This document shows positions 1-64,000 of a DNA stretch of 64,000 bases, one piece after another. Source of the DNA: a bacterium (GTDB lineage: Bacteria > SAR324 > NAC60-12); NCBI GenBank assembly GCA_965205865.1, contig CBDBHR010000029.1, positions 448,001-512,000 on the forward strand, in the 5' to 3' direction. Positions within the stretch are counted from its first letter, which is position 1, and each line of letters opens with the position of its first letter. The notes below the pieces were generated by a model. The model ran no database searches. It had not been told where the DNA came from and saw nothing but the letters and a program-made list of their open reading frames with translations. A program made the position numbers and the translations under genes.

Positions 1-95
1 AACACGGGAAAGAAATTGACTTTCAACTGCATGTTGAATTTGTTATGTTGGCTTCAGTGCGAGGATGAGACATTTGCCTGCTGAAATAGTAATCC

Positions 96-1241
96 ATGAA
101 ACCCGAATACGATCCCTTGTTAAGCTTCTGTATTGTGAGTTTGACCTTGTTTGGGACGGTAATGATTTACAGCACCAGCGCGGTTTATGCAGAATTGCGT
201 TTTGAAACCAGCGCGCATTTTTTAATGGCTCATTTGCTCCATCTCTTTTTGGGATGCGTGGCGCTATGGATAGGGATGCGTATGAAGTACCTGCTTTGGG
301 AAAAAATGATCCCTTCAATGATGTTGTTCATGCTATTGTTGCTCGTCTTGGTATTGATTCCGAGCATCGGACATGAAGTAAATGGAGCCCGCCGTTGGAT
401 TCGCTTCAGAGGAATTGGGATTCAGCCTGTTGAAATCCTCAAGATTATTCTGATTTTCTATGTCGCCTCTTATCTGGGACGCAAACAGGAATTTTTGGAC
501 TCCTTTTTCCGGGGAATCAGTCCTAATTTTATCGTCATTAGCATTTATTTGGTTCTCGTTTTGCTGCAGCCTGACTTTGGTACAGTGGTCTTGATTGCCC
601 TGACTTTGTTACTGATGATCTATGCGGGAGGCGCTAAACCGATTCATATTTTTGGAAGCGTACTAGTATTTTCTATAATTTCCGTGCTGCTTATCTTGAG
701 CCAATCTTATCGATTGCGACGACTTCTGGCCTTTCTCAATCCATGGGATGACCCGCTGGATTCGGGGTTTCAAATTATTCAATCTTTCATCGCTTTGGGC
801 ACCGGAGGATGGTTCGGAAAAGGTTTGAGCCAAAGCTTGCAAAAATTATTTTTTTTACCGGATGCTCACACCGATTTCATTTTTGCAATCATCGGTGAAG
901 AGCTTGGCTTTTTACGAGTCTGTGGTTTGATTGGTCTATTCGCAATCTTCATCTGGAGAGGCTATCGGACCTCGCGCTACGCCAAAAGCCACTTTGGCAG
1001 ACACCTTGCCTTTGGAATCACCACTTCCATCAGCTTGCAAATTCTTCTCAATTTAGGTGTCGTCAGCGGTTTGCTTCCCACCAAAGGACTTCCATTACCT
1101 TTTATCAGTTTTGGTGGCACTTCATTGGTAGTGACACTCTTTATGGCAGGTCTGCTGCTCAATATCGGCAGGGAATCGATTCCCCAGCGGATGAGCGATC
1201 TCCAGGGCTCCTTGTCAAAAAAAACCATTTCTCATCGATAA
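96..1241 (+). CDS. ftsW: SEDS-family peptidoglycan polymerase FtsW
   Basis: Multi-TM protein with GARRWI, IQPVE, QPDFG, LPDAHTDFIF and LPFISFGGTS motifs. Confidence 0.9.
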   Translation: MKPEYDPLLSFCIVSLTLFGTVMIYSTSAVYAELRFETSAHFLMAHLLHLFLGCVALWIGMRMKYLLWEKMIPSMMLFMLLLLVLVLIPSIGHEVNGARRWIRFRGIGIQPVEILKIILIFYVASYLGRKQEFLDSFFRGISPNFIVISIYLVLVLLQPDFGTVVLIALTLLLMIYAGGAKPIHIFGSVLVFSIISVLLILSQSYRLRRLLAFLNPWDDPLDSGFQIIQSFIALGTGGWFGKGLSQSLQKLFFLPDAHTDFIFAIIGEELGFLRVCGLIGLFAIFIWRGYRTSRYAKSHFGRHLAFGITTSISLQILLNLGVVSGLLPTKGLPLPFISFGGTSLVVTLFMAGLLLNIGRESIPQRMSDLQGSLSKKTISHR

Positions 1242-1507
1242 TAAAAATTTTTTATGAGGCTGCTAATAACGGAAAATTCCAGGCTTGCAAAAAAAGAGAA
1301 CGAGCATATTGACAGACGCGCTCGCAAAAACTGTTGACAATCATTAAAAAATCGTTAAAAATCAAGCCAATTCCAAAAAGAAGTTTCCCTCTCTTCCAAG
1401 AGGGTGAAGCCGGGCAATTCATAGGATTGTGGATTTGTCCCACTAGAAATCACAGCTTGTTTTAATATCTAACCTTAATCTGGCATAGAGGAGATAGGAG
1501 TATCAAT

Positions 1508-2011
1508 ATGAACAATGAAATCGCGGCTGCTCAGGAAAATGACATTGCTCCGGAGAAAGGAAATGACAATCAGGAAATCAGCTTTGGTGAAAAAATGTTG
1601 AAGTGGAGAGAAAAAGTGGGTTTGACCCGCAAGGAATTAGCGCGCAAACTCAATGTATCTCTGACTGCAGTTAAAAATTGGGAAACGGGGCACTCAACCC
1701 CCAAATTGACAAAATATAGTGAAATCGCCAAAGTCCTCAATATCACTGTGAAAGAGATGGGATTGGATGCTAATTTGGATCTGACAAAAATTGGAGACCG
1801 TATCAAATATGCCCGACTGCTTCGAGGTATGTCGATTGAAGCCTTTTCCTATGAATTTGGTTTTGCCATCCAGACTGTAAAAAGCTGGGAATCCCATAAT
1901 TCCGAAGTTTCAGAACCTTCCCTGGGACGTATTTCAAGAGCCTTGAATATCCCCAGCGTTTTTTTTGACATGAAATCAAATCCGGATCAGTTATTGGGGA
2001 GTATCTCATAA
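1508..2011 (+). CDS. XRE-family transcriptional regulator with two tandem HTH domains
   Basis: GLTRKELARKLNVSLTAVKNWETG, then a second HTH (GMSIEAFS...TVKSWE); GGAG RBS upstream. Confidence 0.85.
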   Translation: MNNEIAAAQENDIAPEKGNDNQEISFGEKMLKWREKVGLTRKELARKLNVSLTAVKNWETGHSTPKLTKYSEIAKVLNITVKEMGLDANLDLTKIGDRIKYARLLRGMSIEAFSYEFGFAIQTVKSWESHNSEVSEPSLGRISRALNIPSVFFDMKSNPDQLLGSIS

Positions 2012-2184
2012 CTCCTTCCATCAAATGTGCGTCATTTTGAAGTACTCGTCCCCAATCAATTTTTCAATTCCGCTTTTCTGGGCCGACTTCTCCCCAACAA
2101 TCCGGATTTTCATCTTTTCAGACATAGCGTAAAAAAGTTCTATTTCCATCCTCAATCCTGTTTTCTTTCAGTCGAATCGGTATT

Positions 2185-3294
2185 TCATAGTCCATCCGTC
2201 ATTTGCTCGGAAGGGGCATATTCGCTGTATTGGAGAATCAAATCCGCAAACATTTCTGTTCCTCCAGGAGGCAATAACTGATGCAACTGTTTTCCCAGAA
2301 CCCCCGGTTGGTAGGTTGTAAAAAAATCTTGCCACCATTCCCGTCCTTTTTTTATAAATTGTTCTTGGGTAAGTAGGACACCAGCTCCCGCATTCGCGAT
2401 AACAGCGCCATTCAACTCTTGATGGCTATCGGGAAGAGGGACGATCACAGCATCTTTGGAAAGACAGGCCAACTCTCCCAGAGTCCCTAATCCTACCCTT
2501 GTCACTACCAAATCACTGCGTGCCAGCAAGTGTCCCATTCCTTCATTCACCATAGAATAGGCATGGTAATCCGAATGAGCGCACTGAAGGGGGGGATGAT
2601 TCTTTCCCGTCAAGTGCGCAATTTGGAAACAATTGAGCCAATACTCCAAAACTGTTTCCACCGCTTGATTCAAACCAGCAGCTCCCTGCCCTCCTCCGGT
2701 TACCAACAAGACGGGTTTTTCGGATTTCAGACCAAACTGAGTATTGGCTCGCAAACGAGAAGCGTTCTTGATTTCTGCACGAACTACCGGACCGATTTTT
2801 TTTTTTGTTATCGTAGGAAAATGAGATGCTGTCTGTTCGAAGATGTATGCCAGAACACTGCTCACAGGCGCCATCAGTCGGTTAGCCAATCCCGGGTGAA
2901 CATCCATTTGAAGAATCACATGCGGTATTCTCAATAACCAGGCTGCATAAGCAACTGGTACACTGACAAAGCTTCCGGCAGAAACGACGATATGTGGACG
3001 AAAGCGAATCAATTTTACCATGCCAACGACGAATCCCAACAATATGAAAAAAGGGTCAATCAAGTTCTTCCAACTCCAGTAGCGGCGAAGTTTGCCAGAA
3101 GGGAAGCTTTGAAATGAGAGTCCGACTTGAGAAACCATTGCTCTCTCGGGTCCGCTGGTAGTGCCCCAAAATACAGCTGCTATCTGTTTTTCCCCCAATC
3201 TGAGCTGTAGCTCCTCAAAAACGGCCAATAATGGAGTGGTAGGGCCACCCGAACCACCGCCGGTGAAAACAATACGCAAGATCTGATTTTGCAT
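2185..3294 (-). CDS. murG: MurG glycosyltransferase (GT28)
   Basis: FTGGGSGG, GKLRRY, PGLANR, VTGGGQGA and HQELNG motifs; some are slightly divergent from consensus. Confidence 0.8.
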   Translation of the reverse strand: MQNQILRIVFTGGGSGGPTTPLLAVFEELQLRLGEKQIAAVFWGTTSGPERAMVSQVGLSFQSFPSGKLRRYWSWKNLIDPFFILLGFVVGMVKLIRFRPHIVVSAGSFVSVPVAYAAWLLRIPHVILQMDVHPGLANRLMAPVSSVLAYIFEQTASHFPTITKKKIGPVVRAEIKNASRLRANTQFGLKSEKPVLLVTGGGQGAAGLNQAVETVLEYWLNCFQIAHLTGKNHPPLQCAHSDYHAYSMVNEGMGHLLARSDLVVTRVGLGTLGELACLSKDAVIVPLPDSHQELNGAVIANAGAGVLLTQEQFIKKGREWWQDFFTTYQPGVLGKQLHQLLPPGGTEMFADLILQYSEYAPSEQMTDGL

Positions 3295-3632
3295 TCAGCG
3301 CTCCCTTTAGGAGAGTTTCAGTCATTACCTGCCGATCAAATAGGCGAAAATCTTCACTGATTGGTATTACTGTATTCAAACAGGTTTTACAAGAAATTGA
3401 ATGCTCAAGCGTTGCTATTTACTTCTTTTTTCAGGTACGCAGGCCGTGCACAACACTTTACACTCGAGATTTTACCCATGGTTACGATAATTGTGTTATT
3501 TTAAAAGAAAGTCTTTTCAAAAATCCGATGGTTATTGCACTAGAAAGAATTGCATCTCTTGGTTCCCGGAAAACCAGATTTGTTGATCTCTCACTGAAAT
3601 GACAGCTTTAACTTTCCATTTTTTAAAAAACC

Positions 3633-5693
3633 ATGGAAATCGATGCCTTCCTTCACCAGTATTGTTTGTTCTACAAGGATGGTAATCTCACGGCAGGATG
3701 GGTAGAAGGAATTCAGAAGAAAAAGCTCGCCATTGCGCCTTTGGAGGGGAAAATGGTCCTGCTCTCTCCCAATCGAATCAATCTCTATTGGAAAGACAAC
3801 TCATCCGCTGAAAAGAAAACAGCCCTCATCCGACTGAAACTCCTGATGGAACAAATCCGCCAAATCGCTCAAAACCAGGAACTGGAAGTGATCCACGAAT
3901 TATGCGCTCCTGGAAAAAGCTACTTGCTGGAAGAACTGGTCGATGATTTTTTGGACAATCCCAAAGATCAACTGCAACGGGTCGGTTTTTTTCTTGCTTT
4001 GCATAGGGGTCACCGATTTTTCAAAAGAAAAAACAACCGTTTCACAGCTCGCACTGCTGAAGAATTGGCTCAGCTAGATTATAAATTGATGCAGGAAGAG
4101 CAGCAACGTGTTTGGGAAGAAAAAGTACGGCAATGGATTTCAGATTTGCAATCCGGAATATGGTCTGTGAATCCTTCTCGAGGGGAAGGTTGCTGCAGCG
4201 GAGTTGCTGCTGACGTGGAGCAATTAAAATTGCTTCGGCAATTGCAGTCGGTTTTGATTTACGGAAAAAATTCAGTTTACTGGAAAACCCTCGCCCCTGT
4301 TTTGAATTTGACTCTGGAATTCAATGAAGCCGATGAGCAGAAATTGCAAAATTTATTGCAGAATGCCGGACATCCGGTTTCGAAAGGCAGACTGATTTTA
4401 CTGAGAGCCTCGGTGCGGGAAGATTTTCCAACGGAAGTGCAGGAAGCAGCAGAACGCATAAACCACCAGTCCCTTGCGCAGGAGAATGATAAAATTGATG
4501 ACCATGCCTTGACCTTTACCATCGATGCGGAAACCACCGAAGATTATGACGACGCTTTCTCCGTTTTGCAATGGTCTGACAATCGGGTTGAATTGACTGT
4601 CCATATTACCGACCTCTCAGACATGATTCAACCAGGAGACCCTTTGTTTGAGGAAGCGGAATCTCGCATTTCCTCAGTCTATACCCTCAAACAAGTGTTT
4701 CCCATGTTCCCGCCGACACTCTCGGAACATTGCTTTTCTCTGAGAGCGCAAAAAGTCCGGCCTGCCATCAGCTTTCATTTCGATTTATTCAACAATGGAG
4801 AACGGAAATTCAGGGGAATTGTTTTCAACAAGATACGAGTGGAGAAAAATCTGACTTATGAGCAAGCTGACCAAGCGATTGAACAGCAAGAAGGATTTTG
4901 GAAAGTCCTCTCCAATTGTTGCCAGGCGCTGCGTCAGGTACGAATTGAACAGGGTGCTCTCGATTTTGTCCGTAAGGAAGTGAAGATGGATATCCATAAT
5001 CCGGAACAAATTCAAATCATCCCGATTGACCGTAACACGCCGGCCAATCAATTGGTTGAAGAATTGGCGATTTTAGTCAATCAGGAAGTGGGAAATTTTT
5101 ATCAGAAGCATCAGTTCCCTGGCATCTATCGTGCGCAAGGTCCTTATGAAAGAATTGGTACCGTAAAGGAAGGGGAGTTGTTGTCCCCTCGGCATTTTGT
5201 GATTGAACCAGTACGCCTTTCCATTCATCCGGAAAGGCATTCAGGATTAGGATGCGACTATTATATTCAAGCAACCTCACCCATCCGGCGATTTTCTGAT
5301 TTAGTGACTCAATATCAACTCGCTAAATTTCTCCGGCATCATCAAATCGTTTTTCCGGAAGAACAATTGATGGGCTGGGCCGAACAAATCCAAAACGCCC
5401 AAAAAGCTTATAGCCAGGCAGAACGTGGGATTGAGGACCATTGGAAATTCAAATACCTGGCCCAAAATCCGGGAGCAATCTTTTCTGCCAATATCAAACG
5501 ACATCTTCGTGCCGGTAGAACGGAAGTGGATTTTAACGAGATTCGATTGACGGCCCATGTTACCAATTTACCTCAACAAGAACCAGGAGACGCCGTGTCC
5601 TTGAAAATCGAAAACGTGGATGTTGCGCACCAGTTTATCGCCGTCTCCATTCTTTCCCGGGAAGAAGAAAAGGAAGTAGAAAAAAATTCCTGA
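3633..5693 (+). CDS. RNase II/RNase R family exoribonuclease (RNB domain)
   Basis: TIDAETTEDYDDAFS catalytic motif, HSGLG...Y..ATSPIRR.SD, C-terminal S1-like domain. Confidence 0.9.
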   Translation: MEIDAFLHQYCLFYKDGNLTAGWVEGIQKKKLAIAPLEGKMVLLSPNRINLYWKDNSSAEKKTALIRLKLLMEQIRQIAQNQELEVIHELCAPGKSYLLEELVDDFLDNPKDQLQRVGFFLALHRGHRFFKRKNNRFTARTAEELAQLDYKLMQEEQQRVWEEKVRQWISDLQSGIWSVNPSRGEGCCSGVAADVEQLKLLRQLQSVLIYGKNSVYWKTLAPVLNLTLEFNEADEQKLQNLLQNAGHPVSKGRLILLRASVREDFPTEVQEAAERINHQSLAQENDKIDDHALTFTIDAETTEDYDDAFSVLQWSDNRVELTVHITDLSDMIQPGDPLFEEAESRISSVYTLKQVFPMFPPTLSEHCFSLRAQKVRPAISFHFDLFNNGERKFRGIVFNKIRVEKNLTYEQADQAIEQQEGFWKVLSNCCQALRQVRIEQGALDFVRKEVKMDIHNPEQIQIIPIDRNTPANQLVEELAILVNQEVGNFYQKHQFPGIYRAQGPYERIGTVKEGELLSPRHFVIEPVRLSIHPERHSGLGCDYYIQATSPIRRFSDLVTQYQLAKFLRHHQIVFPEEQLMGWAEQIQNAQKAYSQAERGIEDHWKFKYLAQNPGAIFSANIKRHLRAGRTEVDFNEIRLTAHVTNLPQQEPGDAVSLKIENVDVAHQFIAVSILSREEEKEVEKNS

Positions 5694-5824
5694 AGTATTC
5701 AATTTATCTGGTGTTTAAACTATAAAAAACTTGTGATAAGCAGTTTAATCCTGTAAAAAAGTCAGTTTGACTGGAGTTTCTTCCAGAAACGAGAAGCACC
5801 TTCTTTTGAAGAGAGGGATAGATC

Positions 5825-5959
5825 ATGAAACGTACGTTTCAGCCAAATAACAGACGAAGAAAAAGAAAACATGGATTCCGAGCGCGCATGGCTACCCGGC
5901 AAGGGCGCGCTGTCATCAGTCGTCGACGAGCAAAAGGGCGAAAACGTTTAGCAGCTTAA
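5825..5959 (+). CDS. rpmH: 50S ribosomal protein L34 (missing from the ORF track)
   Basis: Manual translation [44 protein letters not shown]; its stop overlaps the rnpA start. Confidence 0.97.
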
Positions 5960-6342
5960 TGCAGTGTTATACCTTTCCGAAATGGATGCGGCTAAGCAGG
6001 AAGAAGGAGATTGATCGTGTTTTTAAAAGAGGATCTTTTTACGGCGCAGGTCTGATTCGCGTGAGATACTCGTCATCAGCACTAGGATATAGCCGTTTTT
6101 TGGTATCAGTGAGCAGGAAAGCCGGTAATTCTCCACAGCGTAACCGGATCAAGCGCTTGATTCGTGAAGCAATCCGCTTGTACAATCCTAAATTGCGGAG
6201 CAGCTACGACATTTGTTTTTTTGTCACCAAAGCTCCTCAAACCGCACTTACTTTTTCTTCTGTAGAAGACAAGATTGTCAAGATTTTTGCTCAGTTGAAT
6301 CGACAAACCGAGAGTCCGACGGACTGCGGTCCCAGGGTTTGA
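5959..6342 (+). CDS. rnpA: Ribonuclease P protein component
   Basis: [19 protein letters not shown] (RNR motif); synteny with rpmH. Confidence 0.95.
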
Positions 6343-6448
6343 ATTTTTGTTGCAAGACCGGCGGGTTTCTCTGACGCCGGTTACAATATATCAGTCCTTC
6401 AGCCCGCCACTTCACAGGCTTGGAGAATCATTGAATCCTTTACTTGAA

Positions 6449-6742
6449 ATGCGTAAAATCATTTTCTTATTGATTCGAGGATATCAGCGCTTTATTTCTC
6501 CATTACTTCCCCCCTCCTGTCGATTTTATCCCAGCTGTTCTCAGTATGCCTTGGAAGCTTACCTGCGCTTTGGTCTCTTGCAAGCGACTCGATTGACACT
6601 GATCCGCATATTAAAATGCCACCCTCTTCACGAAGGCGGATTTGATGCGGTTCCTTCTGAACCACCTGGTTTTTTGTGGTGGGTACGATCCGTCGATCCG
6701 GCTGAGTCAAATCTAAATGATTCAAGCGATTTAATAAAATGA
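6449..6742 (+). CDS. yidD: Membrane protein insertion efficiency factor YidD
   Basis: YQRFISP...[10 protein letters not shown]...RILKCHP...GGFD; likely ATG at 6449. Confidence 0.93.
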
Positions 6743-8484
6743 TGGACCAAAAGACCCTTCTTGCAATCGGTATTTCCATTCTTGTAATTGTTGGATGGTC
6801 GTGGTTGTTTCCTCCTCCACCTCCCATTAAGCAACTCCCCCCGGAAGATTCTATCGTCTCCACGGAAAAAAAAGAATACTCCACTCGGTCCAACCGTACG
6901 GAGAGCGGAGAAAGGTTGTCCGACGATACCCAAAAATTCCTCAGCAGCGATCCGGATGAAACGGCATCGGCGAAAAAAATTCTCATCGAAACCGATTATT
7001 ACCGTGCGGTGATTGATCCGAGAGGGGGAATTCTCCAAAGTCTTCTTTTAAAAAAACACCATCATTTCAAATCCGGAATTACGCTGGGAAAATGGATTCC
7101 CTTCTTGACAAAGATTCTGGGAAGCGGAAATCCGCAGGTGACGACAGAGGACAATTTGGTGCAAATGATCAAGAACGATTTTGTTGACATTGCGCAAACT
7201 CTTCAAATTCGCTTCGATGGAGAAAACCAGCTCTCAAAACTTTTTGAAAATACGATTTATTCCAGTACGTTGGATGAAATTCAGATAGAAGCGGGAGATG
7301 TGTCACAAACTTTGGTTCTCCGCTCCCCGGCGCGTGATGGGATACAAATTATTAAAACCATTCAATTTCATCCCAGTAATTATGTGATCGATTATCAAGT
7401 GAATGTGATCAATCGTGAAAATTTTGTTCGTCCTTTGCAGATTCAACACGTCTTCGGAGAAGGGCATGTCTTTGAACAGGTAATGGGACAAGTCAACTCG
7501 CATAACGGCCCCGTATATGTCTACAATGGAGAACTGGAAACCCTCGATACCAATGACCTGGAGACGGAGCCAGGGCGTATTGCGCAAATGGAATGGCTGG
7601 GTATTGAGGATTCTTATTTTATTTCAGCAGTGGCAGCATTGAGCGAGGTCAATCAGGGATTTTTTGAAGTATATCCCTTTGTGGGTAAGGAGGGAAGAGA
7701 ACTGAAACCGGTTTTTGGAGTGAATTTGCCTCCAGTTGACTTGATTCCCGAGAAGCAGATTCAATCGCGCTTTCAACTGTATTTTGGTCCTAAAGGCGAA
7801 AAAGAAATGCTCAAATTTGGTCATAATCTTTTTCTTTCCCATGATATGACGCTGGAAGTGCTGGCTAAGCCGCTTTTGAAAATTTTAATCTGGATACATT
7901 CTTATGTGGGCAATTATGGCATCTCCATCATTTTGTTGACCATACTGGTGCGGCTTGTCCTCTTTCCGCTCACATACAAAGGATCGAAGTCCATGAAACG
8001 CATGCAGCAGCTTCAGCCAAAAATGTTGAAGATTCGTGAAAAATTCAAAGACAAAAAGCAGAAGCTGAACGCGGAAATGATGGGGCTTTATCGCAAAAAT
8101 AAAGTCAATCCCTTGGGTGGTTGTTTACCAATTCTCTTGCAATTGCCGATTTTCTTTTCACTTTATAGCGCATTATCCACTGCAGTCGAATTGAGACACG
8201 AACCTTTTTTTGCCTGGATTGTCGATCTTTCCGTCCCTGATGGTCTGGGTATCACTCCGATTCTCATGGGAATCAGTATGTATTTGATTCAGAAAATGAC
8301 TCCTACTGGAATGATGGATCCAACCCAGGCGAAAATCATGAGTATGTTGCCAATCATTTTCACGGTTTTTACTTTCACATTTCCTACTGGATTGACCCTT
8401 TATTGGTTGACAAGTAACATCTTGTCCGTTGGACAACAATATGTGATCAATCGCATAAAACTCCCTGATCTGGTCGAAGAATAA
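6739..8484 (+). CDS. yidC: Membrane protein insertase YidC
   Basis: [22 protein letters not shown] motifs; large periplasmic domain; synteny. Confidence 0.95.
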
Positions 8485-8501
8485 TAACTTCCTGCCAAAG
8501 A

Positions 8502-9074
8502 CTACATCCGCTGATTATGGGCCAGGGCCATGAATTCGGCCCGCACGGTACTATGGCTGAGGAAGCAACCCAATAACGTGCTGGTTGTCATCAGCCCCTC
8601 ATGTTTCACTCCTCGCATTTCCATACACAAATGAGAAGCTTTGACAATCACCCCGACTCCCTGGGGTTGCAGCATTTTTTCAAGATAGGTTGCGATCTCA
8701 CTGGTAAGGTGCTCCTGGACTTGCGGCTTTCTTGAAAAAAAATCGACAGTTCGGGAAAGCTTGGAAAGTCCGCACAGCCTCTTGTTGGGAATATAGGCTA
8801 CTGTTGCTTCACCAATGAAAGGCAAAAGATGGTGAGCACAGAGTGATTGAACTGGAATGTGCTGTAAGATGATCATGCCCGGCTGATCCTCCTCCGTCAT
8901 GGGAAACGTCGTCAAATTGAAGGATTCTCTTCCCAATCCAACACACAACTCCTCTGTCCATGCTTTGGCAATACGTTCCGGACTTTTATTCAAATGTGGG
9001 CTGTCCAGATCCATTCCCAATCCTTCCAATACGAGAATAAATCCCTCTTTTACCTTTTCGTACTCCATTGTCAC
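8502..9074 (-). CDS. folE: GTP cyclohydrolase I
   Basis: SLCAHHLLPF, GLSKLSR, QVQE, HLCMEMRGV motifs. Confidence 0.95.
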   Translation of the reverse strand: MTMEYEKVKEGFILVLEGLGMDLDSPHLNKSPERIAKAWTEELCVGLGRESFNLTTFPMTEEDQPGMIILQHIPVQSLCAHHLLPFIGEATVAYIPNKRLCGLSKLSRTVDFFSRKPQVQEHLTSEIATYLEKMLQPQGVGVIVKASHLCMEMRGVKHEGLMTTSTLLGCFLSHSTVRAEFMALAHNQRM

Positions 9075-9130
9075 CTTTCCAAAAAAACAGATTAGATTCG
9101 TTAATCAGTAGCTTGTGATTTTCTGTTTTT

Positions 9131-9209
9131 GCCGTTCCAGGCTTGACCGGGAATCCAGGGGCATACCGCATTATGCGCTTTCCGGACCCCGGATTGAGTC
9201 AGAGACGAC
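9131..9209. repeat. Degenerate REP-like palindromic element
   Basis: GCCGTTCCAGGCTTGACCGGGAATCCAG...CCCCGGATTGAGTCAGAGACGAC; resembles the GTCATTCC..GGAATCCAG palindrome at 28191. Confidence 0.5.
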
Positions 9210-9361
9210 AAATTATTGAAATCATTAATTATTCTAAAAACAGCAGAAAAAATCACACCCAACCATTAAAGTGGATTTCAATTTTCGACGTTTAAAATAC
9301 AGTCTGTCAACACCAATCGCATCATGTTGATGCGAAACTTCACATATGGCGACCAAACTTA

Positions 9362-10287
9362 GAACTTATCCTTAAATAACATTAACTTTCCGGTAAGTTA
9401 TGATAGCTGCAGCCAATTGAAGCAGTGCGAGATAAGTTTGATTATATTTTTCGAATCGGACCATTATCTTGCGAAATCTGTTGAACCATGAATGGCTCAC
9501 CTCGACGACCCATCTTCTGGGTCTGTATTGGGGATTTGCTTTTTTTTCTTGAATCTCTTCACCCCGTTTTTTCACATGTGGCACATAATCATTGGATCGA
9601 ATGATCTGTGATGCTGGCTCACCGTGGTAGCCTTTGTCTGTGCACAGGTGTTGTTCAATGCCCTCAGGCCGCGCAATGACGATTTCCTCCAAGACCAATT
9701 CCAACTGTGTCACATCATGCCGGTTCGCCCCGGTTACGACGAGGGACAGCGGGACACCACGGCCGTCAACCAGCAAATGACGCTTGCTCCCTTTTTTTTC
9801 CCCTGTCAGTCGGGTTTCGACCAACGGTTTCCTGAGCCAGTGGGGCTTTGACAGTCGTGCCGTCTATGCTTTGCCATTTCCAGGAGATCCCTTCCATCTC
9901 ATCATATTCGGCAAGTCCGGCTTGCCAAAGCGACAAAAAGAAACCCGCTTCATTCCAACGCATGAAATGAGCATGGATGGCACTAGGACTCCCATATTTT
10001 TCCTTGGGAAGGGCTCTCCATTGACAACCGGTGCGCAAAACATATACAATTCCCTCGAAAATTTGGCGCGCAGGCATTGGCTTTCTACCACCACCGGGTT
10101 TGCGCATGTAGGTCTTGTTCGGGTCACGTTTGGGTTTTGGTATCAGTGGCTCCACTCTGGCCCAAAATGAATCAGATACTTCCCACGACTGTACTTTTGC
10201 CATATAGCCTCCATGCGTTTATGGTTGAACATGATGACAAAAATAATGCAGGAAATACCAATTTTCAAGTTATTAAAGGATAAGTTC
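9362..10287 (-). mobile_element. IS5-family insertion sequence, complete
   Basis: 19-bp TIR GAACTTATCCTTAAATAAC / GTTATTAAAGGATAAGTTC (1 mismatch); TTA duplicated on both sides. Confidence 0.92.
9372..10203 (-). CDS. IS5-family transposase, two ORFs (9766-10203 and 9372-9824) probably joined by a programmed frameshift
   Basis: RTGCQW and IDGT in ORF A; DKGY and RWVVE in ORF B; slippery GGGGAAAAAAAAG on the minus strand near 9791-9803. Confidence 0.88.
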
Positions 10288-10652
10288 TTAATCATTTGCC
10301 CCAACACTTGAAGGCCTTCCAACGCTTCTTCAGTAACTAATTGATCTTTGTAAACGGAATTGTCGCCGCGGACCAAGAACGAGCCATCTTACATTCACTG
10401 CAATCTTTTGGCGATCAATAAATCATCCCATCTGAAATGGAAATGAAATCATTTTTCATTCCTGTTTGACAAAGGTCAATCGTAACTATTCGGGTTTCTT
10501 CAGAGAATTCTTCGATTTTGGCAAGCATTTTTCGTAGCATTAAGTCCAGACAAGGATACTATGCTCTCGAAAGTTCAAATATATATTGACTCCATATCAT
10601 CGACTCCCCACCATTTTTGGCTCATGCCGAAGATGGACCGCTAAATATTTTT

Positions 10653-11790
10653 CGGAATGATAGACAAAAAGGCTTGGCATATACTTGGAATCTACTATGA
10701 TAGATTCAAATGAATTAAACAAGAATCTATCAGAGGAGATTGAAAATGAAAAGCACAAGTCTCATGGAAATAATCAATAAATTCCCAACAGAAGAAGAAG
10801 CACTGAAGCATCTTGAAAATCTACGATGGAGCGATAAACCAGAGTGTCCCTACTGTCATTCCCAGAAGGTGTCGAGACACAAAGAAAAGAACCAAAGAAG
10901 CCGGCTTCAATGTCAATCCTGCCATCGTTCTTTTTCGGCAACCGTCAATACGATCTTCCATAACAGCAAACTTTCCTTGAGAAAATGGTTCCTGGGGATC
11001 GTTCTCGTTTTGAATGCCAAGAAATCAATTTCAAACCGTCAACTCGGAAGAGACTTGGATTTGAGTGTCAAAACTGCCTGGTCATTCGGGAAACGAATCC
11101 GGGAAGCCATGGGAAAAGATGGCGAGCAACAACGTCTATTCAAAGGAATCGTCGAGATGGATGAAACCTATGTCGGAGGAAAGCCCAGGAAGGAGAACAA
11201 GAAGGAAGACAGGGATGATGACAACAAGCGTGGTAGGGGAACAAAAAAGCTTCCTGTTGTAGGTATTGCGGAGCGTAAGGGGGGAGTTGCGGCAGAGCTC
11301 TTTGATGACAAGTCCTTATCGAACAAGAATTTCAAAGAGATGCTGAAGGAGCACGTTGACCTGGCGAAGGCTGTTTTGATGACGGATCAATATTCAGGGT
11401 ACCGAGCAATGAAAGATGAAATATTTCATTATTCTGTTGATCATGAAAAGCAATTCGTAGACGGGAATATCCACACAAACACGATTGAGAGTTTTTGGAG
11501 TCTTTTAAAACGCGCATGGTATGGCCAACATCACTGGTATAGTCGTCGGTATGCGCATCTTTATATCGGCGAATCATGCTTCAAATACAACCATAGACGC
11601 AATGAAAACATGTTCACCGATACCTTGAAACTTTGCCTGGGGGGTTGATATTGACAAAAAATAAACGCCGTGAGATCGTTAAACCTCACGACGTTACAAA
11701 TGAGCGGATTGCAGAAAGGAATATGCTATTAGTCAAGGAAAGAGACCTAACTTACCATTAATCGCTTAAGCCTTAATGTCTATCATTCCG
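10653..11790 (+). mobile_element. IS1595-family insertion sequence, complete
   Basis: TIR CGGAATGATAGACA..AAGGCTT / AAGCCTT..TGTCTATCATTCCG; 8-bp TSD ATATTTTT at 10645-10652 and 11791-11798. Confidence 0.95.
10740..11648 (+). CDS. IS1595-family (ISXO2-like) transposase
   Basis: Zn-ribbon CPYC..CQSC, VEMDETYVGG, MTD, HTNTIESFWSLLKR. Confidence 0.95.
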   Translation: MKMKSTSLMEIINKFPTEEEALKHLENLRWSDKPECPYCHSQKVSRHKEKNQRSRLQCQSCHRSFSATVNTIFHNSKLSLRKWFLGIVLVLNAKKSISNRQLGRDLDLSVKTAWSFGKRIREAMGKDGEQQRLFKGIVEMDETYVGGKPRKENKKEDRDDDNKRGRGTKKLPVVGIAERKGGVAAELFDDKSLSNKNFKEMLKEHVDLAKAVLMTDQYSGYRAMKDEIFHYSVDHEKQFVDGNIHTNTIESFWSLLKRAWYGQHHWYSRRYAHLYIGESCFKYNHRRNENMFTDTLKLCLGG

Positions 11791-11915
11791 ATATTTTTTT
11801 ATAGCTGAGCTCCTTTGTTGCGCAATTTTCCTGATCCAAACTTGCTATAGGCTTTGCGCCGCGTAGTAGTGCTGAAATCATGCCTTGTTGTTTTAGGGAA
11901 GGAGAGGATTTCCGC

Positions 11916-11975
11916 TCGATTGAACAATACCGTGGGAGGGTTCCCACCCGATCGATTGAACAATACCGTGGGAGG
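11916..11975 (+). repeat. 24-bp perfect direct repeat, two copies
   Basis: TCGATTGAACAATACCGTGGGAGG at 11916 and 11952 with 12 bp between. Confidence 0.85.
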
Positions 11976-12143
11976 ACGTGAAAACGATTGATCTTCCCCG
12001 GGAATCTTTTTTAAACGATATTGAACTAAACGGGTTTTTCAGAGACCTGAATAGTTACAATTTTTGAATATATCTATGGAGAACAGTGCTATAGAAAAAA
12101 TAATCCGCTCCGACACGATCCCGCCTATCCGAATTTTAGCCGG

Positions 12144-13616
12144 GATCGATATCTTTACTCTTGAAGGAGAGCACGCAGCCGTTCGACTTCCACAAGCGCG
12201 TTTTCTTTTTCTTGTCGCTCTTGTTCTTTTTCTTGTCGCTCTTGTTCTTCTCTTTGCAAGGCGTTTTCTTTTTCTTGTCGCTCTTTTTCTTCTCTTTGCA
12301 AGGCGTTTTCTTTTTCTTGTCGCTCTTTTTCTTCTCTTTGCAAGGCGTTTTCTTTTTCTTGTCGCTCTTGTTGGAAGCTTTTCAAGAGGAACGGCTGGTA
12401 GAGGGGATCATCGATTAATTTTTCAAAGGCCACCTGTTTTTCTAAATCCTGAAGACGAAATGCGAATCGATCCAAGACCCGGGAATGAATCACGCCGGGC
12501 TCTTTGCTCTTCATCTTTTCATAAACCCCCTGCTCATTGAGAGCATAGAAGGCGGTATGGTTGCGCAAACGGTCTAATATAAAATATTCCGCTACCTCCG
12601 CTTTGGCGTATTCTTCTTTTTTGTGAACCGTATCCCGTTCCACCTCCGAGGGAGTCGAGTCGGATAAAAACTCTATACAGAGGTCACACACCCCATCAAA
12701 CGAACGATCCAACTGTTTGGCCTCGACAGGATTGGAGTGAAGAATCACGGCCAGATCCGGTTTGCGAATACTCACCTTTTTCTTTCCCAGTTCCAAACGA
12801 AAGCCCATTTCCAATGCCATGATTCGCCCTTGAGGGAAGACGGTTAAATATTCTTCTAATAAGCGCAAGAACCATTGATACAGAGAGATGCTTAAAAAAT
12901 CTGGCATGGGCTTTTCCTCCAAGAGTCCATTGTTCCATTCATATTGACAATCCAGGTGTTCATAGTAGGTCTTCCAATACTCTGCCTCACTCACCCTGAG
13001 GGGCTCCCTGGCAGAGGGAGGAAAGCGTGTTGGAGTTGTGTGTTTTTTGATGGATTCTAAAGAAGCCATGAGTTCCTCAATGGGAATGAGAAGTGAAATT
13101 TGTCGTCTTTTCAAAAGAATAACACATTGTGCGGAGGACAGCAATTTCTTGCGTCGTCTGTTCAGCAGGGAATCTGAGAAAAGATATTTGATAGAGTTGC
13201 TCGCAATGACTAGTTCTGCTTCTCAAATTAAACAGAACCACTGCCCTAAAAACCCCCCCCCCAAAAAAAAAATCAAAAAAATAATCCAAAGTGCATATTT
13301 ATCTTGATTTCATGATGATGATGATAATTCATACTTTGTGCCATAGGATTGCCGGAGAAAGAGATAAAATGAAAAAAATTATCTCTTGCCGGGAATCTTT
13401 TGTTCCTCATCCGGGCGTTCGAGCACCCGTTCTTTCGATGGGCTCAATGGCTGGGTGAAGTATTGTCAATCTCTTGTATAAGGAGTTATCATGGACATGT
13501 ATTTCAAGCAACTTTTTGCCCCTCTCGTGGGGCTGAACCCGGCAGGCGTTTGGTCTGCTGCAAAACTGCAATCTTTATTGCTCACCCTCACCCTGATGGT
13601 GACAGCCTTTTGGGTC
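12144..13616. repeat. About 1.47-kb duplicated block, copy A (copy B at 19253-20682)
   Basis: Near-identical from GATCGATATCTTTACTC through Uma2 and the intergenic region into the SBP signal-peptide coding sequence. Confidence 0.95.
12155..13069 (-). CDS. Uma2-family PD-(D/E)xK endonuclease with a heptad-repeat coiled-coil tail (copy 1)
   Basis: YEWNNG, RKPDLAV, IEFLS, KKEEYA..V.EY; tail of QEKENALQREEKER repeats; GAGG RBS before ATG 13069. Confidence 0.88.
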   Translation of the reverse strand: MASLESIKKHTTPTRFPPSAREPLRVSEAEYWKTYYEHLDCQYEWNNGLLEEKPMPDFLSISLYQWFLRLLEEYLTVFPQGRIMALEMGFRLELGKKKVSIRKPDLAVILHSNPVEAKQLDRSFDGVCDLCIEFLSDSTPSEVERDTVHKKEEYAKAEVAEYFILDRLRNHTAFYALNEQGVYEKMKSKEPGVIHSRVLDRFAFRLQDLEKQVAFEKLIDDPLYQPFLLKSFQQERQEKENALQREEKERQEKENALQREEKERQEKENALQREEQERQEKEQERQEKENALVEVERLRALLQE

Positions 13617-15293
13617 AGTCCGGCTGCCGCCCAGAAGTATGTGACCGACCCCAGCACAGGTAAGGTCGTGACCGCTCCGGAGTATGGCGGGACATTGACC
13701 TTCGTCCGAAAAGAAGAGCCGGCGGGTCCTGACACCGTGGTCTCTGGCGTATGGGCGCAAGCTTACGCCGCTGGCGTTTCAGAGAAGCTGGTCATGGCTG
13801 ACTGGGCAACGCCCAGGGACGAATTTGACTTCCAGTATCTCAACCCTCCAACAAACACGAAAGGGGCGCTGGCGGAAAGCTGGTCGCAGCCCGACCCCCT
13901 GACGTATATCGTCAAAGTCCGCCAGGGCGCGCATTGGCACAAGAAAGCCCCCATGAATGGCAGAGCGGTGACCGCCCAGGATATCGTGATCAACTATCAC
14001 CGCATATTGGGGATGGGCAGCGGTTTCACCGAACCGAGCGAATTTGCTAATCAATTCAAAAATGCGCAAATGGAATCGATCACGGCCACCGACAAATCGA
14101 CGGTTGTTTTTAAGCTGAAGCAGCTACACCTCGGTGCGCTGAATGCGATCCTCAATGGCAACATCGCCTGGATCTACCCCCCCGAGGTCCTCGAGGAACA
14201 CGGGGACGTGACGGATTGGAAGAACCTGGTCGGCACCGGACCGATGATGCTGACGGACTGGACCAAAAGCAGCTCTATCACCTGGAAGAAGAATCCGGAC
14301 TACTGGGGCTTTGACGAAAAATACCCGCAGAACCGCTTGCCTTATATTGACCAGTTAAGGGCCCTGATTATGCCGGAAACGGCAACACAACTGGCAGCAA
14401 TACGCTCGGGTAAGGTTGATTACATAGGTCCGATCGGCGCAGCTCAAATGAGGACGCTCGACCAGGTAGAGAGCCTCCAGCGGACCAACCCCGAACTCGT
14501 GATATATCCATTTTACAATCGGTCGGATAATGGTATTGGTATGAACGTTCAGATAAAGCCCTTTGACGACATCAGGGTGCGCAAGGCCATGCAGATGGCG
14601 CTGAATCTCGAGGAGATCAACAACGCCTACTATAAGGGTTTTGCCGATATGACACCTCAGGGGCAGCTAAACCGTTCTTTTACAGAGGTTGTCACTCAAT
14701 TTGAAGATTGGCCAGCAGAGGTCAAGAAAGTCTTTGACTACGACCCGGAAGGGGCGAAAAAACTTCTGGCAGAAGCGGGCTATCCCAATGGCTTCGAGTC
14801 TGTGTTGATGCACATCGAGCGCTACGATTTGAACTATGTCCAATTACTCGCTTCCTATTGGAAAAAGATTGGCGTTGATGTGGAGATTGATGTACAGCCA
14901 GTAGCTGCATTCGTTACTAAAAGAAGCGCGAGGGATTTCGAAATGGTCAATGCGGAAGCGGCCGGGCGTGGATCCCCATTGGGATGGCAAAGTCGCTATA
15001 CGCCGGGCGTCCCATGGGGCAGCTCCAATGTCGACGACCCGGTTTATACAGCCAAGTTTGAAGCCGGCGGAGCCGCTACCACCATCGAGGAGCAGAACAG
15101 GATAGCTGGAGAGTTGAATCAGTATGGGATCGAGAAGTTTTGGACGATATGGGGTCCGATGGCTCCACAGTATCTGGCGATCCAGCCGTGGATCATAGGT
15201 TTTAACGCTGAACTGAATTTGGGAGAGGGTCAATATAACACCGTCTTCACCCGCCTCTGGATTGACCAGGAATTGAAGGACAGGACCCGGTAA
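13491..15293 (+). CDS. ABC transporter substrate-binding protein, family 5 (SBP1)
   Basis: Signal peptide, PEYGG, LAESW, GTGP, PFDDIRVRKA, AKKLLAEAGY. Confidence 0.92.
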   Translation: MDMYFKQLFAPLVGLNPAGVWSAAKLQSLLLTLTLMVTAFWVSPAAAQKYVTDPSTGKVVTAPEYGGTLTFVRKEEPAGPDTVVSGVWAQAYAAGVSEKLVMADWATPRDEFDFQYLNPPTNTKGALAESWSQPDPLTYIVKVRQGAHWHKKAPMNGRAVTAQDIVINYHRILGMGSGFTEPSEFANQFKNAQMESITATDKSTVVFKLKQLHLGALNAILNGNIAWIYPPEVLEEHGDVTDWKNLVGTGPMMLTDWTKSSSITWKKNPDYWGFDEKYPQNRLPYIDQLRALIMPETATQLAAIRSGKVDYIGPIGAAQMRTLDQVESLQRTNPELVIYPFYNRSDNGIGMNVQIKPFDDIRVRKAMQMALNLEEINNAYYKGFADMTPQGQLNRSFTEVVTQFEDWPAEVKKVFDYDPEGAKKLLAEAGYPNGFESVLMHIERYDLNYVQLLASYWKKIGVDVEIDVQPVAAFVTKRSARDFEMVNAEAAGRGSPLGWQSRYTPGVPWGSSNVDDPVYTAKFEAGGAATTIEEQNRIAGELNQYGIEKFWTIWGPMAPQYLAIQPWIIGFNAELNLGEGQYNTVFTRLWIDQELKDRTR

Positions 15294-15394
15294 TTGGCCG
15301 ACTAAAAGCACTCGTGGACCGGGCAGCACTGCCCGGTCTACTCCAGGATACCCCGCGTTTCCCCGCCCATTGCAAAAATGATGAGGTCTGTCCC

Positions 15395-16354
15395 ATGAGA
15401 GCCTATATGATCAGGCGGTTATTGCTGATCCTCCCCACCCTGTTTATCTTGAGCATCCTGGTTTTTCTTTCGGTGCGCTTTATCCCCGGCGATGTCATCG
15501 ACGTCCTGGAAGGTAGAATGGAATACGCAGAATCGGGGGGGATTGACCGGGAAGCGTTGGAGCGTCGGCTGGGATTGGATGTGCCTGCCTGGGTGCAGTA
15601 TGGACGCTGGATCGGCGATATTCTCCTGAACGCCTCTCTGGGCGAGTCCCTGCTGACCAGTTACGCGGTAGAGGAGGCAATCTTAGAGAGACTGCCGGTC
15701 ACCCTTGAACTGGGTGTCCTGGCCATCCTCATTGGGCTGGTGATCGCGCTGCCCGTGGGCATCTACTCAGCGATTCGCCAGGATACCGCCGCCGACTACC
15801 TGGGGCGCTCCCTGGCCATCATCGGCCTGGCCACGCCTAACTTCTGGCTGGGAATAATGGTCATGATCTACCCGGCCATCTGGTGGGGCTGGTCGCCCCC
15901 GCTGGAGCTGATTCCTTTCACGCAAGACCCGCTGGGGAATCTCTGGGGGTTCTTCATCCCCAGCCTGATTCTGGGAACGGCCTCGGCGGCTGCGACCATG
16001 CGGATGATGCGCACCATGATGCTGGAGGTGCTCCGGCAGGACTATATCCGCACCGCCTGGTCCAAGGGGCTCAGGGAGCGGGTTGTGGTGATCCGGCACA
16101 CCATCAAAAATGCCCTCATCCCGGTGGTGACCCTGATTGGTCTGCAGTTGCCGATCCTGGTTGGGGGTGCGGTGATCATGGAGAACATCTTCAACCTGCC
16201 AGGACTCGGTCGTCTCTTGGTCGATGCCCTCCAAACCCGAGACTACCCCATGGTCTCCGGAGTCAACCTGTTTTTCGCCACCGGAGTGGTGCTGCTCAAT
16301 CTCCTCATCGACCTGATTTATCCCTACCTGGACCCGAGGGTGCGCTATGAATAG
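15395..16354 (+). CDS. ABC permease, OppB/DppB type
   Basis: MRAYMIRRLL start, EVLRQDYIRTAWSKGL (EAA loop), LDPRVRYE end. Confidence 0.92.
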   Translation: MRAYMIRRLLLILPTLFILSILVFLSVRFIPGDVIDVLEGRMEYAESGGIDREALERRLGLDVPAWVQYGRWIGDILLNASLGESLLTSYAVEEAILERLPVTLELGVLAILIGLVIALPVGIYSAIRQDTAADYLGRSLAIIGLATPNFWLGIMVMIYPAIWWGWSPPLELIPFTQDPLGNLWGFFIPSLILGTASAAATMRMMRTMMLEVLRQDYIRTAWSKGLRERVVVIRHTIKNALIPVVTLIGLQLPILVGGAVIMENIFNLPGLGRLLVDALQTRDYPMVSGVNLFFATGVVLLNLLIDLIYPYLDPRVRYE

Positions 16355-16464
16355 TCGCTGGCGCGAATAGCCTTGATATGAGCCATGCCACCGAGGCACC
16401 CTCCGCCGTCAGTAAGCCCAATATCAACCTCTTGGTATTCCTGAGTTTTTGACTCTTTTTCCAT

Positions 16465-16662
16465 TTATTGCTTTGTAAATAGTGTCTGCATCCACCAAGA
16501 TTGCTTTAAATCGTCCTCGAAACAACGGTCAATGCCTTCTTCCAGCAAGAACTCAAAGTTCAGGTAGTCTGTTTTCTTGAAGAAAATCCGTGCCCCACCA
16601 TTGCCTCGCCGCATCGCATGATACACGGCCCCAGGATAATAAAATCTTGGTTTGCGTGCGAT
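16465..16662 (-). pseudogene. Fragment of a REP-associated tyrosine transposase (RAYT)
   Basis: ARKPRFYYPGAVYHAMRRGN...IF....DY..F matches the RAYT N-terminus; truncated. Confidence 0.7.
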
Positions 16663-17083
16663 CGCTCTTTTTGCAAAATCTCTACCACCGCTCCCAATCA
16701 CCCGAGGTCTCGGGAGGAGACCAGGACTCAATCCTATGTCTGTACCTTTTCTAACCGAATTAAATACCAATATGCAAACCTGGCCCCAATTTGCAATTTC
16801 AAGATTTCTAAAAAGATCTATTTTAAGGTAACATTAGCTTGTTCTTGATTTAAAATTGCTGTTCTAAATGCAAATGAGGAATTTAGTTTACCAATCATTT
16901 TTCACATTGACTTATTTTACGAATTCTAAGATAAGTTGAGCAATTTCTTTCCCTTTCCGAAGTTAAACGGAATTGATCATCGAAGCGATTGGTGTGAGCA
17001 ATAAAGGACAATAATTTTTTTGATGTGCCTGGAAAAAGAGGCAGAATGAGCAATTGTTGAAACGAATATTTGTGGAGAACATA

Positions 17084-17596
17084 ATGCAAGAACGCCCCGA
17101 ATTTATCAAACACTGTGAGGAATTGATTTCCAGCGAAACTTGGACCTATCCGGGAGATACCGAGACTTTTGGAACTCGCGCATTACTCAGTCGAAAACTT
17201 GGACTGAAAAGAGTGGCCATCAACTTGGCAGTACTGCAACCCGGAGATCGCAGTTCATGGCCGCATGCGCACAAAGAAGAGGAAGAGTTTATCTTTATTT
17301 TTAAGGGTCATCCGCAAGTTTGGGTTGATGGAAGAGTTTATGACCTGAGACCCGGCGACTGCGTCGGATTCCCCCCAGGTAGCGGTCATGCGCACACCCT
17401 GCTCAATAATTCGGAAAGCGTGGTCCTGGCCATCGTTGTTGGTGAGACGAAACCTGTCAACGAGAAACTATTTTATCCCATGCGCCCCAAAAGAAATGAG
17501 GAGATCCGGGAAAAAGGATTTTTCTGGGAAGGACGCCCGGAACGTGAATTTGGACCCCACGATGGATGGCCTGACAAGAAAAGGCCCGGCAATTAA
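17084..17596 (+). CDS. Cupin-domain protein
   Basis: PGDRSSWPHAHKEEEEF and PGDCVGFPPG..HAH cupin motifs; GGAGA RBS. Confidence 0.88.
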   Translation: MQERPEFIKHCEELISSETWTYPGDTETFGTRALLSRKLGLKRVAINLAVLQPGDRSSWPHAHKEEEEFIFIFKGHPQVWVDGRVYDLRPGDCVGFPPGSGHAHTLLNNSESVVLAIVVGETKPVNEKLFYPMRPKRNEEIREKGFFWEGRPEREFGPHDGWPDKKRPGN

Positions 17597-17646
17597 TCTT
17601 CTATTCGATTGAAAATCACTGGCTCCATCTCAGATAAGAAGGGCTC

Positions 17647-19080
17647 TCAAAGCAAATTTCTGGCGGTTTGTTCAATTTGCTGCCAGGCTTGCTGAACGTG
17701 ATGCGCTTCGGTGTGGGTTTGCCCGATGCAAAAGCGCAGCGCATACTGCTCGTTGAGCTTCGTGTGGGTGAGGTACAGGCGACCGCTTTGGTTGAGGGTT
17801 TCCAAAAGCTTTTGATTGAAGGAATCGCCTTGCGTATGCCGGAAGCAAACCAGATTCAAGAGGGCGGGTGCCGCCAACTCGAAATGTTCGGACGCTTCGA
17901 TCCATTGCGCAAAATCTTGTGCCATTTCAATGTGGTGTTTGATGTGATAACGCAATCCTTCGATACCGTAGTGGCGAATGACAAACCAGAGCTTCAAGGA
18001 GCGGAAACGCCGCCCCAGTGGAATTTGCCAGTCTCGATAATCGATGACGGCTCCTGATTCGCTGGCTTTGTTGCGAAGAAATTCCGGCAAGATACTCAAG
18101 GTTTGGATGAGAGCATTGCGCTCTGCCACATAAAAACAATCACAATCAAAGTTGGTGAACATCCACTTGTGGGGATTGAAACAATAACTGTCTGCCTTGT
18201 CCAGTCCGTCGTTGAGATATCGATACTCGGGACAGAGAGCCGCAGTGCCGGACATGGCGCTGTCGACATGAAACCAAATTTTTGCTTCCTGGCAAATTTG
18301 TCCGATCTCTGGCAAGGGATCCATGGCATTGGAGGAAGTCGTCCCCATGGTAGCGCAGACAAAACAGGGAATTAAACCTGCCTGGCGGTCTTCTTCGATT
18401 TGCCGAAAGAGTTCATCAGGACGCATGGCAAAATTGTCATCCACTGCAATCAGGCGTAGGTTTTGCCGTCCCAAACCTGCAATTTTGACGGCTTTCTCCA
18501 CGGAGGAGTGGGCTTGTGTGGAGGCATAGGCCACCAATCGACCATCGCATCCTGTTTCGTTGCTGGCAAAACCCGTTACACGCTCACGTGCCGCCAGTAG
18601 CGCACAGAGGGAGGCGCTGGAAGCCGTATCCTCAATCACTCCTCCACCCGTTGAGTCCGATTTGAATTTTGGAGGCAAACCCAACATGTCCACCAGCCAA
18701 TCCAACACATGGGTTTCCAACTCCGTGCAGGCAGGACTGGTTGACCAGAGCATCCCCTGCACTGCCAACCCCGAAGAAAGCAAGTCCCCCAGGATCGAAG
18801 GTCCGGAAGCATTGGCAGGAAAAAAAGCGAAGAAATTGGGGGATTGCCAATGTGTCACTCCGGGGAGGAGACGATTCATATCCTGCAAAATCGTCTCAAA
18901 TTTTTCTCCATGCCAGGGAGGTTCTGCCGGCAGAGCGGAACGGATATCCCCGGGTTGGGCTCGAGACAAGACGGGGAAAGATTCAATGGCTTCATAATAA
19001 TCGGCAATCCAGTCGACGACAGCTTTACCATGGTGCCGGAAAGCATCCGGAGACATGTGAAAGTTTTTCTTTTCAGACAT
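17647..19080 (-). CDS. PLP-dependent aromatic-L-amino-acid decarboxylase family protein
   Basis: GVTHWQSP, SPACTELE, AHSSVEKA, HVDSA, NPHKW (PLP lysine), LGRRFRSLKLW. Confidence 0.92.
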   Translation of the reverse strand: MSEKKNFHMSPDAFRHHGKAVVDWIADYYEAIESFPVLSRAQPGDIRSALPAEPPWHGEKFETILQDMNRLLPGVTHWQSPNFFAFFPANASGPSILGDLLSSGLAVQGMLWSTSPACTELETHVLDWLVDMLGLPPKFKSDSTGGGVIEDTASSASLCALLAARERVTGFASNETGCDGRLVAYASTQAHSSVEKAVKIAGLGRQNLRLIAVDDNFAMRPDELFRQIEEDRQAGLIPCFVCATMGTTSSNAMDPLPEIGQICQEAKIWFHVDSAMSGTAALCPEYRYLNDGLDKADSYCFNPHKWMFTNFDCDCFYVAERNALIQTLSILPEFLRNKASESGAVIDYRDWQIPLGRRFRSLKLWFVIRHYGIEGLRYHIKHHIEMAQDFAQWIEASEHFELAAPALLNLVCFRHTQGDSFNQKLLETLNQSGRLYLTHTKLNEQYALRFCIGQTHTEAHHVQQAWQQIEQTARNLL

Positions 19081-19252
19081 TTTCTTTTGCAATTCATTGC
19101 TTTTATTCAGTTCAGTAGTGAAACCGGAACCGAGTGGCTTACTGAAATGAAAGTTTTCAAAGAGCGGTTGCGCAAAAAGCACATTCGATTGTTCTCCTGA
19201 TTATGCCCATCAATAAATAGTCTCACAAGTTCAATTTTTTATTGAAAAGAAA

Positions 19253-20682
19253 GATCGATATCTTTACTCTTGAAGGAGAGCACGCAACCGTTCAACTTCC
19301 GCAAGCGCGTTTTCTTTTTCTTTTCGCTCTTTTTCTTTTTCTTTTCGCTCTTTTTCTTTTTCTTTTCGCTCTTTTTCTTTTTCTTTTCGCTCTTTTTCTT
19401 CTCTTTGCAAGGCGTTTTCTTTTTCTTGTCGCTCTTGTTGGAAGCTTTTCAAGAGGAACGGCTGGTAGAGGGGATCATCGATTAATTTTTCAAAGGCCAC
19501 CTGTTTTTCCAAATCCTGAAGACGAAATGCGAATCGATCAAAGACCCTGGAATGAATCACGCCGGGCTCTTTGCCCTTCATCCTTTCATAAACCCCCTGC
19601 TCATTGAGAGCATAGAAGGCGGTATGCTTGCGCAAACGGTCTAATATATAATATTCCGCTACCCCCGCTTTGGCGTATTCTTCTTTTTTGTGAACCGTAT
19701 CCCGTTCCACCTCCGAGGGAGTCGAGTCGGATAAAAACTCTATACAGAGGTCACACACCCCATCAAACGAACGATCCAACAGTTTGGCCTCGACAGGATT
19801 GGAGTGAAGAATCACGGCCAGATCCGGTTTGCGAATACTCACCTTTTTCTTTCCCAGTTCCAAACGAAAGCCCATTTCCAATGCCATGATTCGCCCTTGA
19901 GGGAAGACGGTTAAATATTCTTCTAATAAGCGCAAGAACCATTGATACAGAGAGATGCTTAAAAAATCTGGCATGGGCTTTTCCTCCAAGAGTCCATTGT
20001 TCCATTCATATTGACAATCCGGGTGTTCATAGTACGTCTTCCAATACTCTGCCTCACTCACCCTGAGGGGCTCCCTGGCAGAGGGAGGAAAGCGTGTTGG
20101 AGTGGTGTGGTTTTTGACGGATTCTAAAGAAGCCATGAGGTCCTCAATGGGAATGAGAAGTGAATTTTGTCGTCTTTTCAAAAGAATAACACATTGTGCG
20201 GAGGACAGCAATTTCTTGCGTCGTCTGTTCAGCAGGGAATCTGAGAAAAGATATTTGATAGAGTTGCTCGCAATGACTAATTCTGCTTCTCAAATTAAAC
20301 AGAACCACTGCCCTAAAAACCCCCCCCCAAAAAAAAATCAAAAAAATAATCCAAAGTGCATTTTTAGCTTGATTTCATGATGATGATGATAATTCATACT
20401 TTGTGCCATTAGGATTGCTGGAGAAAGAGATAAAATGAAAAAATTCATCTCTCCCCGGGAATCTTTTGTTCCTCATCCGGACCTTCGAGCACCCGTTCTT
20501 TCGATGGGCTCAATGGCTGGGTGAAGTATTGTCAATCTCTTGTATAAGGAGTTCCCATGTACATGTATTTCAAGCAACTTTTTGCCCCTCTCGTGGGGCT
20601 GAACCCGGCAGGCGTTTGGTCTGCTGCAAAACTGCAATCTTTATTGCTCACCCTAACCCTGATGGTGACCGCTCTCTGGGTC
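19253..20682. repeat. Duplicated block, copy B
   Basis: Matches 12144-13616. Confidence 0.95.
19264..20136 (-). CDS. Uma2-family endonuclease with a heptad tail (copy 2)
   Basis: Nearly identical to copy 1; the tail is made of KEKEKER repeats instead. Confidence 0.88.
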   Translation of the reverse strand: MASLESVKNHTTPTRFPPSAREPLRVSEAEYWKTYYEHPDCQYEWNNGLLEEKPMPDFLSISLYQWFLRLLEEYLTVFPQGRIMALEMGFRLELGKKKVSIRKPDLAVILHSNPVEAKLLDRSFDGVCDLCIEFLSDSTPSEVERDTVHKKEEYAKAGVAEYYILDRLRKHTAFYALNEQGVYERMKGKEPGVIHSRVFDRFAFRLQDLEKQVAFEKLIDDPLYQPFLLKSFQQERQEKENALQREEKERKEKEKERKEKEKERKEKEKERKEKENALAEVERLRALLQE

Positions 20683-22371
20683 TTCCCGACCGCAGTGGTC
20701 GCGCAGAAGATGGTCAAAGATCCATCCACGGGCAAGATGGTGAGCGCGCCCAAGTATGGTGGCACGATCCGACCGATCGTCAACTTCAAGCCCGAGGGGA
20801 TCGATCCCTATTTCCGTTACACCGCGGGGGTCTGGACCGGGCTGGTCAACCAAAAGCTGGGTTTCGCCGACTGGGCAATAGACAGGAACGTATATGACTT
20901 TAGAACAACTTACTTCCCTGATCAAGCCATAGTAGGGGGTTTGGCCGAGAGCTGGGAGACCCCGGATCCTGTGACGTTCGTGTTCAAGATCCGCAAGGGA
21001 ATCAAATGGCACAATAAGGCACCAGTGAACGGTCGGTCCCTGACCGCGCACGATGTCGAGTACAGCTTTCAGCGGCTCTGGGGGTTGAGCGGCGGCGAGC
21101 CGGGCCTGGATGTCAGCCTGTCTGATGAAGGCAAGATCCCGGTCGAGTCGATTACCGCTACCGACGATTTTACGCTGGTATTGAAGTTGAAAGAGCCCAG
21201 TCTCATCGCCCTGAAGGCCATCCTCACCGGACCACACATGATGGTGATCGCTCGCGAGGTGGTCGAGCAATTCGGGGACATTCAAGACTGGCGCAACGTG
21301 ACTGGAACGGGGCCCTATCAGCTGACCGACGTGGTGGAGGGCAGCTCGTGGACCTTCGAAAAGATTGATGATTACTGGGGCTTCGACCCGAAATTTTCCG
21401 CCAACCGGTTGCCCTACGCGGACAAGGTCGAGTACATCATCGTCAACGACCCAGCAGCCATACTGTCCCTGATGCGCTCGAGGCAGGCGGATTATATAGG
21501 GTTCGCTCTCAACTCCCATCTGACCAATGTCGACCAGGCGGTGAATCTGCAGAAGACCAATCCCGACCTGCAGCTCTGGCCGTTGGCCTATCGTGCGGAG
21601 ACGGCGTTCAATTTCGACAACCAGAAGAAGCCCTGGAACGACATCCGAGTGCGCCAGGCTCTCAGCATGGCCATCGATTTCGAGGCCATCGCCGAGAACT
21701 ACATGCAGGGTTGGGGCGATGCCAGCCCAGTCGGTATGATTGGCAAAGCAGTGCTCGGGTATTTCATGCCGTACGAGCAGTGGCCCGACGAGGTCAAGCA
21801 GTACTATCGGTATGACCCCGAGGCGGCTGAAAAGCTGCTGGATGAGGCCGGCTTTCCGCGCGGGGCGGACGGCGTTCGCTTCAGCACCGTCTACCAGCAC
21901 TACGAGTTCTTCGACCTCGGCTACTACCAGATCGCCATGGATTACCTCCGGCAGATTGGCATCGAGGTCGAGATCCAGATCGCTTCCCGCGCGGAACATA
22001 TCCAAATGAGCCGAGATCGTACCTTTCTCGGTTTGCGCACGAGCGTATGGGCCGCCGAGTATGGCGGTCCCTTGATCCCGTTCGCGGAATTCTGGACGAA
22101 ACGCAAGGGGTCGCGCCCCCAGAACAACATCGACCCCGTCTTCGACGAATATTACGAGAAGGCGCTGGCCGCTACCACGGTAGAGGAGCAGAAGGAGTGG
22201 TCGCGGAAGGCCGACATGCGCGTCATTGAGCAGCTCTGGACGATCAGAGGGCCCATCGCTCCCCTGTTCGGTGTCACCCAGCCGTGGCTCAAAGGCTACA
22301 ACGGGGAAGGCGATCTCGGCCAGTTAAACCGGGCTGACATCTTCGCCTACCTCTGGATCGACAAGGAGTGA
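20557..22371 (+). CDS. ABC substrate-binding protein, family 5 (SBP2)
   Basis: Same signal peptide as SBP1; PKYGG, LAESW, GTGPY, PWNDIRVRQA. Confidence 0.92.
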   Translation: MYMYFKQLFAPLVGLNPAGVWSAAKLQSLLLTLTLMVTALWVFPTAVVAQKMVKDPSTGKMVSAPKYGGTIRPIVNFKPEGIDPYFRYTAGVWTGLVNQKLGFADWAIDRNVYDFRTTYFPDQAIVGGLAESWETPDPVTFVFKIRKGIKWHNKAPVNGRSLTAHDVEYSFQRLWGLSGGEPGLDVSLSDEGKIPVESITATDDFTLVLKLKEPSLIALKAILTGPHMMVIAREVVEQFGDIQDWRNVTGTGPYQLTDVVEGSSWTFEKIDDYWGFDPKFSANRLPYADKVEYIIVNDPAAILSLMRSRQADYIGFALNSHLTNVDQAVNLQKTNPDLQLWPLAYRAETAFNFDNQKKPWNDIRVRQALSMAIDFEAIAENYMQGWGDASPVGMIGKAVLGYFMPYEQWPDEVKQYYRYDPEAAEKLLDEAGFPRGADGVRFSTVYQHYEFFDLGYYQIAMDYLRQIGIEVEIQIASRAEHIQMSRDRTFLGLRTSVWAAEYGGPLIPFAEFWTKRKGSRPQNNIDPVFDEYYEKALAATTVEEQKEWSRKADMRVIEQLWTIRGPIAPLFGVTQPWLKGYNGEGDLGQLNRADIFAYLWIDKE

Positions 22372-22499
22372 AGCAAGAAAATGGGTTCTGAGTTGGATTC
22401 TGTGAGTACGATGGATGCAGTTGGACCCCATTTAGTTATCATCGCAATAACGGAGCTGCGTTCCAGCGCAGCTCTGTTAGAAACCTTGCGGTAGAGGCC

Positions 22500-22553
22500 A
22501 TGAGAACGTACATCATCCGGCGTGTCCTGCTGCTGATCCCGACCTTTTTCTGA
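22500..22553 (+). pseudogene. 17-codon stub of an OppB-type permease
   Basis: MRTYIIRRVLLLIPTFF* with a GAGG RBS; matches the N-termini of the intact permeases. Confidence 0.75.
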
Positions 22554-22695
22554 GTAGGGCCCCCTTCATCCAGGTATAGGCAACCTGGCCCACTTCATGG
22601 TTGCGGGTCACTTTTAAGAGGATTGATATGGTCTTGAACGATGTGAGTCAATAGTGGGGTTTCAATGATTTCTATAGCTAGGACTCTTCACATGT

Positions 22696-23060
22696 TTAAT
22701 CGTTAATTCTTGAAATAGTATGCCAATGCTGTACATAAGTCAATGACTCATTGAAAAGTCTTTTTTGATCTTGGCAGATTTGCCAGACTTGATCCTCCGG
22801 AATGCCTTCGCATTCGGCTCCTCGGATCTCTAGGAGATCATCTCCTCGTGCTGATAGTGCCCTGACAGTCATCTTGGGGATGTTCTCATCGACCATGATT
22901 TTCACCCTTCTGCGCTTCTCAATCAATCGGAATGATTGGTTCTTCTGGCAGGGAGGCTGCCTCGGCGAGAGAAGCTTCAATATCCTCTGCCTTCCAATTC
23001 GGAAAATCATCCATGATTTCATCAGCGTTATCGCCACTGGCTCTCTGAAGGCAACATCTT
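22696..23060 (-). pseudogene. Decayed DUF433 / DUF5615 (PIN-like) toxin-antitoxin pair
   Basis: EIMDDFPNWKAEDIEASL (DUF433-like), then VKIMVDENIP...G.P..QVW....KR (DUF5615-like, truncated). Confidence 0.65.
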
Positions 23061-23569
23061 GGTAGATTTTCCCGCAATCCCTTGAAAGATAAGGGCAGTC
23101 TCCGGTCAAAAGGAACCGAACCGACAAACCCATCTAGAAAAAGATATTGGCCTTCTTCCAAAAGTGGAAAGTTTTAAGCAGAGCAGAACTGAAAGAGTTT
23201 TCCCCGTTATCTCAGCGGACCATCGAAACGCGTGCCGAGTGCGCATCAGTCCTTGAAATGATTCGCTCTGAATCCCATGCTTTTCGTTCCTGAAAGGGCA
23301 GGATTGCCCAGTATTTTCAAGGACTGACACAGAGAAGAGCGAGGATCAAATCCAGGATGACACAAGCACTCGCCATTGAGGAGTTAAGATGAGCAAAAAA
23401 ATCTATTGACATCCTCTAAATATTTTTATATTTCCCTGAAAGGATGCCTTCGCTATTCTGAGAGCGAAAGTCATGTATCTTAGACACGTTTTGAAATATC
23501 GTCAGATGGTAGGATAATGAATGGGATAATGAAATCTAACAGGATATTGCCATCATTGTTCTTTTGTGA

Positions 23570-25265
23570 CCTAAATCCTGCAATTAGATGACAATCAAAC
23601 ATGGAAATGGTAATATACTCAAATAGTTAACAGCAGAATCAACATTTTAAGAGATCACCATTACCATGAAAAACAAACGTAGCGCAAGATCGGCAAGAAC
23701 GACAGCAAAAAACATCCATATCAGCCAGGGAGGCAGAGACCTGACCGCGCAAGCAGGCTTGATTCCGGTTGTCAAATTTTTTCACAAAGAAGGGATTGTT
23801 TCAAAGACAGAGCAGACCGTAGATCATCGGCGTGGCGCCACGGGTCTTTATGACGCGGTGGACATGGTCATTTTGTCGGTGGTCGGCATTGTTGGTGGCG
23901 CCCGTTCGATTCGTTCGATTGTGACAGTTTGGAACGACCGTGTTTTGAGTCGTGTGGCCGGTTGGCTGAGGATTCCGGATGAAACCACATTCGGCCGGAT
24001 ACTGCGTACTTTCACACAGAAAAACATCAATGAGATGGAGAGCTTGAACCATCGGATTCGAGCCGGTATCTGGCGTAAGGCGCTTCGAAGTGGGACAAGC
24101 ATCGTTGGGGTGTTACACTGTCTTGTGATTGACGTGGACTCCACTGTGAAAACGGCCTACGGCAAGCAGCAAGGAGTGTCTGTCGGATATAATCCCCACA
24201 AACGCGGTGCAGCTTCGTATCATCCTCTGCTGGCATTTTGCGCAGAGACAAAGGAGATTCTTCAGGGTTGGCTTCGTGATGGGAGTGCCTATACCAGCAA
24301 TGGAGTCGTTGAATTCATGCGGCAACTTCTCGCTCACCTTCCAAATCGGACTCGCACTCTGTTTCGTGGAGACAGTGGTTTTTTTGTGGGGGATTTGCTG
24401 GATTTCCTCGAAGAACGAGGCCATGGCTATCTGATCAAGGTCAAACTCAAGGGGCTTGTCTCGTTGTTGGAAACCCAAAAATGGCAAAAAGTGAAGGGGC
24501 AGCCCGCTTGGGAAGGGTGTGAGTTTTCCCACCAATGTGAAACTTGGAGGAGGTCAAGAAAATTCATGGCCGTACGCAGGGAGAAAGAGGAGGAACTCAA
24601 AGGGATGGCCACCCTCTTTGAGATGAAGGAGTACGATTATTTTTGTTATGTTCTCACTGACGCGCTCACTCCCTGGCAGGCTCACAAAGAGTATGGCCAA
24701 AGGGCGGTCGCTGAGACATGGATTGAGGAAGCAAAAAATCAAACTGCGCTGGCTCAGATTAAAACCGACGATTTTTGGGCCAACAGTGCCTTGTTCCAAT
24801 GCGCGATACTCGCTTACAACACGCTGCGCTGGATGGCCCTTTGTAGTGGTAACGCAATACTGCGCCGTTGGGAACCGGCCACCATGCGCACCTATCTTGT
24901 CCGAATGGCAGGAAAATGGACGAGTGGCGCTCGTCAACAAAAACTGAGAGTTCCGGAAAGAACACTTTACAATGCTCAATGGGATGCATGGGTCGCTGTT
25001 GGAGAGACCTGGATCCTTTGTTTCACTCCAGTGGATACATTTTGCTGAGATGTAGATTCCCAAATCCAGGGAGAAGTACGTCTTGAATCTTGTGCCCGCG
25101 AAAGCGGGTATCAGATCATCACAAAATATGACGATCTAATGGAGGGCGGAAAAACCTTTATGAGCAAGGACTGATGGAAATTCAACTCTCAAATCCTTTT
25201 TTTTAAAAAAACCTCTCAAAGAGTGGGGGGAAACTCAATCAAAATATTCAATTGCAGGATTTAGG
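23570..25265 (+). mobile_element. IS1380-family insertion sequence, complete
   Basis: 16-bp perfect TIR CCTAAATCCTGCAATT / AATTGCAGGATTTAGG; 5-bp TSD TGTGA. Confidence 0.95.
23666..25048 (+). CDS. IS1380-family transposase
   Basis: IDVDST, YHPL, RGDSGF, R...E.WI.E.K. Confidence 0.93.
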   Translation: MKNKRSARSARTTAKNIHISQGGRDLTAQAGLIPVVKFFHKEGIVSKTEQTVDHRRGATGLYDAVDMVILSVVGIVGGARSIRSIVTVWNDRVLSRVAGWLRIPDETTFGRILRTFTQKNINEMESLNHRIRAGIWRKALRSGTSIVGVLHCLVIDVDSTVKTAYGKQQGVSVGYNPHKRGAASYHPLLAFCAETKEILQGWLRDGSAYTSNGVVEFMRQLLAHLPNRTRTLFRGDSGFFVGDLLDFLEERGHGYLIKVKLKGLVSLLETQKWQKVKGQPAWEGCEFSHQCETWRRSRKFMAVRREKEEELKGMATLFEMKEYDYFCYVLTDALTPWQAHKEYGQRAVAETWIEEAKNQTALAQIKTDDFWANSALFQCAILAYNTLRWMALCSGNAILRRWEPATMRTYLVRMAGKWTSGARQQKLRVPERTLYNAQWDAWVAVGETWILCFTPVDTFC

Positions 25266-25573
25266 TGTGATAGTTTTCAAGAAATTGCCTTGGGCTGACG
25301 GTTTTTAAGAATTTCTGCTGGTCTTTCGTTTTCTATTTTGATAGATTTCAAGAAATCGCCTTTGGCTGAAGGTTTTATTTCAATTTCGCTCATATTTATT
25401 TAGCCGAAAGTCATGTCAAACCTCATCTCCTCCCCAGAGGATTTTTAGAAATTGTCAACGGGGAATGGAAAAGTGCCAAAAATGTTGACTTCTTGATCTC
25501 AATATGAAAAAGTAATTTCGTTGATCATTAGAAGACACTCATGAATGAATGAGTCGCCCTATCTAAAAAAAGT

Positions 25574-25604
25574 TTGACAACCATTTGCAAAGCGAGTATA
25601 CAAT
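25574..25604 (+). promoter_or_regulatory. Sigma70-like promoter candidate, conserved at 32914
   Basis: TTGACA-N17-TATACAAT, preserved in both paralogous leaders. Confidence 0.55.
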
Positions 25605-25610
25605 ATTATT

Positions 25611-26075
25611 CCAGGGACAGAAGAGCAATAATGAGATCCTTAGCATTGCCGCTTTCGGTACACCTGTTTGGGCAAATCGTCAGGATGACATGAAAGTCCG
25701 AAAATAACTTGTTTCAAGTAAAAAAACATCTGGACAATGAGGTGGTTATGAGAGTAAACTTAAAAGCCAGTTCCCAGTTCCCAGTTCCCAGTTCCCAGTT
25801 CCCAGTTCCCAGTTCCCAGTTCCCAGTTAAGTTCCAAGCAACAAGTCACAAGTCCCCAATCCCAAGTTCTACCCCCTTTATTATCTCGACATCAGGGAGA
25901 GATCCTTAAGATTCCTTGTTCCAAGTTCCAAGTCCCACGTTCCAAATTCCAGGAAAGGAAGGGCAATGGGGAATTTGGAAAATCATCGGCGCCTGAGTGC
26001 GTCGGTTTATGGTTCATTGCCCAATCCTGGCGCCAATGAATCGTTTTTTTGTCACTCCAAAATGAAGGAGAGCCA
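25611..26075 (+). ncRNA. Candidate structured 5' leader upstream of SBP3 (paralog at 32951-33305)
   Basis: Several conserved hairpin blocks are shared with the SBP4 leader; I could not match it to a known family. Confidence 0.4.
25767..25828 (+). repeat. Heptamer tandem repeat (CCAGTTC) x ~9
   Basis: 8 perfect units plus 6/7 of a ninth, followed by degenerate heptamers. Confidence 0.95.
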
Positions 26076-26174
26076 ATGTGTAGAGCAATCGTCGAGAACG
26101 TGCTTTCGGGAACGAAAGCACGTTTCAAAGCAACCCGCAATCTTGTTTTTAATCAAAAAGCAGAAAGGAGCACC

Positions 26175-28082
26175 ATGAACCGTCAAAAAAGTAGAGGACT
26201 CGTCGAGAACCTGCTTTCGGGAATGAAGGCAGGTTTCAAATCAATCCTTAATATTTTTAAACATCCAAAACGAGAATCTCGTATGTTTAATCAAAAAAGC
26301 AGCTCAACCTTGAGCACAACCCTGCTGGCTCTCATCCTGGGAGCAAGCGTCTTCATGGCTGGCCAGGTCTGGGCCGCCAAGTATGTGACGGACCCCACCA
26401 TCGGCAAGGTAGTGGTGGCGCCAGAGTACGGCGGGACATTAACCAACACCCTGAAATACGACGTCAGCAATGTTGGTGCTGACGCCTGGTTTCACGTAAA
26501 TGCGTTATGGTATTTCACCAGTGGCGTTCTAGAAAAACTAAGCATCGCGGACTGGGCAATAGATAGGGACATGTGGCCTTTTATCGACCGCGGTATGGCG
26601 CCTGTATCTGCCCTAAGGGGGGCGCTGGCTGAAAGCTGGGAACAGCCCGACCCACTAACGTATGTCTTCCAAATCCGCCAGGGCGTTCACTGGCATGATA
26701 AGGCGCCGATGAACGGTCGGGAGCTAACTGCCCAGGATGTAGAACATACCTTTCACCGCATGTTGGGAAATAAATTGACAGGGACCCAGTTCAGTGAAGC
26801 CGAACCTTCCCCAGCTGCAGCTGTCCTCGTAGCTTTGCCTTGGGAATCGGTAACGGCCACCGACAAATATACGGTTGTTATGAAGCTGAAGGAGCTAAGA
26901 CTCGTGGCCCTGAACTATATCTTGGACTATGCCGGTATGGTTATACAGCCCCCCGAGGTAATCGAGGAATACGGGGACATGAAGGATTGGAGGAATGTGG
27001 TCGGCACCGGGCCCTTTGAGCTGACTGACTCCGTCCCGGGCACCTCTATAACCTGGACCAAGAATCCCAACTACTGGGGCTACGACGAAAAATACCCGGA
27101 GAACCGCTTGCCCTATATTGACGAGTTAAAGGCCCTTGTTATCACGGAAACGGCAACAATAATGGCGGGACTGCGCACGGCTAAGATCGATTTCATAGGT
27201 GGCCAGGGCTCCACTTACTTAACCTCTCTAGACGAAGCAGAGAGCCTCAGGCGGACCAACCCCGAACTCGTGATCATCCCGTGGGCAGAACGGTCGAATA
27301 CTAGTGTTTTGCTTAACGTGAGCAAGCCGCCCTTTGACGACATCCGGGTGCGCCACGCAATGCAGATGGCACTGGACCTCGAGACAATGAACGATACCTA
27401 CTATAAGGGTTATGCAGATTGGATACCTCAGGGGTATGTAGGCAGGGAATTAGCCGCTGCGGGGTATACCGTCCCATTTGAAGAGTGGTCCGAAGTGCTC
27501 AAGGGATACTATACCTATGACGTTGCAGGGGCCGAGAAGCTCCTTGATGAGGCAGGGTATCCGCGCGGCCCGGATGGCATTAGATTCAAGACCTTGTTCA
27601 ATCACTTCGTGAACTATGATTTGAGCTTTACAGAATTACAGGCCGCATACTGGCGTGAGATTGGCGTTGATGTGGATATTGTGGTAGAGGAGCCTGCGGG
27701 ATATGACGGTAGAGAGATGAGTGGAGATTATGGTATGAGTTCGACAGTAGGGGGCAAAAAGGGTCCTCCACTTGGTGTATCGGGTAAATTTTGGAGCGGT
27801 TATGCTAGGAACGTTGTCCGCGACGCGCAATATGACGCCTGGTATGAAGCCGGCCAAGAGGCTACCACCACGGAGGAGCTGAAGGGGCTGATTAAAGATA
27901 TGGACATGCGGGTGATAGAGCAGCACTGGCAGCTCTGGGGGCCTGCGGGTCCGAGTTTTTTCGTGCACCAGCCGTGGGTGATAGGTCTTAACGGCGAAGC
28001 CAGCATGGGAAGCAGGCAAACACATGTTACTTTCTCCCGCCTCTGGATTGATAGTGAGCTAAAGGAAGCAATGGGTTATTAG
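26175..28082 (+). CDS. ABC substrate-binding protein, family 5 (SBP3); start ambiguous (26076, 26175 or 26283)
   Basis: Signal peptide LLALILGASVFMAGQVWAA, PEYGG, GTGPF, PFDDIRVRHA. Confidence 0.9.
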   Translation: MNRQKSRGLVENLLSGMKAGFKSILNIFKHPKRESRMFNQKSSSTLSTTLLALILGASVFMAGQVWAAKYVTDPTIGKVVVAPEYGGTLTNTLKYDVSNVGADAWFHVNALWYFTSGVLEKLSIADWAIDRDMWPFIDRGMAPVSALRGALAESWEQPDPLTYVFQIRQGVHWHDKAPMNGRELTAQDVEHTFHRMLGNKLTGTQFSEAEPSPAAAVLVALPWESVTATDKYTVVMKLKELRLVALNYILDYAGMVIQPPEVIEEYGDMKDWRNVVGTGPFELTDSVPGTSITWTKNPNYWGYDEKYPENRLPYIDELKALVITETATIMAGLRTAKIDFIGGQGSTYLTSLDEAESLRRTNPELVIIPWAERSNTSVLLNVSKPPFDDIRVRHAMQMALDLETMNDTYYKGYADWIPQGYVGRELAAAGYTVPFEEWSEVLKGYYTYDVAGAEKLLDEAGYPRGPDGIRFKTLFNHFVNYDLSFTELQAAYWREIGVDVDIVVEEPAGYDGREMSGDYGMSSTVGGKKGPPLGVSGKFWSGYARNVVRDAQYDAWYEAGQEATTTEELKGLIKDMDMRVIEQHWQLWGPAGPSFFVHQPWVIGLNGEASMGSRQTHVTFSRLWIDSELKEAMGY

Positions 28083-28190
28083 TGAGTGGGTTTTCACCCT
28101 TGTGGCTTAGCTCAGGGAAAAAAGGGGTCGGGGGGGCTCAGGCTTCCCAGCTCCCACACACGATGTCATTGCGAGGCGCGCTTTCATACT

Positions 28191-28270
28191 GTCATTCCGG
28201 GCGGAGACCCGGAATCCAGAAAACGCAACCATTTGAAATTTCGCTGGATTCCGCCTTTCGGCGGAATGAC
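28191..28270. repeat. REP-like palindromic element
   Basis: GTCATTCCG...GGAATCCAG...CTGGATTCCG...CGGAATGAC; related half-sites near 28466-28515. Confidence 0.75.
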
Positions 28271-28537
28271 GGGAAAGGGGGATACAGGGCGATGGGGCCT
28301 TCACCAACGATGGGCTACAGGTGTTCTATCGAGTGATCCTTGAACCCCCGTTTCAAAGGGGTTTCACCCCTTTGAACTCCCCAAAACGGTGAGAGGCCAG
28401 TTTCCTGGCAGGGGTCATTCGCACCTTAGAGAGTGCCGCGCGAGCCGGGCAAGGGGATGGTCTAAGTGGATTGCGGTTTTCACCGCAATGACGGGGGAAA
28501 TCCCAATGACGGGGGAAATCGTAATGAGGTGTATCAC

Positions 28538-29551
28538 ATGAGAGCCTATATCATCAGGCGGTTATTGCTGATAATCCCCACCGTGTTTATATTGACCATC
28601 CTGGTCTTTCTCTCCGTCCGCTTCATCCCGGGCGATATAATAAGCGCAATGGTGGCTGAGATGGAATACTACGGTGGTGATGTTCTGGTGGAGATTGACC
28701 GTGAAGCTCTTGAGCGTATGATGGGATTAGACGTGCCTGTGCACGTACAGTACGGACGCTGGCTAGGAGTGTTGTCGACCCCTGACTGGGTTAGCGGTGA
28801 GTCTCACTTTAAAGGTCTCCTCCAGGGCACCCTTGGCAATACACTGTTTGGTGGTGCTTTTGCGGTAGAGGAGCAGATAATAGGTAGACTGCCGGTAACC
28901 ATTGAGCTGGGTGTCATGGCAATCGTAATCGGGCTCGTCATAGCGCTGCCGGTCGGCATCTACTCGGCGATTCGCCAGGATACGGTCACCGACTACCTGG
29001 GGCGCACCGCGGCCGTCATCGGCATGGCAACGCCTAACTTCTGGCTGGGAATTATGGTCATGATATACCCGGCAATCTGGTGGGGCTGGTCGCCACCGAT
29101 GGAAATGATTCCCTTCACGGAAGACCCGCTGGGGAATCTGGGGATGTTTCTCATTCCCAGCGTGATTCTGGGGACGGCCCTTTCTGCCAGCACAATGCGG
29201 ATGACCCGCACCATGATGCTGGAGGTGCTCAGGCAGGACTACATCAGGACGGCCTGGTCCAAGGGCCTCAAGGAGCGGATCGTGGTGATCCGGCACGCCA
29301 TCAAAAATGCCCTCATCCCGATAGTTACCCTGATAGGCATGCAGCTGCCTCTGCTGGTAGGTGGCTCCGTTATCATGGAGAACATCTTTAACCTGCCGGG
29401 CTTAGGTCGTCTCATGGTGGAGGCACTCAATCAGAGAGACTACCCGATGGTCTCAGGAGTAAACCTGGTTTTCGCCGTCATGGTTGTTGGGGTCAATCTA
29501 ATGATCGACCTGATTTATCCTTATTTGGACCCCAGGGTGCGGTATGAGTGA
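28538..29551 (+). CDS. ABC permease, OppB type
   Basis: MRAYIIRRLL...QDYIRTAWSKG...LDPRVRYE. Confidence 0.92.
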   Translation: MRAYIIRRLLLIIPTVFILTILVFLSVRFIPGDIISAMVAEMEYYGGDVLVEIDREALERMMGLDVPVHVQYGRWLGVLSTPDWVSGESHFKGLLQGTLGNTLFGGAFAVEEQIIGRLPVTIELGVMAIVIGLVIALPVGIYSAIRQDTVTDYLGRTAAVIGMATPNFWLGIMVMIYPAIWWGWSPPMEMIPFTEDPLGNLGMFLIPSVILGTALSASTMRMTRTMMLEVLRQDYIRTAWSKGLKERIVVIRHAIKNALIPIVTLIGMQLPLLVGGSVIMENIFNLPGLGRLMVEALNQRDYPMVSGVNLVFAVMVVGVNLMIDLIYPYLDPRVRYE

Positions 29552-30503
29552 GAACCCCTCCCCCATCCGTGAGCCCAACCGACGGGGCCGGTCGGCTGAT
29601 TTTTTCATCAGGCTTCTCAGGGAGAAGCCCTTGGGGACGGCCTGCGGAATGATCGTCTTGCTTTTTATTGTGTTGGCTATCTTTGCTGATGTTCTGGCTC
29701 CTTATCCATATTGGGAAGCGCACCTGGCAGACAGGATGCAGGGCGCATCAGCCCGGTATCTGCTGGGAACCGACCAGTTGGGGAGAGACTTCTTGAGCCG
29801 CCTGATCGTCGGGGCTCGCATTTCCATGCTGGTCGGCCTGGCCGCGACTGCACTCAATGTTGTCGTTGCTGTCCTGATAGGCGGTATTTCAGGATTCATT
29901 GGTGGCAAATTTGACCTGGTTATGCAAAGACTTGTCGATGCCTGGATGGCCTTCCCGGGACTGCTCCTCTTGTTAACCATCATGTCCATAGTCGGGCGGG
30001 GTATGCCACAGATCATCGTGGTCCTGGGGATAACAGGAGGCATCGCCGCTTCAAGAATAGTCAGAAGCGCCGTTATCGGTGTTAAAGAGAATGACTATTT
30101 TCTGGCAGCCAGGGCTGTGGGCACCCCCACGACCCAAATCCTGTTACGCCATGTCCTGCCCAATATTATGGCGACTGTCATCATCATCTTCAGCATCAAC
30201 ATCGGGGGGGTGATTATTTCCGAGGCCTCCCTGAGCTTCCTGGGATTCGGTCTGCCTGTCAAGATTCCCAGCTGGGGAGGGATGCTCAGCCGGGAAGGGC
30301 GCAGGTTCATGGAGCAGGCGCCCTGGCTGGCACTCTGGCCCGGGCTCTGCCTGACGATTACCGTCTACTCCTTCAACATGTTCGGCGATGCCCTCAGGGA
30401 TCTGTTCGACCCAAGACTGCGGGGCGGCCAGGGCAGTTACGGCACCGCGGTGGTGAAACGCAAACGAGGATTCCTCTCCAGGCTGCTCAACCCGTTCTCT
30501 TAG
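29544..30503 (+). CDS. ABC permease, OppC type
   Basis: LGTDQLGRD, ENDYFLAARAVG, RHVLPN, PSWG, GDALRD. Confidence 0.92.
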   Translation: MSENPSPIREPNRRGRSADFFIRLLREKPLGTACGMIVLLFIVLAIFADVLAPYPYWEAHLADRMQGASARYLLGTDQLGRDFLSRLIVGARISMLVGLAATALNVVVAVLIGGISGFIGGKFDLVMQRLVDAWMAFPGLLLLLTIMSIVGRGMPQIIVVLGITGGIAASRIVRSAVIGVKENDYFLAARAVGTPTTQILLRHVLPNIMATVIIIFSINIGGVIISEASLSFLGFGLPVKIPSWGGMLSREGRRFMEQAPWLALWPGLCLTITVYSFNMFGDALRDLFDPRLRGGQGSYGTAVVKRKRGFLSRLLNPFS

Positions 30504-30667
30504 AAGGAAACTATTGGCCTCGTGCCGGGAGTACAATGGACCTGATCACAAATAAGCGCATGAGTGGTTATTCAGTGCCTGGGAGGAAAAGCACGATGCT
30601 GAAGACCAGGAAGGTCACAATGATCAGTGTAAAGAGCCCCTCTTTTCTCAAACGCTCCTTTTGCTCC

Positions 30668-31772
30668 TCAAAAAGAGACGCCTCTTCCCGTGGTTCCCTT
30701 TCTTGCCAAAATTCCTTTATCCACTAAATCCCGCAAATCAAGACTGGCTACCATGGCTTGAGAATCGGTCAGTTTTTGGTATTCTTGATTGGTGATTTTT
30801 CTCTCTTCCTTGACAAAGAGAATGGCTTTGATCTGTCGTTCATTCAGAGCGAGATCCCTTAAAAATGCTTCGGTAACCTTGTCTTTTTGGAAGGTTACCG
30901 CAAATCCTCCAAATTGTTCTTCAAAAACCGGCTCGGGTAATCCGGCTCCTACACAAGCATGAATTATTCTTTGAATGCCACTGCCATAGCGTTCGATCAG
31001 CCCAAGATCATAGAATATCCGGGCAATCAACTTATTCCTCGGTTTGGATGAATGGTTGGGAAGATGCAGTTCTTCCAATGTCATACCCCAAGGTAAGGTA
31101 CCAGGGTTCCATATTCGGATAAAATCATCATATATTTTGATCTGAATATCGGCAGCAGCACTATAATCCCGGTGACAGATGGCATTAATCACGGCTTCCC
31201 GTAAAGCGTCCAGGGGATACTCCCATCGTTCCTCCCTGCGGGACTTGCCCGTTATAACAAATTCAACATTGATATGTTTGCAGATGAATTCGATGACCGT
31301 CTTCCACTTGATCAATAATTGTCCCTCCAATCACCCGGTCATCCATAATTTTTATATGGGTTTTAAAGCGGCCACAATGTATTTGTGCTTGGAGTAATGG
31401 CGATTGGGGACGCTTTCCAAAAAACAGGATGGCTGCCCCGGTCGGGATATCTTTTTTGACGAGTTCAAGTTTTTCGAGAAGTTCAATCAGGTCGTTTATG
31501 GGAGTGAACCGTCTTCTGCCTGTATCAGAAGAGGATTGGACAAATCGTTTCACCATTTCTAAGTCTATTGCATCCAGGGTTACGTCTCTAGCGGGTAAAG
31601 CATCCCAACTGTTGCCTGTAGAAATCAAATGCATTTGGGCAATTTCTTGAGGTGACAAGAGGCGATTGCTTTTGGCGACTCTCAGAAAACGTCGGCCTCT
31701 CGTGGCGACAGGTTTTAGGGGGTATTCTTGAATTTGAATCAGGACAATGTTCTTGCCCTCAACCTCTTCCAT
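30668..31772 (-). pseudogene. AlbA_2/HATPase_c_4/wHTH (RecG-C-like) ATP-binding protein, frameshifted and 5'-truncated
   Basis: YP..ALREAVINAICHRDY, WNPG, PRNKLIA, ERYGSG; split across two frames near 31290. Confidence 0.75.
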
Positions 31773-31882
31773 ATGGATTTCCCAAAATTTTCATCAAGAC
31801 TATTTTCTTAATTGCCTTTGCTTTTGAGAACATTTACTATGGTTTTATAAACCTTGAAGCATGCATCCCCTGATGGAGTTCT

Positions 31883-32149
31883 GTGCCCAAAATTTGTGAG
31901 TTTTTTGGAATTGTTATTCAGATGTATTATAATGAAAGCATTGAACACGTTCCACACTTTCATGCAAAATATGCAGGACGCAAAGCGTCATTTTCCATTG
32001 AGAATCCCTGTGTTTTAGAGGGAAATTTACACCCAAGAGCAGAACGAATGATCATCGAATGGGCACAAGAACACCAGGATGAATTGCTTGAGAACTACCA
32101 AAAAATGCGAAACGATGAAAAACCTCAAATAATTGAACCACTGAAATGA
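31883..32149 (+). CDS. DUF4160-family protein (putative toxin)
   Basis: MPKICEFFGIVIQMYY...PHFHAKY...EWA..H..EL...IEPL. Confidence 0.85.
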   Translation: MPKICEFFGIVIQMYYNESIEHVPHFHAKYAGRKASFSIENPCVLEGNLHPRAERMIIEWAQEHQDELLENYQKMRNDEKPQIIEPLK

Positions 32150-32460
32150 ATGAACATTCCACAGTTATCGGCATCAGGGAAAATCAAGATTCAAAAAGCA
32201 ATCTTGATCCCCATTTACTCGGCGTCGTTGAAGCTATTTATCTCCACGATTTCAAATTAGTCATTAAGTTTGATAACGGAGAATCACGTTTGGTCGACTT
32301 ATCAGATAAAATGAGGAATGCTAAAGGGATTTTTTTAGAGTTAAAAGATCCTGAGAATTTTAAAAAATTTCAGATCAATCCTGATACAGATACGATTGAA
32401 TGGGAAAACGGGGCTGATTGGTCACCTGAAACTTTGTATTTAATGGGAACCCCCATTTAG
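32146..32460 (+). CDS. DUF2442-family protein (putative antitoxin)
   Basis: L.I.FDNGE...VD...F..L....F.....TIEWENGADWSPETLY; ATGA overlap with the upstream gene. Confidence 0.85.
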   Translation: MNEHSTVIGIRENQDSKSNLDPHLLGVVEAIYLHDFKLVIKFDNGESRLVDLSDKMRNAKGIFLELKDPENFKKFQINPDTDTIEWENGADWSPETLYLMGTPI

Positions 32461-32548
32461 CGTTGATCCAAATTTTTTCTCTCCAATTTAGGTATGATAT
32501 TTTTAAAGGGGTGAGGGAATAATTTAAATAAATCGGATATGTCTTAAA

Positions 32549-32741
32549 CTCGACTTTGAACATTTTATCCAACTTTTGGGTTTAATAAAATCAATGTCTT
32601 ACGAATCTGTATTGGAATTAATACAGGTCGTATCATCAAAAACGGAAAACAGCAACCTGTATTAATTTTTTACAGAATTTCAACCAACTGATATTATTGA
32701 ATAATAAAATTAAAAGAACAAATCGAATGTCCAAAGTCCAG
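32549..32741. mobile_element. MITE, 193 bp
   Basis: TIR CTCGACTTTGAACATT / AATGTCCAAAGTCCAG; TCTTAAA on both flanks; internal hairpin TTAATACAGGT..ACCTGTATTAA. Confidence 0.7.
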
Positions 32742-32950
32742 TCTTAAAAAAAAAGTTGATTTATTGCTAGATATAAAATATATTCCTTAAATAGTCGCTG
32801 TCACGAAATGGCTTTTAGCCCTCTGCTGTCAGCTATCGGTTTTTGAATCATATTGATATACAGTTTTTTTTGTCAGTGAAAACGGTTAGCTGAGAACAGA
32901 AAGCCTTAAATGCTTGACAAACATTTGCAGAGCGATTATACAATAGTTTC

Positions 32951-33305
32951 TTCCAGAAACGGAAGGGCAATCATGCGATCCTTTATATTGCCGCTTCCCG
33001 TACACGTGCCGTCAGGATGACATGAAAGTCTGAAAATAACCCGTTTCAAGTATAAAAAATCTTGATAATGAGGTGGATATGAGAGTAAACTCAAAACCAG
33101 TTCCCAGTAATAAGTTCCGAGCACCAAGCTCCCAATCACAAGTTCTACCCCCTTATATTATCTCGACTTCAGGGAGAGATCCCTAAGATTCCTCGTTCCC
33201 AATTCCCCATTCCCCGTTTCGGGAAGGGAACGTCAATGAATTTGGAAAATTATGGACACCTGAGTGCGTCCTGTTTTCAGTCATTAGTCTTATAAGGAGA
33301 AGCCT
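32951..33305 (+). ncRNA. Candidate structured 5' leader upstream of SBP4
   Basis: Paralog of 25611-26075. Confidence 0.4.
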
Positions 33306-33357
33306 ATGGTGAAATCAAGTCAGCCGAAAGTGAATTTTTATTCCTTCAACCTAAATA

Positions 33358-33561
33358 GTGCTTGGCAGAAAAATACTCAAATTGCTGATATTAAATGACA
33401 TTTCTTCAATTTCATAGGATGAAGATTTGTTTGATACAGTGTTCAGGTGGCCAAAATCAGCAAAAAATGAGATATTTGATGAGTTTCCCAAAATCTTCGT
33501 TTCTTGAAAATAGGTGAATACCATTAAATATCATGTAGTTATCTAGTTTTCGGCCAAGCAC
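33358..33561. mobile_element. MITE, 204 bp
   Basis: TIR GTGCTTGGCAGAAAA / TTTTCGGCCAAGCAC; 6-bp TSD TAAATA; absent from the paralogous SBP3 leader. Confidence 0.85.
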
Positions 33562-33783
33562 TAAATAACAATAAAGGTAAAAATGAAACTAATCATTAGA
33601 GAAATCGTCGAGAACCTGCTTTCGGGAATCAAAGCAGGTTTTAATAATCTTGTTTTTAATCAAAAAGCAGAAAGGAGTACCATGAATCGTCAAAATAGTA
33701 GAAACATCGTCGAGAACGTGCTTTCGGGAATCAAAGCAGGTTTTAATAATCTTGTTTTTAATCAAAAAGCAGAAAGGACTAAG

Positions 33784-35571
33784 ATGAACCGTAAAAAAAG
33801 CAGCTCAAAATTAAGCGCAACCCTGCTGGCTCTCATCCTGGGAGCAAGCGTCTTCATGGCTGGCCAGGTCTGGGCAGCCGAGTACGTGACGGACCCCACC
33901 AACGGCAAGGTGGTGACCGCACCCGAGTATGGCGGGACATTGACCTTTGCCAAGGCGTCCATGTCGCCGCATACTTCCGTCTATCACCATGACTGGGCGG
34001 CAGAGCCCGTCAGTGGCGTTTTAGAGAAGCTAGGCATCATGGACTGGGCAATAGATAGGGACAAATATAGCTTTAGAACAACGTACAAGCCTGAGTTTGC
34101 CCTAAGAGGGCACCTGGTGGAAAGCTGGGACACACCCGACCCGCTAACGTATATCTTCCACATCCGTAAGGGCGTTCAGTGGCATGATAAGGCGCCGATG
34201 AACGGGCGGGAGCTAACTGCGTATGATGTCGAATATCACTATCACCGTTACATTGGTATAGGCAGCGGCTTCACCGAACCTGCTGAACGTTATAGCAAGT
34301 GGCCATTCGTTACTCTGCCATACGAATCGATAACGGCCACCGACAAGTATACCATGGTCGTTAAGCTGAAGAGCCCGGACCCCGAAGCGCTAATGACCCT
34401 TACCATCAACAACAAGTTGTTTATAGAACCACCCGAGGTCATAAAAGAAAAGGGCGACCTTTTGGACTGGAGGAACATGGTCGGCACCGGACCCTTTGAG
34501 CTGACCGACTGGGTCGACGGCGTCTCTTATAGCTATACCAAGAACCCCAACTACTGGGGCTACGACCCAAAATATCCGGAGAACCGCTTGCCCTATATTG
34601 ACGGGCTAACGGGCCTGATTATGCCGGATGAAGCAACACGTATAGCGGCACTACGCTCGGGTAAGATTGATGCGCTGGCTATGTTTGTCGGCTATGGTCA
34701 AATAGCTTCTATGGACCAGGTAGAGAGCCTTAAGAAAACCAATCCCGAACTGAAGATGGAGTGGATGTCATATCGGTCGATGACGTCTTGGACTGTTAAC
34801 ACATCCAGGCCGCCCTTTGATGACGTCAGGGTGCGGCACGCATTGCAGATGGCGCTGGACCTCGAGACAATTAACAACACTTACTGGGGAGGGCAGGCAA
34901 TGACGACACCTCAGGGGTATATGGGGGCAGGTTTTACCGGGTATGTCACCCCATATGAAGATTGGCCCGAAGAGATCAAGGGATACTATTCCTACGATCC
35001 GGAAGGGGCGGAAGCGCTGCTTGATGCGGCCGGATATCCCCGCGGCGCGGACGGTATTAGATTTAGTGTAGTCTTGGACGTAGGCGTACCCATTTGGGAT
35101 CCAGCCTATAACCAATTAGCCGCGGACTACTGGGCCAAGATTGGCGTTGATGCAAAAATCGTCACCGGCGAGTGGCCTGTTATTGCCGCACGCGTAACGG
35201 GAGACCGTGATTTTGACATGTACGCTTTTATTTCGGGAAACGAGTGGCACCCTTTGTCACAGGCACAACAGATGTTGTCGGACAGTACTACCAACTGGCC
35301 CGCAGTCCGGGACGCTGTTTATGAGGCCATGGTTGCAGAAGCCGCAGCCGCTACCACCACTGAGGAGCGGCAAAGGCTGTTCAAACATATAGATGCGTAC
35401 ATTACGGAAAAGCACTGGTATATATGGGGTTCCAGAGTTCCGCAGTTTAACGTGTTCCAGCCGTGGCTGGTAGGTTACGCCGGTGAAAGCGAATTGGGAG
35501 AGACTGATCGCCTACTAATCGCGGCCCGCGTCTGGATTGATAGTGCTCTGAAAAAAGAAATGGGTCATTAG
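33784..35571 (+). CDS. ABC substrate-binding protein, family 5 (SBP4); in-frame upstream starts at 33583 and 33682
   Basis: Same signal peptide as SBP3; PEYGG, GTGPF, PFDDVRVRHA. Confidence 0.9.
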   Translation: MNRKKSSSKLSATLLALILGASVFMAGQVWAAEYVTDPTNGKVVTAPEYGGTLTFAKASMSPHTSVYHHDWAAEPVSGVLEKLGIMDWAIDRDKYSFRTTYKPEFALRGHLVESWDTPDPLTYIFHIRKGVQWHDKAPMNGRELTAYDVEYHYHRYIGIGSGFTEPAERYSKWPFVTLPYESITATDKYTMVVKLKSPDPEALMTLTINNKLFIEPPEVIKEKGDLLDWRNMVGTGPFELTDWVDGVSYSYTKNPNYWGYDPKYPENRLPYIDGLTGLIMPDEATRIAALRSGKIDALAMFVGYGQIASMDQVESLKKTNPELKMEWMSYRSMTSWTVNTSRPPFDDVRVRHALQMALDLETINNTYWGGQAMTTPQGYMGAGFTGYVTPYEDWPEEIKGYYSYDPEGAEALLDAAGYPRGADGIRFSVVLDVGVPIWDPAYNQLAADYWAKIGVDAKIVTGEWPVIAARVTGDRDFDMYAFISGNEWHPLSQAQQMLSDSTTNWPAVRDAVYEAMVAEAAAATTTEERQRLFKHIDAYITEKHWYIWGSRVPQFNVFQPWLVGYAGESELGETDRLLIAARVWIDSALKKEMGH

Positions 35572-35579
35572 GGGTTTTA

Positions 35580-35613
35580 GGGAGAGCTGGGTGGCTCAAG
35601 CTTCCCAGCTCCC
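35580..35613 (+). terminator. Intergenic hairpin between SBP4 and its permease (possible mRNA stabiliser or attenuator)
   Basis: GAGCTGGG...CCCAGCTC stem; related sequence at ~28130-28154 after SBP3. Confidence 0.45.
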
Positions 35614-35649
35614 ATACTCATTAAGCAATTAGGGGACGCGGTATCTGAC

Positions 35650-36606
35650 ATGAGAGCCTATATCATCAGGCGGTTATTGCTGATAATCCCCACCTTGTTT
35701 ATACTGAGTATCATAGTCTTTCTCTCGGTCCGCTTCATCCCCGGCGATGTAATAGACGTAATGCTGGCTAGAATGGAAGGGCTTGTCGGTGAGATTGACC
35801 GTGAAGCTGTTGAGCATATGCTGGGATTAGACGTGCCTGTCTACGTACAGTATGGACGCTGGATAGGAGGTATTTTCCGGCACGGCACTCTTGGCGAATC
35901 ACTGTATGGCCATTGGTCGGTGGAAGAGAAGATAATAGGTAGATTGCCGGTGACCATTGAGCTTGGTCTCCTGGCAATCGTAATCGGGCTGGTGATAGCG
36001 CTACCCGTCGGCATCTACTCGGCGATCCGCCAGGATACGGCCGGCGACTACGTGGGGCGCTCGGTCGCCATCATCGGCCTGGCAACGCCTAACTTCTGGC
36101 TGGGAATGATGATCATAATCTTCCCGGCAATCTGGTTCGGCTGGTCGCCGCCGATGAAGATGGTTCCTTTCACCGAAGACCCCCTGGGCAATCTAGCGGT
36201 GTTCCTCATTCCCAGCGTGATTCTGGGTACGGCCATGTCTGCAGCCACCATGCGCATGACGCGCACCATGATGCTGGAGGTGCTAAGGCAGGACTATATC
36301 CGCACCGCCTGGTCCAAGGGGCTCAAGGAGCGGATCGTGATTATCCGGCACACCATCAAAAATGCCCTCATCCCGGTGGTGACCCTGATCGGCCTGCAGT
36401 TGCCGATCCTGGTCGGGGGTGCCGTGATCATGGAGAACATCTTCAACCTGCCGGGGATCGGCCGGCTCATGCTGGATGCCCTGCAAAACCGAGACTACCC
36501 GATGGTTTCCGGAATCAACCTGTTTTTCGCCAGCGGCGTGGTGCTGCTCAATCTCATGATCGACCTGATTTATCCCTATCTGGACCCGAGAGTGCGGTAT
36601 GAGTGA
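35650..36606 (+). CDS. ABC permease, OppB type
   Basis: Same motifs as the other OppB copies. Confidence 0.92.
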   Translation: MRAYIIRRLLLIIPTLFILSIIVFLSVRFIPGDVIDVMLARMEGLVGEIDREAVEHMLGLDVPVYVQYGRWIGGIFRHGTLGESLYGHWSVEEKIIGRLPVTIELGLLAIVIGLVIALPVGIYSAIRQDTAGDYVGRSVAIIGLATPNFWLGMMIIIFPAIWFGWSPPMKMVPFTEDPLGNLAVFLIPSVILGTAMSAATMRMTRTMMLEVLRQDYIRTAWSKGLKERIVIIRHTIKNALIPVVTLIGLQLPILVGGAVIMENIFNLPGIGRLMLDALQNRDYPMVSGINLFFASGVVLLNLMIDLIYPYLDPRVRYE

Positions 36607-37540
36607 ATCAAAGCGACGGGGCCGGCTGGCGGATTTCTTCATCAGGCTTCTCAAGGAGAAGCCGCTCGGTACTGTCGGCGGGATTATCACATTGATATTG
36701 ATTCTGGTGGCGATCTTCGCTGATGTTCTGGCCCCTTATCCACATGATGAGATACACGTGGTAGACAGACTGCAGGGCTCATCAGCCCAATATATGCTGG
36801 GTACCGACCAGCTGGGGCAAGACCTCTTGAGCCGCATTATCCACGGGGCTCGTGTTTCGTTAACTGTCGGTCTGGCCGCGACGGCGCTCAATGTGCTCAT
36901 CGCAGCCCTGATCGGCGGCACTTCCGGATTCCTTGGGGGGAAAGTGGACCTGGCTGCGCAACGCTTTGTCGATGCCTGGATGGCCTTTCCGGGACTACTG
37001 CTCTTGCTGACCATCATGTCCATCGTGGGACAGGGGCTCCTCCAGATCATCGTGGTCCTGGGGGTCACCGGAGGCATCGGCGGCTCCCGAGTCATCCGAG
37101 GCGCCGTGGTGGGCATTAAAGAGAATGACTATTTTCTGGCAGCCAGGGCCGTGGGCACCCCCACGCGCCATATCCTGATCCGGCATGTCCTGCCCAATAT
37201 CATGGCGCCCATCATCATCATCTTCTCGATCAACATTGGCGGAGTTATCATTGCCGAGGCGTCGCTGAGCTTCCTCGGATACGGGCTGCCCTTCGAGATA
37301 CCCAGCTGGGGTGGCATGCTCAGCCGGGAAGGACGCCTGTACATGGAGATGGCGCCGTGGCTGGCTTTCTGGCCCGGTATCTTCCTGACGATTACCGTCT
37401 ACTCCCTCAACATGTTCGGCGATGCCCTCAGGGACCTGCTCGACCCCCGACTGCGCGGCGGAGAGGGCAGTTACGGCGCCGCAGGGAGGAAACGCAAACG
37501 AGGATTTCTCGCCCGGCTGATCAACCCCTTCAAATGGTAA
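36599..37540 (+). CDS. ABC permease, OppC type
   Basis: LGTDQLG, RHVLPN, GDALRDLLDPR. Confidence 0.92.
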   Translation: MSESKRRGRLADFFIRLLKEKPLGTVGGIITLILILVAIFADVLAPYPHDEIHVVDRLQGSSAQYMLGTDQLGQDLLSRIIHGARVSLTVGLAATALNVLIAALIGGTSGFLGGKVDLAAQRFVDAWMAFPGLLLLLTIMSIVGQGLLQIIVVLGVTGGIGGSRVIRGAVVGIKENDYFLAARAVGTPTRHILIRHVLPNIMAPIIIIFSINIGGVIIAEASLSFLGYGLPFEIPSWGGMLSREGRLYMEMAPWLAFWPGIFLTITVYSLNMFGDALRDLLDPRLRGGEGSYGAAGRKRKRGFLARLINPFKW

Positions 37541-37788
37541 GCGGATAAAAGGAGACCGTCCCTTTTTCCTTCCTGAGAATCGCTTTTTTTTCTTCTGCGT
37601 AAAGTTTGGGCCATTTGGTAGAATCAGGCCCGAGAGAACCTCTTCCTTTTTTTAGACCTGGATTATTCATAGTGCTAACGCAGAGGTGAGGAGTGGCGGG
37701 GACGAGAACCTTTGAAATCAGCACTATCCTTCAACTTACTAAAATGTATCGAAAAAGCACCTATCCCGCCATCGCATCCACCGTTTTG

Positions 37789-38085
37789 TTAGCCATTCAT
37801 CAGTCTTTTCCTTATCCAACTTGGATTACGACGACAATCGAGTATGGCCACGACTAAAACCAGGTCTTTGGCTATTCGGTAATAGACAGCAAAAGGAAAT
37901 CGTTTGGAGAGAAGTCGATGATAGCCGAAAACCAAACTATGGATACCTCCGAAATATGAGAGAGAGTCAATATCAGAATATATCGAATCGAGAAAATATG
38001 AGCCAAGAGCAGGTGATTTCTTTTCATAAAAGCGATATCCCTCTTCAATATCTCGCTCAGCAGCATCGAGTATCCTGACAATCAT
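37789..38085 (-). CDS. RelE/ParE-family toxin
   Basis: AERDIEEGYRFY...RFPFAVYY...V.V.A..D.RRNP. Confidence 0.85.
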   Translation of the reverse strand: MIVRILDAAERDIEEGYRFYEKKSPALGSYFLDSIYSDIDSLSYFGGIHSLVFGYHRLLSKRFPFAVYYRIAKDLVLVVAILDCRRNPSWIRKRLMNG

Positions 38086-38339
38086 GAAACATTCTTTCTA
38101 ATTCTGTCCTTGGCATTTTCCCAATCAGATATACTGGCATTACCAGTTTCAATCGCTTTTTCTCGATCCTTAAGTACTTCATCATGCCAAGCCGGTGATT
38201 CAAGGTGCTCCTCATCCCTGCTCAAATCATGCCAAATAGCCTCCATTAGATTGAGCTTTTGAGCCAGCGTAAATTGTGATAAGGGAAGTAGATCAACTTT
38301 TTCCATAATCTTTTTCCTTTCAAGGGGATAATGTTCCAA
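38082..38339 (-). CDS. Putative addiction-module antitoxin
   Basis: KL.LMEAIW.DL......SPAWH..VL..R........DWE..K; overlaps the toxin start. Confidence 0.85.
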   Translation of the reverse strand: MEHYPLERKKIMEKVDLLPLSQFTLAQKLNLMEAIWHDLSRDEEHLESPAWHDEVLKDREKAIETGNASISDWENAKDRIRKNVS

Positions 38340-38521
38340 TCAAGTAAAATTAAAGGCTTTAGACAACACATTTCAGGTTGTGCTGTAGCTCTGGGAATTG
38401 AGTTGTTGAATTCGCTGCAATCACTCATCATCGGAGGTTAATTTCCTCATTGAATCATTGCCTCCACGTTCTCAATTTATCAATTATTATCTAGAACTCA
38501 GGTTATCTCAGGTAAGACAAA

Positions 38522-38650
38522 TAGACAAGACGGGGAAAGATTCAATGGCTTCATAATAATCGGCAATCCAGTCGACGACAGCTATACCATGGTGCCGGAA
38601 AGCATCCGGAGACATGTGAAAGTTTTTCTTTTCAGCATTTTCTTTTGCAA
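38522..38650 (-). pseudogene. Duplicated 5' fragment of the decarboxylase gene (copy of ~18964-19092)
   Basis: Near-identical ~130 bp: AGACAAGACGGGGAAAGATTCAATGG...TTTTCTTTTGCAA. Confidence 0.85.
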
Positions 38651-38883
38651 TGAGCATGGAACCGTATTGTCTTCGACAGCTATCTCAAGGCATCGGAGAC
38701 GCTGTGGCGTTCTCTCCCTGACACCCCACTAAGGGAGCACCGAGTGTGATCGAATCCGCTCCCAACGGATTCACGAGTACAGTCCGGAAAAACTATCTCT
38801 ACATTTTTCATCGGTGATCTTTCGGATTAAATCGAGCACTGGAAAGAGAGTGTTCAGACGGTGTGAGAGTCGAGCGATCCCCT

Positions 38884-39051
38884 TCATAGATAACCCTCCT
38901 CTTTGGCCTCTTCTTCCACCTCCTCATAATCCCACATCACTTTGATCTTCGCGTCGTATTCGGAGAACCCCTTTTTTTCGATCAAAAAGCGTTGCAGAGC
39001 ATACTCCATGTACATGCGGTATTCTTTGTGATAAGAATTTTGATCCTCCAC
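38884..39051 (-). CDS. Small acidic hypothetical protein, 55 aa (missing from the ORF track)
   Basis: GAGGAGG RBS then GTG: MEDQNSYHKEYRMYMEYALQRFLIEKKGFSEYDAKIKVMWDYEEVEEEAKEEGYL. Confidence 0.55.
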   Translation of the reverse strand: MEDQNSYHKEYRMYMEYALQRFLIEKKGFSEYDAKIKVMWDYEEVEEEAKEEGYL

Positions 39052-39084
39052 CTGTCCTCCTCATCACCAGGGTTTCCCCGGATT

Positions 39085-39474
39085 CTAGTTTTTATTGATT
39101 ATCCTGCCATTTCCCCTCTTTGGCAGGGCTTGCGCTGTTGTTTTCAAAGCATTGAAGCATCGGACCAGCAAAATGGCCGCCTTTTTGCGGATGACTTCCA
39201 CTTGAGCCACGTCGGTTTCTTCGGGAAAGGAGAGTGTGAAACGAAGGTCCTGGCGTTCGAGATCAGTGAGGGTTTGATCATTTCCCACTGATTTAGCAAG
39301 GGAAATCAAACGGGAAAGAGTTCCCATGAAATATTGCTGAGCGATCAACTCCACCAAATCCGGATGTGGATCGTTTCCAGTGGAGGATCGGTTTACCGGA
39401 TGGCAAAGTTTCAGTTTTAAAACTTCAACGAGATCGACACACACCCGCTGCTGGTCGGCCGTATTGAGTGTCAT
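39085..39474 (-). CDS. Hypothetical protein
   Basis: 129-aa ORF directly downstream of icmF and in the same orientation. Confidence 0.5.
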   Translation of the reverse strand: MTLNTADQQRVCVDLVEVLKLKLCHPVNRSSTGNDPHPDLVELIAQQYFMGTLSRLISLAKSVGNDQTLTDLERQDLRFTLSFPEETDVAQVEVIRKKAAILLVRCFNALKTTAQALPKRGNGRIINKN

Positions 39475-39486
39475 CGGAAATCCTGG

Positions 39487-42400
39487 TTACATATTTCTGC
39501 GATACTGTCCTCCGTAACGATACAATTCCTGAGAAATTTGTCCCAGGGAGCAAACCTTAACGGTTTCCATCAAAGTGGCAAAAATATTCTTATTTTCCAA
39601 ACAAACGATGCGTAACTGCTGAAAAGCTTTTTCTTTTTCAGGTTCATGGAACTGATGAAATTGGGCCAGAGATGCTAATTGCATTTGTTTCTCTTCCTCG
39701 GTGGAACGACTCAATACAAGCGGATGTTCTGTTTCGGGGGGATTGGCATTAAGAAATGTATTGATGCCAATCAGGGGCAGCTTGCCGGAATGTTTCAGAC
39801 TTTCGTAATACAGCGATTCTTCCTGGATTTTATTGCGCTGGTACATGGTTTCCATGGCCTCTAATACGCCCCCACGGTCTGCAATACGATTGAATTCCGC
39901 CAGGATTGCTTCTTCGACTAAATCTGTCAACTCCGAGATGATGAAGCTTCCTTGCAGGACGTTTTCGCTCTTTGCCAGTCCCAGTTCCTGGTTGATGATC
40001 AGTTGAATTGCCAGGGCCGTCGCACCGACTCTGCAGTGGGAGTGGTGACGGCTTCATCGTAAGCATTGGTGTGCAAGGAGTTGCAATTATCGTAAATTGC
40101 GTAAAGGGCCTGCAGGGTGGTACGAATATCGTTGAAATCGATTTCCTGAGCGTGTAGCGAGCGACCCGATGTTTGGATATGGTATTTAAGTTTTTGCGAC
40201 CGTTCGTTGGCACGGTAACGCTCCCTCAACGTGACAGCAAAAATCCGTCGTGCCACCCGACCGATCACGGCATACTCCGGGTCCATTCCATTGCTGAAGA
40301 AAAAACTGAGATTGTGAGCAAAATCATCAATGGCCATACCGCGGGACAGGTAATATTCAATGAACGTGAATCCGTTTGCCAGGGTGAAAGCCACCTGTGT
40401 GATCGGGTTGGCGCCGGCTTCCACCATGTGGTATCCCGAGATACTGACGGAGTAAAAATTCTTGATCCGATTGACCGTGAAATATTCCTGGATGTCACCC
40501 ATCATCTTCAAAGCGAATTCGGTGGAAAAGATACAAGTATTCTGCGCCTGATCTTCCTTGAGAATGTCTGCCTGCACCGTCCCCCGGATCTGTTGTAGCA
40601 CTTCTTGCTTGATGTTATGGTAAATCCCCGCTTCCACCAGTTGATCTCCGGAAACTCCCAGAGTTTCCAATCCCAGTCCGTTATGCTCCTCCGGAATTTG
40701 TGTGCGATAGAGAGGGACCGACTGACCTCGTTTTTTATACAAGGTTTCAATTTTTCGTTTTGCCGGTTGCAGAAGTCCTTCCCGCCTCAGGTAGACCTCG
40801 ACTTGCTGGTCAATTGTCGTATTGAGGTAAAAAGCCAGAATCATGGGGGCTGGTCCGTTGATTGTCATGGAAACGGAGGTGTCGTGTCGACAAAGATCAA
40901 AGCCCGAATAGAGACGTTTTGCATCGTCAACCGTGCAGATCGATACCCCGGAATTTCCAATTTTGCCATAAATATCAGGACGTTGATGCGGATTTTCTCC
41001 ATAAAGCGTGACCGAATCAAAGGCAGTACTCAAGCGAGTGGACGGTTGACCGGAAGAAAGGTAGTGGAAACGATGATTGGTCCGCTCTGCCACTCCTTCA
41101 CCTGCGAACATGCGAGTGGGATCTTCATTTTGACGTTTAAAGGGGAACCCTCCCGCGGTGTAGGGAAATGATCCGGGAAAATTTTCCAACCCCATCCAAC
41201 GCACGATCGTGCCCCAGTCCTGGTAAGGTGGTACAGCGATTTTAGGAATGGAGGTGCCGGACAAACTTTCCACCCGGTTGTCCAGGGTGACGGTTTTTTG
41301 TCGAACCTTAAAACTGTATCGAGGTTTGAGAAATTTTTCACGCTCCTCCCGGAATTTCTTGTAAAACCCATGTTCTTTCAGAGAAATAGTTGATAGTCTC
41401 TCATTGTATAGATCCGCAATAGGACGCAAATTTTCTGCAAGGGCATCCCTATCGATGGGCTCAAAAGGCTCCGGCAAAGGACATTGCAACTGTTTCAGCG
41501 TGCCGTAACTTTGGTAGCAAGCATCGGCTGCCTGAGCTGTGGTTTCGATATGCCGTTTGTACCCCTGCACGGTTTTTGTGATGTCTCTGAGGTAAGTTCC
41601 CCGGTCGGCAGGAATAAATGGTTTGCTTTGGGAGAGACTGGCGGGGGGAACCGTTTTTTGCGAACGTTTCAAAAAGTTTAGTGAAACCACTTTCCGCATC
41701 AAGTTATGGTAAAACCAGTTGACTCCCGGATCATTGAATTGACTGGCAATGGTGCTATAAATTGGCAGATCTTCACCAGGGGTATCAAAATCATTGTGAT
41801 TGCGTCGGTATTGTTTTCGAACGGCGGATAAGGCTTGATCCGCTCCCTGTTTGTCTGATTTGTTGATGACGATCAAATCGGCAAAATCCAGCATATCGAT
41901 TTTTTCCAATTGCGTGGCAGCGCCAAACTCGGGGGTCATGGCGTAAACGCTCACATCTACCAATTCCGTGATCTCAGAATCCCCTTGACCGATTCCTGCG
42001 GTTTCGACAAAGATCATGTCAAATCCACTAATGCTCAACATTTTCACCGCTTCGTGAATCACGGGAGAAATCGCCGTGTTGGAATAGCGTGTTGCCATGG
42101 AACGCATGTACACGCGGTTGGTGTCAATGGCATTCATGCGAATGCGGTCCCCCAACAGCGCCCCGCCGGTCTTTCGTTTTGAGGGATCGACAGAGAGAAC
42201 AGCGATGCGCAATGCTTGAAATTCCAATAGCACCCGTCTGAGAAGTTCATCCGTCAAACAGGATTTGCCCGCTCCTCCCGTTCCCGTGATACCAATCACT
42301 GGGACGCGGGGATTTTTTTCGATATTGCCGACAACCTCTTGCAGCATGGCGGGCTGGTCAATGTATCGTTCAAGCCAGGTCAAACTGCGGGCTAGTTCCC

Positions 42401-42989
42401 CAAACGACTGCGGTTCCAGTTCGGCAAGATAGGGAATGTTATCAGCAGCGATCGTACTGAAGTCGGCTTGGCGGATCATGTCTGCTATCATTCCATCCAA
42501 TCCCAATTCCTTGCCATCGTCCGAAGAATATAAACGGGAGACGCCATAATCCATCAGGGCTTCGGCTTCTTGTGGAATGATCACGCCTCCACCTCCACCA
42601 AAAACCTTGATATGCGCCGCGCCCTTTTCTTTGAGCAAGTCAATCATGTATTGGAAAAACTCAGTGTGTCCTCCTTGATAGGAGCTGACTGCGATTGCCT
42701 GAACATCTTCCTGGATGGCGACATTCACGATTTCTTGCACACCCCGATTGTGCCCCAGATGAATCACCTCCACTCCGCTTCTTTGCAGAAGACGACGCAT
42801 GATATTGATAGAGGCATCGTGGCCATCAAACAAACTGGTTGCCGTGAGGAATCGGATCGGATGTTTCAGTTTATTGGGGATTTTCCAGAGATTTTCCTTG
42901 TTTGTACGGGTACTCTTCGAGTTTTCTGGATGTCTTATAAAACCGGAACGTTTTTTATCTCTGGTTTGCTCGTCATAGTTGGAATACAT
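39487..42989 (-). pseudogene. icmF: Fused isobutyryl-CoA mutase/MeaB GTPase IcmF with a 1-bp frameshift near 40017
   Basis: DGHD B12 motif, [30 protein letters not shown]; restoring one G gives [15 protein letters not shown] and joins ORF 39487-39930. Confidence 0.88.
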
Positions 42990-43032
42990 TTTCAGTCACC
43001 AAATTCCAGTCTGCTCTCAAAAAATGATGGTT

Positions 43033-43347
43033 TTATTTCAAATAATCGCTCATAGATGCGCCCGTCCGAGTCGTTTGTGGGTCGACGACGCGGGCAGCCG
43101 GGCCTTTCATCATATATTTTTCCCAGAGGGTGACCAATAAATAATAACCGAACAATCCACCCGTTACCAACATTGCAGCTCCCAATAGGCTGGAATCCTG
43201 CCCGAAATCAAAAACAATCAGGACTGCAGGAAAAAATCCTCCCAGGGGGTAGGTTTGGGCGTCCTCGGTACTGGTGAGAAACACCATAATCTTTGCGCAG
43301 ACAATACCCGCGATTGCGCCTATGAGAAAGATACCAACATATACCAT
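43033..43347 (-). CDS. Small membrane protein, hypothetical
   Basis: Three hydrophobic stretches; GGAG RBS. Confidence 0.6.
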   Translation of the reverse strand: MVYVGIFLIGAIAGIVCAKIMVFLTSTEDAQTYPLGGFFPAVLIVFDFGQDSSLLGAAMLVTGGLFGYYLLVTLWEKYMMKGPAARVVDPQTTRTGASMSDYLK

Positions 43348-43584
43348 TGCTTTGATCTCCTAAAATACGTTTAAATTCATATGACTCTTTTTTCTCGAGA
43401 GATGAGAAGAAAGACGAAAAGTCGCTTCTCTTTTGACACAGCATGCGCGTTTCGACAAGTCATATATGCAGCGGATTTGACTTTTCCTCTCAAAGGAAGG
43501 CGTGTAGCATAAAAAATCGCAGAACTTTATAAGCAATGCCTTTCCTCCTTCAATCCATCAGATTGTTCCCATCCTGAGAGTGGG

Positions 43585-44505
43585 ATGCAAAGCATAAAAT
43601 CTCTAAAAAAAAACCCGCGCCCCAGTCCAATCAATTGGTATCCGGGGCACATGCTACGGGCTAAAAAGCAGTTGATTCGACGTTTAAAACAAGTCGACGT
43701 GGTCTTGGAATTGCGCGATGCTCGTATTCCAATTGCTTCCATCAACCCGGATTTTGAATCCATTCTCCAGCAAAAAAAACGGATTGTCTTGCTCAATAAA
43801 TCGGGATTGGCCGATGCGGCAATCTCCCGGCAGTGGCGGACTTATTTCACGCAAAACCAGCTTGCCTGTCATTTCGTGGATGTCAAGCAAAACCAAGGCG
43901 TGCAGCAAATCCTCCCTTTGACCGGGGCGATGATGGCAGAAAAATGGCAGCGTTTTCAAAGAAAGGGCATCCGTCCCCCCACCCTGAAACTGATGGTGGT
44001 TGGCATTCCCAACGTGGGAAAATCGAGTTTGATCAATAAATTGGTCAAACGTCATGCGGCCGCCACCGGTCCTCATCCGGGAGTGACGCAGCATGAAGAA
44101 TGGATCAAACTGGGAAAAGATACCGAATTGCTGGACACGCCAGGCATCCTCTGGCCACGCTTGGATCACCCGGAAACCGCCATGGCCATCGCCGTAACAG
44201 GCGCAGTGAAGGATCGAATTGTCGGAGAAGAGCGCTTGTGCCACTATTTGATTCGTTTTTATTTGCAACACTATCCCAAAGCTCTGTCAGAACATTATCA
44301 ACTGGAGCGCGGGGAAGCCAATCCTGAAAAAATTCTGACCGCCATTGCTCAAAAACGTGGCTGTTTGAAAACCAAAGGCGAAATCGACCAACCCCGTGTC
44401 GCCCGACTACTCCTTCGTGATTTTCGTATGGGAAAATTGGGAAGAATGTCTTTTGAAAAACCTCCAAATCCTGTCACAGATGGTAGTTTAAAGCGGACCC
44501 TTTGA
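43585..44505 (+). CDS. rbgA: Ribosome biogenesis GTPase RbgA/YlqF
   Basis: INWYPGHM, DARIP, NKS, GIPNVGKSS, PGVT, DTPG (circularly permuted GTPase). Confidence 0.93.
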   Translation: MQSIKSLKKNPRPSPINWYPGHMLRAKKQLIRRLKQVDVVLELRDARIPIASINPDFESILQQKKRIVLLNKSGLADAAISRQWRTYFTQNQLACHFVDVKQNQGVQQILPLTGAMMAEKWQRFQRKGIRPPTLKLMVVGIPNVGKSSLINKLVKRHAAATGPHPGVTQHEEWIKLGKDTELLDTPGILWPRLDHPETAMAIAVTGAVKDRIVGEERLCHYLIRFYLQHYPKALSEHYQLERGEANPEKILTAIAQKRGCLKTKGEIDQPRVARLLLRDFRMGKLGRMSFEKPPNPVTDGSLKRTL

Positions 44506-44538
44506 AAAGAGCTGGTATTTTTACAATTTTTTGCGCAT

Positions 44539-45478
44539 TTACCCGTTGAAAGGGTTGATCAGTCTGGCGAGCAATCCCCGTTTGCGTTTCACTGTTGCGC
44601 CGTAACTGCCCTGCCCGCCCCGTTGCCGGGGGTCGAGCAAGTCTCTGACGGCATCGCCGAACATGTTGAGAGAGTAGACGACAATCGTCAGGAAAAGCCC
44701 CGGCCAGAGCGCCAGCCAGGGTCCTGACTCCATGTATTGCCGCCCTTCCCGGCTGAGCATCCCACCCCAGCTGGGAATACCGGGGGGCAGTCCGAATCCG
44801 AGGAAGCTCAACGCCGCCTCGGAGAGGATGACCGCTCCGATGTTGATGCTGAAGATGATAATGACGACAGGCGCAATATTGGGCAGGACATGGCGGATCA
44901 GGATTCGGTGCGTGGGGGTGCCCACGGCCCTGGCGGCCAGAAAATAGTCATTCTCTTTAATGCCGATCACGGCGCCTCGCACGACTCGGAAGCCGCCGAT
45001 GCCTCCGGTGATCCCCAGCACCACGATGATCTGGAGGAGGCCCTGTCCTACGATAGACATGATGGTTAACAAGAGCAGCAGCCCCGGAAAGGCCATCCAG
45101 GCATCGACAAAGCGCTGTACCGCCAGGTCCACTTTACCACCGATAAATCCGGAAATGATGCCGATCAGGGCAGCGACCACCACATTAATCGTGGTCGCGG
45201 CCAGACCGACCAGTAACGAAATACGAGCCCCGTAGATCAGGCGGCTCAACAAGTCTCGCCCCAGGTGGTCGGTCCCCAGCGGATACTGGGCTGACGAGCC
45301 CTTCAACCGGTCTAACAGGTGCATTTTATAATGGTCATAAGGCCCCAGAACGTCGGCGAAGATCGCCATAAAAAATCAAGAGCAAGACGATCATCCCGCA
45401 AAGAACCCCCACGGGCTTCTCCTTGACCAGCCTGATCAAGAAATCCGCAAACCGGCCTCGTCGCTTGGGCTCACTCAT
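44539..45478 (-). pseudogene. OppC-type permease with a +1 frameshift in a homopolymer near 45372
   Basis: Paralog-like start MSEPKRRGRFADFLI at 45478 is out of frame with the body 44539-45369. Confidence 0.8.
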
Positions 45479-46433
45479 ACCGCACCCTCGGGTCCAAATA
45501 CGCATAAAGCAGATCGATCAGGAGATTGATCCCCAACACCACGGTGGCAAAAAACAGGTTGACTCCGGAGACCATCGGGTAGTCTCGGTCAGTGAGGGCA
45601 CTCAGCAAGAGACGACCTAAGCCCGGCAGGTTGAAGATGTTTTCCATGATGACGGAGCCGCCAACCAGGATCGGCAACTGCAGGCCGATCAGGGACACGA
45701 TCGGGATGAGGGCATTATTGATGGTGTGCCGGATTATGACGACCCGCTCCCGGAGCCTCTTGGACCAGGCGGTGCGGATATAGTCCTGCCGCAGCACCTC
45801 CAGCATCATGGTGCGCGTCAACCTCATGATGGCGGCAGACGAGGCTGTCCCCAGAATAAGGCTGGGAATGAAGAACATGCAGAGATTGCCCAGCGGGTCT
45901 TCGGAGAAAGGAATCACCTCCATCGAGGGCGACCAGCCCCACCAAATGGCCGGATAGACCATGACCATGATTCCCAGCCAGAAGTTCGGCATGGCCAGGC
46001 CGAGGATGGCGATGGAGCGCCCTGCGTAGTCGGCAGCCGTATCCTGTCGAATCGCCGAGTAGATACCCACCGGCAGGGTGATCACCAACCCGATGACGAT
46101 GGCCAGGAGGCCAAGCTCAAGGGTGACGGGGAGTCTGTTGATTATCTGCTCCTCTACCGCCCCTCGACCCATCAGGGATTCGCCAAGGCTGCCGTGCCGG
46201 AAAATATCTCCTATCCAGCGTGCATACTGGACGTAGCCAGGCACATCCAGTCCCAGCTGACGCTCGAGCGCTTCACGGTCAATCGTCCCCACCGTTGATA
46301 TATTTACCATCTGCCCCAGTATTGCGTCTATGACATCCCCAGAGAGGAAGCGCACCGAGAGAAAGACCAGGATGGTCAAAAGAAACAGGGTGGGGATGAT
46401 CAGCAATAACCGCCGGATGATATAGGCTCTCAT
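45471..46433 (-). CDS. ABC permease, OppB type
   Basis: MRAYIIRRLL...LDPRVRYE. Confidence 0.92.
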   Translation of the reverse strand: MRAYIIRRLLLIIPTLFLLTILVFLSVRFLSGDVIDAILGQMVNISTVGTIDREALERQLGLDVPGYVQYARWIGDIFRHGSLGESLMGRGAVEEQIINRLPVTLELGLLAIVIGLVITLPVGIYSAIRQDTAADYAGRSIAILGLAMPNFWLGIMVMVYPAIWWGWSPSMEVIPFSEDPLGNLCMFFIPSLILGTASSAAIMRLTRTMMLEVLRQDYIRTAWSKRLRERVVIIRHTINNALIPIVSLIGLQLPILVGGSVIMENIFNLPGLGRLLLSALTDRDYPMVSGVNLFFATVVLGINLLIDLLYAYLDPRVRYE

Positions 46434-46442
46434 GGAAAGCCC

Positions 46443-48251
46443 CTACTGCCCCATTTCTTTCTTCAGCGCTGAGTCAATCCACATGCGGGAGTACTGGAGC
46501 CAATATTGACCGCTTCCCAGGTTCAGTTCACCGCTATACCCGATGACCCACGGCTGCTCCAGGTAAAAATCTGGGGCCATACCACCCCATATGTTCCAGA
46601 AATTCTCAACTGAATACATGTCCATCTCCCTGGCAAGTGCCTCGAACTCCCCGCGGGAGGCAGCCTTATCGGCGGCTTCAACCTTGGCGTCATACCACGG
46701 GTCTTGTGTGTTGGCGGAGTTCCATGTGTACCCCGAGTAAAAGGCGTTGTATTGAATGGCGAGTACTGCCGTTGTAGTCAAGATCATTTCGTAATCCCTG
46801 GCAGCATGGATAGGAGTCCATTCGGCACCGGAAGCAAGTACCTCAATCTCTACATCAACGCCAATTTCACGCCAGAACCCAGAGGCTAATTCCGCATGAC
46901 CCACCGGTATGGAAGGGTGGATTATCGACCCGCTTTTGAATCGAATACCATCCGGGCCGCGAGGATATCCGGCTTCATCCAGCAACGCCTCTGCCCCTTC
47001 CGGGTCATAGGTAAAGACTTCCTTGACCTCATCGGGCCACTCTGCAAATGGAACGTATTGCCGCGGCATCCGAGTTTTCCCAAAAGGTGTCATTAGTCCG
47101 TAACCCCTAAAGAAAGTAGAGCCAGCTGTTTCAAGGTCCAGTGCCATCTGCAATGCTTTGCGCACCCTGATGTCGTCAAAGGGCTTCTTTTGAACGTTCA
47201 TACCATACGATCCAGCCGACCGGAACGGCACCCCCGTAATCACATTGATTTCGGGGTTGGTCTGCTGAAGGCTGATTACCTGGTCAATTGCACTCATCTT
47301 ATGGCTAATATCAACCTTACGGGTGCGTATCGCCGAGATCAACGTCGTCACTTCTGGCATCATCAGGGCCCTTAATTCGTCAATATAGGGTAAGCGGTTC
47401 TCCGGGTATTTTTCGTCGGTGCCCCAGTAGTCGGGATTCTTGGTCCAGGTTGCCGAGGATTCCGCGACCACGTCAGTCAGCTCAAAAGGTCCGGTACCGA
47501 CCAAGACCTTCCAATCCTTAGCATCGCCGTGCTGCTTGATGACCTCGGGAGGGTACAAATAAGCGGTTTCGTCGTCGACGAGACCCTGCAGCGCCCCAAT
47601 GTTCGGCTCCTTTAGTTTAAAGACAACCGTGTATTTGTCTCTAGCCGTTACCGATTCGACTTTGATCGGAGCAAGTTGAGACGTCAGCTGGGGGCTTGCT
47701 TCGGTGAAGCCGCTGCCCAGACCCAGCATACGGTGATAGTTAAATACCATGTCATCCGCGGTAAATTCTCGACCGGACATCGGCGCCTTGTCATGCCAGT
47801 GCACGCCCTTGCGGAGGTGGAAGATAATGGTGAGGGGGTCCGCTTGTACCCACTGTTCCACCAGTGACCCTTTTAGGAAATCTATCGGTGGCCAGGACAT
47901 ATGAAACGGATACGTGTCTCTATTGATTCCCCAGTCCGCGACAGCCGGCTTATCCAGCACGGCAAAGACCAACTGGGACGCCGACCTGCCACCGGCCAAA
48001 GTGTCCGTATTCGCTGGCCACTGCCTCTTAGTGAAGGTCAGGCTCCCGCCATATTTCGGCGCGACTACCATTTTACCAGTAGTCGGGTCTTTGACCATCT
48101 TTTTATCAGCCCCGACGGCCGGACTGACCCAAAAGGCGGCCACCATCAGGGTGAGGGTGAGCAACAAGGATTGCATTTTTGCAGCAGACCAGAAGCCTGC
48201 CGGGTTCAGCTCCACGAGGGAGGCAACAAGTTTCATTTTTTGCGGTTGCAT
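46443..48251 (-). CDS. ABC substrate-binding protein, family 5 (SBP5)
   Basis: Signal peptide related to SBP1/2 (LNPAGFWSAAKMQSLLLTLTLMV); PKYGG, GTGPF, PFDDIRVRKA. Confidence 0.92.
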   Translation of the reverse strand: MQPQKMKLVASLVELNPAGFWSAAKMQSLLLTLTLMVAAFWVSPAVGADKKMVKDPTTGKMVVAPKYGGSLTFTKRQWPANTDTLAGGRSASQLVFAVLDKPAVADWGINRDTYPFHMSWPPIDFLKGSLVEQWVQADPLTIIFHLRKGVHWHDKAPMSGREFTADDMVFNYHRMLGLGSGFTEASPQLTSQLAPIKVESVTARDKYTVVFKLKEPNIGALQGLVDDETAYLYPPEVIKQHGDAKDWKVLVGTGPFELTDVVAESSATWTKNPDYWGTDEKYPENRLPYIDELRALMMPEVTTLISAIRTRKVDISHKMSAIDQVISLQQTNPEINVITGVPFRSAGSYGMNVQKKPFDDIRVRKALQMALDLETAGSTFFRGYGLMTPFGKTRMPRQYVPFAEWPDEVKEVFTYDPEGAEALLDEAGYPRGPDGIRFKSGSIIHPSIPVGHAELASGFWREIGVDVEIEVLASGAEWTPIHAARDYEMILTTTAVLAIQYNAFYSGYTWNSANTQDPWYDAKVEAADKAASRGEFEALAREMDMYSVENFWNIWGGMAPDFYLEQPWVIGYSGELNLGSGQYWLQYSRMWIDSALKKEMGQ

Positions 48252-48272
48252 AACATTACTCCATATTACAGA

Positions 48273-48341
48273 TTGTAACTATTCAGGTCTCTGAAAAACC
48301 CGTTTAGTTAAATATCATTAAAAAAGATTCCCGGGGAAGAT
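48273..48341 (-). repeat. Inverted copy of 11991-12060
   Basis: ATCTTCCCCGGGAATCTTTTTTAA...CGGGTTTTTCAGAGACCTGAATAGTTACAA occurs at both sites. Confidence 0.85.
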
Positions 48342-48474
48342 CCGCTCCTTTATGATATGGATAAAGCGGAAGGAGTTATTGGGGAACAAATACGGAAGAT
48401 TAAGACAATTCTTTAATTTGCAAGAACGCTGCTTGCATATTGATCTTTTCCGTTAAGCAGAGTAGTCTGAGCGC

Positions 48475-49761
48475 TTGCTTCCCAATATTTCCCCGGAATC
48501 CGCATTGCCGCAGGGACGCGGTCTTTTTTCAAAGGGACTTGATAATTTGAATACAGCTTCCAATAAAATCCGCTTACCCTTTGGGGAATTTGTCGTCTTG
48601 ATGGCGATGATGTCGTCCTTGGTCGCGCTTTCGATTGACGCGATGCTGCCGGCATTGACGCAAATCGGCCAGGATCTTGGTGTTACGCAAAGCAACGACA
48701 CTCAATTGATTATTTCTATGGTATTTCTGGGGATGGCCATAGGGCAGATCCTCTATGGTCCTTTATCGGACAGTACAGGCCGTAAGTTACCGATTTATGT
48801 CGGTTTCAGTCTGTTTATTCTCGGTTGCCTGCTCTCTTCATTTGCCACTAATTTTTCATTCATGTTGATCGGGCGGCTTCTTCAAGGGATTGGGGCGGCC
48901 GGACCCCGCACCGTGTCGATTGTTTTGATCCGCGACGTATACTCCGGCAATGCCATGGCCCGGGTGATGTCCTTTGTGATGATGATTTTTATCCTCGTGC
49001 CGGTATTTGCCCCCGCAATCGGACAAGGCATTCTCCTTATTTTCCACTGGCGGGCAATTTTTGGTCTCTTTTCAGCCTTGGCGCTCACCAGTGGTCTTTG
49101 GTTTGCGATCCGGCAACCGGAGACGTTGCCTGCGGAGCAGCGCCAATCCTTTTCCATCAGGCGGATAATGAAAGCCATTGCTGAGGTTTGCCGCAATCGT
49201 GTTTCATTGGGCTATACCATTGCTGCCGGATTGATTGCCGGGGCATTTGTAGGCTATTTGAGTTCCTCACAGCAAATTTTACAGATCCAATATGAGTTGG
49301 GGACGAAATTTCCCCTTTATTTTGGCGTACTTGCCTTTGCGGTTGGAGTGGCTTTATTTTTGAATGGGCGGATGGTGATGCGCTACGGTATGCAGATTCT
49401 GTCTACAGGAGCCGTACTGGTTTTCAGTGGCAGTTCCATCATTTATTTTCTGTATGCATTGACCCACGCAGGGCACCCTCCTTTGTGGACGTTGATGGTT
49501 TTTGGCATGATTGTTTTTTTCTGTGTTGGCATGTTATTTGGGAATTTCAATGCTATGGCCATGGAACCCCTCGGTCACATTGCCGGAGTGGGAGCGGCGG
49601 TGGTGGGGTCGTTGACATTGTTCATTGCAGTCCCTTTGGGGGTATTGATCAGTCAGAACTACAACCAAACCGTTTTGCCCTTGGTGGGTGGCTTCGCATT
49701 ATTGGGCATGCTTTCCTCGATTGCAATTTATTGGGCAAAACAGGGACAGAAGAAAATCTGA
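48475..49761 (+). CDS. Bcr/CflA-family MFS efflux transporter
   Basis: SIDAMLPAL, GPLSDSTGRK, GRLLQG, P..AP.IG, PETL; about 12 TM; start uncertain. Confidence 0.9.
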   Translation: MLPNISPESALPQGRGLFSKGLDNLNTASNKIRLPFGEFVVLMAMMSSLVALSIDAMLPALTQIGQDLGVTQSNDTQLIISMVFLGMAIGQILYGPLSDSTGRKLPIYVGFSLFILGCLLSSFATNFSFMLIGRLLQGIGAAGPRTVSIVLIRDVYSGNAMARVMSFVMMIFILVPVFAPAIGQGILLIFHWRAIFGLFSALALTSGLWFAIRQPETLPAEQRQSFSIRRIMKAIAEVCRNRVSLGYTIAAGLIAGAFVGYLSSSQQILQIQYELGTKFPLYFGVLAFAVGVALFLNGRMVMRYGMQILSTGAVLVFSGSSIIYFLYALTHAGHPPLWTLMVFGMIVFFCVGMLFGNFNAMAMEPLGHIAGVGAAVVGSLTLFIAVPLGVLISQNYNQTVLPLVGGFALLGMLSSIAIYWAKQGQKKI

Positions 49762-49861
49762 CATTGCCCCTGCGGGAGTCATAACTCCGGAGTCCGGAAT
49801 ATATCGATAGAGAGGACGTCCCGGCCTTTTATGAGGGCGAGACCTCACACTACCGGCAGTC

Positions 49862-50419
49862 CTATATTTCTTCAAATAGCTCGAGTAACTTAAAGACGCT
49901 GCTGTGGTTTCTCACGGTTATTTGCCGGTAAACCGCTGATGCCGGCAACTTCATCATGGTAGCCCGCGTCAATTGTTGCTTGGATACCGACCAAAATACC
50001 ACACCAGGGCCTGCAGTTGCGAATTCAATTTCTTTCTTGAGCAGAGGCAGTTTTGCCAACACTGCTTCTGCAGTGATCTCCTCGAGCGTAAAGAGAGCAT
50101 TGTGTCTGAATGCGTCGTTCTTTCCCCAATCATCGGGCGCTGCTTGAAGAGCGGATTTATATTGATCAATTGAGAGGACTACGGCACGGGCGTCATACGA
50201 AAAGCGATGGGAAAGGTCTTTCTCAATCATCTTAGTCAGTTTTTTTACATCCCGTGTCTTGCTTCGAAAGAGGATATTGCCACTTTGAATGTAAGTGCGC
50301 ACGTTGGTGAAGCCAAGGTCCTCGAAAGTTTTGCGCAATTTTTCTTTTGGAATGAGATTGTTGCCGCCAACATTGACGCCGCGCAAAAGAGCCAGAAATT
50401 TCGACCGATCATTTCTCAT
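49862..50419 (-). CDS. DUF1697-family protein
   Basis: ALLRGVNVGG, VRTYIQSGN, TVRN. Confidence 0.9.
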   Translation of the reverse strand: MRNDRSKFLALLRGVNVGGNNLIPKEKLRKTFEDLGFTNVRTYIQSGNILFRSKTRDVKKLTKMIEKDLSHRFSYDARAVVLSIDQYKSALQAAPDDWGKNDAFRHNALFTLEEITAEAVLAKLPLLKKEIEFATAGPGVVFWSVSKQQLTRATMMKLPASAVYRQITVRNHSSVFKLLELFEEI

Positions 50420-50481
50420 GGTGCCAGATGATTACAGAAATTGTTCATCGTTGCAGGAGTCTCTCTGAAACGCAACTCAGG

Positions 50482-53172
50482 TTATATTGTCGCATCTTTG
50501 TATGCCTTGAATCCATCAAGCAGTTGCAGAAATGTCTTCGGTGAATACTTCTGAAAGCCTTCTTCGTCAACATAAACGAAATCATACGAAACAGCAGACC
50601 GGGTTTTGTTGATATCCTCGCACCACTGTCGCAGTCGCTGCATCTTCGGTGATACATGCAGGTCTACTTGTCCTTTGGTCTCGGCGACAATGACGTGTCC
50701 ATCATTCAGTTTCACCAGAAAATCCGGGTAATAATTGGCGATTTCGCCATCGGCATTGACATAGTCGAGTGTGAAATGCACGGCCAGGTAATTTTTCGCG
50801 TAGGACACGACGTCGGGGCAGTTTTCCAGAAATCCGGCGAATTCCAGTTCAAATCGACTATCTCCAATGATTTTGTTGAATACGGATTTTTTAGGAATCA
50901 AATAGGCCTGGTCTTTGACCACGAAAGGCCGCGTGTGCCGTATTAGGATGGTGTCACTGATCTGCGCGTTGCCCTTGTCATGAACCGTGAGCGCGTTGAT
51001 AGCGTTTTTGAAGGATTGGATTACGGTTTTTGTGGCAACAGGTTCCGACAGATTGCGTAAGGTATTGGCTGAATTCAACTCCACCGTTCTGCCGAACAGT
51101 TTGTTCTGCGCAAAATCTTTCACCTTCCCGTAGAGCACGTCATAACCGCTAACCAGTCGCAGTTCATTCATGAGGGTGCGGGCAAAATAACCGATCACGC
51201 CGCGATAATCCGCGACACCGGCACCATCCAATTGCGTGGTGTGGGTAATCGCACCCGTCGTGATGTCTCTGAAAACGATCTCCCGTTGCTCCTCTTCACT
51301 GAATTGTTGATACGGCACGAACACAAAATCCAATCGGGCAACGTTCAGCTTCGCCAAATTCCCGTACTCCCGGTAAATGCGCCGCGTAAGTACGGGAATG
51401 GCAATGTCCAGCGCATCGATATCCTTTCGGGGATTGTCTTCGTCCACTTCAACCACGAGCGGCGTTTTGGGCTTGGTGTCCGCACCCATGGCCTGACGCT
51501 TCAATTCCACGCCTTCCGCTTGAATTGACTCGACGAATTCCATAAAGGCGTCGGTGCCGATGACGCTGACCGCTTCATCCTCCGTGTCGGGGTACATCTT
51601 GCGAAGCCCGCGCCCCAAGGTCTGTTCGGGTAAAATGTTACTCTTGGCGGAATAGGCTCGTAGTCCCACAATGGTAGTGACGTTCCTGACGTCCCAACCT
51701 TCCTTGAGCACCAGCACCGAAACAATGGCCTTGTACGGGCTTTCTTGCGAATCGATGGTATTCGCCAGTTTACGAAGTTGTTCGAGTTCTTCTTTCTTCT
51801 TTCCGGACGTTACTTCGGAGATTTCGCCATTTTGTTTGGTGTGAATCACCAGCACGGCGTTTTTCAGATCGGGATAGCGGTTTTCGAGATAGTCTGCCAC
51901 GTCATCGCAGTTCCGGGTGTCATCGGTCATCACGAACAGAATGGCTTTCCGGCCCATCTTTTCATGTTCCGCATACGCCTTACGCCATTCGACGACGCCG
52001 AGTTCGAGGTAGTCTGCGTATTTCTCGGTATACTTCGCGCTTTGCCGCTCGGTGAGTTTGGCTCGGCTGGGAGCATCGGGAAGTACCGGATGCTTGACCA
52101 CGTTTTGCGAGATCGCTTCCACGAGGGGGTAGTCCGCCACCGTCTGTACGAAAATCGCTCCGTTGTTGTGCCGGGGGGTTGCGGTTACGTCCACTTGCAA
52201 GGCCAGTGCGCTCTCTTTCTGTAACAAGCGGTTGTGAATGTCTTCGATGGACTTGAACCAAGCCAGCTTCGAATCGTGGAGATGGTGCGCTTCGTCGTTC
52301 AACACCATCAGTTCATCGACGTCGCGCACGATCATCCCCAGGTCCACCCGAGAATCCGTGGTTGCGCCCACAGGTCGTTTACCCAGGAAGTATTCCATGC
52401 TGTTTTCGTCATCGGGTGATGGCAAGGAGTCGTCACTGGAATAGACGCGGTGGATGTTACTCAGAAAAATATTGCCGGTGGCTCGCGTGACGCGCACCTC
52501 GTCCTGCAAGTGCAGGGTCAGTTGAAAATCGTCACGCCAATTGCGAGCCTGGTAGCCGTTTTCGGGAAGCACCGGGTCGTGAAAGAAGACCCGCAATCCT
52601 TGAAAATCCCGGAAGATACGGTCCAGCACGATGATATTGGGAGCAATGACCAGGAAATTACGTGAGAGCTCGGAGCTTTGTTCGTACAGTTTATGGAAGA
52701 AACTCCAGGCAATCACCAGGCTCATCACTTTTGTTTTTCCCGTACCCGTCGCCAGTTTCACCACGAAGCGTCGCCAGCTTTCGTCGAACATTCCGGATGA
52801 AACAACACCGGAACTGTCAAAACGCATCAGGTCGAATTTGTCTTTCACTCCCACCACGTCGTGCAAGTAGATGATGGTTTCCAGTGCCTCGCGCTGGGCG
52901 AAGTAATACTGAAACTCCGCTATTCTGCCGTCAGCCTTTGGTAACAGGTGCCGTTCCTTGAACCACCAATTCAGCAGACTCTTGCTGGTATCGCTTGCCC
53001 CCAGGTAGCCGCTCTCCCGGAATTCCTTCACCTTGCGCCGAAGCTGCGCCACCAGAGGAGGCATCAGCTTGTCCATGTTGGTGTTACCCAAGGCCTCGCC
53101 GGCCGGGAACCAGCGGATATCCGGGTTGAGTATCTTGTGAGGAGACTTGGGGAAATCAGGATGAAGTGCCAT
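50482..53172 (-). CDS. res: Type III restriction enzyme Res subunit
   Basis: ATGTGKT (Walker A), DEAHH, EGWD, Q.LGRGLR, C-terminal YYPDF...ETKG nuclease. Confidence 0.9.
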   Translation of the reverse strand: MALHPDFPKSPHKILNPDIRWFPAGEALGNTNMDKLMPPLVAQLRRKVKEFRESGYLGASDTSKSLLNWWFKERHLLPKADGRIAEFQYYFAQREALETIIYLHDVVGVKDKFDLMRFDSSGVVSSGMFDESWRRFVVKLATGTGKTKVMSLVIAWSFFHKLYEQSSELSRNFLVIAPNIIVLDRIFRDFQGLRVFFHDPVLPENGYQARNWRDDFQLTLHLQDEVRVTRATGNIFLSNIHRVYSSDDSLPSPDDENSMEYFLGKRPVGATTDSRVDLGMIVRDVDELMVLNDEAHHLHDSKLAWFKSIEDIHNRLLQKESALALQVDVTATPRHNNGAIFVQTVADYPLVEAISQNVVKHPVLPDAPSRAKLTERQSAKYTEKYADYLELGVVEWRKAYAEHEKMGRKAILFVMTDDTRNCDDVADYLENRYPDLKNAVLVIHTKQNGEISEVTSGKKKEELEQLRKLANTIDSQESPYKAIVSVLVLKEGWDVRNVTTIVGLRAYSAKSNILPEQTLGRGLRKMYPDTEDEAVSVIGTDAFMEFVESIQAEGVELKRQAMGADTKPKTPLVVEVDEDNPRKDIDALDIAIPVLTRRIYREYGNLAKLNVARLDFVFVPYQQFSEEEQREIVFRDITTGAITHTTQLDGAGVADYRGVIGYFARTLMNELRLVSGYDVLYGKVKDFAQNKLFGRTVELNSANTLRNLSEPVATKTVIQSFKNAINALTVHDKGNAQISDTILIRHTRPFVVKDQAYLIPKKSVFNKIIGDSRFELEFAGFLENCPDVVSYAKNYLAVHFTLDYVNADGEIANYYPDFLVKLNDGHVIVAETKGQVDLHVSPKMQRLRQWCEDINKTRSAVSYDFVYVDEEGFQKYSPKTFLQLLDGFKAYKDATI

Positions 53173-53184
53173 AGATCATAGTGC

Positions 53185-53661
53185 TTAAAAACGCCATTTC
53201 TCAAGTTTCATGAATCCTTCGAGATCAACACAATCCACATCGAAGTGTTTACATACATTTGGAATTTGCGCTGCATTGGGTTTGTCTTTTTCGGTCGTTA
53301 CGACACAAGCATTTTCCAGGAATTTGGCCCGCGCAATAACAAATGGATCGGCGACCGGACGTCCTTGCAGCCGCTCCTTTTTGCGGATCATCATCTGGAA
53401 GTGAGGGACATTGAATATCTTCGTGACAATCGCTAGTTCTGCTGCAGTTGGCGTTATGAATACTTTTTCTCGATTCACCTTACACCAACTTGCCAAGGTG
53501 TCCTCGGCCGCCTTCAATTCGTTAAAGACTTCTCGCGTTGAAGTGATCCTACAGTCTTCAATCATCTCGTCAAAGTGTTTCCATAGCGAGGGAAATCGTT
53601 CGCGATAAAAGTGATTGAAAAGAATAATCAGCGGACCACTATCGAATACATAGACTGTCAC
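53185..53661 (-). CDS. DUF4411-family PIN-like protein
   Basis: YVFDS..I......FP.LW...EV..EL...ADPFVIA.A....VVT.E....IP.VC; GTGA overlap with the upstream gene. Confidence 0.85.
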   Translation of the reverse strand: MTVYVFDSGPLIILFNHFYRERFPSLWKHFDEMIEDCRITSTREVFNELKAAEDTLASWCKVNREKVFITPTAAELAIVTKIFNVPHFQMMIRKKERLQGRPVADPFVIARAKFLENACVVTTEKDKPNAAQIPNVCKHFDVDCVDLEGFMKLEKWRF

Positions 53662-54848
53662 GTCGTAGTCCCCTGATTGAACAACCATTCTTCCAATTGA
53701 GGCACATTTTTCGTTTTTAAGTCCAGAAAGTCTGCAGTTTGCTCGACGGTAATGCGCCCCTTGTGATAATGGCTGAAGACGGCTTCAATATACTTCTCAC
53801 CAAGATAAGAACCTTTGTTCCGATAATAATCACCTCCGGAACCACCACGTTCTTTTCGTTCATTCCACCATTGCCGCGTCTTCTTTTCGTAATCCTGCTG
53901 GCTGACTTGACCCCAATCGAGAAGTCGCCGCAAAATGGTTTCTCGACTCACACTATAAAAATCAGCCAATTCTTCAATTGTACTGTCAAGAATGGGCATT
54001 CCTGCTGAACGCGATTGGAAATCCGAAGAAGGCACCAGAAACTCGGAGGCAAATTGATTGCAAAGAATTTCTGTTTGTTTGTTGTCACCGGTCAAATGCT
54101 CAATATAATCGTCTCGCCAGGTATCCACTCCACCAGTTTGCATCAGTAAATGCGCCAGCTCATGGAACAGTGTAAAAATCTGCCGGGTCTTTGTATTGTT
54201 GTTGTTGACATAGATTACCGGAAAATTCACGTCATACATGCTGAATCCGGAAAAAGAATTGGCGTCAGGCTCCGTTTTCTTCTTTCCCGGGGGATTGAAG
54301 GTGTCCTTGAATACAAAAACACCATGATCTTCTAAAGCCATCCTCCAATGTTTAAAAGCGTCATCGGTATTTTGCCAACTCTGTTGATGAGTGAGTTGGA
54401 TGCCCAGATAGCCCCGGACTCTATCTGCCATTTTGGTAGCAGCAATAGAGGTGGTGAAGTCAAGATCACGCAGTATCAGGCTGTTTCCCGGATTCACGTT
54501 TTCATACAACTCAGAAAGATTCAGTTGTAATACCTTAGCTTTACGAAGAAGGTAAAGCATACGAGATGGGATGCGTTGCAACTCTTTTTCTGGCAAAGTG
54601 CGAAACGATTGTTCTATTGTTTCCTCTTCTGGTACTTCAGGGAAAAAGAATAGAGCAATAGGGCGTTTGTAGATATCGTATGCCAGGGTTTCCAACTGGA
54701 CATAGGTTGGTGATGCCTCACCACGTTCCCAAGCCTCTATCTCAGTCACTTTTTTCTTCATTCGCTTCGCCACATCCTTCAGTGAGAGATTCAGACTGAC
54801 ACGCGCCCAACATAGTACTTTTGGATTAATAGGAATTGGCTGGCTCAT
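53658..54848 (-). CDS. XRE-HTH plus ImmA/IrrE Zn-metallopeptidase
   Basis: N-terminal HTH (WERGE..PT..QL), FTLFHELAH (HExxH), E..CN.FA.EFL.P, VS.E..L.RL. Confidence 0.92.
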   Translation of the reverse strand: MSQPIPINPKVLCWARVSLNLSLKDVAKRMKKKVTEIEAWERGEASPTYVQLETLAYDIYKRPIALFFFPEVPEEETIEQSFRTLPEKELQRIPSRMLYLLRKAKVLQLNLSELYENVNPGNSLILRDLDFTTSIAATKMADRVRGYLGIQLTHQQSWQNTDDAFKHWRMALEDHGVFVFKDTFNPPGKKKTEPDANSFSGFSMYDVNFPVIYVNNNNTKTRQIFTLFHELAHLLMQTGGVDTWRDDYIEHLTGDNKQTEILCNQFASEFLVPSSDFQSRSAGMPILDSTIEELADFYSVSRETILRRLLDWGQVSQQDYEKKTRQWWNERKERGGSGGDYYRNKGSYLGEKYIEAVFSHYHKGRITVEQTADFLDLKTKNVPQLEEWLFNQGTTT

Positions 54849-54957
54849 ACTGTCATTGCCACAATAGTCATTGTACTATTACCAAGAATGTCCACCACGT
54901 TATTTGCCTCGAAATTGCATAATAGAAGTAGCGAACAATAGATTTAATTGTCACCAT

Positions 54958-55494
54958 TCAAACCAGCAAACGTCGATTCGCTGTCAGAACGGGTATTCCC
55001 CGACCTCTGAAATCAGCATCATTTGTCATCAGTGTCAATCCCTTGCTTTTGCAGAGTTCCGTTATAACCTGATCATTGAAGTCGGAATTACCTTGGGCAT
55101 AATCATTAAGCACATCATCAATTTTCAATTTGTCAAATCCACTGTCTATCTGTGAACAATGCTTCATAAAATTCTTGACATCGGCAGTAATATTTTGAGC
55201 AACTGGTTTGAAATATGAACTCTTGCGGAAATCTTTAAATTCTTTTTGCGTTGCTTTATTTCTCCATATAATTCTGGCATAGGTGTTAATAAACTCCGAA
55301 ATGATAAGGACATCAATGTAAATACGGCTTTTGGCTTTAAGAATACGCCTAAAAGCCTTAGAATAAACCCTCACGTGGTTGGGAGCCTTTGGACTTTGTG
55401 GTCCATAAAAATACAGCCAGATATTGGCATCCAGAAACAATTTGTCTTTGGAAGTAAAATTGTAATTGTTCACCCGTATTGCTTTATGCGTCAT
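54958..55494 (-). CDS. PIN-domain ribonuclease
   Basis: FLDANIW, ISEF, DFND, TNDADF acidic tetrad. Confidence 0.85.
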   Translation of the reverse strand: MTHKAIRVNNYNFTSKDKLFLDANIWLYFYGPQSPKAPNHVRVYSKAFRRILKAKSRIYIDVLIISEFINTYARIIWRNKATQKEFKDFRKSSYFKPVAQNITADVKNFMKHCSQIDSGFDKLKIDDVLNDYAQGNSDFNDQVITELCKSKGLTLMTNDADFRGRGIPVLTANRRLLV

Positions 55495-55849
55495 CGTCCT
55501 CATCCTCCAGCGTCTCGCGAACTACCTGGTCGAATCTCTGCGGATCCTTGAAATACATTTTGGCCGTGTCAACGACGCGCTTCAACAGTTCCCGATCATC
55601 TGGCTCTATGTCTTCCACCTTCAGCAGGGAACGAATTTGTTCTTCGCTGAAGGTCCCATACAATTGACCAATGGCGGCATTCAGAAAGGCCGAGGTCAAC
55701 GTAGAAACATTTCGAAATGAAAGTGCGACCTTAAAGTGCTCTTTAAGAGCGAAATCAAGGCGGTCATAGACTTTCTGACCGTCGCCGGAAGCCACGCACA
55801 GGGGGCTGCCCACTACTTCAAATATGGCTATTGTAATCTCTTTTTGCAT
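55484..55849 (-). CDS. STAS-like domain protein (DUF4325-like)
   Basis: G..VY......VALSFRNVSTLTSAFLNAAIG.L; AGGAGGTG RBS overlaps the upstream stop. Confidence 0.8.
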   Translation of the reverse strand: MQKEITIAIFEVVGSPLCVASGDGQKVYDRLDFALKEHFKVALSFRNVSTLTSAFLNAAIGQLYGTFSEEQIRSLLKVEDIEPDDRELLKRVVDTAKMYFKDPQRFDQVVRETLEDEDDDA

Positions 55850-55858
55850 AGTCACCTC

Positions 55859-56731
55859 CTAAAAAATGTCCTCTTCGGTTAGCTCGGAAGCAAGGGCGTA
55901 AGACTGTGTGTCCGCCGTATTGATTTCCACACTTACTACAGTACCGGGGAAAGGATAGTTTAACGTTGAGGTAAAAATTTCCCCTTTTTCTCGCTTCCAA
56001 AAACCTGTATCTGAAACAATCTGAATGCGGCCACCATTCAGGTCAATGAACTCACATAACAACTTCAGTCCCAATCCACCCGGAACATTGCCCTGCTTGG
56101 TCGTGTTATTGGCGTTGGTAGCCCAGATAATCGCCTTTTCCGACGAAAGTTCAAGTCCGGTATGGTCTATTATATTTTGACGCATACCCACTCCTAGATC
56201 AGCCACTGTAAAATCAAGACGATGTTTAGTAGGAAAAAACTGTCCACAACTAAAGATTCCTAACTTAGTACGCGAATGCAATACGGCATTGCTGAATATC
56301 TCAAAGATGCTCTCGCGGAATTTTTTTAACAACCCTGAAGTCATTTCAGGCATTTCGGAACGGTTTATAAACTCGTTTTCAATATAACCTGCGAAATAGC
56401 GGTCATCTTCAACATCAAATCGTTGATAGGAAATGGTCGTTCCCCAAGAATCCGAGATTTGCTGCCGACCATAGTGACTCAAGAATCCGTTTTTTGAAAG
56501 AATACGTTCAACTCCGGGCCGGATATTGAGCAAATTGATTGTGTTCAAATTGTTTCCCAAGAGGTAAAGTATTGCGCCAAGTGCCGCGCACATATCAGCA
56601 TCAAACCAATGAGTTGCGCTCATGTCAATTTCGACATCAGCAAAAAAACATTCTCTGGTCCGTGCATGGAGATACGCCAATTCTTTAAAACTTTCCTCGT
56701 CATGATGAATCACCGGTAGAGGGAATCTCAT
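55859..56731 (-). CDS. STAS-like N-domain plus GHKL/HATPase (anti-sigma-kinase-like) protein
   Basis: IDMS...WFD (STAS-like); [10 protein letters not shown] (N box), DLGVG (G1), GGLGL (G2), PGT (G3); no HisKA or TM segment. Confidence 0.8.
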
Positions 56732-58941
56732 ACGGTCACCTCCACGATCGTCATGGTGTCGTTACCAAAAATGTCCACCACTTTGACGGCGAGCTTGCGT
56801 CGTCCGGTCGGACATTCGTGGGCGACGCTGGTCAATTCCAACGTCCGGTCTTTTTTGGTACGGAAACTCTGCCACTCGTTCTCGAAGACGTAATCGCCGG
56901 TCCACTGTTCTTCCCACTGACCCGTTTCGGGATCTTGCGCGCGGATGATTTCACGTTTGCTCTCGAAGTCGAAATCCACCGACCAGTAATCGATCCAATC
57001 CGTCCAGTGCCGGGTCAGCATTTCGCGTTGGACGATCCCGTTCGCATCGATTCGCACTTTGACGATCTGTCCCTTTTCCACCACGATTTTACTACCGGCT
57101 TTCCTGTTCGCCGACAAGGACGTCTCGGCAACGGCAATCGAATCCTGCGAGTAGAACACCGAAAAATCGCTCAACTCCACCGCCACCGTGGGAGACGCGC
57201 CCTTCTTACCCGCACTGACATGTGGCTTGACTTCGATGAATGCCACGTCATGGAACACCACCTGATTGCGCTCCACCGCCCGCTTGTCGAATACCTCGGC
57301 GGGAATGTATTTGGGCGCGACGTCGATGCCCCTGGCACGAGCTTCGTCCAGCACGTTGGGAAACAGTCCCATCTCGAACTCGAAGCCGAGGATGTCCACC
57401 CTGGTGATGCGATTCTTGCGGCACTCGAGGATAATTTCTTCCACGTACAACCTGGTGACGGGTAGGTTCACCGGCCCCACCGCCACCAGCCGACCCGCTT
57501 TCCTGCCGTGGAAAGCGACGAAGTGCGCAATCTTTTCCGCTTGGTAGGCGCGCAGGATCAGGTCCAGGAAGGTGGCTTCCTTTTCTTGCAATTGCTTCTG
57601 CTGCTCGGCTTCGCGCAGGTTGGGATTGACGCCGATGTAGTGTTGCCGCTCGTACTTACCGAGGTTGAGGATTTCAAAGGCGCGGTAGTCCTTACCCTTG
57701 GCCTTGAGTCGACGCTGCACGCCGATCATGCGCTTGCGCGTGGTGTGGATGGCGAACTTGCCGAGATCGCTGCAAATCCACTTGCGCCCCAGTTTCTCCG
57801 CCACCGCCGCCGTGGTGCCGGAACCACAGAAGAAATCGGCGACCAGATCGCCTTCGTTGGAAGAAGCTTTGATGATGCGCTCGATGATTTCTGAAGGCTT
57901 TTGAGTAGGGTAACCAGTCCTGTCTTTAGCAACTTGATTTAACTGTGGAATATCGTCCCAATAATCCAAACATAATGTCCCATCCTTCATGTAATAGCGC
58001 ATTACCAATTCCGGGTTTGTCTTTTCCCAATCCGGTGACACATCACGTGCTCCTTTTATAGGACTATCTCTAATAAAACGCCCAATCAATCTATAAGGAC
58101 CTTTTTCATCTTCGTATTTGTATCTTGCTTTTTGCTCATCATTTAGTGGCTTCATAACCGATTGGAAGTTGTAGATCCAACTATTAGATTTTGTGTAAAA
58201 ATATATTGTGTCATGGCGCCTACCATAAGCAACCTTAGGGATTCGACCTCCTGTATAACACCATGAAATTTCGTTTCTAAATCCAGCTTTGTCATTGTCT
58301 CCACCTTTTCCAAAGATATCATCTAGCACTAACCGAATCATGCTATTTACACGAGGATCACAATGCACATAAATGCTTCCATCTTCGGCCAGTAGATCTC
58401 GCATGAGAATCAATCGTTCGTAGATCATAGCGATGAAGGAATCCGCGCCTTTGCCCCAGGTGTCGCGGTAGGCGATTTCTTCGAGGATGTTCGGTTTTTT
58501 GGTGAAGGTATCTCCGCCGATCTCGATATCCATGGAAAAATCAGCGCCGACGTCGAAGGGCGGGTCGATATAGATCAGTTTGAGGCCGCCCTGATTTTCG
58601 ATTTCCTCGCGCAGGGGTCCGTTCTTCAGGGAGGACAAAATCAACTTGTTGTCGCCCCAGATGAGCTTGTTGGTCCAGCCACTGAGTTGGCGCCCGCGCT
58701 CATCGAAGAGGGACATCTGGGTTTGCGTGTCCTCGGTTTTTTCCGCCCTCGGCTCGTCCACCTGTTCGATGGTCTGAAAAGGGAGCACGACGTGGCAGAC
58801 CTCGTTGGTTTTGCCGTTCCAGACCAATTCCACTTCTCGTTTGTCCTCAAACAGCAGAAAACGGTACTTCTCCGGCAAGGGTTTGTCAGCTTCCAGAAAA
58901 CGGATGATTTCCTGTTGTTCCTGTTCCGTCAGTCGTGGCAT
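56728..58941 (-). CDS. mod: Type III R-M methyltransferase Mod (beta class, long C-terminal extension)
   Basis: IYIDPPF (motif IV), [18 protein letters not shown] (motif I). Confidence 0.92.
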
Positions 58942-59065
58942 GAGTCACTATTCTAATGATTAATGGAGACCCCCCAAGTTGGGTGAATAACAATAGCAAA
59001 GTATTCAACCCGCCAGCATGGACGCCACGCGGGGGGCCAAAAATCTCGATGGCTCATTGGATATT

Positions 59066-59368
59066 TCAGAACAACGGTCTTGCAAAACGGTCGATATGTT
59101 CTTTCAATGGGGGGTGATGGATCAGTTCATACGCTTTGACGTCGACTTTATAAGGCAAACTGCTTTCTTGAAAGCAAGTCCACAAACGGTCATTCGTTGC
59201 TTCATCGAGTTTACCGTATAGCACCAGATCGATATCCGAATAACTCTTGTAAGTCCCGGTTGCCCTGGAACCAAACAAAGCTACGGATTCAACGGCAGGG
59301 GCGACGTCTTTGATAATTTCGCTGATCAAGCCGAGCTGCCTTTTGTTCAAACCATGAGCAATCATCAT
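59066..59368 (-). CDS. Minimal nucleotidyltransferase (MNT) antitoxin
   Basis: LFGSRA.G....SDIDL, LPYKVD. Confidence 0.9.
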   Translation of the reverse strand: MMIAHGLNKRQLGLISEIIKDVAPAVESVALFGSRATGTYKSYSDIDLVLYGKLDEATNDRLWTCFQESSLPYKVDVKAYELIHHPPLKEHIDRFARPLF

Positions 59369-59790
59369 TGCAACCGTCCATATTCTTCGGATAGTTTTTC
59401 ATACAACTCACCAAACAGGTTCAGATACTTTGCCTCTATTTGTTTTATAACGGAATCGAACTTACTGAAATCATAAGTATGACTCATTTTATTGCGCGCG
59501 TCCAAGGCGTTCATCCAGTCTTCTCCCTTGGACAGTAGTTTGGCAGCGACCGCTTCTTTAATTACGGCTCTCGGGGTGATTTGTTCAAAAACGACATTTT
59601 GGTTTTCCAGATAGTCTTTGACGGTCTTCCATGCGAGTTCCGTGCAGTACTCGAATCGTTGAATCAATCCTTCTTTGGCAAGTTGGTTCAGCTCTTCTTC
59701 TCGATAACTTTCCACCGCCTCTTGCAACAGAAAATACGCCCTCTTGAAATTATCGAATCGGTATTGCCAGCGTTTCTTTTCTGCCGTCAT
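59365..59790 (-). CDS. HEPN protein (HI0074-like), putative RNase toxin
   Basis: GLIQRFEY..ELAWK, PR..I, RNKMSH (R-x4-H). Confidence 0.9.
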   Translation of the reverse strand: MTAEKKRWQYRFDNFKRAYFLLQEAVESYREEELNQLAKEGLIQRFEYCTELAWKTVKDYLENQNVVFEQITPRAVIKEAVAAKLLSKGEDWMNALDARNKMSHTYDFSKFDSVIKQIEAKYLNLFGELYEKLSEEYGRLQ

Positions 59791-59827
59791 GGTAACTCCT
59801 CTTGATCAACTGAAGGAACAAAAGTTT

Positions 59828-60517
59828 TCAAATGTTGAAGCGGATTTCGATGATTTCCCGGGGTTGCACGATATAATCCCTGTCCGTTAGTTTGACCACC
59901 CCTTTTGATTTGCATTCGTTGAGATTGTGGCATCTCATATAATCTTCGAATGCAACCACGGTTCCTTTAATAAATCCCCGGGCCAGGTCGCTGTGAATTT
60001 TGGCGGCGCAGCTGAGGATGTCGGAGTTCTTTTTGACCAGCCAGGCATGCGCTTCATTAGGTGCCGAAGTGTAGAAAAACATATAGTCTGCCTTTTCCAA
60101 CGCTGACTCGATGACGGTGTTGACGGTTTCACCGCCTTCCAACTGTATGACCGGCTTGAAACTGAAGGGGGCCAAGGTACGGAGGACTCCTTTTTCCTCT
60201 TCGCTGAATCCTGCATCACAAAGCGGGATTTCCTGATCCAGCACTCGCAAACATTTATCCACCAGTTTTTTTTCACGAGGTTCCCCGACCCGGCTCAGTC
60301 GCGTTTCCATTTTTTCCATGTCCAGGATCAACAAGTCCAACAATTTGTCTTTGGGTAGCACAATGACTTCACACCGGTTGAATTCATCGCGGAACAACTC
60401 TGCAAAAAACGGGGCGATTTTTCGAGGTCTGTCTTTTTCTTGCAGCGCTGTCAGGTACTCATCGTGGTATTTGATCTTTCCTTCAGGCAATTCCATGCCG
60501 GTGAAAGCTATTTTCAT
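59828..60517 (-). CDS. YchF-related protein with a C-terminal TGS/DUF933 domain and no P-loop
   Basis: FFYT....HAW......AAKIHSDLARGFIK...DYIVQ..IIEIRFN; no GxxxxGKS. Confidence 0.75.
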   Translation of the reverse strand: MKIAFTGMELPEGKIKYHDEYLTALQEKDRPRKIAPFFAELFRDEFNRCEVIVLPKDKLLDLLILDMEKMETRLSRVGEPREKKLVDKCLRVLDQEIPLCDAGFSEEEKGVLRTLAPFSFKPVIQLEGGETVNTVIESALEKADYMFFYTSAPNEAHAWLVKKNSDILSCAAKIHSDLARGFIKGTVVAFEDYMRCHNLNECKSKGVVKLTDRDYIVQPREIIEIRFNI

Positions 60518-60570
60518 GATCACGCTCCGCAAAAACGGGGGAGACGAAACAAATCCATATCCCCTTTTTC

Positions 60571-61830
60571 TTAAGCCAGGAATGGGATGGTCATGGGGCC
60601 TTCCGGCAAGACGGCGACAGGGGCGTCCTCACCGAGTTGACCAATTTCCTTTGCAATAAAGGCATTGATGTCTTCGATGGGCTCCATATGCGCGCGTTGC
60701 ACCTCCCCGGCATCGAGATCACTATAGACGGCCACGCGGGCCTTCAACAGAATGAGCGACAAAAGTTGATTTTGCCACTGGTCGGGTTTTTGGAATGGAG
60801 GGGTATGCAATGCTTCGAGAAATGCTTTGGGCGCGTAGTCGAAGAGCATCTGGCGAAAGCTGCCATGATTGGGGAAACCGTCATTGCAACGCGCCGCCAT
60901 GATGATCAATCCACCAGGCGCAACGATCTGCGCGGCGGCAGACATGCCTTTCACCGATTGATAAAGATTTTGATCCAGGGGGAAGCCACTGTTGCTGGTG
61001 ATCACCACCGGATACTGCCGGGAACAGGAAACCATGGCAGTTGATTTGGCAAAACGACAACCTTCTTGATGGGCTAGCGAAACGTTTCCACAAAAAAAAC
61101 GGGTGATCCGCTGTTGGTGATTCAAGGTTACGTTGATACAGAAATCAATAGGAATCAATGATCCATAACGCTGGATTTGCTCCTGGGTTGGATTATTTTC
61201 CAGCACGCCCCAAGTGCTGCGAGGGTCTTGAATCACTGAGGCGCGGTGATAATGTTGAATGGAGGCAATGTCGGCAATACCGGGAAACACGGCTTTGAAT
61301 CCTCCGGAAAATCCGGCCATGAAATGCGGTTCGATGAATCCCATGATGATCCGTTTATCGGCCTGCGCATAGTTTTTGTTCATCAATATGGGATAACCCC
61401 CTTCTCGTTTGCCGACCTCCTGTAAAGTGGAGGGATCGAAACCATTGTGATTGACCACCAGATATTGCCTCGCCACTTTTTTGCCGACCATCGCTTCAAT
61501 CTCATCGGGCGTGTTTTGACGATGGGTGCCCGTCCCGAGAACGATGGTGAAATTTTCCGCGGGGACGTGATGCAGTTCCTCGAATAACCAGGGAAGCAGT
61601 CGCTCCGATGGCAAGGCGCGTGTGATGTCCGGGATGACGACAGCTACTTTATCGTCTGCAGCGATCAATTTCCTCAGGGGGGCGCTGCCGATGGGATCCG
61701 CAACCGCTTTCTTGAATGCCCGAGCTTCATCTGGCAAGCCTGGAATGAACTGCGGACGGATTTCCCTCACCTGCTCGCTGGGAATCGTCACTTCGATGCT
61801 TTCTTTGCCATAAGGAAGTTGCGCCTTCAT
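60571..61830 (-). CDS. larA: Nickel-pincer-dependent lactate racemase family (LarA)
   Basis: VVIPDITR, GTGTHR, NH, PHFMAGFSGGFK, NLYQSVK. Confidence 0.85.
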   Translation of the reverse strand: MKAQLPYGKESIEVTIPSEQVREIRPQFIPGLPDEARAFKKAVADPIGSAPLRKLIAADDKVAVVIPDITRALPSERLLPWLFEELHHVPAENFTIVLGTGTHRQNTPDEIEAMVGKKVARQYLVVNHNGFDPSTLQEVGKREGGYPILMNKNYAQADKRIIMGFIEPHFMAGFSGGFKAVFPGIADIASIQHYHRASVIQDPRSTWGVLENNPTQEQIQRYGSLIPIDFCINVTLNHQQRITRFFCGNVSLAHQEGCRFAKSTAMVSCSRQYPVVITSNSGFPLDQNLYQSVKGMSAAAQIVAPGGLIIMAARCNDGFPNHGSFRQMLFDYAPKAFLEALHTPPFQKPDQWQNQLLSLILLKARVAVYSDLDAGEVQRAHMEPIEDINAFIAKEIGQLGEDAPVAVLPEGPMTIPFLA

Positions 61831-62204
61831 CTTCGTTCTCCTTTTTCTTTCAAGACTTCTTCCAGTTTGAGAAATGCGTCCCATGCTGCAGGAAAACCGG
61901 CGTAAACGGCAACCTGCATCAATGCTTCAAAAATCTCATCGATGGTGGCTCCATTGTTGAGCGCCATTTCAAAGTTGAGTTTGAGGGCATTGTTGCGACC
62001 GAGGGCGGCCAAAATACCGATACTGCACAAAGAGCGGGTTTTCAGGTCAATGCCCTCTCTGGTCCAGAAACGCCCTCCGACGACTGCAACCACTTCCTTC
62101 TCGAAATCCGGGCAAACGGATTGGAAGCGCGCGATCAGTTGGTCGATCCGCTCATTGCCCAGCATTTTTCTGAATTGTTCCAATCCGCGTTCGTAATCAT
62201 TCAT
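61827..62204 (-). CDS. Carboxymuconolactone decarboxylase family protein
   Basis: W.R.G.D.KTRSL....LAALG....HF-like, ALNNG.T..EI.E...Q..VYAGFP. Confidence 0.88.
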   Translation of the reverse strand: MNDYERGLEQFRKMLGNERIDQLIARFQSVCPDFEKEVVAVVGGRFWTREGIDLKTRSLCSIGILAALGRNNALKLNFEMALNNGATIDEIFEALMQVAVYAGFPAAWDAFLKLEEVLKEKGERR

Positions 62205-62235
62205 CTTTGCATTCCTTTGGGAAACCCTATCATTT

Positions 62236-63491
62236 TTATGCTTCGAATAAAAGCGCCGGTTTTGCTATATGGATCAGCCGTGCCCAACTCGCGCTGGCTT
62301 TAGCCTTTCCTTTGATCTTTTCCCTCTCCATTGGGCTCTCTCCTCTTTTTTCTTTTCTCTCCTTGCCTCGATAAGAACTGCTATAGATGCCATAATAATA
62401 AGTGATCGTTTCGTAGGGTGAGGGAAGATGGCCCTGCCAAAAGAGCCATAAACTCAAAGACTTCGTAATGGGCCTTCTTGGCGGAGGACATTTTGTTTTG
62501 TTTCTCATAAATTGTTACGGTGTTCTCCTCGGGATTATACTCCACTCTCTCTACGGAGATAGCCGCTCGGCTCATATATCTCGCAATTTTTTCAATACGA
62601 TCCCCATTGGCCCCATTTATTTTTTGTTCACTATGGACCTGAAAACCGGAGTTATACTGTGAACGGATGATTTCTTCATTTTTGTCATCCTGAGGGAACC
62701 GAAGGATCTTCTTGATTCCCATGAGATTCTTGCTTAGGCAGCCCCCTTAGCTCGGAATGACAGGTCTTTTGAAAAGTGAAATTTAAACCCGTTTAGAGTA
62801 TATGATTCCAGGACATCAACAGGTCGATGATTTCCTGGGTGATGATTTCCTGTTTGAATAAGATTGCCAACAGTCTTGCTCTGAATAGTTGTGCTATCAC
62901 ATCGGTAGAAATGGTAAACGGTTGGTAGAATGTATCGTCTTTGAGAATTCCAGCAAGAACCAGCGCATGGATGTGAGGATGAAAGTTGAAGAGAGAACCG
63001 TAGGATTGAATACAAAAGATGCCACCAGTATATTCGTCCTTCATGCCTAAGGTTTCGTGAAAATATTGTTTGATGGCAAAATTGGCACTTTGGATCAGCA
63101 ATTTTAGTAGTTTTCTGTTTCTGCGGAAATAGCCTCTCAATAATTTAGGGATCGTAAAGGTTATATGAAGGTGAGGAAACGGCTTGACGATTTCGCGGAC
63201 TTTCTCTGAAAACAGGATCGATCTTTTGGTCGCGCAACTGGGACAGATCATTCTTTTTTTGCAGGAAAACGCCACAAAAAAGTCGGTTCCACATTCACAC
63301 CTCACCCGAGCTACTCCGTTCTCAGGAATCCCACAGTCCAGATACGCGTAAATGGCTGACATGACATCTTTTCTTAGGTAGCCATAATCCTCCTCAAAGA
63401 GTTCCGGATAGTTCCTTTCAAACGCTTCAAAGTTGGCTTCAAGAATGCGATTGTATTCTGTTCTTTCCGGGTGTCTTCTCTTGTATATCAA
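62236..63491 (-). pseudogene. IS91-family (rolling-circle) transposase, disrupted
   Basis: Zn finger C.C...SCKKR..CPSC, H.TFTIP, HPHIH (HUH), WARLI; split by a MITE and a frameshift. Confidence 0.85.
62655..62800. mobile_element. 146-bp MITE with a TA target duplication, carrying a REP-like palindrome
   Basis: TIR TACTGTGAACGG / CCGTTTAGAGTA; removing it restores SWNHNSGF in the IS91 transposase; internal GTCATCCTGAG...CTCGGAATGAC. Confidence 0.85.
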
Positions 63492-63619
63492 GACATCATC
63501 CTCTTCAGTTAGCTAGATCCTAGCCGAAAAGGTATTTTTTAGAATTATATCTTTAACTTGAGGTTAAAAAGTGCCATAATTCATTGAAATAACTGTGAAT
63601 AACTTCAATATTAAGAATT

Positions 63620-64000
63620 ATGGCACCCAAAATGAAACCATTCATTCGAGCAGAAAAACATCTTATTTTAAGCGCTCCTGATACAGAATTTGAAAATTTC
63701 TTATCAGAACTTGATCAATTGTCTGAGCGAGAGCCGGAGATATTGGACAAAATTGAACAGGATTTGGAGAAATACGCAAGAAATAAAAAGAAAGAGCGTT
63801 TAGAGGATAAACGATGGCAGGAAGCCCGGAATCCATGGCTTCCTCATCTTCCCGTAGAAGATGAGGAATTGAAGCCGGAAGAACTGAGGCTGGAAATAGG
63901 GTGTCCTCGGATGTCGGCTTTTTTAGTCTACCTTTTTATGATGATTCGGGGATATTTAGGAAGTATCAAATCCCAAACGGCCCAAATATTTCTTTCAGAG
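63620..64000 (+). CDS. Probable transposase (ISNCY/IS5-like), cut off by the window edge
   Basis: Open frame MAPKMKPF...IEQDL...GCPRMSAFLVYLF..RG; candidate end GATCCTAGCCGAAAA at ~63516. Confidence 0.6.
   Translation, partial: MAPKMKPFIRAEKHLILSAPDTEFENFLSELDQLSEREPEILDKIEQDLEKYARNKKKERLEDKRWQEARNPWLPHLPVEDEELKPEELRLEIGCPRMSAFLVYLFMMIRGYLGSIKSQTAQIFLSE

Follow-up and report, generated by a model that had tools for sequence, protein, structure and literature searches.

In the 64,000-nt stretch of a SAR324 genome analyzed here (hereafter the window), three consecutive genes, encoding a STAS+GHKL protein, a stand-alone STAS protein and a PIN-domain protein, very probably form a VapKSC system, in which the VapC toxin would be held by VapS and released upon phosphorylation of VapS by VapK. 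The triad itself is already known, named and described as an anti-phage system (Chambers, Rani, Min, Villa and Corbett, EMBO J 2026; PMC13373217). What is unreported is the genomic context of the triad in the window, between the methyltransferase gene (mod) and the restriction subunit gene (res) of a type III restriction-modification (R-M) locus. The preliminary description of the window, made from the sequence alone, knew of no named system with this architecture and itself counted a match to a described system against novelty; given that VapKSC matches in gene order, domains and key residues, as presented in the available text of PMC13373217, the claim of novelty fails.

Organization of the locus

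The mod gene (56728..58941, 737 aa), vapK (55859..56731, 290 aa), vapS (55484..55849, 121 aa) and vapC (54958..55503, 181 aa, or 178 aa from ATG 55494) are all encoded on the minus strand, and their open reading frames adjoin or overlap. The junctions are as the preliminary description had them. The TGA stop codon of mod and the ATG start codon of vapK share the tetranucleotide ATGA (tcat on the plus strand, 56728-56731). The vapK stop codon TAG (55861-55859) is contained in TAGGAGGTGACTATG, where it is overlapped by an AGGAGG ribosome-binding site, the placement of which makes ATG 55849 (121 aa) a more likely start of vapS than GTG 55855. The overlap between vapS and vapC amounts to 20 nt with the PIN start at 55503 and to 11 nt with the second ATG (55494), which has a GGAGG 9 nt upstream and agrees with the start of many homologues. 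Promoter-like sites in the region 50000-60700 number 11, compared with 11.5 expected by chance, and there are 7 terminator-like sites compared with 11.9 expected, so that neither count exceeds chance.

Mod matches the Pfam family N6_N4_Mtase (E 5.9e-41) and the PADLOC model MTase_III (E 3.3e-109), its translation contains the DPPF and FxGxG motifs, and hypervariability at residues ~201-340, seen in a comparison of 23 homologues, is what a target-recognition domain would show. The res gene (50482..53172, minus strand, 896 aa) encodes a type III restriction subunit that matches Pfam ResIII (E 3.3e-15) and PADLOC REase_III (E 1.2e-20), with a score of 259 bits against NF046055 that falls below the cutoff of that model; the motifs GTGKT and DEAH are present in the translation, as is a PD...ExK motif at the C-terminus. 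Together in one locus, Mod and Res qualify as a type III R-M system, with catalytic motifs in both subunits.

Between vapC and res, separated from vapC by a 109-nt spacer (54849..54957), lies a RosmerTA-like pair (53185-54848), both genes of which are on the minus strand as well. The first (53658..54848) encodes an HTH protein with an M78/ImmA-IrrE metallopeptidase domain (Peptidase_M78, E 6.5e-19; HTH_3, E 2.6e-6), which is RmrA-like (PADLOC RmrA, E 3.3e-24) and also resembles CapP (PADLOC capP, E 2.2e-21). The second (53185..53688), which overlaps the end of the peptidase gene, encodes a DUF4411 PIN-like protein (PF14367, E 3.8e-32), the presumed toxin of the peptidase; a potential toxin of this kind, DUF4411.1, has been noted alongside HTH proteins and DUF955 proteases in three-component systems (PMC5499597, in the part available). 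The pair resembles RosmerTA (RmrT/RmrA; described in the accessible part of PMC10440598) in the type of its peptidase and differs from it in that the candidate toxin belongs to DUF4411, with no PADLOC match, RmrT included, and in its location, with vapC on one side and res on the other.

Relationship of the triad to VapKSC

Much of what can be expected of the window proteins derives from the Escherichia system, as far as it is laid out in the available text of PMC13373217. There, the toxicity of VapC, its neutralization by VapS and the 2:2 crystal structure of the complex (9z7o, VapS2VapC2) have been established by experiment. VapS binds and inhibits VapC, whereas the phosphomimetic variant S48E loses binding and releases VapC; the operon provides ~100-fold protection against phage Bas42, and this protection is abolished by either VapS S48A or VapK F54A. 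The kinase activity of VapK and its activation by ssDNA are proposals, drawn from CapK and from an AlphaFold 3 prediction, the Escherichia VapK being insoluble. Apart from this paper and its preprint, a search found no literature on VapKSC.

Despite the low identity of the window proteins to the Escherichia VapS and VapC, homology extends across all three proteins of the system, and the likeness includes the order K-S-C, the domain make-up, the conserved serine and the catalytic aspartate. VapS, an STAS protein with a C-terminal helix, belongs to DUF4325 (PF14213, E 3.1e-16), on which the literature includes Matelska et al., and matches the Escherichia VapS chain 9z7o_A with E 3e-15 (query residues 5-117 to chain residues 19-129). 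In the motif LTSAFL, where the preliminary description had placed the phospho-acceptor, T52 is invariant (81 of 81 sequences) and position 53 nearly so, with Ser in 80 sequences and Thr in one; S53 is also conserved in Deinococcus gobiensis. This serine aligns with chain residue S66 of 9z7o_A, which would be native S48 provided that the chain carries an 18-residue tag (it has 134 residues, compared with the 116 named in the available text of PMC13373217). S53 is thus the predicted phospho-acceptor of VapS.

VapC is a member of PF01850 (E 1.7e-8) that matches Escherichia VapC (9z7o_C) with E 8e-5 as a single sequence, and when a VapC profile was compared with the PDB, 9z7o_C was the sole match (E 4.2e-13). 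D25 aligns with the catalytic D28 of Escherichia VapC, and the acidic tetrad reported at the outset is borne out by near-invariant residues: D25, E70 and D144 are found in 78 of 78 sequences, D162 in 77 and D164 in 76. As to PADLOC, to which the preliminary description had referred the locus, the MTase_III and RmrA models match; no model of the 2023 library matches VapS or VapC, which reflects the date of the library rather than novelty. NCBIfam likewise yields nothing for VapK, VapS and VapC beyond one chance-level match.

Modeling of the STAS-PIN complex, also proposed in the preliminary description, gave a score of 0.87 for VapC with VapS, compared with 0.00 for the best control, and so passed a mark that solved complexes attain in 116 of 157 cases and mismatched pairs in 2 of 215. 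The model runs share at least 97% of their contacts, with a partner pLDDT of 89 or more. The predicted VapC interface on VapS comprises residues 50-55, S53 among them, and the C-terminal residues 84-116. Because the similar complex 9z7o is already solved, this result demonstrates likeness and is not proof of binding.

Three of the genomes named in Dataset EV3 of PMC13373217, as far as this dataset is available, contain relatives of the window triad: Nitrosomonas nitrosa Nm90 (locus L015, VapK 70% identical to that of the window), Zetaproteobacteria CG_4_9_14_3_um_filter_49_83 (L068, 66%) and D. gobiensis I-0, with a plasmid-borne triad (L082; E 7e-61, 5e-25 and 5e-28 for K, S and C, respectively, with 35% identity of the kinase). 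The VapKSC entries of the dataset for these genomes appear to be the same genes as these three loci.

Domain architecture of VapK

The model of VapK indicates an STAS domain followed by a SpoIIAB-like GHKL domain. Residues 1-90 superpose on STAS domains with Z 8-9.9 and rmsd ~2 A over 86-90 residues, and residues 81-275 superpose on SpoIIAB with Z 8.1 and rmsd 3.6 over 125 aligned residues. In the domain-wise structure search, the matches include 1l0o_A (Z 8.1), 6m36_B and 1tid_B (Z 8-9.5), with SiaB at Z 6.7. The confidence of the model is moderate (mean pLDDT 70, with residues 84-107 below 50).

Sequence comparison alone is less informative on the fold. Pfam HATPase_c scores 24.0 bits on VapK, under the cutoff of 26.4; against the PDB there is no meaningful sequence match (best E 0.68 for the single sequence and 0.031 for the profile); and the 2023 PADLOC library provides only a weak match to DrmA (E 3.8e-4). 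The motifs are those that the preliminary description had recognized as N, G1, G2 and G3, each at least 97% conserved among 81 sequences: E144/N148, D178-x-G180-x-G182, G218-G-L-G-L222 and G263-T264, the first three of which we take to be the N, G1 and G2 boxes, respectively. Also as described, VapK lacks a Pfam match to HisKA, and its hydropathy shows nothing like a transmembrane segment (the highest Kyte-Doolittle mean over 19 residues is 1.29). No HTH family of Pfam matches either VapK or VapS, and the STAS fold of VapK begins at residue 1. W42, a candidate equivalent of Escherichia F54, is retained in 79 of 81 sequences and in D. gobiensis; according to the available text of PMC13373217, the aromatic residue of the putative ssDNA site is F54 in Escherichia VapK and W68 in CapK.

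Distribution of the triad

VapK has 1687 homologues, the best of which, with a length of 290 aa, is ~70% identical to the window protein. Among the 80 related loci, the STAS gene is present in all 80 and the PIN gene in 79, the exception being L037, where the contig ends ahead of the PIN gene. The order K-S-C holds throughout, save in L073 (S-C-K). Such an arrangement is far beyond chance, and the three genes clearly do recur together elsewhere, as the preliminary description had expected of a functional module. The conservation of VapK is on par with that of VapS and VapC, VapK being present in 80 of 80 loci with a mean distance of 0.35.

Many of the triads are located among housekeeping genes. 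Only one plasmid record, that of D. gobiensis, carries the triad. A scan of viral contigs, by its design capable of detecting close relatives only, returned 56 pattern matches, of which 0 were confirmed, so that there is no evidence for a phage-borne clade.

Association with type III restriction-modification

The feature that sets the window apart from the published VapKSC is the position of the cassette inside a type III R-M operon, which is shared by 21 of the 80 relatives, namely those with a full type III mod, the stop codon of which overlaps the vapK start. In ~23 of the 80 loci, a 3' stub of mod is all that is left at the vapK junction, next to a complete K-S-C set; 30 loci show no trace of mod. 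In 12 loci, res directly follows vapC, with a gap of at most 7 nt. In this widespread clade, the R-M system has repeatedly decayed around an intact vapKSC cassette, and the survey supports a linkage between vapKSC and type III R-M that is physical and evolutionary, not functional.

This link was left unrecorded in the PADLOC-based neighborhood table of PMC13373217: in the parts of that source that are available, the main text never mentions type III, and Dataset EV3 has no RM_type_III entry, with Nm90 listed with PDC-S01 only. The dataset comprises 289 operons, and the published share of defense-adjacent ones, 36%, may be too low. No description of the nesting of vapKSC in type III R-M was found in the accessible literature on embedded toxin-antitoxin and type III loci.

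The cassette could, in a stronger and distinctly tentative reading, have been nested ancestrally in a five-gene mod-vapK-vapS-vapC-res operon and be integral to it, such that restriction and a toxin triggered by DNA damage would make up one coupled, two-layer system. Cleavage of unmodified DNA by Res, or self-restriction after the loss of Mod, might then supply the ssDNA that activates VapK. The cassette would outlive the R-M genes along with a 3' stub of mod, possibly because a promoter or the translational coupling resides there, and the gap between mod and res would be a slot in which gated toxins accumulate, the RosmerTA-like pair being the example in the window and AAA_15 ATPase pairs those found elsewhere. 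The tree built here is a quick one; its branches carry no support other than SH-aLRT, and its midpoint root serves for drawing only. Ancestral nesting is, therefore, suggested, not shown.

Proposed mechanism and alternative explanations

The mechanism that best accommodates these observations follows the published model. VapS, through its STAS domain and C-terminal helix, would bind the PIN nuclease VapC and keep it inactive; ssDNA arising from DNA damage or phage infection would activate VapK; active VapK would phosphorylate the conserved serine of VapS (S53 here); and the phosphorylated VapS would set VapC free to cleave RNA and arrest growth. In the window, the translation of vapK is, in addition, coupled to that of mod, and the cassette has as its neighbor another PIN-like module, gated by a protease. 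The kinase activity of VapK and the ssDNA trigger, RNA as the target of VapC and any functional coupling to R-M, including the backup role put forward in the preliminary description, all appear here as inferences. The phosphorylation-gated PIN toxin that the preliminary description proposed as an abortive infection module is essentially this VapKSC model, as given in the available part of PMC13373217. Its notion of a partner switch in the strict sense of SpoIIAB and RsbW did not survive: the output is held by the STAS protein, and the kinase only modifies the latter.

Three other explanations have to be weighed against this gating by phosphorylation. The main role of the cassette could be addiction (post-segregational killing), through which it would stabilize the R-M system or itself, with a labile VapS that is tuned by VapK. 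The persistence of complete K-S-C sets beside the mod stubs, where R-M has decayed, and the many triads among housekeeping genes fit such selfish self-preservation, and the Escherichia VapS and VapC do act as a toxin-antitoxin pair (PMC13373217, available text). However, the loss of phage protection in the VapS S48A and VapK F54A variants in Escherichia (same source) implies a kinase-dependent trigger, and VapK is as well conserved as the other two proteins, so that addiction as the main role is unlikely. Addiction and defense are not mutually exclusive.

A CapK/CapS-like transcriptional switch that responds to DNA damage and acts on res or the R-M operon, with the PIN protein as a side player, could be suspected from the location of the cassette ahead of res within one operon and from CapK/CapS, which are homologous in architecture and are found beside R-M in 88 of 443 cases (PMC13373217, in its accessible part). 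The proteins themselves make this switch very improbable: the 121-aa VapS matches STAS/DUF4325 only, has no wHTH and aligns end to end with the Escherichia VapS, which binds VapC, not DNA, according to the same text, VapK starts with STAS at residue 1 and lacks an N-terminal HTH, and the triad is found apart from R-M as well, 30 of the 80 loci having no trace of mod. It is hardly credible, too, that the GHKL protein is some other ATPase (MORC-, Hsp90- or GyrB-like) rather than a kinase, with VapC gated otherwise than by phosphorylation. When the whole VapK model was compared with the PDB using Foldseek, nothing reached E <=0.001, and the top matches were the ATPase domains of GyrB and Hsp90 (E 1.3e-3 or weaker); moreover, phosphotransfer by VapK is a proposal in the published work as well (PMC13373217, available text). 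Nonetheless, the best match at the domain level is the serine kinase SpoIIAB, followed by SiaB, the substrate-like serine of VapS is replaced in a single sequence, by Thr, and S48E releases VapC in Escherichia (same source). Gating by phosphorylation of VapS is, accordingly, preferred over all three.

Comparison with other systems

CapK and CapS, too, combine an STAS+GHKL kinase with an STAS substrate that bears a conserved serine; in the accessible text of PMC13373217, they are described as often adjacent to R-M, with ssDNA as the proposed trigger. They differ from the window proteins in the N-terminal HTH of CapK and the C-terminal wHTH of CapS, both missing here, and in the output: CapS acts as a repressor of transcription, and the output in the window is a PIN toxin. 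A CapKS-type regulator was rejected for the window on account of the absence of HTH domains from VapK and VapS. SpoIIAB/SpoIIAA and RsbW/RsbV share with the triad the fold of the GHKL serine kinase and the serine at the start of helix 2 of the STAS partner. The window, however, has no sigma factor, the output is held by the STAS protein and the kinase possesses its own N-terminal STAS domain. With no sigma factor gene in or beside the operon, a strict partner switch was rejected as well.

As in canonical VapBC, a PIN toxin is neutralized by the small product of the gene immediately preceding its own, but the antitoxin in the window is an STAS protein without a DNA-binding domain (AbrB, RHH, HTH or PhD). 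VapS leaves the active-site Mg2+ in place, and the release of the toxin is proposed to occur via phosphorylation, not proteolysis (PMC13373217, available text). An RNase gene embedded in an R-M locus has a precedent in PrrC, which is encoded in the type IC EcoprrI locus and serves as second-line defense when a phage interferes (PMC12707154, in the part available). EcoprrI differs from the window in being type I, not type III, and PrrC is kept latent through the R-M proteins, without a kinase or an antitoxin. We know of no sequence relationship between PrrC and VapC.

The triad as such adds little, considering that the system, its structure and its defense phenotype are in print. If it is true that restriction products trigger VapK, the locus would show in compact, naturally occurring form how first-line restriction can be wired to second-line growth arrest, an idea that has been raised for CapKS (PMC13373217, available text). 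The clade may also yield a soluble VapK for work on the kinase and on ssDNA. The mechanism now in print had been predicted from the raw sequence alone.

Gene content and junctions of the operon

An ORF reading of the window places seven genes head to tail on the minus strand at 50482–58941. The outer two belong to a type III restriction-modification (R-M) system: mod (56728–58941, 737 aa; N6_N4_Mtase, PADLOC MTase_III with E 3.3e-109) and res (50482–53172, 896 aa; ResIII, PADLOC REase_III with E 1.2e-20). Between them, all on the same strand, lie vapK, encoding a GHKL-like protein (55859–56731, 290 aa; HATPase_c match of 24.0 bits, below cutoff), vapS, encoding a DUF4325 STAS-like protein (55484–55855, 123 aa; PF14213, E 3.1e-16), vapC, encoding a PIN protein (54958–55503, 181 aa; PF01850, E 1.7e-8), a gene for an HTH-M78 peptidase (53658–54848, 396 aa; PADLOC matches to RmrA models, E 3.3e-24, and capP, E 2.2e-21) and a DUF4411 gene (53185–53688, 167 aa; PF14367, E 3.8e-32).

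All the junctions claimed in the preliminary description were found in the sequence. The end of mod and the start of vapK share the motif ATGA. The vapK stop codon TAG sits within TAGGAGGTGACTATG, so that the vapS start is most likely the ATG at 55849 (121 aa). The overlap between vapS and vapC is 20 nt long, or 11 nt should vapC begin at its second ATG (55494), which is preceded by GGAGG 9 nt upstream and agrees with the start of many homologues. A 109-nt spacer separates vapC from the peptidase gene. A scan of the operon region for consensus promoters gave no signal above chance.

The five nested genes have a G+C content of 0.39–0.47, compared with 0.52–0.58 for most of mod and res. Within mod, the G+C content drops to 0.39 at 58000–58399 (residues about 181–314). 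This drop coincides with a hypervariable stretch (residues 201–340) in which 23 homologues are 16–34% identical, compared with 84–92% in the flanks, as would be expected if a target-recognition domain had been swapped, giving different specificities to an otherwise conserved R-M system.

Identification of the triad as VapKSC

The novelty suggested for the kinase-STAS-PIN triad was not borne out, the system having been described as VapKSC by Chambers et al. (EMBO J 2026; preprint February 2026; PMC13373217). That paper reports 289 instances, 36% of them with a PADLOC defence gene within 10 kb, and a VapS2VapC2 structure at 3.4 Å whose interface buries the conserved Ser48. The D28A mutation abolishes VapC toxicity, and VapS neutralises VapC in a manner that requires its C-terminal region and is destroyed by S48E. 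The system gives about 2-log protection against phage Bas42, which is gone with VapC D28A, VapS S48A or VapK F54A. Kinase activity of VapK and its activation by ssDNA were inferred there from CapK and an AlphaFold 3 model, and were left at that level because the VapK protein was insoluble (PMC13373217).

The window STAS protein matches Escherichia VapS (9z7o_A) over nearly its whole length (E 3e-15), and its S53 aligns with S66 of that chain, which corresponds to native S48 on the assumption, drawn from the chain and native lengths, of an 18-residue tag. The PIN protein matches Escherichia VapC (9z7o_C; E 8e-5) with D25 aligned to D28, and a profile of 24 PIN homologues searched against the whole PDB has 9z7o_C as its sole match (E 4.2e-13). 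Dataset EV3 of the paper, a list of VapKSC operons and neighbouring defence genes, includes Nitrosomonas nitrosa Nm90 and Zetaproteobacteria CG_4_9_14_3_um_filter_49_83 (PMC13373217), the sources of two loci related to that of the window (L015, 70% identity, and L068, 66%, respectively). EV3 also lists Deinococcus gobiensis I-0 (PMC13373217), and the ‘ATP-binding / STAS-like / PIN’ triad of D. gobiensis plasmid P5 matches the window VapK, VapS and VapC with E 7e-61, 5e-25 and 5e-28. This distant triad lies at 39983–41829 of the 54.6-kb plasmid (NC_017806.1); its neighbours there are numerous small hypothetical genes, two genes for GIY-YIG nucleases and HTH regulators, and no R-M system adjoins it.

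The AlphaFold2 model of VapK (pLDDT 70, pTM 0.70) has two recognisable domains: residues 1–90 match the folds of anti-sigma-factor antagonists and of SLC26 STAS domains (Z 8–9.9), and residues 81–275 those of SpoIIAB (Z 8.1), histidine-kinase catalytic domains (Z 6–7.4) and SiaB (Z 6.7). The modelled VapC–VapS complex scored 0.87, compared with 0.00 for the best control; 116 of 157 solved pairs reach the mark, but only 2 of 215 mismatched ones. At least 97% of contacts are shared between runs, the partner pLDDT is at least 89, and the interface comprises VapS residues 50–55, including S53, and the C-terminal helix. Since a like complex has already been solved, the model that the preliminary description had called for attests to likeness rather than binding.

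Taken with this evidence, the triad is very probably VapKSC with the published mechanism. By homology, VapS would keep VapC inactive through its S53-bearing face and a C-terminal helix near the active site, VapK would phosphorylate S53, and the freed VapC would cut RNA; ssDNA is the trigger proposed in print. The kinase and antagonist would work like that half of SpoIIAB-SpoIIAA, but the system is not the GHKL/STAS partner switch invoked earlier: there is no sigma factor, and the output is held by the STAS protein, not by the kinase. Nor is it CapKS, as neither VapK nor VapS has an HTH or wHTH domain, or a canonical VapBC pair, whose antitoxin, unlike VapS, carries a DNA-binding domain.

Conservation of the triad

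At an E cutoff of 0.001, VapK has 1687 homologues; the best of them come from many sources, share about 70% identity with it and, almost without exception, have its length of 290 aa. Scanning prokaryotes with one genome for each species confirmed 157 sites. The best 80 of these were retained, which biases the sample to close relatives; they come from Nitrospirota, Chloroflexota, Poribacteria, Binatota, Pseudomonadota, Acidobacteriota, Planctomycetota and other phyla. Searched with the window's own proteins as queries, the ORFs of these 80 loci match the kinase and the STAS protein in all 80, the PIN protein in 79, mod in 42, res in 32, and the M78 peptidase and DUF4411 protein in 4 each. The triad thus co-occurs as anticipated, and in the sole locus without a PIN match (L037) the sequence stops 33 nt past the STAS gene. 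The PIN ORF has at least 150 aa in 77 loci; those of L011 (118 aa) and L039 (70 aa) may be broken genes. The order is kinase-STAS-PIN throughout, with the sole exception of L073 (STAS-PIN-kinase, interrupted by a small ORF on the opposite strand).

The putative phospho-acceptor position of VapS, described earlier as Thr/Ser, is close to invariant: T52 is present in 81 of 81 aligned sequences and S53 in 80, with Thr in the other. The acidic residues of VapC are likewise retained (D25, E70 and D144 in 78/78, D162 in 77/78, D164 in 76/78). In VapK, residues N148, D178, G180, G182, G218–L222, G263 and T264 are kept in at least 97% of sequences, and W42, a possible counterpart of Escherichia VapK F54, in 79 of 81.

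The window's own genome has one vapKSC copy. A Caldilineaceae chromosome (OZ253474.1) has two, about 1.3 Mb apart, one with a mod stub (L030) and one with none (L019).

Nesting in type III R-M operons

The window vapKSC is a new member of the system, in a setting that the paper does not describe: enclosed by a type III R-M operon, with a conserved overlapping mod/vapK junction and with mod stubs. Term searches returned no occurrence of type III systems in the main text and no RM_type_III entry in EV3, compared with 29 entries whose name begins with RM_type_I (IIG in 5 cases) and 20 DMS_other (PMC13373217). N. nitrosa Nm90 is listed in EV3 with PDC-S01 only (PMC13373217), despite the order of its locus L015, mod (764 aa)-vapK-vapS-vapC-res (892 aa). 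The closest precedent for an RNase nested within an R-M operon is PrrC in EcoprrI (PMC12707154).

A full-length homologous mod lies directly upstream of vapK in 21 of the 80 loci, and in all 21 its stop and the vapK start share 4 nt (NTGA). A res gene of at least 800 aa follows vapC after 1–7 nt in 12 loci; res lies 102–208 nt after vapC in 3 (L005, L015, L029) and beyond inserted genes in 4 (L003, L007, L021 and L074, the last with an M78-DUF4411 insert as in the window). In 5 loci res precedes mod, and it does so too in L009, whose res is truncated by the end of the contig. When Mod C-termini were compared by tblastn with the 900 nt upstream of vapK, mod or its 3′ remnant was found in 50 of 80 loci, mostly ending at the vapK start, and no trace in 30. 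About 23 loci with enough upstream DNA have true stubs of 22–205 aa, and 6 are limited by contig ends. Downstream of vapC, 6 loci have 5′ fragments of res.

Distances between loci are correlated for Mod and VapK (r 0.49, n=23), Res and VapK (r 0.71, n=24) and, comparably, Mod and Res (r 0.55, n=18), with the observed value reached in 0 of 2000 permutations for each pair; shared ancestry of the hosts could contribute. In a quick VapK tree (SH-aLRT support only, midpoint root for drawing only), loci with a full mod and loci with a stub are mixed together in both halves; L003/L007, L045/L040 and L038/L013 are examples of close sister pairs that unite the two states. Loci with no trace of mod are clustered (12 changes; shuffling gave a mean of 24.4, and none of 500 shuffles reached so low a value). 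The simplest reading, suggested rather than shown because the tree is unrooted, has the five genes moving together as a single operon within this clade; on this view the R-M genes were lost many times with vapKSC left intact. Functional coupling of R-M and VapKSC as one two-layer system seems to us rather unlikely.

Accessory cassettes and neighbouring genes

Among 71 proteins scanned from 410 flanking ORFs (cluster representatives and same-strand immediate neighbours), loci without R-M have mixed neighbours. Those for defence include an AAA_15/AAA_21 ATPase accompanied by a small protein (8 loci), Schlafen/AlbA_2, ThsB-TIR with SLATT, HEPN, and type ISP, type IIG and type I methylases; the housekeeping genes include PGI, RuvB/C, SelB, GlyRS, RecO and FtsH. 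The ATPase (about 464 aa) follows vapC in L009, L011, L012, L021, L033, L040, L045 and L075, one gene further away in L075, and is itself followed by a protein of about 190–200 aa without a Pfam match; in L021 the pair lies between vapC and res. Between vapC and res, two nearly identical loci assigned to different phyla each have two short ORFs on the minus strand, of 95 and 204 aa and without a Pfam match (L003:6770–8317 and L007:9776–11323). The slot after vapC seems to collect different accessory cassettes.

In the window, this slot is occupied at 53185–54848 (-) by the HTH-M78 gene and the overlapping gene for the PIN-like DUF4411 protein, which, judged by sequence, have the make-up of a RosmerTA-type protease-gated toxin pair (PMC10440598, PMC5499597). 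The same placement between vapC and res is seen in a Dehalococcoidia locus (L074:10011–11689), and very similar pairs occur elsewhere in two Caldilineaceae loci (L021:184–1649 and L075:5950–7610; peptidase E 6e-203 and 1e-197). CapP-type peptidases are reported, with credit to Lau et al. 2022, to be ssDNA-responsive (PMC13373217); if this one is too, the R-M system may, speculatively, hold two DNA-damage-gated PIN-like toxins.

Directly upstream of mod, at 59066–59790 (-), is a HEPN/MNT-type toxin-antitoxin pair (NTase_sub_bind, 141 aa, E 9.4e-41, then NTP_transf_2, 100 aa, E 3e-12), which makes the locus a small defence/TA island. A 234-aa ORF with a TTG start (59828–60532, -) matches only the YchF GTPase C-terminal domain (PF06071, E 3.5e-24), with no match to the GTPase domain, and may be a truncated or divergent ychF.
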